Virus record (IMG/VR): IMGVR_UViG_3300020042_006260
Span: 1 to 38,224 of that record
Reading direction: 5' to 3' (one strand)
From: a virus
Taxonomy: Duplodnaviria > Caudoviricetes
DNA length: 38,224 bases
Part shown: positions 1 to 38,224 of the stretch, one piece after another
How the letters are laid out: each line of letters starts with the position of its first letter
Position numbering within the stretch: position 1 is the first letter of the stretch
Translations under genes and position numbers: made by a program
The notes under the pieces: generated by a model
The model's input: the letters and a program-made list of their open reading frames with translations, nothing else
Told to the model about the DNA's origin: nothing
Databases searched by the model: none

Positions 1-387
1 GTACGATCCGCTCTGGAGGAGGGCATACTACCAGGAGCAGGCAAGGCGTTGCTAGACGAGAGTGCTGTGATTAGAAGGGGGCTGCTACTTAATCTAGGCA
101 AGGAGCATAGTGCTGCCATTGAGATACTATCCAATGCGATGATGGCACCATTCCAGCAGATCCTAGCCAACGCTGGCCTAAAGCCAAGTGACGTGTACAA
201 GGATGCGATGCCTGTTGGGCACGGCTACAACCTAAAGACAGGCCGTACTGGTGACCTAGTGACAATGGGTGTGATTGACCCATTCAAGGTGACACGAACC
301 GCACTTCAAAATGCTGTGAGTGTAGCGACAACTATTCTGAGCACAAACGCCATCATTACAATGGCACGATCATACGAGACCAAGTAA
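1..387 (+). CDS. groEL: Chaperonin GroEL (Cpn60), C-terminal part; gene begins before the window
   Basis: Frame 1 is open from base 1: VRSALEEGILPGAG...PFQQILANAG...GYNLKTG...GVIDPFKVTRTALQNAVSVATTILST, matching GroEL equatorial-domain motifs. No GGM tail. Confidence 0.93.
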   Translation, partial: VRSALEEGILPGAGKALLDESAVIRRGLLLNLGKEHSAAIEILSNAMMAPFQQILANAGLKPSDVYKDAMPVGHGYNLKTGRTGDLVTMGVIDPFKVTRTALQNAVSVATTILSTNAIITMARSYETK

Positions 388-390
388 GAC

Positions 391-633
391 ATGGAGCAGA
401 TACTAAATCCATTTGGAGGGGGACCGGTCAATAAGATTGTTGACGAGAACCGGAAGTCAGCTGACTGGTGGCTTGACTACCTGGCTGACAACGAGCCAGT
501 CATTGAGAACGAGTTCTACCTGCTGTTCGAGGATGGCATGCTAGTAAAGAAGGGTCGGTCTAAGTTTAGGACAAGCCAGTACATCAGGGGTGAGCGGTTC
601 AGGCGATTCAAGGACCACTATGAGAACCCTTAG
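391..633 (+). CDS. Hypothetical protein
   Basis: 80-aa ORF starting 3 nt after the groEL stop, same strand. Confidence 0.65.
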   Translation: MEQILNPFGGGPVNKIVDENRKSADWWLDYLADNEPVIENEFYLLFEDGMLVKKGRSKFRTSQYIRGERFRRFKDHYENP

Positions 634-709
634 GAGCTGGGTGTTGACCGTTGGCTTGGCAATACTATTTGCATTGCTAGTGATGTGGTGGTATGAGGCG
701 AATAAATAA
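620..709 (+). CDS. Small single-TM membrane peptide (29 aa), not in ORF track
   Basis: MRTLRSWVLTVGLAILFALLVMWWYEANK*; fills the gap between 633 and 716. Confidence 0.55.
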   Translation: MRTLRSWVLTVGLAILFALLVMWWYEANK

Positions 710-715
710 ATTAAT

Positions 716-973
716 ATGGAGACACCATTTGCAATTAAGGTAGAAGAGGTGCTTGAGCAGATTGAGCGGATGCTCATTGACAAGAACCGTATGTACGGTA
801 ACTCAGCATTGGAGACCATAGGCGTGTTCAGTAAGCTCTCCCCTAGGGAGGGCTTACTTATACGCATTGATGATAAGCTCAAGCGAATAAAGAACGGCAG
901 CCTAGAGAAGGACGATGAGGACGTGGTGAACGACCTGATTGGATACCTGGTGCTGCTAAAGATTAGTAAGTAA
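716..973 (+). CDS. DUF1599 / nucleotide-modification-associated domain 1-like protein
   Basis: KNRMYGNS...IRIDDKLKRI...EDVVNDLIGYLVL motif pattern. Confidence 0.75.
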   Translation: METPFAIKVEEVLEQIERMLIDKNRMYGNSALETIGVFSKLSPREGLLIRIDDKLKRIKNGSLEKDDEDVVNDLIGYLVLLKISK

Positions 974-990
974 TTCGTATAATTTCCGAA

Positions 991-1542
991 TTAGAATAGC
1001 TTCTTGCTCACTCCCAAGCTGTGAATCCTCTGTAGTGGCTGGTACTGGTACTCGAAGATGTACTTGTTGTCTAGGTAGGCTACCTTTGCACCTGGCTGTA
1101 ACAGCGAGTTCACATTTACACCTAGGTAAATACCCTTAGGCTTCTGTACAATTGTCTTGGTCTCTGTGTTCGTTACAGTGTTGGTTACCACAGGTATTTT
1201 AAAATCGTTCGTAACGCTCATTTTAAGGACCTCTCCAAGGACTTCTCCATTGACATAGGTGTTACCATACTCGAAGGCTGTCGTGGTGCTGAACGCTTTA
1301 ATATTAGGCTTAGAATCAACTAGGACTGTATCCCTAACAACTTGTGATTTTATCTTTGTCTTAGGCACATAGACTGTATCAACATCTTCAATAAATACAG
1401 TATCCGTTTCTGTCACGGTTGTGAACCTATAAACCTCTTCTGCCTCAGGCTTAGGGTAAAAAATAAAGGCCACGATAGCACCAGCAATAAAAGCTAGTGT
1501 CGCAATTTGTATCTTTTGGTTGTCTTTTGAAAATTCCATCAT
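991..1542 (-). CDS. Membrane-anchored protein with beta-rich C-terminus (spanin-like candidate)
   Basis: N-terminal TM (IATLAFIAGAIVAFIFY), repeated DTV motifs, amphipathic C-terminal strands ending in Phe. Confidence 0.6.
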   Translation of the reverse strand: MMEFSKDNQKIQIATLAFIAGAIVAFIFYPKPEAEEVYRFTTVTETDTVFIEDVDTVYVPKTKIKSQVVRDTVLVDSKPNIKAFSTTTAFEYGNTYVNGEVLGEVLKMSVTNDFKIPVVTNTVTNTETKTIVQKPKGIYLGVNVNSLLQPGAKVAYLDNKYIFEYQYQPLQRIHSLGVSKKLF

Positions 1543-1760
1543 TGTTCAATAAAAAGATTGTCCTGTTCTAAAATTTTTCTTAACTCCTTACGGCAATATT
1601 CATAAGCGTTGTAAGTTTCTTCTGATAATTCTTTGTACTTCATCTCTGATCTAAGCAATTGATCAAAGTCCCAAATCGCGTCTTTATAATTCATGCCATT
1701 AAATGAGGCTAAATATTGTTCTTTTTGCTCTGGCAAATCAAATTCTAGTACTGCTTTCAT
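1539..1760 (-). CDS. Hypothetical phage protein
   Basis: 73 aa (MKAVLEFDLPE...); 4-nt overlaps with both neighbours indicate an operon. Confidence 0.75.
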   Translation of the reverse strand: MKAVLEFDLPEQKEQYLASFNGMNYKDAIWDFDQLLRSEMKYKELSEETYNAYEYCRKELRKILEQDNLFIEQ

Positions 1761-2638
1761 AGTGGGAATTTACAACTATCTACTAATAACTCGTATCCTC
1801 TGACATCTTTCTTCTTTATCTCCTTACCTGATAGGGTAAGTATCCTTCCACCTGTAGGTTTAACAGGTGCACCACGCTCAACATGCCAACCACCAAATCC
1901 ATCTTGGTACTCTTCCTTGTATGCACCGGTAATAGCTAGGTGAATCTGCTTATGAACGATTTCATGCACATGCTTTCCTGGGTTGTAGGAGATAGTATCA
2001 CGTACATCGTTACGGCTAGAGTTCTCATGTATGTGTCCCATGATAAATATGTCCATGTTCTCGTACATTTCAAGGGCTCTTGTCAAGTTTATAGCACCTT
2101 TTGTAACTATACCACCACCACCACTACCGTGAAAGTACTTAAGGTTCTTCGACATTACGGTATTGTTACCAAGCTGGTACTTAATTACCAGCCATCCACC
2201 GTATCCACCAGTATAAACCTCTGTCTTGTTGGTGTAGTTGAGCAAATCTACAAAGCGTTGTAGTGGATCTGTCTCTAAGTTCTTGATGATTGATGTCTCA
2301 TGGTTACCGTAGCCAATAACAGTAAGCAAATGTGCGTAAGGAGACCACCATTCTACAGCAGTTTCAATTACTGCATCGATGTAGTTTGCCTTGTTGTGTT
2401 CTGGCAGAATATCTTTCTTATTTCTTCTTGGATCGTACTTTCCTTGCATTAAACAAAAGAAATCACCGTTGATAAAAATAGGAATTTCATTTTCTTTGCA
2501 GTAGTCTAGATGATCTTTGAGTTGGTCTCGATCACACTTGGGGTTGTCCCAGTGAATGTCTGAAAGTAGAGCGATTTTTGTTTCTGTTTTCTCTAGATCA
2601 ATGACATGAACGTTCCTAGCAATCTTTTTTAGATTCAT
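1757..2638 (-). CDS. Calcineurin-like metallophosphoesterase
   Basis: Motifs SDIH, NGDFF, GNHE, FHG and GHIH. Start placed at ATG 2638, downstream of the predicted promoter. Confidence 0.88.
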   Translation of the reverse strand: MNLKKIARNVHVIDLEKTETKIALLSDIHWDNPKCDRDQLKDHLDYCKENEIPIFINGDFFCLMQGKYDPRRNKKDILPEHNKANYIDAVIETAVEWWSPYAHLLTVIGYGNHETSIIKNLETDPLQRFVDLLNYTNKTEVYTGGYGGWLVIKYQLGNNTVMSKNLKYFHGSGGGGIVTKGAINLTRALEMYENMDIFIMGHIHENSSRNDVRDTISYNPGKHVHEIVHKQIHLAITGAYKEEYQDGFGGWHVERGAPVKPTGGRILTLSGKEIKKKDVRGYELLVDSCKFPL

Positions 2639-2659
2639 TAGAAGCTTATTTGTTGTCCA

Positions 2660-2689
2660 TAAAGTTACCATTTTTTTTTATTTTCCAAA
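2660..2689 (-). promoter_or_regulatory. Bacteroidota-type promoter for the minus-strand block
   Basis: Minus strand reads TTTG-N18-TAACTTTA (one mismatch to TAnnTTTG), about 20 nt upstream of ATG 2638. Confidence 0.55.
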
Positions 2690-2723
2690 TGTTTTATTAT
2701 ATTGGCAACATAAAAATAATCTT

Positions 2724-2828
2724 ATGTCACCAAATCAAAGAGATTATCAAAACTTCATAGATGGCTTCCTGATAGGGGTTGTCTTCGGGATAATTATTTC
2801 AGCTATCCTGTATCTGACATTCACATGA
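2724..2828 (+). CDS. Small single-TM peptide (34 aa), not in ORF track
   Basis: MSPNQRDYQNFIDGFLIGVVFGIIISAILYLTFT*; A-rich leader; ATGA coupling to the next gene. Confidence 0.6.
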   Translation: MSPNQRDYQNFIDGFLIGVVFGIIISAILYLTFT

Positions 2829-3073
2829 CTATAATTGAACAAATATTGATCGACTATCCTGAGGAGTCTTTTTATATTGCTGATGGATTTGACGAGGCAA
2901 TTATAGGGTTCGATGAAGTTGAAAGGAGACTAGTCTATGACATGGATATAATTATTGAAATCCTTGTTCTTGATGGGATGACTTATGATGAGGCTATAGA
3001 ATACTACGATTTTTACATATTGAATACGGATATTGGAGAAGGAGCTCCTATCTTTATAAAAAATTATATATGA
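2825..3073 (+). CDS. Acidic hypothetical phage protein
   Basis: ADGFDEAIIG...GMTYDEAIEYYDF...PIFI pattern; coupled to both neighbours. Confidence 0.75.
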   Translation: MTIIEQILIDYPEESFYIADGFDEAIIGFDEVERRLVYDMDIIIEILVLDGMTYDEAIEYYDFYILNTDIGEGAPIFIKNYI

Positions 3074-3327
3074 GGGCAATAGGAAAGAACATTGTAATCA
3101 AATCAATTGATGAGGAAGTGAAGACTTCTTCGGGATTAATTCTATCTGGTGAGGATACTAACCAGCTGCGTTATAAGCGTGGCGTTGTAATCAACTCAGG
3201 CACTGAAGTTAATGCTATCAAGGCTGGAGACAACGTATACTACGATAAGGCTAATAGCTACGTGATGATCATTAATGATGAGCACTGCGTAATTATTCAG
3301 GAACGTGACGTAGTTCTTGTCCTGTAA
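3070..3327 (+). CDS. groES: Co-chaperonin GroES (Cpn10)
   Basis: 85 aa; mobile loop EEVKTSSGLIL, GVVINSG, IKAGDNVYY, IIQERDVV. Confidence 0.88.
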   Translation: MRAIGKNIVIKSIDEEVKTSSGLILSGEDTNQLRYKRGVVINSGTEVNAIKAGDNVYYDKANSYVMIINDEHCVIIQERDVVLVL

Positions 3328-3769
3328 GTCTATTCTGCTTTAATTCTTTATTCATAGTGATAATCATGTCCCTGTAGACTTTGTCTGCAAACCTTACGTT
3401 CTTCTTGAACATAGGATTATTGCACATTGTCTCAGGGATTTCTTCTCCCTCTAACTTTTTGTACATAGAGTTAACCATCCTCTTTGCCTTGTAGGATAGT
3501 GAGTAGATTGCCTTAGATCTACTGGCGGCTCTTCCGGGCTGCTTGGTTGAGAAAAGCTCAATCCATCCTTCATTCTTTAGCCTATAGAATCTTTCTTTGT
3601 CCCAGGCGAATATGTTCTCGTACTTGTTGAATGTGGTAGCATTGAAGTAACGCTCTGAGTAAAGATACAGGAGCATGTCTAGGTCTCCCTGACTAAGATT
3701 GTATCTTACCTTAAAGTACTCACGAATTACTTTCCAATATTTCAGGTAGTCTCTTTTATTTGATTTCAT
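3293..3769 (-). CDS. Hypothetical protein, possible winged-helix DNA-binding regulator
   Basis: Likely start MKSNKRDYLK at 3769. LSQGDLDMLLYL...FYRLKNEGWIE...IYSLSYKAKRMV resembles a MarR-type wHTH. Confidence 0.6.
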   Translation of the reverse strand: MKSNKRDYLKYWKVIREYFKVRYNLSQGDLDMLLYLYSERYFNATTFNKYENIFAWDKERFYRLKNEGWIELFSTKQPGRAASRSKAIYSLSYKAKRMVNSMYKKLEGEEIPETMCNNPMFKKNVRFADKVYRDMIITMNKELKQNRLTGQELRHVPE

Positions 3770-3778
3770 TTTTATTAT

Positions 3779-3786
3779 TACATTTG
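3779..3786 (+). promoter_or_regulatory. Bacteroidota sigma70 -7 element
   Basis: TACATTTG upstream of the rightward operon; TTTG at 3759-3762. Confidence 0.7.
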
Positions 3787-3790
3787 TAAA

Positions 3791-3798
3791 CAAAGATA
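3791..3798 (-). promoter_or_regulatory. Bacteroidota sigma70 -7 element (leftward)
   Basis: Minus strand reads TATCTTTG, 21 nt upstream of ATG 3769. Confidence 0.65.
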
Positions 3799-3819
3799 TC
3801 ATATTTAACCAACAAAGAA

Positions 3820-4170
3820 ATGAAGGGAGATCAAATGATGGCAAACAAACAAATGGACCCAAAACCTAAAAAAGGCGGAGCGTTTAAACAAGAATATCGT
3901 GTTGATAAAACAACAGGAAAGAAAACACTAATTATGCCTACTCGTGTGCAAAAAGCTAAGGCTCCATCTGCTGGTAGCGGTAATCCTTTTACAGGAGCAT
4001 CTAAACCAAAGGATAGTGCATATAGCACAGCTGCTCAGAAGAGAATGAAGGCTGACGCTGAGGGAACCTATAGACCAGTTGCCACAAAAACTAGAGTTCT
4101 TCCTGAATTGATGAGCGGTAAAGTTACGGTGAAGGCATCTGCAAAAAAACCTACTATTAAAAAGAAGTAA
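3820..4170 (+). CDS. Lys-rich low-complexity hypothetical protein
   Basis: 116 aa, basic; stop overlaps next start (TAATG). Confidence 0.7.
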   Translation: MKGDQMMANKQMDPKPKKGGAFKQEYRVDKTTGKKTLIMPTRVQKAKAPSAGSGNPFTGASKPKDSAYSTAAQKRMKADAEGTYRPVATKTRVLPELMSGKVTVKASAKKPTIKKK

Positions 4171-4460
4171 TGGCTAACAAGTCTAGCATGAAATGTAACA
4201 GTCCTGTTGCTTCAGATAGACCTGGCAAAAAAAAGATGGTTAAAGCTTGTTCCGGAGGGGAGGAAAAGCTCCTCCACTTTGGAGCTAAGGGCTATGGCAA
4301 TAACTATAGTTCTGCCGCAAGAAAAAGTTTTAAGGCAAGACATAGTTGTGATACAGCAAACGACAAGTTAACGCCCAGATATTGGGCTTGTAAAAATTTA
4401 TGGTCGGGTCCAGGTGGATCAACGACTAGCAATCCAAAGGGACGTAAAGGTAAATACTAA
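4170..4460 (+). CDS. Small basic phage protein (DUF6321-like)
   Basis: LHFGAKGY...RKSFKARHSCD...PRYWAC..LW motif; family name is from recall. Confidence 0.7.
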   Translation: MANKSSMKCNSPVASDRPGKKKMVKACSGGEEKLLHFGAKGYGNNYSSAARKSFKARHSCDTANDKLTPRYWACKNLWSGPGGSTTSNPKGRKGKY

Positions 4461-4645
4461 TGAAGCAAGTAATTAAGAAAGCAGCTAAGTTTGAGTCTGA
4501 GAAATCATTGAATGGACCTATGAAGTTCTTGAAGGGAAATGCAAGCAAAGCAAAGAAATCATTTCCAGATGTAAGTGGCGATGGCAAAGTAACAAAGAAG
4601 GACGTCTTAATTGCTAAAGGAGTTCTTACTAAGAAGAAGAAATAA
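4460..4645 (+). CDS. Small basic protein with EF-hand/dockerin-like loop
   Basis: FPDVSGDGKVTKKDVL; coupled by TAATG. Confidence 0.7.
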   Translation: MKQVIKKAAKFESEKSLNGPMKFLKGNASKAKKSFPDVSGDGKVTKKDVLIAKGVLTKKKK

Positions 4646-4646
4646 T

Positions 4647-4985
4647 ATGCCGAAGGACGCTTGCTATAAAAAAGTAAAGGCATCGTATGATGTGTTCCCT
4701 TCCGCTAGGGCATCTCAGGCTATTGCGAAGTGTCGTAAGGCATCTGGCAATGTTGTAAAGTCTGAGAAGGGATCTAGTCTAAAGCGTTGGGAATCAGAGA
4801 AGTGGCAGGATACCAAGAGTGGTAAGGCGTGTGGTGCAGGTGGAAGTAATGAGTACTGTAGACCAACAAAGAGGATTTCATCAGAGACACCAAAGACTAA
4901 GAGTGAAATAAGCCCAGCAAAGCTTGCCTCAAAAAAAATAGAGAAGAGTAAAGTTGGTATGGGTAAAAGAGTTTCCAAAGTTTAA
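4647..4985 (+). CDS. Small basic phage protein (DUF5872-like)
   Basis: Start MPKDACY at 4647; FPSARAS, LKRW..EKW.D, YCRP..RIS.ETPKT motifs; family name is from recall. Confidence 0.7.
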   Translation: MPKDACYKKVKASYDVFPSARASQAIAKCRKASGNVVKSEKGSSLKRWESEKWQDTKSGKACGAGGSNEYCRPTKRISSETPKTKSEISPAKLASKKIEKSKVGMGKRVSKV

Positions 4986-4986
4986 C

Positions 4987-4994
4987 TATATTTG
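4987..4994 (+). promoter_or_regulatory. Bacteroidota -7 element
   Basis: TATATTTG, intergenic, 22 nt before ATG 5017. Confidence 0.7.
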
Positions 4995-5016
4995 TTCATC
5001 ATTAAAATCTAATCAA

Positions 5017-5418
5017 ATGGCACAGAAAGTAACAAAGACAAATGCAGAGTTATTAGGGTTGGTACAAGTACTTAACGCTGTTACTGCTGAAAAAGGAAGT
5101 AAGACAGAGGTCAAGCTAAAGAAGATTGCAGAAAAGATCAAGCCTCTATTTGAGGAGTATAATGAGAAGCGTGAAGATATTCGTCTTGATCATGCACACA
5201 CTGACTCCAGTGGAGTACTTGACTTGAACGAGAAGGGTGAATACAAGTTCACTAAGGAAGGCATCAAGGGTATGTCTAAGGACATGAAGAAGTTGCTTGA
5301 TGAGACCTTTGAGTTTTATCAGTTTACCTTCTCAAGTGAGGGTATTGAGAACTTTAAGTTCTTGGCCGGATGGGTTGAATGTATTGAGGCTGAGCAATCT
5401 GTTGAAGAGGTTGAATAA
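5017..5418 (+). CDS. Hypothetical helical protein
   Basis: ATG 5017 follows the AAATCTAATCAA leader and the promoter. Confidence 0.75.
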   Translation: MAQKVTKTNAELLGLVQVLNAVTAEKGSKTEVKLKKIAEKIKPLFEEYNEKREDIRLDHAHTDSSGVLDLNEKGEYKFTKEGIKGMSKDMKKLLDETFEFYQFTFSSEGIENFKFLAGWVECIEAEQSVEEVE

Positions 5419-5443
5419 ATTATTCATCTAATAAATAAACAGT

Positions 5444-5485
5444 AAGAACGGCATCAGTCTTAATTGGTTGGTGCCATTCTTTCTT
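5444..5485 (+). terminator. Stem-loop, putative intrinsic terminator
   Basis: AAGAACGGCATCAGTC-TTAATT-GGTTGGTGCCATTCTT followed by TCTT. Confidence 0.55.
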
Positions 5486-5494
5486 ATAAAGAAT

Positions 5495-5653
5495 ATGAAA
5501 AGCAAGGGACTAGGAGATACAATTGAAAAAATAACTACAGCAACTGGAATCAAGAAGGTGGTTGATACTGTAGCTAAGGCAGCAAACAAGGACTGTGGGT
5601 GTGGACGAAGAAGAGATGCACTTAACAGGTTAGTACCATATAACGAAGATTAA
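5495..5653 (+). CDS. Small hypothetical protein with CGC motif
   Basis: MKSKGLGDTIEKIT.ATGIK...DCGC..RRD.LN. Confidence 0.75.
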   Translation: MKSKGLGDTIEKITTATGIKKVVDTVAKAANKDCGCGRRRDALNRLVPYNED

Positions 5654-5664
5654 TTAATAAGATC

Positions 5665-5922
5665 ATGGCATATCAAAAATTACAACAATCAAGAGCGGCA
5701 GTAGTAACTAAGAGTGATACTGTTGATATTCCAAATCCTGGAAATGGAGCAGTAACAGGATGTATATTGTACGTAGGTACAGGAGGAATCCTTCGAGTGC
5801 TAACAGCAGGTGGTGATGACATTACATTTACAAACGTACCCAATGCATTTGTTACAACCTTCCAGGTGATTAGAGTGTTCAACACTACTACAACAGCCAC
5901 CAACATTGTAGCTCTCTGGTAA
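5665..5922 (+). CDS. Putative head-spike base / capsid decoration protein (Rcc01079-like)
   Basis: VTKSDTVDIP...LYVGTGG.L.V...G...TF......QV.RV..T.TTAT.I.AL resembles the RcGTA spike-base family. Confidence 0.6.
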   Translation: MAYQKLQQSRAAVVTKSDTVDIPNPGNGAVTGCILYVGTGGILRVLTAGGDDITFTNVPNAFVTTFQVIRVFNTTTTATNIVALW

Positions 5923-6207
5923 ATGAATACTCACGAGAATAGTAGGCTTGATTATATGGCAGCAGAATTGGATGCGTTAAAGAATGACGTTGCTGAAGTA
6001 AAAGCTATCGTTAAGGATATGCACACGTTGCTTTCAGGTAACCCCATTGACAAGGACTCTAATGGAATGATTGGAGACTTGAGGACAATGAAGAAAGAAG
6101 TTTACGAGTTGAAGTCTGAATTAAAGAAATACAAGAATTATTTTTATGCGCTTGTCACACTGGTTGGACTTGGAGCATTAAAAGTTATAGTCGAAATATT
6201 AAAGTAG
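5923..6207 (+). CDS. Coiled-coil protein with C-terminal TM (holin-like candidate)
   Basis: Heptad-rich N-terminus, C-terminal hydrophobic helix, upstream of the endolysin. Confidence 0.6.
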   Translation: MNTHENSRLDYMAAELDALKNDVAEVKAIVKDMHTLLSGNPIDKDSNGMIGDLRTMKKEVYELKSELKKYKNYFYALVTLVGLGALKVIVEILK

Positions 6208-6208
6208 A

Positions 6209-6331
6209 ATGGCAAAGGCAGCTGCAAGTGCAATAAAAATTAGCTTCGGTAAGAAGAGGACCGGAGTAGCTAAAAAATCATACGGTAAGTACAATCAGAA
6301 GCCAAAAAAATATAGAGGACAAGGAAGATGA
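6209..6331 (+). CDS. Small basic peptide (40 aa), not in ORF track
   Basis: MAKAAASAIKISFGKKRTGVAKKSYGKYNQKPKKYRGQGR*; exactly fills the gap; ATGA coupling to the next gene. Confidence 0.75.
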   Translation: MAKAAASAIKISFGKKRTGVAKKSYGKYNQKPKKYRGQGR

Positions 6332-6558
6332 ATAAGTTTTTTACATGGGCAAAAGGATTTTTAAGTGAGCATGGAGAAGCCTCTAGCAAACGTCTTGTTG
6401 GTGTCTTAACTGCTGTTGCCTTGTGTTGGACCTTATATTTTAATCCTAATGATGCTTTAGTTTATTCAGTAGCTGCATTATCAGCAGCCGCTTTAGGTAT
6501 TACCGCAGCTGAAAAAATATTTAAAAAATCAAATAATGAAAATAAGCCCACATCTTAA
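6328..6558 (+). CDS. Putative holin (2 TM)
   Basis: SSKR then two hydrophobic helices and a charged C-tail; overlaps the endolysin start. Confidence 0.7.
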   Translation: MNKFFTWAKGFLSEHGEASSKRLVGVLTAVALCWTLYFNPNDALVYSVAALSAAALGITAAEKIFKKSNNENKPTS

Positions 6559-6997
6559 TCTTGCAGAAATTACTAGAAGTGACACAGCAAAAAGACAAGG
6601 AATTGACAACACTCCTACTGCTGAGCATTTGGAAAATTTCAAGTTGCTAGCAGATAAAGTATTTGAGCCTATCAGAGAACATTTTGGGGTTCCTATATTT
6701 ATCAGCTCTGGGTACAGATCAGAGGCTCTTAATAAATTCATTAAGGGAAGTTTTTCCAGCCAACATTGCAAGGGTGAGGCGATTGACATTGATATGGATG
6801 GAGGAAATGGAGAAGTAACTAATAGAATGGTGTTTGATTTTATAAAAAATAAGTTAGAATTCGACCAATTAATTTGGGAGTTTGGAACTGATTTTAATCC
6901 TGATTGGGTGCATGTATCATATAGTAAAGGAAAGAACAGAAGGCAAAAGTTAAAAGCTGTGCGAACGAATGGTAAGACTTCTTACATTAATCTTTAG
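6536..6997 (+). CDS. Endolysin, peptidase M15A family
   Basis: ISSGYRS, SQHCKGEAIDID and WVHVSY Zn-binding motifs. Confidence 0.92.
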   Translation: MKISPHLNLAEITRSDTAKRQGIDNTPTAEHLENFKLLADKVFEPIREHFGVPIFISSGYRSEALNKFIKGSFSSQHCKGEAIDIDMDGGNGEVTNRMVFDFIKNKLEFDQLIWEFGTDFNPDWVHVSYSKGKNRRQKLKAVRTNGKTSYINL

Positions 6998-7005
6998 TAT
7001 ATTTG
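6998..7005 (+). promoter_or_regulatory. Bacteroidota -7 element
   Basis: TATATTTG, 19 nt before the fibre ATG. Confidence 0.7.
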
Positions 7006-7024
7006 TTTAATTACTTAATAGAGA

Positions 7025-10000
7025 ATGGCTAAGATAAGTTCATATCCAATATTATCGAATCCTACAGTCAATGACATTTTAATAGGCACTGATGTAGAGA
7101 ATTCAAATATCACCAAGAATTTTTCTATAGGCTCTATTGTAGGTTTAGTTGGTGATGAGTTTGTTCCATACACTGGTGCTACTGGAAATGTAAACCTAGG
7201 TGCATTTAATATTACATCATCCTCATTTATTGTTGCAGGTGGAACTGCTAGTCAATTTTTAAAGGCTAATGGTACACTTGACTCTACAGTCTACGTGCCT
7301 GCTACAAGAACGCTAACAATTAATGGAACGACATATAACCTATCAGCTAACAGATCATGGGATCTTAATACAGTTGATAGCTTAACTACTGTTGGTACAA
7401 GTGGTGCTGCTACCTATATAAGTAAGGTCCTTAACATTCCTATCTATCAGGCTCAGGGTAATTATATTACTCAACTTTCTGGAGAGGCCACTGCTGTAGG
7501 GCCTGGCAATGCTACTGTTACGTTAAGTAATAGTGCTGTAATTAGTAAGATACTAACAGGGTTAAATATTACTGGTGGTACTGTAGTTGATACAGACAGT
7601 ATACTTACTGCGTTTGGTAAGGTGCAGAACCAGATAAATGGATTAGCAGGTGGAGTTGAATACCAAGGAACATGGAATGCTTCTACCAACGTACCATTTT
7701 TACAGAGCTCAGTAGGTGTTCAGGGATATTACTATGTAGTAAGTGTAGCAGGAAACACAAACCTTAATGGGATTACTGACTGGCAGCTTGGAGACTGGGC
7801 TATATTTAACGGAAGTGTTTGGCAGAAGGTAGACAATACCGATGCAGTTGTAAGTGTTAATGGATACACAGGTGCAGTTGTGCTTACTGCTGCTGATGTA
7901 GGTGCAGTTCCTACAGGAAGAATCCTAACTATTAATGGTGTAGGCTACAACTTAACTGCTGACAGATCATGGACTGTAGGTGATGTACGTACAGACCAGA
8001 CCTATACTAATCCATCATTTATTGCTTCACTAGCATGGAGTAAGATTACCGGAACGCCTACCACACTAGCTGGATACGGCATTACTGATGGTGCTTTAAA
8101 GGCAACTACGATAACCATTAATGGGGTTACGTTTGACTTGTCTGCTAACAGGACATATAATGTTGGTACGGTAACAAGTGTTGGCACTAGTGGACCACTT
8201 ACCGGTGGAACTATCACTGGATCGGGCACTATCGGAATCACTCAAGCAGGCACATCAACAGATGGTTATCTATCTAGCACAGACTGGAATACATTTAACA
8301 ATAAGCAGAACGCATTAACGAATCCTGTAACAGGCACTGGAACTATTAATACCCTGCCAATGTGGGGAGGTGCCACATCATTAGTTAATAGCCCACTGTC
8401 TTATGGAACTGATGCATTTAACTTTCAGTATAATAGCGCAACCGGTGGTACAGTAAACTTTACAAATATTGGATTGACTACGTACACGTACTCAATTCAG
8501 ATGAATAACTTTGGATCTCCGAGGTCAACTTTTCATAGTTATACTGATGGTATAGTAGTTCAGTCTATTGGAGGCACTCAGGTGTCTAGAGTATTTGCTA
8601 ATGGCAACTTCATTCTAGGAACAGGGGTTGTAGACAATGGATACAAGCTTGAGATAACTGGTAACCTGTATGTGAATAGTATTGTAAACGCTACTACTGA
8701 TACTGACAGATTCATTGTATCTGATGGAGGCGTTATCAAGTACAGAACAGGAGCTGAGTTACTTAGTGACATTGGTGGTCAGGGAGCCTTGACTTTGACA
8801 ACTACAGGAAGCAGTGGCTCATCAACATTTATATCTAACGTGTTGAATGTACCTACCTATACCCTGAGTGGATTAGGCGGGGTACCTACTAGCAGAACGA
8901 TTACGATTAATGGTACAACTCAAGACTTGTCTGCTGACCGTACGTATAGCGTTGGAACCGTTACAAGCGTTGCTGCTTTGACTTTAGGCACAAGTGGTAC
9001 TGACCTATCATCTTCAGTTGCTAATGGCACTACGACTCCTGTAATTACCTTAAACGTACCTACAGCGTCAGCTACTAATAGAGGTGCATTAAGTGCAGCT
9101 GATTGGAGTACATTTAATAGCAAGCAGAACACAATTACACTTACCACTACAGGCACTAGTGGAGCGGCTACATTGATAGGTGCTACATTAAACATTCCTC
9201 AGTATCAAGCGGCAGGAACTTATGTTACAAGCGTAACGGCAAGTAGTCCATTGTTCTCAAGTGGAGGGATTACTCCTAACATTACTATTCAGCAAGCAAG
9301 TGGGTCTCAGAGTGGATTTCTATCTAGTACAGATTGGAATACGTTCAATAATAAGCAAAACGTTTTAACTAACCCAGTAACTGGAACAGGTAGTGCAGGA
9401 CAAGTTTCTTATTGGTCATCATCTTCTGTAATAACAGGGGAGAGTAACCTATTTTGGGATGCTACAAATGACAGACTTGGAATAGGAACAAATACTCCAA
9501 GTCAATCATTACATATATCTGGACCATCAACCACATCTATGCAAATTCAAGCAGGAGGTGGGGCTTTCTCTTATATTCAATTATCAACTCCAGCATCAGA
9601 TAGTGGATACTTAATTAAAAATATTGCAACTGGTAATGGTGCTTTAGATAAGTCGCTTTATTTATTTAATGCAGTTGGTCCAATTCAATTTGTTCCAAGT
9701 GGGATAATGGCAAATGCAGTAACCGTTACCACAGGCGGCAATCTACTTGTCGGCACAACCACAGACAACGGCGCAAAATTGCAAGTTAATGGTGATACTC
9801 ATATAATAAACTCAGATGCAAGGCTAAGAGGCGGAGATGTTACAGGTAGACTTGTAGTAGGTAATTCTGCAACTTCAACATATCAAATATTTTATGGAAG
9901 TTCACACGCAAGTGTTCCAAACGTAATAACTTTTGTCACAAATAGTGCATTGGCATTAACATTAGCAGCAAATCAAGCGGCTACCTTCTCAAGCAGCGTG

Positions 10001-11791
10001 CAAGGATCAGGATTCTTTTCCGTTGGAAGTTTAAATAATACGAATGGCTCTTTTTATATAGACCATCCTGGAACACAAACTTGGAAGATTGGAATTACAA
10101 ACGCAAACACTTCTACATTCTCAATAGGTAATGATAACGGGGGAGCATTTGCAACTAAGGTTTTAAACATAACCAACGCAGGCAACGTAGGCATCGGTAC
10201 GGCTAGTCCTAGTGCTAAACTAAATGTATCAGGAGATATTCATATAGGAGATTATGGAACTGCTGCTTTAAGACTTTTAGATTTAAGATCAAGCAATTCT
10301 ATTCTTTCAATACAAACAGATGGAACTTCAGGAGGATTAGGCACTAATATAATTTATTCTTGGGCTAATGGAGGACAAGGTCCATTAAGATTTAGTAACG
10401 CTAGTAGTGAGGTTATGAGGTTAGCAGGCAATGGCAACGTGCTGATTGGAACTTTAACATCGGCTGCTTCAGTTTTTAAATTGCAAGTAGGTGATGGTGG
10501 AAGTGACACAAGAGTTTATTTAAATCCTAGTAATGCTTTTGCCTTAGGAATTTCTAACTCAGGAAGTAATGCATATTATTTAGGGGTTGCGTCAAGTGGT
10601 TCAACAAGTAATATGCAAATTTTTAATGCGAGTGCATCAACAACTCCATTAACAATAACGTATGGCGGCAACGTACTTATTGGTGGAACAAGTAGCACAA
10701 ACTCTGTGGCTGCTTTACAAGTTTTTGGAAGCACTACTGTATCCACAAATAATGGACAAATCAGAATTAATGATTCTGCAACTACTAGCAAGACATTATC
10801 GATTGGGGTAGATGGTGCAAATAATGTAGCCTTTTTACAATCTTTCCAAGATGGTGTTGCATACAGAAGTTTAATACTTAATGGATTAGGAGGCAACGTA
10901 GGCATCGGCACGGCTAGTCCTGATGCAAATTTAGATGTTGTGAGGGGTTCTACTGGTACTGTTGCTACTTTTGGAATTGAAGGCTTAACAATTAATCCAA
11001 GATTGAGAATTGATGCGGATGAAGCTAATAACACGATTACATTAAATCCTAATTATAGTGGAGGAGTTTCACCAGCATTAGTATTTAAAACGGCTGAAGT
11101 AGAACGAATGCGCATTACTTCGGGGGGGAATGTAGGCATCGGCACGAGTAATCCTGAATCAAGCCGATTACTTGTTAGAGGTTCAACATCAGATAGTACA
11201 TCAAATATATTTCAGGCTTCAAATTTAGCAGGTGCAACAAGATTTATGGTAAGAGCAGACGGGCAAAGTAGTTTCTTTGCTTCAAATGATTCTGAATCAA
11301 TGCGCATCACTACGGGTGGCAACGTGCTGATTGGAACGACAACGGATGCAGGATATACACTAAATCTTGTAGGTAATGCTCAGATAATTAAGAGCAGTAC
11401 ATCTACAGCTATGGTTGTAGGACTAAGTGGAGTGACAGGTTCTATCATAAGATTCAGTTACAATGGTGGATTCGTAGGGTCAATCTCAACTGATGGGTCA
11501 AACACTGCTTACAACACCTCTTCTGACTACAGATTGAAAGAGCAAGTAAGAGCTATTGATAATCCACTAGAGAAAGTATTGAAATTAAATCCTGTTAACT
11601 TTAAGTACAAAAATTCTAACACTAGACAAGATGGATTCATAGCACACGAGATACAAGAGATACTTCCGTACCTTGTGACAGGAGAAAAGGATGGGGTAGA
11701 AATGCAGGAAGTGGACTACTCTAAGCTTACCCCTATACTAATTGCAGCAATTAAGGAACTCAAACAAGAAATAGATAAACTAAGAAAATGA
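7025..11791 (+). CDS. Long modular fibre protein with C-terminal peptidase S74 intramolecular chaperone
   Basis: Gly/Thr/Ser-rich repeats; GNVGIGT/GNVLIGT repeats; C-terminal TSSDYRLKE...LNPV.F.Y...GFIAHE.QE..P..V...VDYSKL.P.LI.AIKEL. Confidence 0.9.
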   Translation: MAKISSYPILSNPTVNDILIGTDVENSNITKNFSIGSIVGLVGDEFVPYTGATGNVNLGAFNITSSSFIVAGGTASQFLKANGTLDSTVYVPATRTLTINGTTYNLSANRSWDLNTVDSLTTVGTSGAATYISKVLNIPIYQAQGNYITQLSGEATAVGPGNATVTLSNSAVISKILTGLNITGGTVVDTDSILTAFGKVQNQINGLAGGVEYQGTWNASTNVPFLQSSVGVQGYYYVVSVAGNTNLNGITDWQLGDWAIFNGSVWQKVDNTDAVVSVNGYTGAVVLTAADVGAVPTGRILTINGVGYNLTADRSWTVGDVRTDQTYTNPSFIASLAWSKITGTPTTLAGYGITDGALKATTITINGVTFDLSANRTYNVGTVTSVGTSGPLTGGTITGSGTIGITQAGTSTDGYLSSTDWNTFNNKQNALTNPVTGTGTINTLPMWGGATSLVNSPLSYGTDAFNFQYNSATGGTVNFTNIGLTTYTYSIQMNNFGSPRSTFHSYTDGIVVQSIGGTQVSRVFANGNFILGTGVVDNGYKLEITGNLYVNSIVNATTDTDRFIVSDGGVIKYRTGAELLSDIGGQGALTLTTTGSSGSSTFISNVLNVPTYTLSGLGGVPTSRTITINGTTQDLSADRTYSVGTVTSVAALTLGTSGTDLSSSVANGTTTPVITLNVPTASATNRGALSAADWSTFNSKQNTITLTTTGTSGAATLIGATLNIPQYQAAGTYVTSVTASSPLFSSGGITPNITIQQASGSQSGFLSSTDWNTFNNKQNVLTNPVTGTGSAGQVSYWSSSSVITGESNLFWDATNDRLGIGTNTPSQSLHISGPSTTSMQIQAGGGAFSYIQLSTPASDSGYLIKNIATGNGALDKSLYLFNAVGPIQFVPSGIMANAVTVTTGGNLLVGTTTDNGAKLQVNGDTHIINSDARLRGGDVTGRLVVGNSATSTYQIFYGSSHASVPNVITFVTNSALALTLAANQAATFSSSVQGSGFFSVGSLNNTNGSFYIDHPGTQTWKIGITNANTSTFSIGNDNGGAFATKVLNITNAGNVGIGTASPSAKLNVSGDIHIGDYGTAALRLLDLRSSNSILSIQTDGTSGGLGTNIIYSWANGGQGPLRFSNASSEVMRLAGNGNVLIGTLTSAASVFKLQVGDGGSDTRVYLNPSNAFALGISNSGSNAYYLGVASSGSTSNMQIFNASASTTPLTITYGGNVLIGGTSSTNSVAALQVFGSTTVSTNNGQIRINDSATTSKTLSIGVDGANNVAFLQSFQDGVAYRSLILNGLGGNVGIGTASPDANLDVVRGSTGTVATFGIEGLTINPRLRIDADEANNTITLNPNYSGGVSPALVFKTAEVERMRITSGGNVGIGTSNPESSRLLVRGSTSDSTSNIFQASNLAGATRFMVRADGQSSFFASNDSESMRITTGGNVLIGTTTDAGYTLNLVGNAQIIKSSTSTAMVVGLSGVTGSIIRFSYNGGFVGSISTDGSNTAYNTSSDYRLKEQVRAIDNPLEKVLKLNPVNFKYKNSNTRQDGFIAHEIQEILPYLVTGEKDGVEMQEVDYSKLTPILIAAIKELKQEIDKLRK
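9735..11345 (+). repeat. Dispersed short direct repeats encoding GNVGIGT/GNVLIGT in the fibre gene
   Basis: 10180-10210 vs 10891-10921 match 30/31; 10432-10452 vs 11317-11337 match 21/21; looser copies near 9737, 10667 and 11126. Confidence 0.85.
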
Positions 11792-12105
11792 AAACAATCG
11801 AAGCAGTCTCTATATGGGACAACGGACAAGTAATTGAAGCTAAGGTTTTAAATACTTACGCTATCAATGTAACACTAGGAACAAGTGCAGTATTCTACTA
11901 TCAGCTATTCGCTGAGAATGTAGACCTAACACTTGGAATGCAAGTAGCACAAGGTAACCTAACAATGACAGGTGAAGCCTACACTCAATGGGAAGTGGAC
12001 TCCTATGCCTGGGATTGGGTTGCAGGTCAACTGAACCTAACCATCACAGGTGACTATGTACCACCAGTTCCTCCTACTCCAGAACCAATCGTAACCGAAG
12101 AATAA
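11788..12105 (+). CDS. Fibre-associated hypothetical protein
   Basis: ATGA-coupled to the fibre gene; Pro-rich acidic tail. Confidence 0.7.
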   Translation: MKTIEAVSIWDNGQVIEAKVLNTYAINVTLGTSAVFYYQLFAENVDLTLGMQVAQGNLTMTGEAYTQWEVDSYAWDWVAGQLNLTITGDYVPPVPPTPEPIVTEE

Positions 12106-12107
12106 TC

Positions 12108-12344
12108 ATGGCAAATATTAGCTCATACGCTGTAGATGGAAGCGTATCATACAACGACAAACTTATTGGCACTGATGCTGAGGACAGCAACAAGACTAAG
12201 AACTTTACTGTGGGTAGCATCCTAGCTATGCCCCTACCAAGTGTGCCCGTATACGCTAACAACACAGCAGCAAAGGCAGCAGGATTGACAGCAGGAAAGA
12301 TATACAGAATCACAGGAACAGATACTGCCGGAGTAGTTTGGTAG
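12108..12344 (+). CDS. Short paralogue of the fibre N-terminal anchor domain
   Basis: MANISSY...NDKLIGTDAEDSNKTKNFTVGSI vs fibre MAKISSY...NDILIGTDVENSNITKNFSIGSI. Confidence 0.8.
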   Translation: MANISSYAVDGSVSYNDKLIGTDAEDSNKTKNFTVGSILAMPLPSVPVYANNTAAKAAGLTAGKIYRITGTDTAGVVW

Positions 12345-12367
12345 TAAGTTGAATTAAATTTAATCTA

Positions 12368-12595
12368 ATGGATATAAGAAAGATATCGGTAGGCCCAGAT
12401 TACAAGGGCAGCTCAATGCATTACATTGTGGGTCAGAAGGTCCTTGGTGATAGCCATGAGATTCATCTCATTAAGTTCATCATGGATACTGGATCAATTA
12501 GGATCTATATTATAAACGAGAAGCAGGAGGTGGTGATGTGGAAGGAATTTACATACACTATGCCTGTGGCTATTGAGTATAATATAAACTACTAA
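12368..12595 (+). CDS. Hypothetical protein upstream of terminase
   Basis: 75 aa (IRKISVGPDYK..MHY.VGQ); coupled to the next gene. Confidence 0.8.
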   Translation: MDIRKISVGPDYKGSSMHYIVGQKVLGDSHEIHLIKFIMDTGSIRIYIINEKQEVVMWKEFTYTMPVAIEYNINY

Positions 12596-13158
12596 TGCAG
12601 TCCCCATTTGACTTTATCGTGAAGCCTATAAATGGTGAGCGATACAACAACACCAAGGATATTGGTGGCATTGAGTTCATTGTCAACACATCAGAGGAGG
12701 ACCACAAGTTCTCAAACAGATATGCTGAGGTGATTGAGGTGCCCTACGGATACGATGGTCCAATACAGCCTGGAGATACTCTTCTGGTTCACCATAACGC
12801 CTTCAAGTTCTACAACGACATGAAGGGTAGGCGTAAGAGTGGTCGATCATTTTTTAGAGACGATCAGTTCTTCATTGAGCCTGATCAGTTCTATCTATAC
12901 CGTAGAAACGGCACATGGAACACATACAATCGCTACTGCTTTGTTAAGCCAATAGCAGCCATTGATTCCTACATTAAGAAGCCATTCACTCACGAGCCAC
13001 TCATGGGGGAGATGGTGTATCCAAACGAGTACCTCTCAACGCAAGGGATAAGAGAAGGTGACAAGGTATGCTTCAAGCCAGACAGTGAGTATGAGTTTGA
13101 TGTGGATGGTCAGAAGCTATATAGGATGTACGATCATCAAATAACTATTAAGCTATGA
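12595..13158 (+). CDS. Putative tandem GroES-like domain protein
   Basis: Two units: FIVKP...AEVIEVP...IQPGDTLLV and CFVKP...GEMVY...IREGDKVCF...EFDVDGQKLYRM...I. Confidence 0.55.
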   Translation: MQSPFDFIVKPINGERYNNTKDIGGIEFIVNTSEEDHKFSNRYAEVIEVPYGYDGPIQPGDTLLVHHNAFKFYNDMKGRRKSGRSFFRDDQFFIEPDQFYLYRRNGTWNTYNRYCFVKPIAAIDSYIKKPFTHEPLMGEMVYPNEYLSTQGIREGDKVCFKPDSEYEFDVDGQKLYRMYDHQITIKL

Positions 13159-13448
13159 GAGACTCAAAGGAAATAAAGCTTAAGATAATTGAGGCAGGAC
13201 ACCAGGCTGTAGAGCAGCTAATTAAGGTGGCTAAGGAGGCAATCATAAAGAATGAGGCTGAGGATGAGCTGTCTGCTGATAGGTTAAAGAATGCCGCAGC
13301 TACAAAGAAGTTAGCAATCTTTGATGCGTTTGAGATTCTCAATAGGATAGAGGCTGAGCGTGAAGCTCTTGAGATGTTGGATAAGGGAGTTAACAGAACA
13401 GAAACTAAACAAGGATTTGCAGAGCGAAGGTCTATATCGAATCGTTAA
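13155..13448 (+). CDS. Putative terminase small subunit
   Basis: Helical 97-aa protein directly upstream of, and overlapping, TerL (positional inference). Confidence 0.55.
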   Translation: MRDSKEIKLKIIEAGHQAVEQLIKVAKEAIIKNEAEDELSADRLKNAAATKKLAIFDAFEILNRIEAEREALEMLDKGVNRTETKQGFAERRSISNR

Positions 13449-15654
13449 GGACTACGTTCCTCAGAATGCTCTAAGTAAAAAGAACAGCGGAAGGACATGG
13501 CTGTACGGATACAATGAGCAGTACGACATGGTCGTTATATCTAGGACTGGAGAGATAGGTGATATCATAAATATCTCAGGGCTACATGTGGCCCTACCTA
13601 AGTCAACTAAAGAATGCTTCTCAAGAAGTAAGAATGTTAGGGACCAGTACTGGCAGAGGCAGGATTTGCCAAAGGAGCTATCGAAGATACAGTCAATTTT
13701 TCACTGGAATGAGATGCCTGCTGAGTTTAAGGACAGCTGGGTAGACTACATTGAGGAGGAGTTCAATAGGCGTGAGGATGGCATGTGGTTCATGAATGAT
13801 GGGCATCCAACGTACATCACAGGTTCTCACTACATGTACTTGCAGTGGTCCAGCATTGACGTAGGGTACGCAGACTACCGTGAGGCTAACCGTATATTCT
13901 TTATATTCTGGGAGGCATGTAAGGCAGACATGAGATCGTTTGGCATGATCTATTTAAAGATTAGACGTTCAGGGTTCTCATTTATGTCATCATCTGAGTG
14001 TGTTAACATAGCCACTCTTGCTCGTGACTCTAGGGTTGGCATATTGTCTAAGACAGGTGCTGATGCTAAGAGGATGTTCACTGACAAGGTGGTACCTATA
14101 AATAGCAGGCTACCATTCTTCTTTAGACCAATAATGGATGGTATGGACAAGCCAAAGACTGAGCTTGCGTATCGGGTACCGGCATCAAAAATCACTAAGA
14201 AGAACATGGTAAATACCAATGACAATGATGTGCTTGGCCTAGATACTACAATTGACTGGAAGAATACTGAGGAGAACTCTTACGATGGTGAGAAGCTACT
14301 GTTCCTAGCACACGATGAGAGTGCTAAGTGGACTAAGCCAAATAATATCCTCAACAACTGGAGAGTAACTAAGACCTGTCTAAGGGTTGGTAGCAAGATT
14401 ATTGGCAAGTGCATGATGGGATCTACATCCAATGCATTGAGCAAGGGTGGGGATAACTACAAGAGGTTATATGAGGATTCAAATGTTGTTAATAGAAACG
14501 CTAATGGACAGACTAAGAGTGGGCTATACTCTTTGTTTATACCGATGGAGTGGAACATGGAGGGATTCATTGATAGGTATGGCATGCCTATACTTAGAAA
14601 GCCTGCTGCTCCTATACTTGGTGTTGACAACCAGATGATAAGAAATGGTGCTATAGACTACTGGGAGGCTGAGGTTGATTCATTAAAAAATGATGCCGAT
14701 GCACTCAACGAGTTCTACCGACAGTTCCCTAGGACAGAGTCGCATGCATTCAGGGACGAGAGTAAGTCATCTATCTTTAACCTGACTAAAATTTATCAGC
14801 AGATAGACTACAACGACTCTATGATTGAGGGTCAGATGGTTACACGTGGTGGGTTTCATTGGAGGGATGGTGAAAAGGACAGCAAGGTTATATGGACACC
14901 TGATCAGCGTGGTCGGTTCTTAATTAGCTGGGTCCCTCCTACCAACATGCAGAACAATGTCATCACTAGGAACGGAATGAAGTACCCTGGTAACGAGCAC
15001 CTTGGATCATTTGGCTGTGACCCATACGACATCTCTGCTGTAGTTGGTGGACGTGGATCTAATGGATCATTGCATGGTATGACTAAGTACCACATGGACG
15101 ATGCTCCTGCTAATCAGTTCTTCCTTGAGTACATTGCTAGACCACAGACTGCTGAGATATTCTTTGAGGATGTGCTGATGGCGTGTATCTTTTATGGTAT
15201 GCCTGTGCTTGCGGAGAATAACAAGGCACGTATACTGTACCACTTTAAGAACAGGGGATACAGAGCGTTTTCATTGAACAGACCCGACAGGGTACTAAAT
15301 AAGCTCAGTAAGACAGAGCGAGAGCTTGGGGGTATACCTAACTCATCTGAAGAAGTTAAGCAGGCCCACGCCTCTGCAATTGAGTCCTACATCGAGAAGT
15401 TTGTTGGCTTCGATATGACATCAACCTACCGACCTGCTGATGAGATTGGCACTATGCCATTCATCAGGACACTTGAGGACTGGGCTAAGTTTGACATTAA
15501 TGATAGAACAAAGCATGATGCCTCTATAAGTTCTGGCTTAGCTATAATGGCAAATCAAAAACATGTATATTTACCAGATAAAAAAGAATCGAAAATTAGT
15601 GTTAATTTCGCAAAGTACGCTAACACTGGAAATCAAAGTAAAATTATTAGATGA
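13417..15654 (+). CDS. terL: Terminase large subunit (start uncertain: TTG 13417, GTG 13360 or other)
   Basis: Walker A-like LKIRRSGFS, Walker B LFLAHDES, coupling motif GST, nuclease motifs FGCDPYD and HDASISS. Confidence 0.88.
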   Translation: MQSEGLYRIVKDYVPQNALSKKNSGRTWLYGYNEQYDMVVISRTGEIGDIINISGLHVALPKSTKECFSRSKNVRDQYWQRQDLPKELSKIQSIFHWNEMPAEFKDSWVDYIEEEFNRREDGMWFMNDGHPTYITGSHYMYLQWSSIDVGYADYREANRIFFIFWEACKADMRSFGMIYLKIRRSGFSFMSSSECVNIATLARDSRVGILSKTGADAKRMFTDKVVPINSRLPFFFRPIMDGMDKPKTELAYRVPASKITKKNMVNTNDNDVLGLDTTIDWKNTEENSYDGEKLLFLAHDESAKWTKPNNILNNWRVTKTCLRVGSKIIGKCMMGSTSNALSKGGDNYKRLYEDSNVVNRNANGQTKSGLYSLFIPMEWNMEGFIDRYGMPILRKPAAPILGVDNQMIRNGAIDYWEAEVDSLKNDADALNEFYRQFPRTESHAFRDESKSSIFNLTKIYQQIDYNDSMIEGQMVTRGGFHWRDGEKDSKVIWTPDQRGRFLISWVPPTNMQNNVITRNGMKYPGNEHLGSFGCDPYDISAVVGGRGSNGSLHGMTKYHMDDAPANQFFLEYIARPQTAEIFFEDVLMACIFYGMPVLAENNKARILYHFKNRGYRAFSLNRPDRVLNKLSKTERELGGIPNSSEEVKQAHASAIESYIEKFVGFDMTSTYRPADEIGTMPFIRTLEDWAKFDINDRTKHDASISSGLAIMANQKHVYLPDKKESKISVNFAKYANTGNQSKIIR

Positions 15655-18086
15655 AAGATGTCGTAGTCAATATATCATCCACAGCTTTTCCTAGTCAATT
15701 CGTGTCTGATGCTGAGAAGGCATCTCCTGAGTTCGGACTACAGATAGGTCAAGCCATTCAGTATGAGTGGTTTAGAAAGGATGGTAGCCAGTGTAGATAT
15801 TATAACCAGTGGTCTGAGTTTAATCGCCTGCGTTTATATGCGCGTGGTGAGCAGTCCGTACAGAAGTATAAGAATGAGTTGGCAATTGATGGCGACTTAT
15901 CTTATCTAAATCTTGACTGGACTCCGGTACCTATTCTACCTAAGTTTGTTGACATTGTTGTTAACGGATTATCTGATAGACTATTTAAGGTTAAGGCGTA
16001 CGCACAGGATGCTATGTCTCAGGCTAAGAGAAGTAAGTATCAGGACATGATTGAGAGTCAGATGCTTGCTAAGGATCTTTTATCTAAGATACAAGAAGAG
16101 ACAGGCGTTGATCCATTTGTAACAAATCCAGAGGAGCTTCCTCAAACAGATGAGGAGCTGTCACTATACATGCAGCTTAAGTATAAGCCTGCCATTGAGA
16201 TAGCTGAAGAGGAGGCTATCAATACAATCTTTGACGAAAACCACTACCAGGATACACGTAAGCGTATAGACTATGACATTGCTGTAATAGGTATTGGCAT
16301 GGCTAAGCATCAGTTCCTATTGGGATCTGGTGTTGAGGTGTCTTATGTTGATCCTGCCAATGTTGTTTACAGCTACACTGAGGACCCATTCTTTCAAGAC
16401 TGCTTCTATTGGGGAGAGATAAAGACTCTTCCTATGACAGAGCTTTTAAAGATTGATCCAACTCTTACAAAAGAGCAGCTAGAAGAAATATCTAAGTACT
16501 CTCAGAGCTGGTATGACTACTACAATGTAGCTCGATTCTATGAGAACAGTATGTTCAATAGAGACACCTGCACACTGCTCTACTTTAACTATAAGACCAC
16601 TAAGAAGATGGTCTACAAGAAGAAGATTCTTGAGGGTGGTGGCACTCGTGTTATTGAGAAGGATGACAAGTTCAATCCTCCTGTAGAGATGATGGAGGAG
16701 GGCAAGTTTGAGAAGCTAGAGAAGACTATTGACGTGTGGTACGATGGTGTCATGGTGATGGGTACTAACTTCTTGTTAAAGTGGGAGCTATCTGAGAACA
16801 TGGTAAGACCAAAGTCTGCCTCTCAGCATGCTATACCAAACTATGTGGCCTGTGCACCACGAATGTACAAGGGGGCCATTGAGTCGTTGGTAAGAAGGAT
16901 GATACCTTTTGCTGACTTGATTCAGTTGACTCACCTAAAGCTACAGCAGGTCATTGCACGTACTGTCCCTGATGGTGTGTTCATTGATGCTGATGGACTG
17001 AATGAGGTTGACTTGGGCACAGGTGCTGCTTACAACCCTGAGGATGCGCTAAGGCTATACTTCCAGACCGGTAGTGTTATTGGTCGTAGCTACACTCAAG
17101 ATGGTGAGTTCAACAACGCACGAGTTCCTATCCAGCAGCTTACATCTGGCTCAGGTTCCGCTAAGACACAGATGTTGATTGCTAACTACAATCACTACCT
17201 AGAGATGATCAGGTCTGTGACTGGTCTCAATGAGGCTAGAGATGGGTCTACGCCTGACTCTAATGCATTGGTTGGTGTACAGAAGCTTGCTGCTCTAAAT
17301 TCAAACACTGCCACTAGACACATACTTGAGAGCGGTCTATTTATTTATAGGTCTCTTGCTGAAGCTCTTACCTACCGTGTTGCTGATATCCTTCAGTACG
17401 CTGACTTTAAGGATGACTTTGCTAATAAGATTGGTAAGTATAATGTGTCTATACTCAATGACATTAAGGATCTGTACATATATGACTTTGGTATCTTCAT
17501 TGAGATATCTCCAGACGAGGAGCAGAAGGCACAGCTAGAACAGAACGTGCAGGTTGCTTTAGCTAAGGGAGATATTAACCTAGAGGATGCTATTGATATT
17601 AGAGAGATAAAGAATCTTAAGCTTGCTAACCAGCTACTTAAGATGAAGAGAGTGAAGAAGCAGGATCGAGAGGAGAGAATGATGATGGAGAAGCAGGCCA
17701 TGATGTCTCAGCAACAACTTCAATCTCAGGAGATGGCTGCTCAGGTGGCTATGCAACAGCTACAGCTTGAGACTCAATCTAAGATGCAGATTAAGCAGGC
17801 AGAGGTAGCGTTTGATATTGAGAAGTTAAAGGCAGAGGCAGAGCTTAAGAAGATGCTTATGGCTGAAGAGTTTAGTTATCAGATGCAGATTGCTGGTATC
17901 AAGGAGACCGCTCTTGCTGATAGGGACATCATGAAGGAGGACTCTAAGTCTAAGCGTATTAGTCAGCAGAACTCTGAGCAGTCTAAGTTAATTAATCAGA
18001 GAAAGAATAACTTACCCCCACTAAGCTTTGAGTCTAACGAGGATACGCTTGATGGGCTTGACATGGCACAGTTTGAGCCACGTTAA
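15651..18086 (+). CDS. Portal protein
   Basis: 811 aa directly after TerL; W.PVPILPKFVDIV; C-terminal Q/M-rich coiled-coil barrel as in P22/crAss-type portals. Confidence 0.85.
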   Translation: MKDVVVNISSTAFPSQFVSDAEKASPEFGLQIGQAIQYEWFRKDGSQCRYYNQWSEFNRLRLYARGEQSVQKYKNELAIDGDLSYLNLDWTPVPILPKFVDIVVNGLSDRLFKVKAYAQDAMSQAKRSKYQDMIESQMLAKDLLSKIQEETGVDPFVTNPEELPQTDEELSLYMQLKYKPAIEIAEEEAINTIFDENHYQDTRKRIDYDIAVIGIGMAKHQFLLGSGVEVSYVDPANVVYSYTEDPFFQDCFYWGEIKTLPMTELLKIDPTLTKEQLEEISKYSQSWYDYYNVARFYENSMFNRDTCTLLYFNYKTTKKMVYKKKILEGGGTRVIEKDDKFNPPVEMMEEGKFEKLEKTIDVWYDGVMVMGTNFLLKWELSENMVRPKSASQHAIPNYVACAPRMYKGAIESLVRRMIPFADLIQLTHLKLQQVIARTVPDGVFIDADGLNEVDLGTGAAYNPEDALRLYFQTGSVIGRSYTQDGEFNNARVPIQQLTSGSGSAKTQMLIANYNHYLEMIRSVTGLNEARDGSTPDSNALVGVQKLAALNSNTATRHILESGLFIYRSLAEALTYRVADILQYADFKDDFANKIGKYNVSILNDIKDLYIYDFGIFIEISPDEEQKAQLEQNVQVALAKGDINLEDAIDIREIKNLKLANQLLKMKRVKKQDREERMMMEKQAMMSQQQLQSQEMAAQVAMQQLQLETQSKMQIKQAEVAFDIEKLKAEAELKKMLMAEEFSYQMQIAGIKETALADRDIMKEDSKSKRISQQNSEQSKLINQRKNNLPPLSFESNEDTLDGLDMAQFEPR

Positions 18087-18095
18087 AAAAATATA

Positions 18096-18103
18096 TATAT
18101 TTG
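18096..18103 (+). promoter_or_regulatory. Bacteroidota -7 element
   Basis: TATATTTG, 19 nt before ATG 18123. Confidence 0.7.
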
Positions 18104-18122
18104 TAACATAAAATCTAATTAA

Positions 18123-19220
18123 ATGGAAATCAAGGTAAGATCACTAGATGGAGTAGAACCAAAGAGTGTGCAGGAAGTAGAAAAAGAACTACTTGAAAAG
18201 CATGAGAAGGAGATTAGTAATGAAGTACAAGTTGGCTTGGATACTTCTATTATTGACAATGCAGCTCAGGACAGTCAACCTGAAGAAGAAGAATTATCTG
18301 AAGAAAAAGTTCTTTCATATATTGGTAAGAGATATAATAAGCAAATAAATTCATTCGATGAATTAATGGATCAGAGACAGAGCAATGAAGAATTGCCTGA
18401 GGATGTTGCAGCTTATTTAAATTATAAGAAGGACACTGGAAGAGGGTTCGAAGATTTCCTAAAGCTTAGGAAGGACTACGATGCTATGGACCAGACACAG
18501 CTTCTTAGAGAGTACCTTGTAGATACACAGCAGAATTTAGATGACGAGGACATTGATGTCTTGATGGAGGATTACTCCTACGATGAGGACCTAGATGATG
18601 ATTCAAGAATTAAGCATGTAAAGATTGCAAGAAAGAAAGCTATTGCAGAGGCTAAGAAACACTTTAGTTCTCAGAAGGAGAAATATAAGCTTCCACTTGA
18701 GTCAGGTGGTATAGGCTTGTCTTCTGAAGAGAAGGAAGAATTCGAGGCTTATCGTCAATATACAAAGGAGTCAAAGACGATAGAGGAGGAAAGTAATCGG
18801 AAGCGTAGATGGTTTGACCAAAAGACAGATGAGGTTTTTAGTAAAGACTTCAAGGGATTTGAGTTCGAAATTAACGACAAGAAGATTTTATTTACTCCGG
18901 GATCTAGTGCTGAGTTAAAGAGCATGCAGTCAAGCCCAATGAACTTTGTTAATAAGTACTTGGATGAGAGTGGGCTAATTAAGGATGCAGCTGGGTACCA
19001 CAAGTCTTTGTCTATGGCAATGAATCCTGACAAGTTTGCTAAGTTCTTTTATGAGCAAGGGCAAGCTGATGCTACCGATGACGTTTTACGCAAGACCAAA
19101 AATATAAATATGTCTGAGCGAAGAGCTCCTGAGGTTGTTAATAAGGGTGGAATGCAGGTGAAGGCGGTTTCGCCAGACTCTGGAAGGAGTCTAAAAATTC
19201 GCAGTATTAAAAAATTATAA
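18123..19220 (+). CDS. Putative capsid scaffolding protein
   Basis: Acidic, helical, between portal and capsid, with a basic C-terminus. Confidence 0.7.
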   Translation: MEIKVRSLDGVEPKSVQEVEKELLEKHEKEISNEVQVGLDTSIIDNAAQDSQPEEEELSEEKVLSYIGKRYNKQINSFDELMDQRQSNEELPEDVAAYLNYKKDTGRGFEDFLKLRKDYDAMDQTQLLREYLVDTQQNLDDEDIDVLMEDYSYDEDLDDDSRIKHVKIARKKAIAEAKKHFSSQKEKYKLPLESGGIGLSSEEKEEFEAYRQYTKESKTIEEESNRKRRWFDQKTDEVFSKDFKGFEFEINDKKILFTPGSSAELKSMQSSPMNFVNKYLDESGLIKDAAGYHKSLSMAMNPDKFAKFFYEQGQADATDDVLRKTKNINMSERRAPEVVNKGGMQVKAVSPDSGRSLKIRSIKKL

Positions 19221-19242
19221 CAACTAAAACTAAAAAAAAACA

Positions 19243-20664
19243 ATGCCAGTATTAAACACACCTGGGTTCCAACTACAGCCAAGTGCTGAGCAGGTCCCAC
19301 TATCAACAAACTACATTACCAACTTCGACTTCTTGAACCAGTATCTACCTGATACTTACGAGAAAGAATTTGAGCGTTATGGTAACCGTACAGTAGCTTC
19401 CTTCCTAAGAATGGTAGGAGCTGAAATGCCATCCAACTCTGACATGATCAAGTGGGCTGAGCAAGGTCGTTTGCATACTAAGTATGTGAACTGTGATTCA
19501 TCCGCAGCTGCTGGTGCAGACTCTGCAACTATTACTGTTGCTGATGCTAACGTAACCGCTATTGCGATCCGTGCTGGACAGACTGTATTTATCTCTGATA
19601 ATGCTACAGGTCTTTCTAACAAGGGTATCGTTACTGCTGTTAACACTGCTAATGATACTTTCGAAGTAGCTTACTACGAAGGTGCTGGACAGACTTTCTC
19701 TGGAACTGCTGTTCTTTCAGTATGGATCTACGGTTCTGAATTCAGAAAAGGAACTGTTGGAATGATCGGATCTTTGGAAGCTGAAGATGAGTTCTTTGAC
19801 AACTCTCCAATCATCATCAAGGACAAGTATGCAGTATCTGGTTCTGACATGGCTCAGATCGGATGGGTAGAAGTAACTACTGAGAATGGTGCTACCGGAT
19901 ACCTTTGGTATTTGAAGTCTGAGCACGAGACTCGTCTACGTTTCGAAGACTATCTTGAGACCGCAATGATTGAAGCAGTTCCTGCTGAGGCTAACTCTGG
20001 TGTAGCTAACGCTTCCTTAAACCCTATCTATGGTAACAAAGGGTCTGAAGGTATCTTCTACTCTGTTAACAATCGTGGTAACGTATGGGGTGGTGGTAAC
20101 CCAACTACTCTAGCTGATTTTGATTCTATCATCTCTCGTCTTGACAAGCAAGGATCTATCGAGGAGAACGTAATCTTCTTGAACAGAGCATTTAGCTTTG
20201 ACATTGACGATATGTTGGCAGCTCAGAATAGCTACGGTGCTGGTGGTACCTCTTATGGTCTATTCGACAACGATGAGCAGATGGCATTGAACCTTGGCTT
20301 CACTGGATTCCGTAGAGGTTATGACTTCTACAAGTCTGACTGGAAGTACTTGAACGATCCTACCATGCGTGGCGGATTGCCTACTAGTTCATCTGCAACT
20401 GGTACTGTAACTGGTCTATTGGTACCTGCTGGTTCTACCACTGTATACGATCAGATCCTTGGTAAGAACGCTAAGCGTCCATTCTTGCACGTTCGTTACA
20501 GAGCTTCTGAGACTGAAGATCGTAGATACAAGACTTGGATCACAGGTTCTGCCGGTGGTGCACAGACTAGCGATCTCGATGCAATGGAGGTCAACTTCTT
20601 GTCTGAGCGTTGTGTATGTACCCTAGGCGCTAACAACTTTGTATTGTTCAGATACGGAGCATAA
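19243..20664 (+). CDS. Major capsid protein
   Basis: 473 aa; position in the operon; highly expressed-type codon bias (TTC, AAC, ATC, CGT, GGT); followed by a terminator. Confidence 0.85.
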   Translation: MPVLNTPGFQLQPSAEQVPLSTNYITNFDFLNQYLPDTYEKEFERYGNRTVASFLRMVGAEMPSNSDMIKWAEQGRLHTKYVNCDSSAAAGADSATITVADANVTAIAIRAGQTVFISDNATGLSNKGIVTAVNTANDTFEVAYYEGAGQTFSGTAVLSVWIYGSEFRKGTVGMIGSLEAEDEFFDNSPIIIKDKYAVSGSDMAQIGWVEVTTENGATGYLWYLKSEHETRLRFEDYLETAMIEAVPAEANSGVANASLNPIYGNKGSEGIFYSVNNRGNVWGGGNPTTLADFDSIISRLDKQGSIEENVIFLNRAFSFDIDDMLAAQNSYGAGGTSYGLFDNDEQMALNLGFTGFRRGYDFYKSDWKYLNDPTMRGGLPTSSSATGTVTGLLVPAGSTTVYDQILGKNAKRPFLHVRYRASETEDRRYKTWITGSAGGAQTSDLDAMEVNFLSERCVCTLGANNFVLFRYGA

Positions 20665-20675
20665 TTAAAAATAAC

Positions 20676-20702
20676 AGGAGGAGCCGAGTGGCTCCTCCTT
20701 TT
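20676..20702 (+). terminator. Intrinsic terminator after the capsid gene
   Basis: AGGAGGAGCC-GAGT-GGCTCCTCCT followed by TTT. Confidence 0.85.
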
Positions 20703-20722
20703 AACTTCAAACAAACAAGACA

Positions 20723-21145
20723 ATGATTAAGAAAAAAGTAGGGGACCCAGTTCCAAAGAAAACAGCGGTTAAGAAATCTCCTGGATTTGTAGGGCATGGT
20801 CATGCAGACAATAGAACAGCAGCTCAAAGAAAAGCAGCGGAAGAATTCCAAGGGCCTAATAGTACTTATGCTAAAAGAAAAGATAGTATTATTAAACAAC
20901 AACAATACGAGGATTTCTTTCAAAAAACAGGTAAAGCAAAAAAAGGTGCAGATTCTACTTCTTCAAGAGAATACGGAGGAGCTTTTGCTCCAAGTAAAGT
21001 TTTAGATAAAGATAACATGTATAGATTTACAAGTCCATCTAAAGCAGGTGTTGCCAAAAAAATTAATACAACAAAGGCTCCTTCCGCTGGAACAGCTTCT
21101 AAGAAAGACGTTAGGTCTTACAAAAAGACAATGCGAAAGAAGTAA
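20723..21145 (+). CDS. Lys-rich hypothetical protein (moron-like insert)
   Basis: 140 aa, A-rich codons, flanked by two similar terminators. Confidence 0.7.
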   Translation: MIKKKVGDPVPKKTAVKKSPGFVGHGHADNRTAAQRKAAEEFQGPNSTYAKRKDSIIKQQQYEDFFQKTGKAKKGADSTSSREYGGAFAPSKVLDKDNMYRFTSPSKAGVAKKINTTKAPSAGTASKKDVRSYKKTMRKK

Positions 21146-21153
21146 TAATTAAC

Positions 21154-21183
21154 AGAGGAGGCCGCTGTGGTCTCCTCTATTTT
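21154..21183 (+). terminator. Intrinsic terminator
   Basis: AGAGGAGGCC-GCTGT-GGTCTCCTCT followed by ATTTT. Confidence 0.75.
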
Positions 21184-21203
21184 AAATCTTTAAATCAAAT
21201 CAA

Positions 21204-21953
21204 ATGAAAAAATCAGTAGCAAGTTCTGATAAAGTCTATAAACTTAAAGGACAGTCAGCTCCTTTATCTTTTACTTTACCATCAAGAAATACTAAGAGGT
21301 ATCCTCTTCTTTACTTTGATGAAGACAATAATGTCAATAGGACATTAAGATATTCCATCAATCAGAAGTCCCCATTTGAGGACGAGCAAGATGGCAACGC
21401 AATCCTAGAGCCAATCGTATTTGAGAATGGCTTCCTATCAGTTCCAAGAACTAATCCCGTACTACAGCAGTTCCTTCACTACCACCCACTTAATGGTGTA
21501 TCATTCATCCAGGTTGATTCCGAGAAGGATGCAGCTAAGGAAGTAGAGCAGCTTACATCTGAGGTAGACGCATTGATTGAAGCACGTCAACTAAGTGTTG
21601 ATCAGCTTGAGACAGTTGCTAGAGTTTTGTTTGGCAAAGACCCTAACAAGTTTACAACATCTGAGCTTAAGCGTGACGTATTGATTTATGCTAAGAGAGA
21701 TCCAAGAGGATTCTTAAATATGCTGCATGATCCAATGCTAAAGCTTCAGTCCAACATCCACGTGTTCTTTGAGAATAAGTTGTTGACATTCAGAAATAAT
21801 AACAAGGAAGTGTGGTTTAATACCCCCTCAGTAAAGAAGAAAATGCTTACCGTATCTTATGGTGAAGATCCATACTTTGCTGTATCTCAATTTTTAAAGA
21901 CAGATGATGGTATCGATGCTTTGAAAATGTTAGAAAATAATTTAGATTTGTGA
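21204..21953 (+). CDS. Hypothetical protein of the structural module
   Basis: 249-aa ORF between the capsid and ring genes. Confidence 0.75.
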   Translation: MKKSVASSDKVYKLKGQSAPLSFTLPSRNTKRYPLLYFDEDNNVNRTLRYSINQKSPFEDEQDGNAILEPIVFENGFLSVPRTNPVLQQFLHYHPLNGVSFIQVDSEKDAAKEVEQLTSEVDALIEARQLSVDQLETVARVLFGKDPNKFTTSELKRDVLIYAKRDPRGFLNMLHDPMLKLQSNIHVFFENKLLTFRNNNKEVWFNTPSVKKKMLTVSYGEDPYFAVSQFLKTDDGIDALKMLENNLDL

Positions 21954-21986
21954 GTTAGTTTTTCATAGGTTGATGTGATTAAAAAT

Positions 21987-22014
21987 GGGGGTGTAATAAC
22001 ACCCTCTTTTTTTT
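21987..22014 (+). terminator. Intrinsic terminator
   Basis: GGGGGTGT-AATA-ACACCCTC followed by T8. Confidence 0.85.
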
Positions 22015-22017
22015 GTT

Positions 22018-22025
22018 TATATTTG
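22018..22025 (+). promoter_or_regulatory. Bacteroidota -7 element
   Basis: TATATTTG immediately after the terminator, 13 nt before ATG 22039. Confidence 0.7.
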
Positions 22026-22038
22026 TAAAAAGACTAGT

Positions 22039-22782
22039 ATGATCAACTCAGTTAGAAATACCGTATTGGCAATTCTTAACAAGAATAACTACGGATACAT
22101 CTCCCCATCTGACTTTAACCTGTTTGCCAAGCAGGCTCAGCTAGAGATATTTGAAGAGTACTTCTCTGAGTATAACGATGTTACCAACAAGGAGAACGCT
22201 CGTATTTCTGGTACCGACTACGCAGATATTAAGAAGGTTATAGCAGAGGCTATTGAAGTATTTGCCACTACATCTACACTAAGCCAGGTTGCTGCGGCTA
22301 CTAATAGATTCTACCTACCATCAGTAACTACCACTGGCTTTGACTACTTTATGTTAAATAAGGTACTTTGTTACGATGCATCTGGTGCTTCTAGAGTATT
22401 TAAGGGGGAGGCAGAGAAGGTTTCGCTTGGTAAGATTACTATGCTTGTCAACTCTAACCTTACTTCTCCTACTGAAACATACCCGGCTTACACTCAAGAG
22501 GGGAGTATACTAACGGTATATCCTTCAACAATAAATCTTGCTAATGAGGTAGATGCTGTTTACTTTAGATATCCAAAGGACCCGAAGTGGACATTTACTA
22601 CACTAACAAATGGAGAGCCTGTTTTTAATCAGTCTGCTGGTTTAGGATACCAAGACTTTGAGGTGCCTATTGAGGATGAAATAAAATTAGTATCAAAAAT
22701 TCTTCAGTATGCTGGGATGTCTATACGTGAGATTGAGGCAGTTCAGTTTGGTGGTAATGAAGAACAAAAACAATCTGTATAA
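22039..22782 (+). CDS. Putative head-tail connector / tail ring protein
   Basis: LNK...GYISP.DFN.FA..AQ...Y.RYPKDP.W...DFE.P pattern; position. Confidence 0.65.
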   Translation: MINSVRNTVLAILNKNNYGYISPSDFNLFAKQAQLEIFEEYFSEYNDVTNKENARISGTDYADIKKVIAEAIEVFATTSTLSQVAAATNRFYLPSVTTTGFDYFMLNKVLCYDASGASRVFKGEAEKVSLGKITMLVNSNLTSPTETYPAYTQEGSILTVYPSTINLANEVDAVYFRYPKDPKWTFTTLTNGEPVFNQSAGLGYQDFEVPIEDEIKLVSKILQYAGMSIREIEAVQFGGNEEQKQSV

Positions 22783-22784
22783 TC

Positions 22785-23708
22785 ATGGCATACATCACTC
22801 AAGAGAAGTACTACGATAATAATGGAGTAGCACCTACGGATCAGAACTGGGGATTATATCAATACGTAACCCTTCAGGATATTGTCAACAACTTCTTGTT
22901 GATGTACTCTGGCAACCACTCATTGATAAATAATGAGGAGAGGTATAAGGTTCTATTCCATGCTAAGAGAGCGATACAGGAGCTTAACTACGATGCGTTC
23001 AAGCAGATAAAAGTATTGCAACTAACTGTGGATGATACACTTAAGTTTATCCTACCATCTGACTACGTCAACTGGGTTAGAGTAAACTTGTATAGAGATG
23101 GCTTACTAAGACCGCTGACTGAGAACATACAGGTGCTTTCTGCTAAGGCATACTTGCAGGATAATACAGGCAAGATATTATTTGACAATCAAGGTAATGC
23201 CTTGTCTCCTGAGTTCTCTAATATTGACTTGCAGAGACTAGAAGGTGTTAAGAGAAATATTTACTTAAACTCCCAGAGCCCATACAACGGACAGGAAGGA
23301 TGGAATATAGATGGTGAGTGGTACTTTGACTACAGCATTGGTACTAGATATGGGCTTAATACTGAGACTGCTAACGCTAACCCTACATTCAATATTGATG
23401 CAAAGAGTGGTGTCATTAACTTTAACTCAGACATGTATGGCGAATCAGTCATACTAGAGTACATCTGTGATGGCATGGAGAATGGGGATGACTCAAGAGT
23501 TAGTGTTAATAAATTGTTTGAAAAGTTTATTTATGCGTACATTACGTATGAAATACTTAACTCTAAGCTTGGAGTACAGGAGTATGTTGTTAGTCGTGCA
23601 AGAAAAGAGAAGACTGCACTTATGAGAAATTCCAAAATAAGAATAAGCAACATCCACCCTGGTAGACTATTGATGAATCTACGTGGCATGGACAAGTGGT
23701 TGAAATAA
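22785..23708 (+). CDS. Putative tail ring / tubular protein
   Basis: AKRAIQEL.YD...LPSDYVNWVRV...ILEYICDG; position. Confidence 0.65.
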   Translation: MAYITQEKYYDNNGVAPTDQNWGLYQYVTLQDIVNNFLLMYSGNHSLINNEERYKVLFHAKRAIQELNYDAFKQIKVLQLTVDDTLKFILPSDYVNWVRVNLYRDGLLRPLTENIQVLSAKAYLQDNTGKILFDNQGNALSPEFSNIDLQRLEGVKRNIYLNSQSPYNGQEGWNIDGEWYFDYSIGTRYGLNTETANANPTFNIDAKSGVINFNSDMYGESVILEYICDGMENGDDSRVSVNKLFEKFIYAYITYEILNSKLGVQEYVVSRARKEKTALMRNSKIRISNIHPGRLLMNLRGMDKWLK

Positions 23709-23709
23709 T

Positions 23710-26700
23710 ATGGCGAATATCACAAGGAACTTCATAGCTGGTAAAATGAATAAGGTCGTTGATGAACGACTAATTCCTGATGGAGAGTATATCGATGCGC
23801 TCAATATTCGTATGGGTTCTACAGAGAACTCTGAGATTGGGGTCATTGAAAATAGTAAGGGCAACAGCAAGCTTACTACAATCAAGTATGTGAATGGAAC
23901 AGCACTTAGCTCTTCAGCCAGATGTATTGGCACTATAGCTGAGAATACAAGTGAGACTATCTACTGGTTTATCCACGACTCAAACTTTCCGGTAGGTGCT
24001 ACTGGTAAGCTTGATATGATTGTGTCATTCAATGTTTACAACAACATATTGACATACCACCTTATCAGTATCAACGATGGAGGCGGTGACAATACTACGC
24101 TAAACTTTGATCCCGGGTATCTTATTACTGGAGTAAGCATCATCGATGACTTAATATTTTTTACCGATGACTACAACCCACCAAGGGTAATAAATAGATT
24201 TAAGAACTACGCTGATCCTGTAGGTAACATAGACCAGTTTAGTGCTGAGTCTATTCTTGTCATTAAGAAGCCCCCGGTACAGTCTCCTGGTGTTACATTA
24301 ATCAACACAGGTGATGAGAGTAACTTCCTAGAGAATAGGTACATATGCTTTGCATATAGATATCTTTACGAGGATGGTGAGTACTCAGCCACATCTCAGT
24401 GGTCTGCTCCTGCGTTTCAGCCTAAGCAATTTGACTTTAGCATTAACAGCTACCTAAATGATGGTATGCAGAACCAGTTTAATGCTGCCAGAGTAACGTA
24501 TAACACAGGAGGTCCACTAGTGGTAGGCATTGACTTGTTGTTTAAGGAGGCAAATAGTAATGTCATCAAGGTTATTGAGAAGCTTAACAAGGCTGATCTT
24601 GGCTTCACAAATAACACTGACCGTACGTACACGTTTACTAATAGCAAGATATTTACTATCCTCCCTGATAGTGAGCTGCTTAGATTGTACGATAACGTAC
24701 CATTACTAGCAAAGGCTCAGACCATCATGGGAAACAGGCTTATGTATGGCAACTACGTTGAGGGATATGACATGGTTGACATTTTGGGAAACCCTATAAA
24801 TCTTCAATACTCTACTAACTTAATATCTGAGGATATAGACAACGCTGAGATAAACAATTCTCTTGCCTCAGGTACCTATAATTTTGGCCCTCCTGAGACG
24901 ATACCGAACTCAGTGGTATACTTAGACCTTTCACCATTTGAACTCGTTGCAGGGGCCTCTATTACAGTCGATATGACATTTGATCATGAGGGTTTTGCAG
25001 GTGATACTCCGTTCCCTACACAGACTAATGGCAGTGTATCTCTTAACTTTTCTTTCGTATTGCCTAGGTCTTACTCATCAGTATATGAGCTGGCAAGCAG
25101 TATAGAGTTTCAGGAAGCGATTGGTCTTTCTGGGAACATACAAACTGTAGCAAATTCTTGTGATGGTACAACATTGACAGATCAGTTTAACTGTTCTCTT
25201 CTAATGAACTTGAATGCCTTGATTAAATACCAGAGTGGTATTGGGTCAGCAGGACAGGGGCTAGGAATAATAACATCACCTGCTAGTGAGTCAATTGGCA
25301 TACAGCTGCTTACAATGAGGTATGTTAACAACACAACTACTCCTACCGTAAGTGTATATGAGTACTTCGAGTACACTTTTGTTAATGCATTCTATCAGAA
25401 AATAAATACCGCTAGAAGCTTGCATAGTAACAGAGGGTATGAGATTGGTATTGTGTATATGGATGACTTTAACAGGTCAACAACTGCGTTGGTTAGTCCA
25501 AACAATACTGTTCACGTACCATGCTCAGCATCTGATTCAAAGAACTCTATACAGGTGACTATACCTGTAACTCAGAACGTGCCATACTGGGCCACACGAT
25601 ATAAGTTTGTCATCAAGCCTGATCAAGAGAACTATGACATAATATATAGCAGCATATTCTTCAACGATCCACTAACAAACAATGTGTACTTCTTGCTTGA
25701 AGGCGAGAATTCTAGAAAGGTGCAGGTTGGAGACAGGCTTATAGTTAAGGCCGATACAAATGGTCCTACAAATACTTGCGTATATACAACTGTGCTTGAG
25801 AAAGAATCTCAGGCAGCAGGATTTATTGAGATTCCTAGTGAACTAAACCCAGCGGTAGATATCCCTGTTCCGGCTGGTGTATACATAAAGATTAATCCAA
25901 ATAACTTCTCTGTAGTTAAGGATCAATCATCAATTATAGCCCCAGGTACTATTCAGGTTGATGAGAATGATGCAGGACAGTATCCAATATTAAAGTATCC
26001 AATGAACTCAAAGCGTGTTGTAGGGTATGATCCTGCCCATCCAACATGGGTATATGAGGACTATACTGTTCCTGCTGGTAGTAGAATAAAGATAGATCTT
26101 AAGTTTCAAAGACTTGGCCCAGGGGCTGGGAATGGCGATTGCTCAAGAAGAATATATACTTTAGAAAAGACCATGATTGCATCTGCTAACTATGATAGCA
26201 TGATTGATTGGTTTGATGGAGATAATGTTCAAGTTGTTCTTAATGAGGGGATTTCAGAAGTAGGTGGTGACGATTGTGAAATTGAAAATGAGTACATACC
26301 TACTGTTACTAATAGTGATAATCCTGGTATTACTAATCCAGAAAAATGTGTTAACAAGTATAGGTTCTATAGAAACACAACAACAAATGAGTTAGCACTT
26401 CTTATATCTGGAACGGTTCGTTGCAGTGGAGTAGCTGAAAGACAGAAGAGAAGATCAACTGTTATTGCTACCTTCGAAGTATTCCGTGCTGATACTACAA
26501 TTATATTTGAGACAGAGCCATCTGATGCTCTGCCTGATGTATTCTTTGAAAATGAATTGTCACTCCCTATAGTAAATGGATACCACGGAGGTAATGTTCA
26601 GAATCAGACTAGCTCACTACCTGCAATCATTGACACTCAGTTCTTTAACTGCTTTGCATTTGGTAACGGAGCGGAGAGTTATAAGATTCTAGACTCAATT

Positions 26701-28119
26701 ATTGGCAGGACATTCTCACTAGGGAACAGAGTAACTACTGTTACTGCACAGGACTACAGAAGAATTAGAAGGTTTGCGGACATGACATATAGTGGTGTCT
26801 ATAACTTTGAGAGCAATGTAAATAAGCTTAACGAGTTTAATCTTGGACTATTTAACTACAAGTACCTAGAGATATCATTTGGTCCCATCTTCATACTAGA
26901 TGGTCGTGAGACAGACGTGCTTGTACTACAGGAAGATAAGATATCCTACGTACTTGCCAGCAAGAATTTAATATCTGACTCAGCAGGAGGTGGTGCCATA
27001 TCATCAGTACCTGAGATACTTGGCACTCAAATTGCTAGGCCAGAGGATTTTGGTATTAGCTTTCATCCAGAGAGTTACGTTCAGTGGGGATACGACAGGT
27101 TCTTTACAGATGTAAAGCGTGGTGCTGTACTTCAATTAAGAGGCAATGACCTTTCTGTAATATCAGAGATGGGCATGAGAACTTGGTTTAGAGATGAGTT
27201 CATTGAGTCATTCAATACTCAAAAGCTAGGCGGATATGATCCGTATCTAAATGAGTACGTTCTAAGTACTAACTCTCAGGAGTTACCTAGACCACTCGAT
27301 TGTTTGGCATGTGGAATTGCTCAGACATTTACTATACCAACTGGTAATACATTAACTTATTGCGTTGACTTAAATCAGCCTGTTGGCACTGTTAATATAC
27401 CATATACTGTACCTGCTGGATCATTATCTAACTTTACTATATCGGTAACTTACGATGGTTCAACTCAGACTTCTGGTCTTGTAAATGTGTCAGGATCATT
27501 GCAGTTTAATAAGAATAAGAATAATGTTAATGAAGCTACCGTTACAATAACAGCAGCAGGGCCTCTTGAGATTACTGTAACACCTGGTTGTCCTGTAGAA
27601 CAGACACTTACTATAGTGAATGTAACATTGACTAGTGTTTTTGATGCAGGCAAGTTCATACATAATCAGTACAGATATACTGCTGGAACTTTTGTATCAC
27701 CATTGCAGTCAACTCTTGTTGAATTTTCAACAGATGATACCAGCCCTGTGGTTTCTCAATACGATACAATTACAGGAGCAGTTGGTTCATCAGGCATCCC
27801 AACAGCGGGATCTAGCTTACAAATTATATCGAATAAGATTGACTTTGACACATTTGATTTTGTATTAGGTCAAGATAAGTTTAGATATATTCGTAGCAAT
27901 ACGTTATATCCAAATACTTCTGTAGGAATTTCAAACTTACTAGCCGCATCTACATTGGTCTCACCAATAACAGGTGCCGCTGGATTCTACTCAGGATCTT
28001 TCGTTGTTCCTAGTGTCGGTCAGTACCTATATCTAATTTGGGATTATAGAAACTCATTAGCTACAACTCTTTGTTACTCTAATACAAATACTCTAGATGC
28101 ATGCTGTGGCTGTGCATAA
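23710..28119 (+). CDS. Tail nozzle / 'muzzle' (stabilisation) protein, N-terminal part
   Basis: F..GKMNK..DERL.P.GEY.DALN start; FFTD.YNPPR.IN; FAYRY.Y.DGE.S..S; GNRLMYGNY.EG; SLHSNR.YE.GIVY.D; GGYDP...EY. Confidence 0.75.
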   Translation: MANITRNFIAGKMNKVVDERLIPDGEYIDALNIRMGSTENSEIGVIENSKGNSKLTTIKYVNGTALSSSARCIGTIAENTSETIYWFIHDSNFPVGATGKLDMIVSFNVYNNILTYHLISINDGGGDNTTLNFDPGYLITGVSIIDDLIFFTDDYNPPRVINRFKNYADPVGNIDQFSAESILVIKKPPVQSPGVTLINTGDESNFLENRYICFAYRYLYEDGEYSATSQWSAPAFQPKQFDFSINSYLNDGMQNQFNAARVTYNTGGPLVVGIDLLFKEANSNVIKVIEKLNKADLGFTNNTDRTYTFTNSKIFTILPDSELLRLYDNVPLLAKAQTIMGNRLMYGNYVEGYDMVDILGNPINLQYSTNLISEDIDNAEINNSLASGTYNFGPPETIPNSVVYLDLSPFELVAGASITVDMTFDHEGFAGDTPFPTQTNGSVSLNFSFVLPRSYSSVYELASSIEFQEAIGLSGNIQTVANSCDGTTLTDQFNCSLLMNLNALIKYQSGIGSAGQGLGIITSPASESIGIQLLTMRYVNNTTTPTVSVYEYFEYTFVNAFYQKINTARSLHSNRGYEIGIVYMDDFNRSTTALVSPNNTVHVPCSASDSKNSIQVTIPVTQNVPYWATRYKFVIKPDQENYDIIYSSIFFNDPLTNNVYFLLEGENSRKVQVGDRLIVKADTNGPTNTCVYTTVLEKESQAAGFIEIPSELNPAVDIPVPAGVYIKINPNNFSVVKDQSSIIAPGTIQVDENDAGQYPILKYPMNSKRVVGYDPAHPTWVYEDYTVPAGSRIKIDLKFQRLGPGAGNGDCSRRIYTLEKTMIASANYDSMIDWFDGDNVQVVLNEGISEVGGDDCEIENEYIPTVTNSDNPGITNPEKCVNKYRFYRNTTTNELALLISGTVRCSGVAERQKRRSTVIATFEVFRADTTIIFETEPSDALPDVFFENELSLPIVNGYHGGNVQNQTSSLPAIIDTQFFNCFAFGNGAESYKILDSIIGRTFSLGNRVTTVTAQDYRRIRRFADMTYSGVYNFESNVNKLNEFNLGLFNYKYLEISFGPIFILDGRETDVLVLQEDKISYVLASKNLISDSAGGGAISSVPEILGTQIARPEDFGISFHPESYVQWGYDRFFTDVKRGAVLQLRGNDLSVISEMGMRTWFRDEFIESFNTQKLGGYDPYLNEYVLSTNSQELPRPLDCLACGIAQTFTIPTGNTLTYCVDLNQPVGTVNIPYTVPAGSLSNFTISVTYDGSTQTSGLVNVSGSLQFNKNKNNVNEATVTITAAGPLEITVTPGCPVEQTLTIVNVTLTSVFDAGKFIHNQYRYTAGTFVSPLQSTLVEFSTDDTSPVVSQYDTITGAVGSSGIPTAGSSLQIISNKIDFDTFDFVLGQDKFRYIRSNTLYPNTSVGISNLLAASTLVSPITGAAGFYSGSFVVPSVGQYLYLIWDYRNSLATTLCYSNTNTLDACCGCA

Positions 28120-28129
28120 ATAATTTAAT

Positions 28130-29341
28130 ATGGCAACATCAGGAACATTTTATTTAGATGCCCCATCACTTAGCACCGCTACGGTGGTATACTCAAACGC
28201 TGCACTAACAACAGTAGCTGCAAATGGATACTATTCGGATGGATCTATTGTTAGACAGCAAGTGTCTGGGGTATTGTTACCTCAGATTATCTGTCCATCA
28301 TGCTCTACACCATGTGGAAGCACTATAAGTGCCAATGGTACACAGGGTGTATATTACTTAAATACAAATCTTGGTAGCCCTACTGGAGCGGTAATTATTA
28401 GGTTTAATCCTACATCTGTACCAGAGGGAGTTAAGGCTGTTTATAATAGTATTGTTTATAATGGATTATCATCCCCATCATTTGGATGGAGACAAGGTAC
28501 AGCAGGGTTAACTACTTATCTTGGTGCTACCGGATCTGATTGTGGTATAGTTGCAGGATCTCCTTACACGCTTAATGAGTTTCAATATAACGGTACAACA
28601 TTTGCTGCTTTAGGTACTACAGAATCTGTAACTATAGCCGCAGGACAAATGAAGTTGACTGCCACAGCACCTGGTAATTGTGTTATGGTAATACCAAAGA
28701 CAGCAGCATCTCCATCTATTATAAACTTTACATTTGTTGGGCCATGTACTGGAGCCGTATTTAACATTTCAGTTTCTTGTCCAGCTGCCTTACCATCATT
28801 TGCTTCAAGTACTCTTAATGCTAGTAGTGCATTGGCATGTTCTGATGCTATTGATCAGACATACTATGTGGCCTATGTTAATGGTGCTGCTGGTGTACTT
28901 GGTTTATATGACTTAGTATTTAGTGATGCTAATGGTCAATTTAAACTTGGTGCAGGGTACTATAAGACCACTGCTGCTGGAGCCAACAACTGGTTTCAAG
29001 TGGATGCTAATGGTGTTATTATTGCATTTGGTAGCTGTACATCTAATCAATTTACAGTATACTTTGATGTGACTACAAGTCCTAATACTTACGGATGGGG
29101 TAGTTCTGTATCTGCTTGTGCAGGGACTGGTACACCTTTAACAGTATACATTACTGGAACAGCATCTTCTTTATTTGAGGCGGTAGTAACATTGGGTAAA
29201 GTACTATACACAAACGTAGGACTTACTACACCTTTAAATGGTAACAATACACACTATAAGACTGTGTCGGCTCCTGCTTTAGGAGAGACATTATTAATTG
29301 ATGGAGTTGGAGTAACTTCAAGTTGGGGAGGACCTTGTTAA
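28130..29341 (+). CDS. Cys/Gly/Thr-rich tail appendage protein
   Basis: Repeated small modules (Y....LTT...NG.Y; SAC/LAC) and CPSCSTPC. Confidence 0.65.
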   Translation: MATSGTFYLDAPSLSTATVVYSNAALTTVAANGYYSDGSIVRQQVSGVLLPQIICPSCSTPCGSTISANGTQGVYYLNTNLGSPTGAVIIRFNPTSVPEGVKAVYNSIVYNGLSSPSFGWRQGTAGLTTYLGATGSDCGIVAGSPYTLNEFQYNGTTFAALGTTESVTIAAGQMKLTATAPGNCVMVIPKTAASPSIINFTFVGPCTGAVFNISVSCPAALPSFASSTLNASSALACSDAIDQTYYVAYVNGAAGVLGLYDLVFSDANGQFKLGAGYYKTTAAGANNWFQVDANGVIIAFGSCTSNQFTVYFDVTTSPNTYGWGSSVSACAGTGTPLTVYITGTASSLFEAVVTLGKVLYTNVGLTTPLNGNNTHYKTVSAPALGETLLIDGVGVTSSWGGPC

Positions 29342-29344
29342 ACT

Positions 29345-30151
29345 ATGGCAAACTACACACTATCATATAGCGAATCAGCAGGGGGATGGCCATCATTCTA
29401 CTCCTTCATTCCTGACTACATGATTGGGATGAACAACTACTTCTACACATTTAAGGGAGGTAACTTGTATCGTCACAATGTAAACGAGACCAGGAATAAC
29501 TTCTATGGTACTCAGTACAACTCTAGACTACAGAGCGTATTTAACGTGTCTCCACTTGAGAACAAGATATTTAAGACATTAAACTTAGAGGGCAACTATA
29601 GCTGGGCAACTTTGATGGAGACAGACATTCAGACATCTGGATTTATTGAGGCTGCTTGGTATGAGAAGAAGGAGGCATCATGGTTTGCGTTTGTAAGAAA
29701 CGCAGGAACAGTGCCAGCTCAGCAATCACAATATGCTCTTAGATCAGTGAATGGCATTGGGTTAAGTCAGAACGTAACAGGAGCTGCGGCATCATTAACC
29801 GTATCGTTCCCTATATCTCCAGACCTAACAGAGATTGGAAGCATTGTAAGTGTAGGTGACTACTTGTACTACAGCCTACCAGCATCATATTCAACACCAA
29901 TATTGTGTGGTCAGATTACTAGCATTGTAGTGGACTACTTAACAGGTAACAACAAGATAATTGTTAATGCCTCAATAGCTGGGGGTGGTATCCCTCCTAT
30001 AACTACCCCATTCTTTATGTATATTAAGGGATCAGTAGCTGAGTCACATGGTGTACTAGGTCACTACTGCGTATTTACTTTGGAGAATAGCAGGACTGAT
30101 AAGGTAGAGTTATTTGCAGTTGAGTCAGAAGTAATGAAAAGTTATCCTTAA
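29345..30151 (+). CDS. Tail protein, likely C-terminal part of the nozzle/muzzle
   Basis: TLSYSE..GGWPSFYSF.P......NN..YTFK.G.LY.H......NNFYG...P...K.FKTL.LEG...ELFAV.S.V.KS. Confidence 0.65.
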   Translation: MANYTLSYSESAGGWPSFYSFIPDYMIGMNNYFYTFKGGNLYRHNVNETRNNFYGTQYNSRLQSVFNVSPLENKIFKTLNLEGNYSWATLMETDIQTSGFIEAAWYEKKEASWFAFVRNAGTVPAQQSQYALRSVNGIGLSQNVTGAAASLTVSFPISPDLTEIGSIVSVGDYLYYSLPASYSTPILCGQITSIVVDYLTGNNKIIVNASIAGGGIPPITTPFFMYIKGSVAESHGVLGHYCVFTLENSRTDKVELFAVESEVMKSYP

Positions 30152-30156
30152 ATTTG
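30149..30156 (+). promoter_or_regulatory. Bacteroidota -7 element
   Basis: TAAATTTG overlapping the upstream stop codon, 4 nt before ATG 30161. Confidence 0.6.
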
Positions 30157-30160
30157 CAGC

Positions 30161-30571
30161 ATGGGGATCTTAGTAAGACAACTAAACTCAAGTGACTACG
30201 ATGATATCCTTGTCAAGCTATGGGAAGGGTGGGGATGGGTTGCTCCTAGTCGGGACTTCTTGCCAGATAATGGTGCCGGTGGATTGATTGTATTTGATGA
30301 TGATGTGCCAGTATGCGCAGGGTTTATATACACTATGAATGCTAAGGTGGCATGGGTTGAGTGGATAATATCCAACAAGAACTACAGAAAGAAGCCGACA
30401 AGAAAAGAGGCATTAAATCTTCTTATCTTTACATTGACTAAAGTTTGTGAGAGTAAGGGAGTAAAGTATATTTTCTCAAACAACGACAATAAACATTTGA
30501 TTGACCGATTTGTAGACAGTGGGTTTATAAAGGGGTCTACTAATTCTACAGAACTAATAAAAGTATTTTGA
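30161..30571 (+). CDS. GNAT-fold acetyltransferase-like protein
   Basis: VRQL...DY, PVCAGFIY, AWVEWIISNKNYR, GVKYIF...N..LI..F...GF. Confidence 0.65.
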   Translation: MGILVRQLNSSDYDDILVKLWEGWGWVAPSRDFLPDNGAGGLIVFDDDVPVCAGFIYTMNAKVAWVEWIISNKNYRKKPTRKEALNLLIFTLTKVCESKGVKYIFSNNDNKHLIDRFVDSGFIKGSTNSTELIKVF

Positions 30572-30572
30572 T

Positions 30573-31487
30573 ATGGGACTAACAGCCGCAGGTATCGTAG
30601 GTATAACAACTGCATTAGGAAGTGCAGGGGCTTCATTTACTCAAGCAGGAAAGCAAAAGGAACTGACTAAGAAGGCTGATGCAGCTGCTAAACGTGCTAT
30701 TGCTAAAGCTAAGTCAGAACTTGATGTAAACTTTTATGAGAAGATAGGTATTCAGAGGGAGGCATATGAGCGTGAGCGTGAGGCTCTTCTATCGGCAGGA
30801 GCACAGGCTATTCAGGCAGGCCAAGAGAGTGAGCGTGGAGGAGCAGCAACCGCAGGCCGTGTACAGATGGCTATGAACGAAGGACAGAGACAGATTGCAG
30901 GAGCAATGGGTCAGGAGCTCACCGGCCTTGAGACTATTACTGCACAGGAGGATGCTAGATTAAATTTAGCTAAGGCTAATCTTGATTTGGCTCAGGCAGA
31001 AGGAGCAATGTCTGCATCAGCTCAGGGGGCAGCTCAGCAGGCCGCATCAATAAGCAACGCATTCTCTTCAATAGGAAGTGCAGGACAGCAGTATCTACAG
31101 GGATCTGAGCTATATAAGCAAACAGAGGGGTCAAGAGGCTTGTCTAAACTTAATAAAGAATACCAGAAGGCTATTGATAAGGACACCTTAGGCAAAAGAT
31201 TTATAGATCCTAGCACTGGAAAACCCCTTCCATTTAACCAGGCTATAGCTAGAATGGAGGGATTTGAGAAGGACCTATCTAAGACTTTAAGCATGACTGA
31301 TTTTGAGGCTAAGTCTTACTTGGCTGACAGACCTGATTTAATAAAGGAATTAAATAACCTAGGATTTGGAAGTAATAATGAGTATGTGGCCCCTGTGGCA
31401 CAGGCTCAGCAAGGCATAAGGCTTAAAAATCTTACTAACTTTCAGTTTGCACCAGGCTTACAATCTCAATTTAATAAAGGATTTTAA
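30573..31487 (+). CDS. Putative internal virion / ejection protein
   Basis: N-terminal Gly/Ala hydrophobic stretch and A/Q-rich coiled coil; position after tail genes. Confidence 0.65.
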   Translation: MGLTAAGIVGITTALGSAGASFTQAGKQKELTKKADAAAKRAIAKAKSELDVNFYEKIGIQREAYEREREALLSAGAQAIQAGQESERGGAATAGRVQMAMNEGQRQIAGAMGQELTGLETITAQEDARLNLAKANLDLAQAEGAMSASAQGAAQQAASISNAFSSIGSAGQQYLQGSELYKQTEGSRGLSKLNKEYQKAIDKDTLGKRFIDPSTGKPLPFNQAIARMEGFEKDLSKTLSMTDFEAKSYLADRPDLIKELNNLGFGSNNEYVAPVAQAQQGIRLKNLTNFQFAPGLQSQFNKGF

Positions 31488-31490
31488 GGT

Positions 31491-32936
31491 ATGGATAATT
31501 ACTACAAATTCGCTGAGAGGCAAGCAGACAGTTTTGTAAACTGGGCAGAGATTGGTAAGGGTCTTACTGATATGATCCAGACAGAGGTGAAAATCCGTGA
31601 GGACAAGAAGGCCAACATAGATAAGGTAACTAGAGAAAATTTAAAGACATTAGCAGACTCACCTACAGGTCAGCACGAGGGTATTAATACCTGGACACTT
31701 AAGTATGCTGATGATGCAAGGCAGGCTATCCTATTGCAGGACAAGCTATTGAAGCAGGGTCTGCTAAAGATGAAGGACTACACCATCATGAGACAGAATT
31801 TAAATGATGGAACGGATGAATTGTTTAGTACTGTAAAGGGGTATCAGCAGGTATTCAAAGAGAAGATGGACCGCTTAAACAGCAATGATCCAGCTAATAA
31901 ATCTCAACAACTTGAAGTAGACTTAATGTCTATGATAGAAGGATTCTCAGATTTCTCTAAGTCAAAGGTGTTAATTGACCCAACTAATTTCTCATTAAGT
32001 GTTGGCATAATGGAGCCTGATCCTGAGAACGATGGTGTGCTTAGGGTTAGTAAGGAGGTCGCTACAACAAGCTTCTTAAAAAAGGTTCAGAACATGAAGT
32101 TTAATTACTTTGATTCTGAAGCAGCGGCTACGCAGACATCTAAAAATATAGGCAGTTATCTGACTACTGTAATTGGAGAGGGAACTAGATTAGAAGGATC
32201 AACCCTTACTGTTGAGGATGCATTAGCAAAGCCTGAGACAGAGAAATATATTCGTCAAAAAATAAAGTCTTTACTAAGTAATCCATATAATGTAACATCA
32301 ATACTAACTGAGGACCTTGTAGAAGATAAAGATGGAAATCCATACGTATCTAGCATATCTGGCAAAGAAGGAAACGTTATAAAATATGCTTTTAATAGTG
32401 AGTCAAATTTACCAGTTGCTATTCCAACTGAGGAGCAGATGAAGGCAGCTGAGGATTACATGTATGGTATGATTGTTTCTCAAGTTGATTACAAAAAAAT
32501 AGAGGGAAGGTATTCAAAGCCACAGCCTAATGTAGGAAGAGCTGAAGAGAAACCTACTGGCCCAAGTATTGATATTCAGAATACATACATATCAAGGGTT
32601 AAGGAAAAAACAGGATTAGCTAAAGAAGCTTTTGGTCATTCAGGTTCCACAACTGCCGGAAATCTTCAATCAATTATTGCTATGGTGGTTCCTGGAGCTC
32701 CTATTGGTGTTGTAACAGACGAAAAGGTAGATGGATTAGTTCATTTAAAAAATGGAGATCAGATTATTAAATCGTTTAATGTGTATAAGATTGACAGACC
32801 AACTCAGCAAAAATATTTAGATGAATTTACAAAAATCATTTCTAATTTAGCAGGCACAGATGGGATGTATGATTACCTTTCAAGAACCGGGGGAGTACAG
32901 CAATCAGGTGGAGCTTCACAATTTAATCCTAAATAA
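31491..32936 (+). CDS. Putative internal virion / ejection protein
   Basis: 481-aa helical protein (VNWAEIGK..TD); stop overlaps the giant ORF start (TAATG). Confidence 0.6.
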   Translation: MDNYYKFAERQADSFVNWAEIGKGLTDMIQTEVKIREDKKANIDKVTRENLKTLADSPTGQHEGINTWTLKYADDARQAILLQDKLLKQGLLKMKDYTIMRQNLNDGTDELFSTVKGYQQVFKEKMDRLNSNDPANKSQQLEVDLMSMIEGFSDFSKSKVLIDPTNFSLSVGIMEPDPENDGVLRVSKEVATTSFLKKVQNMKFNYFDSEAAATQTSKNIGSYLTTVIGEGTRLEGSTLTVEDALAKPETEKYIRQKIKSLLSNPYNVTSILTEDLVEDKDGNPYVSSISGKEGNVIKYAFNSESNLPVAIPTEEQMKAAEDYMYGMIVSQVDYKKIEGRYSKPQPNVGRAEEKPTGPSIDIQNTYISRVKEKTGLAKEAFGHSGSTTAGNLQSIIAMVVPGAPIGVVTDEKVDGLVHLKNGDQIIKSFNVYKIDRPTQQKYLDEFTKIISNLAGTDGMYDYLSRTGGVQQSGGASQFNPK

Positions 32937-35900
32937 TGAACGAACAGGCTTTAAATTATTCGTATGAACTATTCAAGAAGGATGGCTATACCGGAACACT
33001 TGATCAGTATAAACAACTTATAAGTACAGACAAACAAGCTCTTGATTATTCATTCAATCTATTTAAGAACGATGGATACTCTGGAAGTTTGGATGATTTC
33101 AATGGACTTATTAGCCCTATGGCTGAGACGCCTCTTGTTCAATCACCTATTGAGCCAGTAAAAAAAAAAGATACGGGATTACCATCTGTGGATGGTGGTT
33201 CGGAGCCTGCAAAGTCTGATGGCTTAGAGTCTCTTGCTGTTAAAGTTCAAGATGAACGTATATTAAATAAGAAACCTAGAGTAGAGAGACCTATAGTTTC
33301 TAGTGAGTCAATTAAGGCTGATCCTGATCAAATTGACTTTGATAGTAAGGTTCAGAAACAAAAGGTTTCTGCTCCAATGTCTTATTCAAATATTTTTGCA
33401 AAAACAATAGCAGATCTTCCATCAGACTTAGCTGAAACTTGGTCTGTTGCATCAGCATTTATAGAAAGACAGCTTGGTAAAGCCGGGGTCCCTGGGGCTA
33501 ATCCTAATTTAACAGCTAAGGATATCTATTTTTATAATGTAAGTGATGATTGGAGAAAATATACCGATGAAGTTTTCCCTACTAACCAAGAGGATAGATC
33601 TACATTTTTAGGTGGTGTTGTTTCTGGGCTAGGACAGGTTGTTCCAATGGTTGTGTCTGGAGGTATATCAGCCGTATCAAAAGGTAAAGCGGCTATGGAT
33701 ATAGCAAAGACTGCATTAAGTACCGGAACAAAACTTACTCCATTTATAAAAATGGGTAAGGATATAGCAAGTCAAGCAGCATCTCCAGCGGGATTAATAG
33801 GTGGATCTCAAATGTCTTCAGCAATGTATAGAGAGGCTATAAATTCTGGAGCAACAGAAGATCAGGCGCAGAAATATGCTATTGAAAACTTCTTTGTTGG
33901 AACAGTTGTGGAGTCACTTCCAATACAGTCAATGTTCTCAAGAATGTTAAAGAAGGAACCTACTGCAAATATTTTGAGAATATTAAAAGAAGGCGGTATT
34001 GGAGCAGGTCAAGAGGCGATAACAGAGATGTGGCAAACGACTTATTCTAACTGGTCTGCCGAAAGAATATATGACTTTAATAGAGAGATGCTAGATGGTG
34101 TTGGCGAAGCTGGAGCAGTTGGTGGCACTGTTGGATTTATATTAAATGCATCATTGAATGCATTATTAGGAAGAAGAGCTAGAGTTAAAACAAAGGAAGA
34201 GGGAGAAATTTTAGATAAGTCAATAGATGAGGTTAAGTCAAAAATAAATACTGTAAATACAAACAATGAAAACATATCATCTGTTGCTGAGGAACTAGAT
34301 TCTATAGAGCCAATTGTTTTAAATTACGGAGACTCTAAATACTTTTTTGCTAGAGATAAATCTGGCAGAATGGAATTAGCTGATGAACCTATGCTTGAAG
34401 ACCAAGCAAAGTCAATGTCTAATATGCTTGGAAAAGTTTATAAAGGACTTGAATTTTCTATTGAAGAGGTGGCATCTAATGATCCATACACTCCAGTAAA
34501 ATATAATGTTATTGCTAACGAAAAAATAAACGAACAACAAGATGCCATTCAAAAGCAAGCAGCAGGTGAAGTACCTGTACAGCCAGGAGCCACAGTTAGC
34601 CAAGAAGTGGCGCAAGGAGAACCCCAAGCAGAACCTAAAGGCGTTACCAAAGAAGAAGAAGTAAACATTGAAAGGAAGGCAGAAAACAAAAACACTGAGG
34701 TAAAAAATGTCTCATTTAATGAAGAACAAACAACTGTTAATGATGAGGGTATTTTTGAATTAGCTTTTGAAGGACCTTTATTAGATAATTATGATTTTCT
34801 ATCACAAGGAAGTGAGAGCAGGGTTTACTTGAGTAAAGATAAGAGTCATGTAATAAAATTATCAGAGCCTTACACTTCTAAAGACCCTAATGTTTATGAA
34901 AAAAGAGTTACGACTGGATTATTAAAAGATATATTTGGTAACTCTGGTGTAGAGGTTGTTGGGTACTATGAATATAATGGTACAAAAAATCCAATATTTA
35001 GACAGGACTATGTAGAGGGTCAGCCTCTAACGGAAAATGAAGTTGAAGATTATCTAAGAAACAATAATAAAGTTGTTGAGATTGATAATAAATTCTACAC
35101 TAAATACAATGACGTACTATATAGAGTATCTGATTTTGAAAACAATTTAATCAGAGATAACAGTGGTAAGGTGGTTCCAATTGATTTGAATATTTCTGAA
35201 GTAAAAGATAGTAAGATTAATGATAAGTATGATTCAGAGGTATCTGCATTACAACCTCAAGTCGTTGCTAAAGAAGGTCAAACCCAAGAAGTAGTAGATG
35301 TATTTCATGGAGGGTCAGTTAAAGATATTCAAATTGCATCAATAAACAATCCACTATATGTTTCAGAATCTGAATCTCAATCTGCTGCCTATGCAAAAGG
35401 AAATCAAGGCAGTGTTGCTAAATTTAAAATAGATAAAAGTAAAATAGCAAATGAAGATGAGGTAAGATCTGTTATTAATGAGTTAGGATTAAAGCCGAAA
35501 GATGAAAGTTGGTCAGTAGATGAGTTGAATATATACGAACTTATTGATCCGAATTTTGATACTGCTATGTCTGAAGAATCTATCAATAATCTTTTTGGAG
35601 AATTAGAAAGAAGAGGATACGGTGGTGCTGAATTCGTGGGTATGAATATCGAGACCTTAAAAAATGACATCAACGATATTGTAATATTTAATCCTAAGTT
35701 AGTTGCTCAAGAAGGTCAAGTAGAAGTATCACCTGTATCTCCTACTCAGCAGTTAGATTTAGAAGGAGAGGTAGCCTTACTTGAGCAGTTACTTGCACAG
35801 GAGGAGACTGCACCTACTGTATCCGCTGGTATATCAATATTAAGTGATACTGATGTACAGGAATTGAGAAATAAAACTCAATCAAGATCTCAACAAGCCA

Positions 35901-38224
35901 CAACAAAACAAGAGAAGGACTCTGCTAACGCAAGAATAAAGATTATTGATACAGCTAAGAGGGCCATTAATACTTTGAGGTCTGTGTTCCCTGAGATTGA
36001 CATTGTATTACATGATGATCAGGGTAGCTATAACGCTGCTATGTTAGAAGTAAGTGGAGTAGAGGGATCAAAAGGTAACTTATTTTTAGATACAACACCT
36101 GATGGAAAAAGTACAGGCAGAATTGATATCAACTTATCAAAGGCTGATGGCAGAACAGTAGCTCATGAGATTGCACATGCCATACTATTAAAATCTTTTG
36201 GGGATAATTCAAGCTTGTTCAATGACTTTAGAACAAGACTATCTAAGGTACTTAATACAGATGCAAACAAGCAGTTAAATGATTTTGCTTCTAGGTATGT
36301 AGACCCTAATACAGGACAGCTTCTAGATGTAAACCACGAGGAGTTCTTGGCTGAATTAACTGGTATGTTAGAACAGCAGGAAACAAATGTATCTGTGACT
36401 ACAATGCAGAAGATAGCTGCGTTGATTAATGAGTTTGTGTCTAAGATTACAGGTGGAAAGTTCAAACCGTTTGAGGACACTAAGAATACCAAGGATGTAG
36501 TTGACTTCTTTAATACTATCTCTGGTGCTATCAGAGAAGGTAATGAGATACAGCAACTAAATAGTCAAGAGCCATACACTTCAGGTGTAGCACTACCTGT
36601 AATTAACCCTAATGAATTTGTTGGCAAGAAGTTTAGATCTAAGCTAGACATAGGGGATTACAAATTCCCATCCGGCATAGACATTCTTAGAATAGCTAAT
36701 CTTCCTATAAAGACTTTAACTGAATTGGTTAGACAGTATGAAGGTAGAGTTGTAATCATTACAAGTGATGCGACTGGTTATGGTGTTGATAAAAATGGAG
36801 ATCCTATCCTAGGTGGTTTTGGATTTGCATCTAATGAAAAGAATGTTAGCGATGGTATAGGATTTGCAAGCGTTAGTACCGGCACAGTAAAAGGTACTTA
36901 CACAGCGGCAGAAAAAGCATACGGCACTGGTAAGACTCTTGTGCTAGTAATGATTCAGCCACCGAATACGACTATTAATAATTCCTATGGTGCTAAGTAC
37001 ATTATTAGAGGGCTAAAAGAAATAGCTGTTTCTTCTAAGGAAGAGTTAAGTAAAACCAAGGAGTCAATTAAGACCTTTATAAAAGGATCTACTGCTATTC
37101 AAGATGAATTAAAGAAGACTGATACTAATCAAAAGAGAGGATCAGAGAAAAGATTATTTGATTTTATTGATAGCATAGATGAGAATACCAATATAGAAGA
37201 GGCAGTTAAAGAGTTCCTTAATGATACCACTTTTACCATAAGAAAAGAACTTGGTCAGGGAATATTGCTAAGGAATAAGGACATAAGAACTGATTCAAGT
37301 ACTACATACAGTAAGATTGCATTTAATAGTATTGGATACAACCTATATGATTTCTTAAAGGAGTATGGTGATAATACAATACTCACAGATGATTTAATTC
37401 TAAATGATATTGGTGGATATGTTGTTGGAGGATTTGAGTTAGATGTATTGCCTAATGATCAAAGAGAAGCTCTTATAAATGAAATTCAAAATAAAGGTAT
37501 AGTACATCCATTATTCAATGCCAAACTCCCAGGTACTAATCATTTTAGATTAGATGCTCTTTATGATGTTGAGGAAAACTTTGCTCAGTACGCAGTACCT
37601 GATACTCAGATATCTTTATCTAAAGAAGAAAGAGATGCTTTGGTAAGAGAAATTTACAAAGATAATAAGTTTTATCTTGCTGAGTCTAGATCTATACCTT
37701 TAGAAAAAAGAACCTATACTAATTTAACAGTTGCGGCTAAAACTGAATTCAAGAATAGTTATTTAAAACCTAGGGGATTACTAATTGAAATAGCCCCTAA
37801 AGTCTCAACAAAGGTAGCAAGAGGAGAAGGATTTATTCCTAAAGAAGGTGCAGCTGAACAAATGTCGAAGAGAAATTTTGTAAGCAGATCTCAAATAAAT
37901 GATGCACTATCAAAGGCATCTGGATCAACACAAGTTGCAACTACAAAGGGTAGTTATAGAAAGGCGGCAAATATTTTAAAGAATATTGGTGTAGATGGTG
38001 ATGTTTTAGACTATGGAGCAGGGCTTGGATTAGGGACTGATGCCATGAGTGAGGTCCTTGATAAGCCTGTTGATTCATTAGAAATTAATCCAGAAAGATG
38101 GAAAGGAATTAGGCCAGTAAAATATACTGATGCCAATCAAATAGATAAGAAGTATGATGGAATAGTATCCTTGAATGTAGTGAATGTAGTTCCGAAAGAA
38201 GTAAGGGACTTCATTGTACTTGAC
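32936..38224 (+). CDS. Giant polyvalent (probably ejected) protein, >=1763 aa, truncated by the window end; not in ORF track
   Basis: Manually translated: open from ATG 32936 (MNEQALNYSY...) to the end. Gly-rich hydrophobic segments ~33605-34170; kinase-like 34790-35194; ART-like 35294-35695; HEIAH zincin at 36164-36178 with downstream EEFLAE; SAM-MTase VLDYGAGLG at 38003-38029. Confidence 0.9.
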   Translation, partial: MNEQALNYSYELFKKDGYTGTLDQYKQLISTDKQALDYSFNLFKNDGYSGSLDDFNGLISPMAETPLVQSPIEPVKKKDTGLPSVDGGSEPAKSDGLESLAVKVQDERILNKKPRVERPIVSSESIKADPDQIDFDSKVQKQKVSAPMSYSNIFAKTIADLPSDLAETWSVASAFIERQLGKAGVPGANPNLTAKDIYFYNVSDDWRKYTDEVFPTNQEDRSTFLGGVVSGLGQVVPMVVSGGISAVSKGKAAMDIAKTALSTGTKLTPFIKMGKDIASQAASPAGLIGGSQMSSAMYREAINSGATEDQAQKYAIENFFVGTVVESLPIQSMFSRMLKKEPTANILRILKEGGIGAGQEAITEMWQTTYSNWSAERIYDFNREMLDGVGEAGAVGGTVGFILNASLNALLGRRARVKTKEEGEILDKSIDEVKSKINTVNTNNENISSVAEELDSIEPIVLNYGDSKYFFARDKSGRMELADEPMLEDQAKSMSNMLGKVYKGLEFSIEEVASNDPYTPVKYNVIANEKINEQQDAIQKQAAGEVPVQPGATVSQEVAQGEPQAEPKGVTKEEEVNIERKAENKNTEVKNVSFNEEQTTVNDEGIFELAFEGPLLDNYDFLSQGSESRVYLSKDKSHVIKLSEPYTSKDPNVYEKRVTTGLLKDIFGNSGVEVVGYYEYNGTKNPIFRQDYVEGQPLTENEVEDYLRNNNKVVEIDNKFYTKYNDVLYRVSDFENNLIRDNSGKVVPIDLNISEVKDSKINDKYDSEVSALQPQVVAKEGQTQEVVDVFHGGSVKDIQIASINNPLYVSESESQSAAYAKGNQGSVAKFKIDKSKIANEDEVRSVINELGLKPKDESWSVDELNIYELIDPNFDTAMSEESINNLFGELERRGYGGAEFVGMNIETLKNDINDIVIFNPKLVAQEGQVEVSPVSPTQQLDLEGEVALLEQLLAQEETAPTVSAGISILSDTDVQELRNKTQSRSQQATTKQEKDSANARIKIIDTAKRAINTLRSVFPEIDIVLHDDQGSYNAAMLEVSGVEGSKGNLFLDTTPDGKSTGRIDINLSKADGRTVAHEIAHAILLKSFGDNSSLFNDFRTRLSKVLNTDANKQLNDFASRYVDPNTGQLLDVNHEEFLAELTGMLEQQETNVSVTTMQKIAALINEFVSKITGGKFKPFEDTKNTKDVVDFFNTISGAIREGNEIQQLNSQEPYTSGVALPVINPNEFVGKKFRSKLDIGDYKFPSGIDILRIANLPIKTLTELVRQYEGRVVIITSDATGYGVDKNGDPILGGFGFASNEKNVSDGIGFASVSTGTVKGTYTAAEKAYGTGKTLVLVMIQPPNTTINNSYGAKYIIRGLKEIAVSSKEELSKTKESIKTFIKGSTAIQDELKKTDTNQKRGSEKRLFDFIDSIDENTNIEEAVKEFLNDTTFTIRKELGQGILLRNKDIRTDSSTTYSKIAFNSIGYNLYDFLKEYGDNTILTDDLILNDIGGYVVGGFELDVLPNDQREALINEIQNKGIVHPLFNAKLPGTNHFRLDALYDVEENFAQYAVPDTQISLSKEERDALVREIYKDNKFYLAESRSIPLEKRTYTNLTVAAKTEFKNSYLKPRGLLIEIAPKVSTKVARGEGFIPKEGAAEQMSKRNFVSRSQINDALSKASGSTQVATTKGSYRKAANILKNIGVDGDVLDYGAGLGLGTDAMSEVLDKPVDSLEINPERWKGIRPVKYTDANQIDKKYDGIVSLNVVNVVPKEVRDFIVLD
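32945..33115 (+). repeat. Tandem 30-aa repeat at the N-terminus of the giant protein
   Basis: QALNYSYELFKKDGYTGTLDQYKQLIS / QALDYSFNLFKNDGYSGSLDDFNGLIS. Confidence 0.85.
33160..33201 (+). promoter_or_regulatory. Candidate -1 programmed frameshift signal
   Basis: A10 run (GTA AAA AAA AAA GAT), 6-nt spacer, then stem GGATTACCATC-TGTG-GATGGTGGTTC. Confidence 0.55.
34542..34664 (+). CDS. Nested +1-frame small basic protein (40 aa) inside the giant ORF
   Basis: MPFKSKQQVKYLYSQEPQLAKKWRKENPKQNLKALPKKKK*; A-rich leader AAAAAATAAACGAACAACAAG; resembles standalone MPFKS..Q...L....P..A..W small phage proteins. Confidence 0.7.
   Translation: MPFKSKQQVKYLYSQEPQLAKKWRKENPKQNLKALPKKKK

Follow-up and report, generated by a model that had tools for sequence, protein, structure and literature searches.

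The window that we analyzed, a 38-kb stretch of DNA (38,224 nt), is a linear virus record estimated by CheckV to be 63% complete, which encodes a terminase, a portal, a 473-aa capsid-type protein and crAss muzzle domains. The nearest GenBank relatives of the 473-aa capsid protein belong to phages infecting Maribacter, Flavobacterium and Cellulophaga, so that the host of this crAss-related phage is probably a member of Bacteroidota. One small gene of the window lies wholly within a giant ORF. The features of interest are as follows:

18123..19220 (+): scaffold-like gene, between the portal and major capsid genes; without a nested gene in this genome
32936..38224 (+): giant host ORF, 1763 codons, running off the end of the window
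34527..34541 (+): A-rich initiation region, with A at 34529, 34530, 34536 and 34539 (positions -13, -12, -6 and -3) and no Shine-Dalgarno
34542..34664 (+): nested small gene, ATG to TAA, 40 aa, in the +1 frame of the giant ORF
codons 536-576 of the host ORF: frame -1 reading of the nested gene, an acidic, nearly hydrophobe-free linker
34784..35188 (+): Kinase-PolyVal domain (PF18762), giant protein aa 617-751, immediately following the nested gene
35243..35297 (+): decayed copy of the last ~18 codons of the nested gene, behind the kinase cassette (21.9 bits, E 1.8e-4)

The giant gene has 536 open codons in its frame ahead of the nested ORF and at least 1228 behind it. Kinase-PolyVal (E 1.4e-10) is the sole Pfam match of this ORF and is present in only 2 of 89 loci examined. 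The designation of the giant as a virion protein rests on synteny and on the GenBank label of its syntenic counterpart in phage elemoE, structural protein. The end of the ORF (37960-38224) contains the sequence VLDYGAGLG, which we take to resemble a class I methyltransferase motif; no methyltransferase was matched in Pfam at this end, where the ORF is cut by the window.

The nested ORF is intact, and its translation is identical to that given in an earlier note on this DNA. The encoded 4.9-kDa peptide is strongly basic (13 K/R vs 2 D/E, pI 10.4) and contains no cysteine and no hydrophobic signal. AlphaFold2 predicted two helices (residues 6-15 and 17-26; pLDDT 87.5, pTM 0.53) followed by a basic tail. 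Neither the peptide nor its aligned family members matched any Pfam family, PDB sequence searches with two family profiles gave nothing beyond weak matches to kringles and artefacts of summed repeats (designed beta-propellers, LRRs), and Foldseek retrieved only uncharacterised phage proteins from BFVD, none at E<=0.001, and no match from the PDB, where VIA-align reached a best Z of 2.5. These results mean that no fold is assigned and are no proof of a new fold. In a near-identical strain, 9 extra bases follow position 34649, with both frames kept.

Conservation of the nested frame and its start

When the synonymous codons of the giant protein were resampled, an ATG followed by 36 open codons arose at this locus with P=0.21. 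The nested ORF of a single genome is thus not far beyond chance, and it is the comparison across relatives that decides. An IMG/VR scan with the peptide alignment yielded 80 loci, in all 80 of which the ATG is present and a longer ORF encloses the small one, which occupies its +1 frame; the enclosing ORF is the giant gene in 75 cases and a scaffold-like gene in 5. From these, 73 giant-nested sequences were placed in gapless register (3 were dropped for indels) and de-duplicated to 61. The ATG and open frame, which the earlier note expected homologous giant genes to keep, are retained in 61 of 61, compared with 12.4 expected. These sequences share an amino acid identity of 0.80 when read in the small frame, compared with 0.52 in that of the host, and entropy at host codon positions 1, 2 and 3 is 0.90, 0.47 and 0.25, that is, variation is concentrated at host position 1, the wobble position of the small frame.

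Because this set was chosen by the peptide, we drew a second set of 80 loci picked by a neighboring gene of 136 aa. The nested ORF was found in 49 of these, including a cysteine-bearing variant that was detected only after profile iteration. The matches sit 4.4-6.6 kb behind the marker, and in 29 of the 31 negatives the sequence runs on for less than 5.4 kb past it; among loci with at least 6750 nt downstream, 43 of 45 carry the nested ORF. The two exceptions have no giant ORF at the usual place (L133 8385-12831, L134 5158-9170), and both records are short fragments. In one of the 49 positives (L114), a stop at codon 30 cuts the product to 29 codons. Entropy across 24 de-duplicated members of this set is 0.79/0.48/0.45, compared with 0.54/0.39/1.21 for the marker gene as a control.

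Codon differences between the window and 23 close relatives point in the same direction: 156 synonymous and 55 nonsynonymous in the small frame vs 5 synonymous and 190 nonsynonymous (97% nonsynonymous) in that of the giant, with a slight bias toward the small frame, as the relatives were filtered on the first nine residues of the variant found in the window. In addition, related-phage contigs from three freshwater or fungus-labelled metagenome runs stack on 34542-34655 only, with loose ends on both sides (summed depth in run X3, 11,758 vs 1.5 and 2.1 in the flanking bins), so that the small gene appears as a conserved DNA island between unrelated flanks. The sequence comparisons show purifying selection on the nested frame. 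The frame-specific variation anticipated in the earlier note is thus present, and its description of a dual-coded, fully nested gene, with its own start and stop inside an uninterrupted host ORF, holds at this level of evidence.

The same note had proposed that the disordered-looking linker of the giant is shaped by the nested gene, and this is borne out by composition. Large hydrophobic residues make up 3% of the real host segment vs 23% of the whole giant, and back-translation of the peptide with phage codon use left the host frame open in 0.5% of draws. The host frame thus appears to be constrained, but only loosely, and the text of this stop-free acidic linker appears to be dictated by the small gene. 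The giant protein would need the 34542-34664 segment to be merely stop-free and disordered, in which case the third positions of the small gene would spell E/Q/G/V/A in the host frame. Lysine-rich text in the +1 frame and glutamate-rich text in the host frame would be compatible, and therefore an old free-standing gene could settle in acidic linkers.

Flavobacterium ribosomes are described as ignoring Shine-Dalgarno sequences and being stimulated by A at -3, -6, -12 and -13 (PMC6847099). The start in the window has A at all four positions, in agreement with the claim of the earlier note that its leader resembles those of real genes. Across 126 nested starts, A occurs at -13/-12/-6/-3 in 88/83/70/80% of cases, compared with 67/64/47/63% of 1130 gene starts and 37/39/34/35% of 15,353 other +1-frame ATGs in long genes. 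The full start-site matrix lends the nested start weaker support than these four positions suggest: the median scores are 0.67 for nested starts, 5.76 for real starts and -6.02 for controls, and 3.7% of the controls reach the score of the window. Such an intermediate score is expected, because the leader must also code. Judging from the sequence evidence as a whole, the nested gene is almost certainly real and translated, presumably by an internal ribosome start that does without a Shine-Dalgarno.

A large family in three genomic settings

The window peptide matched phrog_1375 at E 0.0063 over residues 3-39, a weak single-sequence match, but 16 of 35 aligned members matched it at E<=0.1 (best 9.4e-6). 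Two core members of that family, Patience gp10 (E 1e-31 to phrog_1375) and Barnyard gp9 (3e-24), provide the connection to actinophages: gp10 matched our family profile in a profile-profile comparison (81%, E 1.2e-5), and a gp9 query matched 486 actinophage records. These profile matches show that the nested gene is a member of PHROG 1375, a very large family to which no function is assigned; the family profile recovered 3,237 clusters at 50% identity (E<=0.001), and about 2,600 IMG/VR stretches match the peptide patterns. The likeness to gp10 and gp9 consists of the core motif, small size, a very basic composition and a usual position near head genes. The annotated PHROG 1375 members are free-standing, whereas the gene in the window lies wholly inside another gene, and in actinophage members a basic N-terminal extension replaces the Met-Pro start. 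In Barnyard, the homologue (gene 9) shares the head module with further small, very basic genes (genes 8, 9 and 13; L336 5805-7131).

Two other assignments were considered. DUF3008 (PF11450) came up solely as a language-model neighbor (0.85-0.86, carried by 14-15% of a cluster), and 0 of 35 members match it at E<=1. A capsid accessory protein of the Patience gp4 type is an unlikely identity, the Patience homologue being gp10; the matches listed in the PDB sequence and fold searches included no gp4 chain.

Free-standing homologues occur in phages of at least three bacterial phyla. Five such copies, in phages 023Pt_psg01, C75C1, S-CBS2 and P-RSP2 and in Streptomyces phage FlowerPower, have a -1 frame that closes within 3-5 codons. 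In a scan of 80 loci with a free-standing-type query, 46 were non-nested, 29 +1-nested (4 of them doubtful) and 5 unclear, and the -1 frame was open in only 3 of the 46 non-nested loci; the same scan included 2 other-frame and 3 antisense cases. The standalone homologues that the earlier note predicted thus exist, and they begin at the same Met as the nested gene. Its further claim that gene callers miss the nested gene also held, with one reservation: the gene is unannotated in cultured Flavobacterium phage elemoE 6-9C and in GenBank MW202828, where it is likewise nested, but 11 close homologues, which may or may not be nested, have been called in metagenome collections. Free-standing genes may also lack annotation in GenBank, as in C75C1 (OQ984151 34579), S-CBS2 (NC_015463 34225) and P-RSP2 (HQ332139 7034), and several Gordonia phage records have no feature under the family match.

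In 133 of the best 150 family representatives, no more than 2 residues separate the N-terminus from the start of the conserved module; 2 have it at an internal position, and 46 carry extensions of at least 60 aa, up to about 1000 aa. The module also heads proteins of 400-1400 aa (P0054, P0125, P0158, P0166; L371, L392, L434), mostly without a named family, several of which come from phage contigs of 140-200 kb. In the cysteine variant, two core residues are replaced by a cysteine pair, always together (L117, L123, L124, L128, L135 and others; elemoE, NC_055854 52512-52640), possibly forming a disulfide between the two predicted helices.

We then considered where the gene resides in whole genomes. 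In 40 hand-picked records, about half of them known positives, so that the counts give no frequency, 27 have a match, each exactly once; 18 of the 21 near-complete records among them match and 3 do not, and in the window, a family search found the nested gene alone. Maribacter phage Panino has no match to the family. A second host was found through a clade of scaffold-like genes, collected with the conserved half of five scaffold-like proteins, in which 39 of 80 loci carry a nested copy at codons 26-69 of the scaffold-like gene; none of the 80 closest relatives of the scaffold in the window carries one. In two further genomes (G018 and G019), the gene is free-standing directly behind the stop of the giant gene. 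Sequence comparison therefore shows one copy per genome in three alternative settings: the giant gene, the scaffold-like gene and free-standing.

The giants of G018 and G019 align with that of another locus, L144, over an N-terminal and a C-terminal block; in L144 the gene is nested at the end of the first (N-terminal) block, and the host-frame segment has no counterpart in the orthologous giants of G018 and G019. At the free copy of G018, 55 codons of the giant's frame remain open and resemble the host motif, pointing to a formerly nested state of this copy. Origin of the nested arrangement by loss of the stop codon of the giant was rejected, because the conserved C-terminal block precedes the free copy in G018 and G019 but follows the nested copy in L144. 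Each of the two host genes can contain either peptide variant, and a tree of the 40 residues requires 6 label changes vs 38.6 in shuffles, although it is too short to root or to count moves reliably. An apparent third host gene, terminase (L375/L376/L378, also L414), was dismissed as doubtful: these are GC-rich open frames, and the terminase likely starts where the small gene stops.

The nested gene marks the border at which the variable middle region of the giant begins. As in the window, decayed copies of its 3' end follow domain cassettes in the giants of L020, L004/L103, L031 and L007, suggesting that cassette insertion takes place where the nested gene ends and leaves a short duplicate. 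A second match to the nested 3' end in the window (35693-35731) is not significant.

Possible function and relation to known systems

We lean somewhat toward an explanation in which this conserved second gene would be translated from its own A-rich start on the late structural mRNA, to give a basic peptide for head assembly or the head interior; late production is proposed because both nesting hosts lie in the virion module. We put at about even chances the narrower proposal of a late basic peptide associated with the head or with packaged DNA. On this proposal, the 4.9-kDa product with its two predicted short helices would work in head assembly or inside the head, its conserved F3/Y11-L12-Y13/P17/A20/W23/L35-P36 core docking on the prohead or on packaged DNA and its lysine tail neutralising DNA, as a minor and probably non-essential internal head component. 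Against universality of the nested gene stand its absence from 3 of 21 near-complete records and from Panino, and its truncation in L114.

Genomic neighbors are consistent with a head-related role. We scanned 64 long neighbors of non-nested copies and 10 host proteins, of 153 listed; 47 of the 64 neighbors are nameless, and 17 have a PHROG name, 11 of them a terminase, portal, protease or capsid, with several of the named ones coming from related phages. The Patience gp10 gene lies between the portal and scaffold genes, among those for particle proteins, and gp10 is listed as a virion protein in mass spectrometry data (PMC4324244). As tabulated, its stringent spectra number 1 in particles, 4 in cells at 30 min and 2 in cells at 2.5 h, counts that contaminants also reach, gp86 for example with 12 (PMC4324244 Table S1). 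These spectra show translation of a free-standing family member, albeit one that is distantly homologous and extended by basic residues at its N-terminus. The homologue in cluster B mycobacteriophages is found near 60 kb of a 68-kb genome, which we presume to be outside the head genes.

The same data can be read differently. It is conceivable, but in our view doubtful, that the gene is real and its peptide acts in the infected cell, as a late regulator binding nucleic acid or ribosomes or as a packaging aid, without being a part of the head. The excess of Patience gp10 spectra in cells over particles would fit such a role, as would the 6 of 17 named neighbors that are non-head genes, and because the family occurs in phages whose hosts include Flavobacterium, Synechococcus, Prochlorococcus, Streptomyces, Mycobacterium and Gordonia, the target could just as plausibly be a conserved component of the cell as the capsid. 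However, both nesting hosts and most named neighbors are head or packaging genes, the higher count for gp10 at 30 min than at 2.5 h matches the pattern of particle proteins gp11, gp13, gp14, gp15 and gp16, albeit with very small numbers in the tabulated data, and low counts are expected of K/R-rich peptides, which yield few detectable tryptic fragments, a single one of at least 6 aa in the case of the window peptide. Rather unlikely, by our estimate, is that the ~38 conserved residues act as a T4 CTS-like module for capsid targeting, which alone would be a small internal protein and, when fused, would carry cargo into the prohead and be cut off by the head protease. The N-terminal position of the module in 133 of the 150 best representatives and the 46 extended proteins would be explained in this way, and a KE[SAG] motif occurs within 16 residues behind the module in 10 of these 46 vs 3.6 in shuffles (P 0.0015), the T4, phiKZ and SPN3US proteases being described as cutting after Glu (PMC5694885). 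That motif was chosen after the sequences had been seen, though, and plain [ILV]xE is not enriched (14 vs 13.4); moreover, T4 CTS propeptides are given as 10-20 residues long (PMC5694885), the copy in the window has no cargo, and no prohead protease gene was identified among 19 window proteins scanned.

Two further alternatives dispense with the gene itself. One, which we consider very improbable, is that +1 frameshifting yields a shortened giant protein, of which the +1 text would be the tail. The A-rich leader could be cited in its favor, along with three database proteins that join the host and small frames (P0021, P0091, P0025), although these are more simply assembly frameshifts. The ATG present in all 80 peptide-selected loci, the conserved initiation signal and the shared Met of the free-standing homologues speak against it, as does the closure of the +1 frame 0-24 codons upstream, directly before the ATG in L026 and L076. 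Even less credible is that the DNA is conserved for another reason, such as a motif of the host protein or a cis-acting DNA or RNA site, with the +1 ORF as a by-product. The single-locus chance of about 0.2 would allow for this, but the almost exclusively nonsynonymous host-frame changes, the variation at the third position of the small frame, the giants of G018 and G019 that do without the segment, and the match of the +1 product to free-standing proteins, 43 of 46 of which have a closed -1 frame, all argue otherwise.

Overlapping viral genes are usually explained as new-on-old overprinting or as partner pairs such as Rz/Rz1. In embedded spanins (lambda Rz/Rz1), the smaller gene likewise lies entirely within the larger one, out of frame with it, and is readily overlooked in annotation (PMC6139136), and two-component spanins are described in embedded, overlapped and separated layouts, with no family in that survey having both embedded and non-embedded members (PMC6139136). 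Unlike spanin families, the present one is embedded in two unrelated hosts and also free-standing, even among close relatives; and whereas Rz and Rz1 are partners in one complex, a partnership between the nested peptide and its host protein is only hypothetical. Identification as an Rz1-type o-spanin was rejected, since the peptide has no lipobox cysteine or hydrophobic signal and the host is a protein of more than 1763 aa in the virion module, not an i-spanin.

In de novo overprinted viral genes of the phiX174 B, K and E type, one DNA stretch encodes two proteins, one of which is disordered over the overlap. Here the polarity appears to be reversed: the nested gene is old and widespread, with free-standing homologues in at least three phyla, and the host-frame text, missing from orthologous giants, would be a newly acquired by-product. 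De novo overprinting was therefore rejected, because the nested frame is the old one. T4 internal proteins with a CTS resemble our family in being small and basic, with an N-terminal module able to lead other proteins (PMC5694885), and they are associated with the head, as our peptide may be; no sequence or fold match to them was found. Polyvalent phage proteins are represented by the Kinase-PolyVal domain in the variable middle region of the giant, a likeness that concerns the host protein only.

Embedded genes as such are already known; what is new, judging from these genomes, is a single family both embedded, in two unrelated hosts, and separate. The literature covered by our search, which excluded most subscription journals and bioRxiv supplements, held no description of this nesting and no elemoE proteomics. 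An old and very large family that has entered unrelated host genes, and that may be nested in one phage and free in a close relative, offers a natural series in which both the origin and the reversal of full nesting can be studied. It also implies that the 'disordered linkers' seen in giant virion proteins and scaffolds of these abundant aquatic phages hide unannotated genes, and hence that proteomes have been searched without their products. The cultured pair of elemoE and Flavobacterium BAL314, together with Patience, makes the function of this very large uncharacterised phage family directly testable.

A more far-reaching scenario, to which we give little credence at present, is that PHROG 1375 is both a near-universal capsid-targeting or DNA-condensing micro-protein of tailed phages and a mobile 'nesting' cassette, which has moved repeatedly into, between and out of the acidic linkers of unrelated essential virion genes, and whose conserved 3' end serves as a landing site for polyvalent cassettes. 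Repeated moves of this kind are conceivable because lysine-rich text read one base back is glutamate-rich. If this were true, and a second basic micro-gene does likewise, linker nesting of old genes would be a general unannotated layer in abundant aquatic phage genomes.

That second, unrelated basic small ORF, with a core of EWxxxMKxPxPHxNKKKY, was not found in the window and lies in the +1 frame of the same scaffold-like linker, alone or behind the first gene. It was observed at the N-terminal end of the scaffold-like gene in L277, L278, L285, L290, L294, L295, L298 and L299, and also in L303, L313, L315, L323, L324, L243, L312 and L328. It matches phrog_6310 weakly (E 3.5e-4), and its entropy by host codon position is 0.75/0.54/0.38 across 14 unique, motif-selected segments.

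Follow-up and report, generated by a model that had tools for sequence, protein, structure and literature searches.

A gene hidden in a second reading frame as a likely recombination joint beside a variable domain slot in a phage polyvalent protein

A giant protein of the phage analysed here carries a kinase and a predicted ADP-ribosyltransferase (ART) domain one behind the other, bordered by short sequences that resemble the 3' end of a small gene hidden in another frame of the same DNA. How do enzyme domains come to sit, in frame, between copies of the tail of an overprinted gene? An earlier sequence-only reading had described the layout as tail A, kinase, tail B, ART, tail C, and had taken the dual-coded segment for an anchor at which effector domains are added, stacked, or excised. 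Relatives carry nothing or other enzyme domains at this slot, so the hidden gene is likely a shared recombination joint.

The DNA analysed (the window, 38,224 nt of an IMG/VR record) is the structural half of a podovirus-like phage, with terminase, portal, capsid-region, and crAss-muzzle-like genes. The terminase shares 44% identity with Flavobacterium elemo phages. Labelled sequencing runs with this region are mostly freshwater metagenomes, and no RNA dataset occurs among the runs listed as holding it. Among cultured phages no close relative turned up, and a single environmental GenBank genome gave a 50-nt match. Below, L identifiers denote loci or contigs, P carrier proteins, X sequencing runs (as contigs), and G genomes of relatives; X3 and X4 are possibly one data set.

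Downstream of the terminase, portal, and crAss-muzzle-like genes and of a gene assigned to a PHROG 'virion structural' family, ORF calling gives a giant gene (32936..38224; + strand, as for all features below) of at least 1763 aa that continues past the window's end. We predict that it encodes a virion or ejection protein, and its position and the polyvalent family model suggest that the product is probably injected with the phage DNA. It combines several disparate domains: Kinase-PolyVal, an ART-fold domain, an HExxH motif, and, at the window's end, a weak methyltransferase match (E 0.09). By this domain content and by its context (terL, portal, and structural PHROGs upstream, the terminase-portal virion setting of such genes) it is a polyvalent protein, a type described from phages and conjugative elements (Iyer et al. 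2017, PMC5512222). Two other features of the gene lie away from the array. A second sharp mosaic border occurs at 37886, just before the methyltransferase match, with 97% identity to L021 and L064 from there onward (37886-38224). Near the gene start (33152-33220), a 68-nt island, perhaps another conserved element, is 88-92% identical in relatives with otherwise unlike N-terminal regions.

The kinase cassette (34664..35254) holds a Kinase-PolyVal domain at about 34784-35188. This identity, proposed from the letters alone, is borne out by Pfam PF18762 (E 1.4e-10; 41.9 and 47 bits, above the curated cut-off of 27). Nucleotide identity to L149 is 81.5% over 34510-35248, the kinase region, and a kinase query against the viral_contigs collection returned no match. 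The domain sits within a short wrapper with a DIE.RR-like start (34664-34690) and an IN.KYD.EL..L-like end (35216-35254). These ends recur around other modules; the wrapper is also present in L021, L172, L059, L060, and P0003, with little or other content, and its end motif occurs eight times within 400 aa after the nested-gene motif and zero times elsewhere. The wrapper is possibly a second level of insertion site.

The second domain (35294..35701) is a predicted ART related to ART-PolyVal, on the evidence of 141 homologues (mostly within giant proteins), Pfam matches of the family, and a structure model. The original ART assignment holds as a prediction through the family, 18 of whose 30 aligned members match ART-PolyVal (PF18760) at E ≤ 0.1 (best E 2.7e-15), and through the fold, although the window's own domain has no Pfam match at E ≤ 0.1 and falls short of the curated PF18760 cut-off. 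The model (pLDDT 95) has ART folds as its top matches, but the scores are modest, with Z 6.9 for a cyanophage pre-ejectosome chain and Z 6.8 for an anti-CRISPR protein, presumably AcrIF11. All Foldseek matches fall short of E 0.001. H5 and Y22 are invariant in ART family A1, and sequence inspection places a D before the last strand. The term 'ADP-ribosyl' has no occurrence in the available passages of the A4 ejectosome paper, so the pre-ejectosome match gives no independent support. Inside the ART domain, a 35-nt piece (35363-35397), of CRISPR-spacer length, is matched by unrelated contigs in X1, X3, and X4 with loose ends on both sides. The module downstream of the array (35729..36565, with the HExxH motif at 36164, aa 1077) has 81-86% nucleotide identity to L002, L021, L036, L037, and L064, and in relatives with an empty slot it lies directly behind the primary tail.

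The nested gene (34542..34664; MPFKSKQQV.., 40 codons, basic product) is overprinted in the +1 frame of the giant ORF and forms a conserved DNA island. It has a weak match to phrog_1375 (E 0.006), and the nested protein search gave weak matches alone (E ≥ 0.01). Its primary tail, A (34634..34663, codons ~31-40), is in frame in the giant ORF and, in +1, terminates the nested ORF with NLKALPKKKK and a stop. The window's short A allele is a recent 9-nt in-frame deletion: a near-identical strain in X1 (record 8) has 9 extra nt in A, at window position 34649, that restore the longer tail. L149 has 12 nt more in this region. B reads NLKSLLKKVKPKK and a stop in +1 and is an in-frame copy of another tail allele (..KKVKPKK, stop). 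It spans 35253..35298, where 35255-35293 had been quoted; it scores 24.1 bits (PWM) on a tail profile built without the window and 29.5 bits with nhmmer, and matches the primary tails of L002 (89% over 46 nt) and L075 (40/43).

C (35702..35728) is a shorter, decayed copy, contiguous with the downstream module and interrupted by a stop in +1 (nhmmer 12.1 bits). It matches the primary tail of L099 and the bases after it, has a 3-nt gap that is also found in L022's copy, and marks the point (35702) at which blastn alignments to L037 and L099 begin. All three sequences lie where the sequence-only reading had put them, in the frame of the ORF starting at 32936, but the extent quoted for C (35693-35728) is correct only from 35702. 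The first ~9 nt (35693-35701) are the ART domain's own end, because that native end, including the equivalent of these bases, occurs in unrelated carriers and already resembles the tail start. It is common to the window, L150, L151, and P0001, and the native end of the kinase wrapper resembles the tail start as well.

Are these resemblances more than compositional? A, B, and C form the top direct-repeat family of the giant ORF, and the identities first reported (17/18 for B and C, 13/18 for A and B) are as claimed, with 20/24 at best for A and B. Identity of 13/18 is found for 780 pairs of segments inside the giant ORF, and 25 codon shuffles gave means of 0.36 pairs at 20/24 and 0.08 pairs at 17/18. 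The A/B match is at chance level and the B/C match borderline when taken pairwise; significance comes from the relatives' profile, whose matches are absent from the controls. The enclosed DNA had also appeared AT-rich. GC is 0.301 and 0.318 in the cassettes against 0.366 and 0.382 in the flanks, but 37000-37750 is also low (0.310), and a codon-position check gave cassettes little different in GC3 from the upstream part; in six of the eight loci with strong copies the enclosed DNA is below its own ORF's GC. Mis-assembly is an unlikely source of the array, because one X1 contig spans it (34613-37500, with six differences and the 9-nt insertion in A); X1 may be close to the window's source.

Scans of IMG/VR for the start of the nested gene gave at least 143 matches (123 distinct, 110 after dereplication, including the window); the pattern scan covered at least 120 of an estimated 220 stretches. 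The tail profile (36 nt) was built from 106 loci, the window excluded. Among the matches listed, 79 loci are long (at least 350 aa downstream), and eight of these hold one strong extra copy each (≥15 bits), which in every case lies no more than 900 nt downstream and in the register of the host. No profile match reaches 10 bits at any of 63,714 in-register positions upstream or of 317,104 positions off register, and codon shuffles give a mean of 0.05 matches per shuffle. Results from nhmmer are consistent with the profile and also recover C, with 14 matches at ≥12 bits and a shuffle mean of 0.2 such matches per 284 kb. That count leaves out a match in L003 at offset 96, which is the locus's own primary tail behind a premature stop; matches of 8-15 bits in L004, L038, L052, L059, L060, L067, and L087 may be compositional, and we do not class them as copies. 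A protein-level scan yielded nine matches of ≥14 bits, with tail codons kept at 82 of 89 positions where 36 are expected, and the copies therefore descend from the tail as DNA. Profile, allele matching, and codon retention together uphold the proposal that B and C are copies of the nested gene's 3' end.

The copies cover the last 27-60 nt of the nested gene (about 27 nt in C, about 60 nt in L068), and 7 of 10 are clearly closer to another locus's tail than to their own. Foreign-allele copies with allele-specific ends and the bases that follow pair L072 with L061, L075 with L055, and C with L099. The poor rank of the window's A as a match is inflated because of its recent 9-nt deletion. For 6 of 10 junctions, some other locus carries the copy's following module immediately after a primary tail; two further junctions show this weakly and two do not, and no empty-site relative was found for L008 or L085. 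A search with the C-core pattern found L022's contig and one unrelated scaffold-like gene (L156) and nothing else. Since the copies are mostly closer to another phage's allele, they appear to be recombination scars rather than parts of a built array. In L003, L164, and L175, which have the same slot module, the nested gene stops at codon 30, and its coded tail may be dispensable. L003 differs from L164 and L175 in upstream flank and tail, and because the tails differ we do not count the shared stop as evidence.

As had been anticipated, domain content varies, with slots ranging from empty to two domains before the same downstream module. The distance from the motif to the window's downstream module is 47-51 aa in empty slots (L036, L064, L133, and L177) and 405 aa in the window. 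Fourteen configurations fit the pattern, L003 and L178 loosely. Among the enclosed domains are one of a toxin-type ART family (L037), GNAT (L085), and ParB (L022), besides unnamed modules; relatives' slots also carry LPD23, and 12 of 79 slot regions have a Pfam match at E ≤ 0.001. A C-type junction follows the ART in the window, ParB in L022, and another ART in L037. P0011 has the tail-ART-tail unit at 86% identity without the kinase, and in an X5 contig a kinase 85% alike runs into a tail of another allele. In L149 the nested gene precedes the same kinase as in the window and no tail copy follows, and the filled slots of L002, L021, and L172-174 have no copy either. The notion that tail copies mark domain boundaries applies to the eight of 79 loci with a strong copy, but most filled slots have no second copy, and copies are optional.

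The ART domain, proposed as a cassette bounded by the nested gene, is so bounded here but also moves without this anchor: of 96 full-length carriers of the ART, 77 have no nested-gene motif and nine have the ART directly behind it. Flank similarity around the ART in these 96 proteins is modestly above the null (a score of ≥35 in nine, against 2%) and may be compositional. P0001 and P0002 represent a different giant protein whose ART, 90-92% identical to that of the window, precedes the DAIQ motif and has no tail copy behind it. In L150 (2416-3450) and L151 (2427-3900), near-identical in-frame linker repeats of their own, in three and four copies, flank the same ART-like domain, and the DNA fetched for these two loci holds no nested MPFKS gene. 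In L023-L028 (4001-4399), giant proteins of other phages have the ART-like domain, bounded in the same way, within their DFDDTL domain, which we take to be HAD-like; these carriers are marine phages.

Breakpoints fall where the sequence-only reading had expected them, at the tail. Among pairs of loci sharing at least 300 nt upstream, 38 of 47 lose homology at nested-gene nt 90-150, including pairs at 83-94% identity, and of pairs sharing the downstream side, 6 of 10 begin within 40 nt of its start. Across 101 loci (5050 pairs), 44 pairs share the upstream flank only, 8 the downstream flank only, and 2 both; these counts are not independent, and downstream linkage is defined by 8 pairs. Within the nested gene, similarity goes with the upstream flank over nt 45-90 and with the downstream flank over nt 90-120. 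The claim that the dual-coded segment is an anchor stands in that breaks occur at its tail; the conserved island, however, is the whole nested gene, and both flanks reassort. Over its ~125 nt, this gene stays similar in many phages that otherwise differ. In X5, summed contig depth is about 1000 on the nested gene versus about 40 beside it, and many co-occurring phages therefore share the island.

We propose, with a probability of roughly 0.7, that overprinting keeps one DNA island alike among co-occurring phages and that short-homology recombination, likely of the Sak type, joins domain ends to the tail and leaves scars. Coding in two frames would be what keeps the island's DNA alike, and ordinary crossovers within it, often near codon 30, would exchange the whole downstream part. 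Occasionally, a domain's own end, tail-like over about 8-14 nt, would anneal to the tail of a second phage, giving the gene, the domain, a tail copy, and the second phage's module in that order; two such rounds would give A-kinase-B-ART-C. At a later stage domains could be lost or stacked through the copies, which would act as secondary joints. Injection of the protein is likely, as is modification of host proteins by its domains.

Dedicated site-specific machinery is not needed for such events, and the catalyst would likely be a phage Sak-like annealing protein with an exonuclease. The window holds the structural half and not the replication half, and Sak is deduced from relatives: the two closest by terminase, G001 (terminase 97% identical to the window's) and G002, encode a Sak-like annealing protein. 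Overall, the Sak family occurs in two of five relatives searched and in one of four near-complete ones, the other three near-complete relatives giving no match. Besides the Sak-like protein, G001 (L154 9036-10637) encodes an exonuclease VIII-like protein, a chaperonin resembling GroEL, and two DNA methyltransferases. Rad52-like recombinases (Red-beta, Erf, and Sak) act on short, diverged homology (De Paepe et al. 2014, PMC3945230) and could account for exchange of this kind, a general process with no tie to an overprinted gene. The minimal pairing segment of Red-beta is 23-27 bp (PMC3945230), and copies of 27-46 nt are near this minimum, so later excision is plausible; joins over 8-14 nt, below it, would be rare events. 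The excision joints that had been expected in metagenomes did not appear: no A-B, B-C, or A-C joint and no excised circle occurs in the contigs of X1, X3, X4, X5, X7, X8, and X9, contigs being prone to drop rare variants. One candidate excision, a 'skip 194' joint in X5, was rejected; it has unread sequence in between and fits a diverged kinase.

Alternatively, a dedicated hotspot could exist, at which a nick or integration near codon 30 inserts domains or tail-plus-domain circles and duplicates the tail, in the manner of integrons or of the T4-type PeSLs discussed below. Seven of the eight strong copies begin, by inspection, near codon 28-32, linkage changes from upstream to downstream near nt 90, and empty, single, and double forms precede the same module. 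As in an integron-like system, cassette borders repeat a conserved element and slots exist both empty and filled, but the second copy is often missing, copy lengths differ, and 7 of 10 copies are of another allele. Moreover, no stable hairpin forms at A, B, or C (z -0.5 to -1.5), and a scan of 29 ORFs (≥90 aa, outside the first 20 kb) from G001, a complete relative, found no integrase. We consider the hotspot unlikely. The start of copies near codon 30 is not fully accounted for by random annealing and may reflect chance likeness among linker ends, a hotspot after all, or a loss of repeats that were longer and less stable. In a bolder form, which we think rather unlikely, the overprinted gene would be a community-wide, built-in attachment site of Flavobacteria-type phages. 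A hotspot near codon 30 would capture domains and release tail-plus-domain units, the injected protein would be an in-frame, integron-like effector array, and the overlap would be kept partly for this.

A peptide role is also conceivable, in which copies are kept for their EPQVV..EEGQ..EV-like product, either because it forms a flexible linker or because the HExxH peptidase cuts there and frees the domains. This would explain retention only and is compatible with a recombinational origin. All copies are in frame, the HExxH motif is at hand (aa 1077), zincin-like processing has been proposed for polyvalent proteins (PMC5512222), and the giant proteins of L150 and L151 use other linker repeats around modules. 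Against this, there are no peptide-only look-alikes, since matches keep the tail's rare codons (the 82 of 89 positions above); most slot domains have no copy behind them, and C is without the EPQ part. We regard this as decidedly unlikely.

Local tandem duplication of the tail by slippage, with the gap later filled with foreign DNA by unrelated illegitimate events, is very unlikely. Copies in L068 and L079 match their own tail best, and that in L037 nearly so, which fits local duplication, and a weak copy in L087 lies 51 nt after its own tail; the preponderance of foreign alleles, some with allele-specific ends and following bases, speaks against slippage as the general explanation. Chance resemblance among E/V/K/Q-rich linkers, or mis-assembly, is hardly credible: the pairwise identities and the weak nhmmer matches would allow for chance, but profile matches are missing from all controls, one X1 contig spans the array, and P0011 repeats the ART unit.

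In CDI VENN and Rhs junction motifs, a conserved motif precedes exchanged toxin domains. The locus resembles such polymorphic toxin cassettes (PMC3482391) in that variable enzyme domains are exchanged directly behind a conserved motif; there, however, a C-terminal toxin is replaced from silent cassettes that come with immunity genes. We saw no C-terminal variable toxin, immunity gene, or silent cassettes here, where domains are internal in a continuous ORF and can stack. T4-type PeSLs (Arbiol et al. 2010, PMC2839356) are likewise short sequences, conserved for another function, that serve as a repeated recombination point shuffling neighbours. They are described as intergenic promoter-terminator elements that move whole genes, with circles shown (PMC2839356), whereas the anchor here is protein-coding in two frames, its units are in-frame domains, and the contigs hold no circles. 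By these comparisons, the anchor resembles T4 PeSLs and polymorphic-toxin junctions without their defining features.

The closest match in content is with the polyvalent proteins themselves: a giant multidomain phage protein with Kinase-PolyVal and ART-PolyVal-like domains, and GNAT, ParB, and LPD23 in relatives. Iyer et al. noted this kinase in Bacteroidetes phages, raised possible cassette recombination for Verrucomicrobium, and argued for repeated accretion of polyvalent domains (PMC5512222). Their account, as far as consulted here, names no junction sequence or anchor such as those described above, and the words 'linker' and 'overlap' have zero occurrences in its main text. Our search of mostly open-access literature found no account of an overprinted gene as an anchor for domain shuffling.

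The recombination reading would thus offer polyvalent proteins a concrete route for in-frame gain and shuffling of domains. The overprinted gene would fix the DNA of a short stretch across very different phages, and so provide a shared crossover point beside a variable slot, at which scars of past joins persist. Gene overlap would then favour modular exchange, if no more than as a by-product, and searches with the motif may bring to light candidate phage effector domains in metagenomes.
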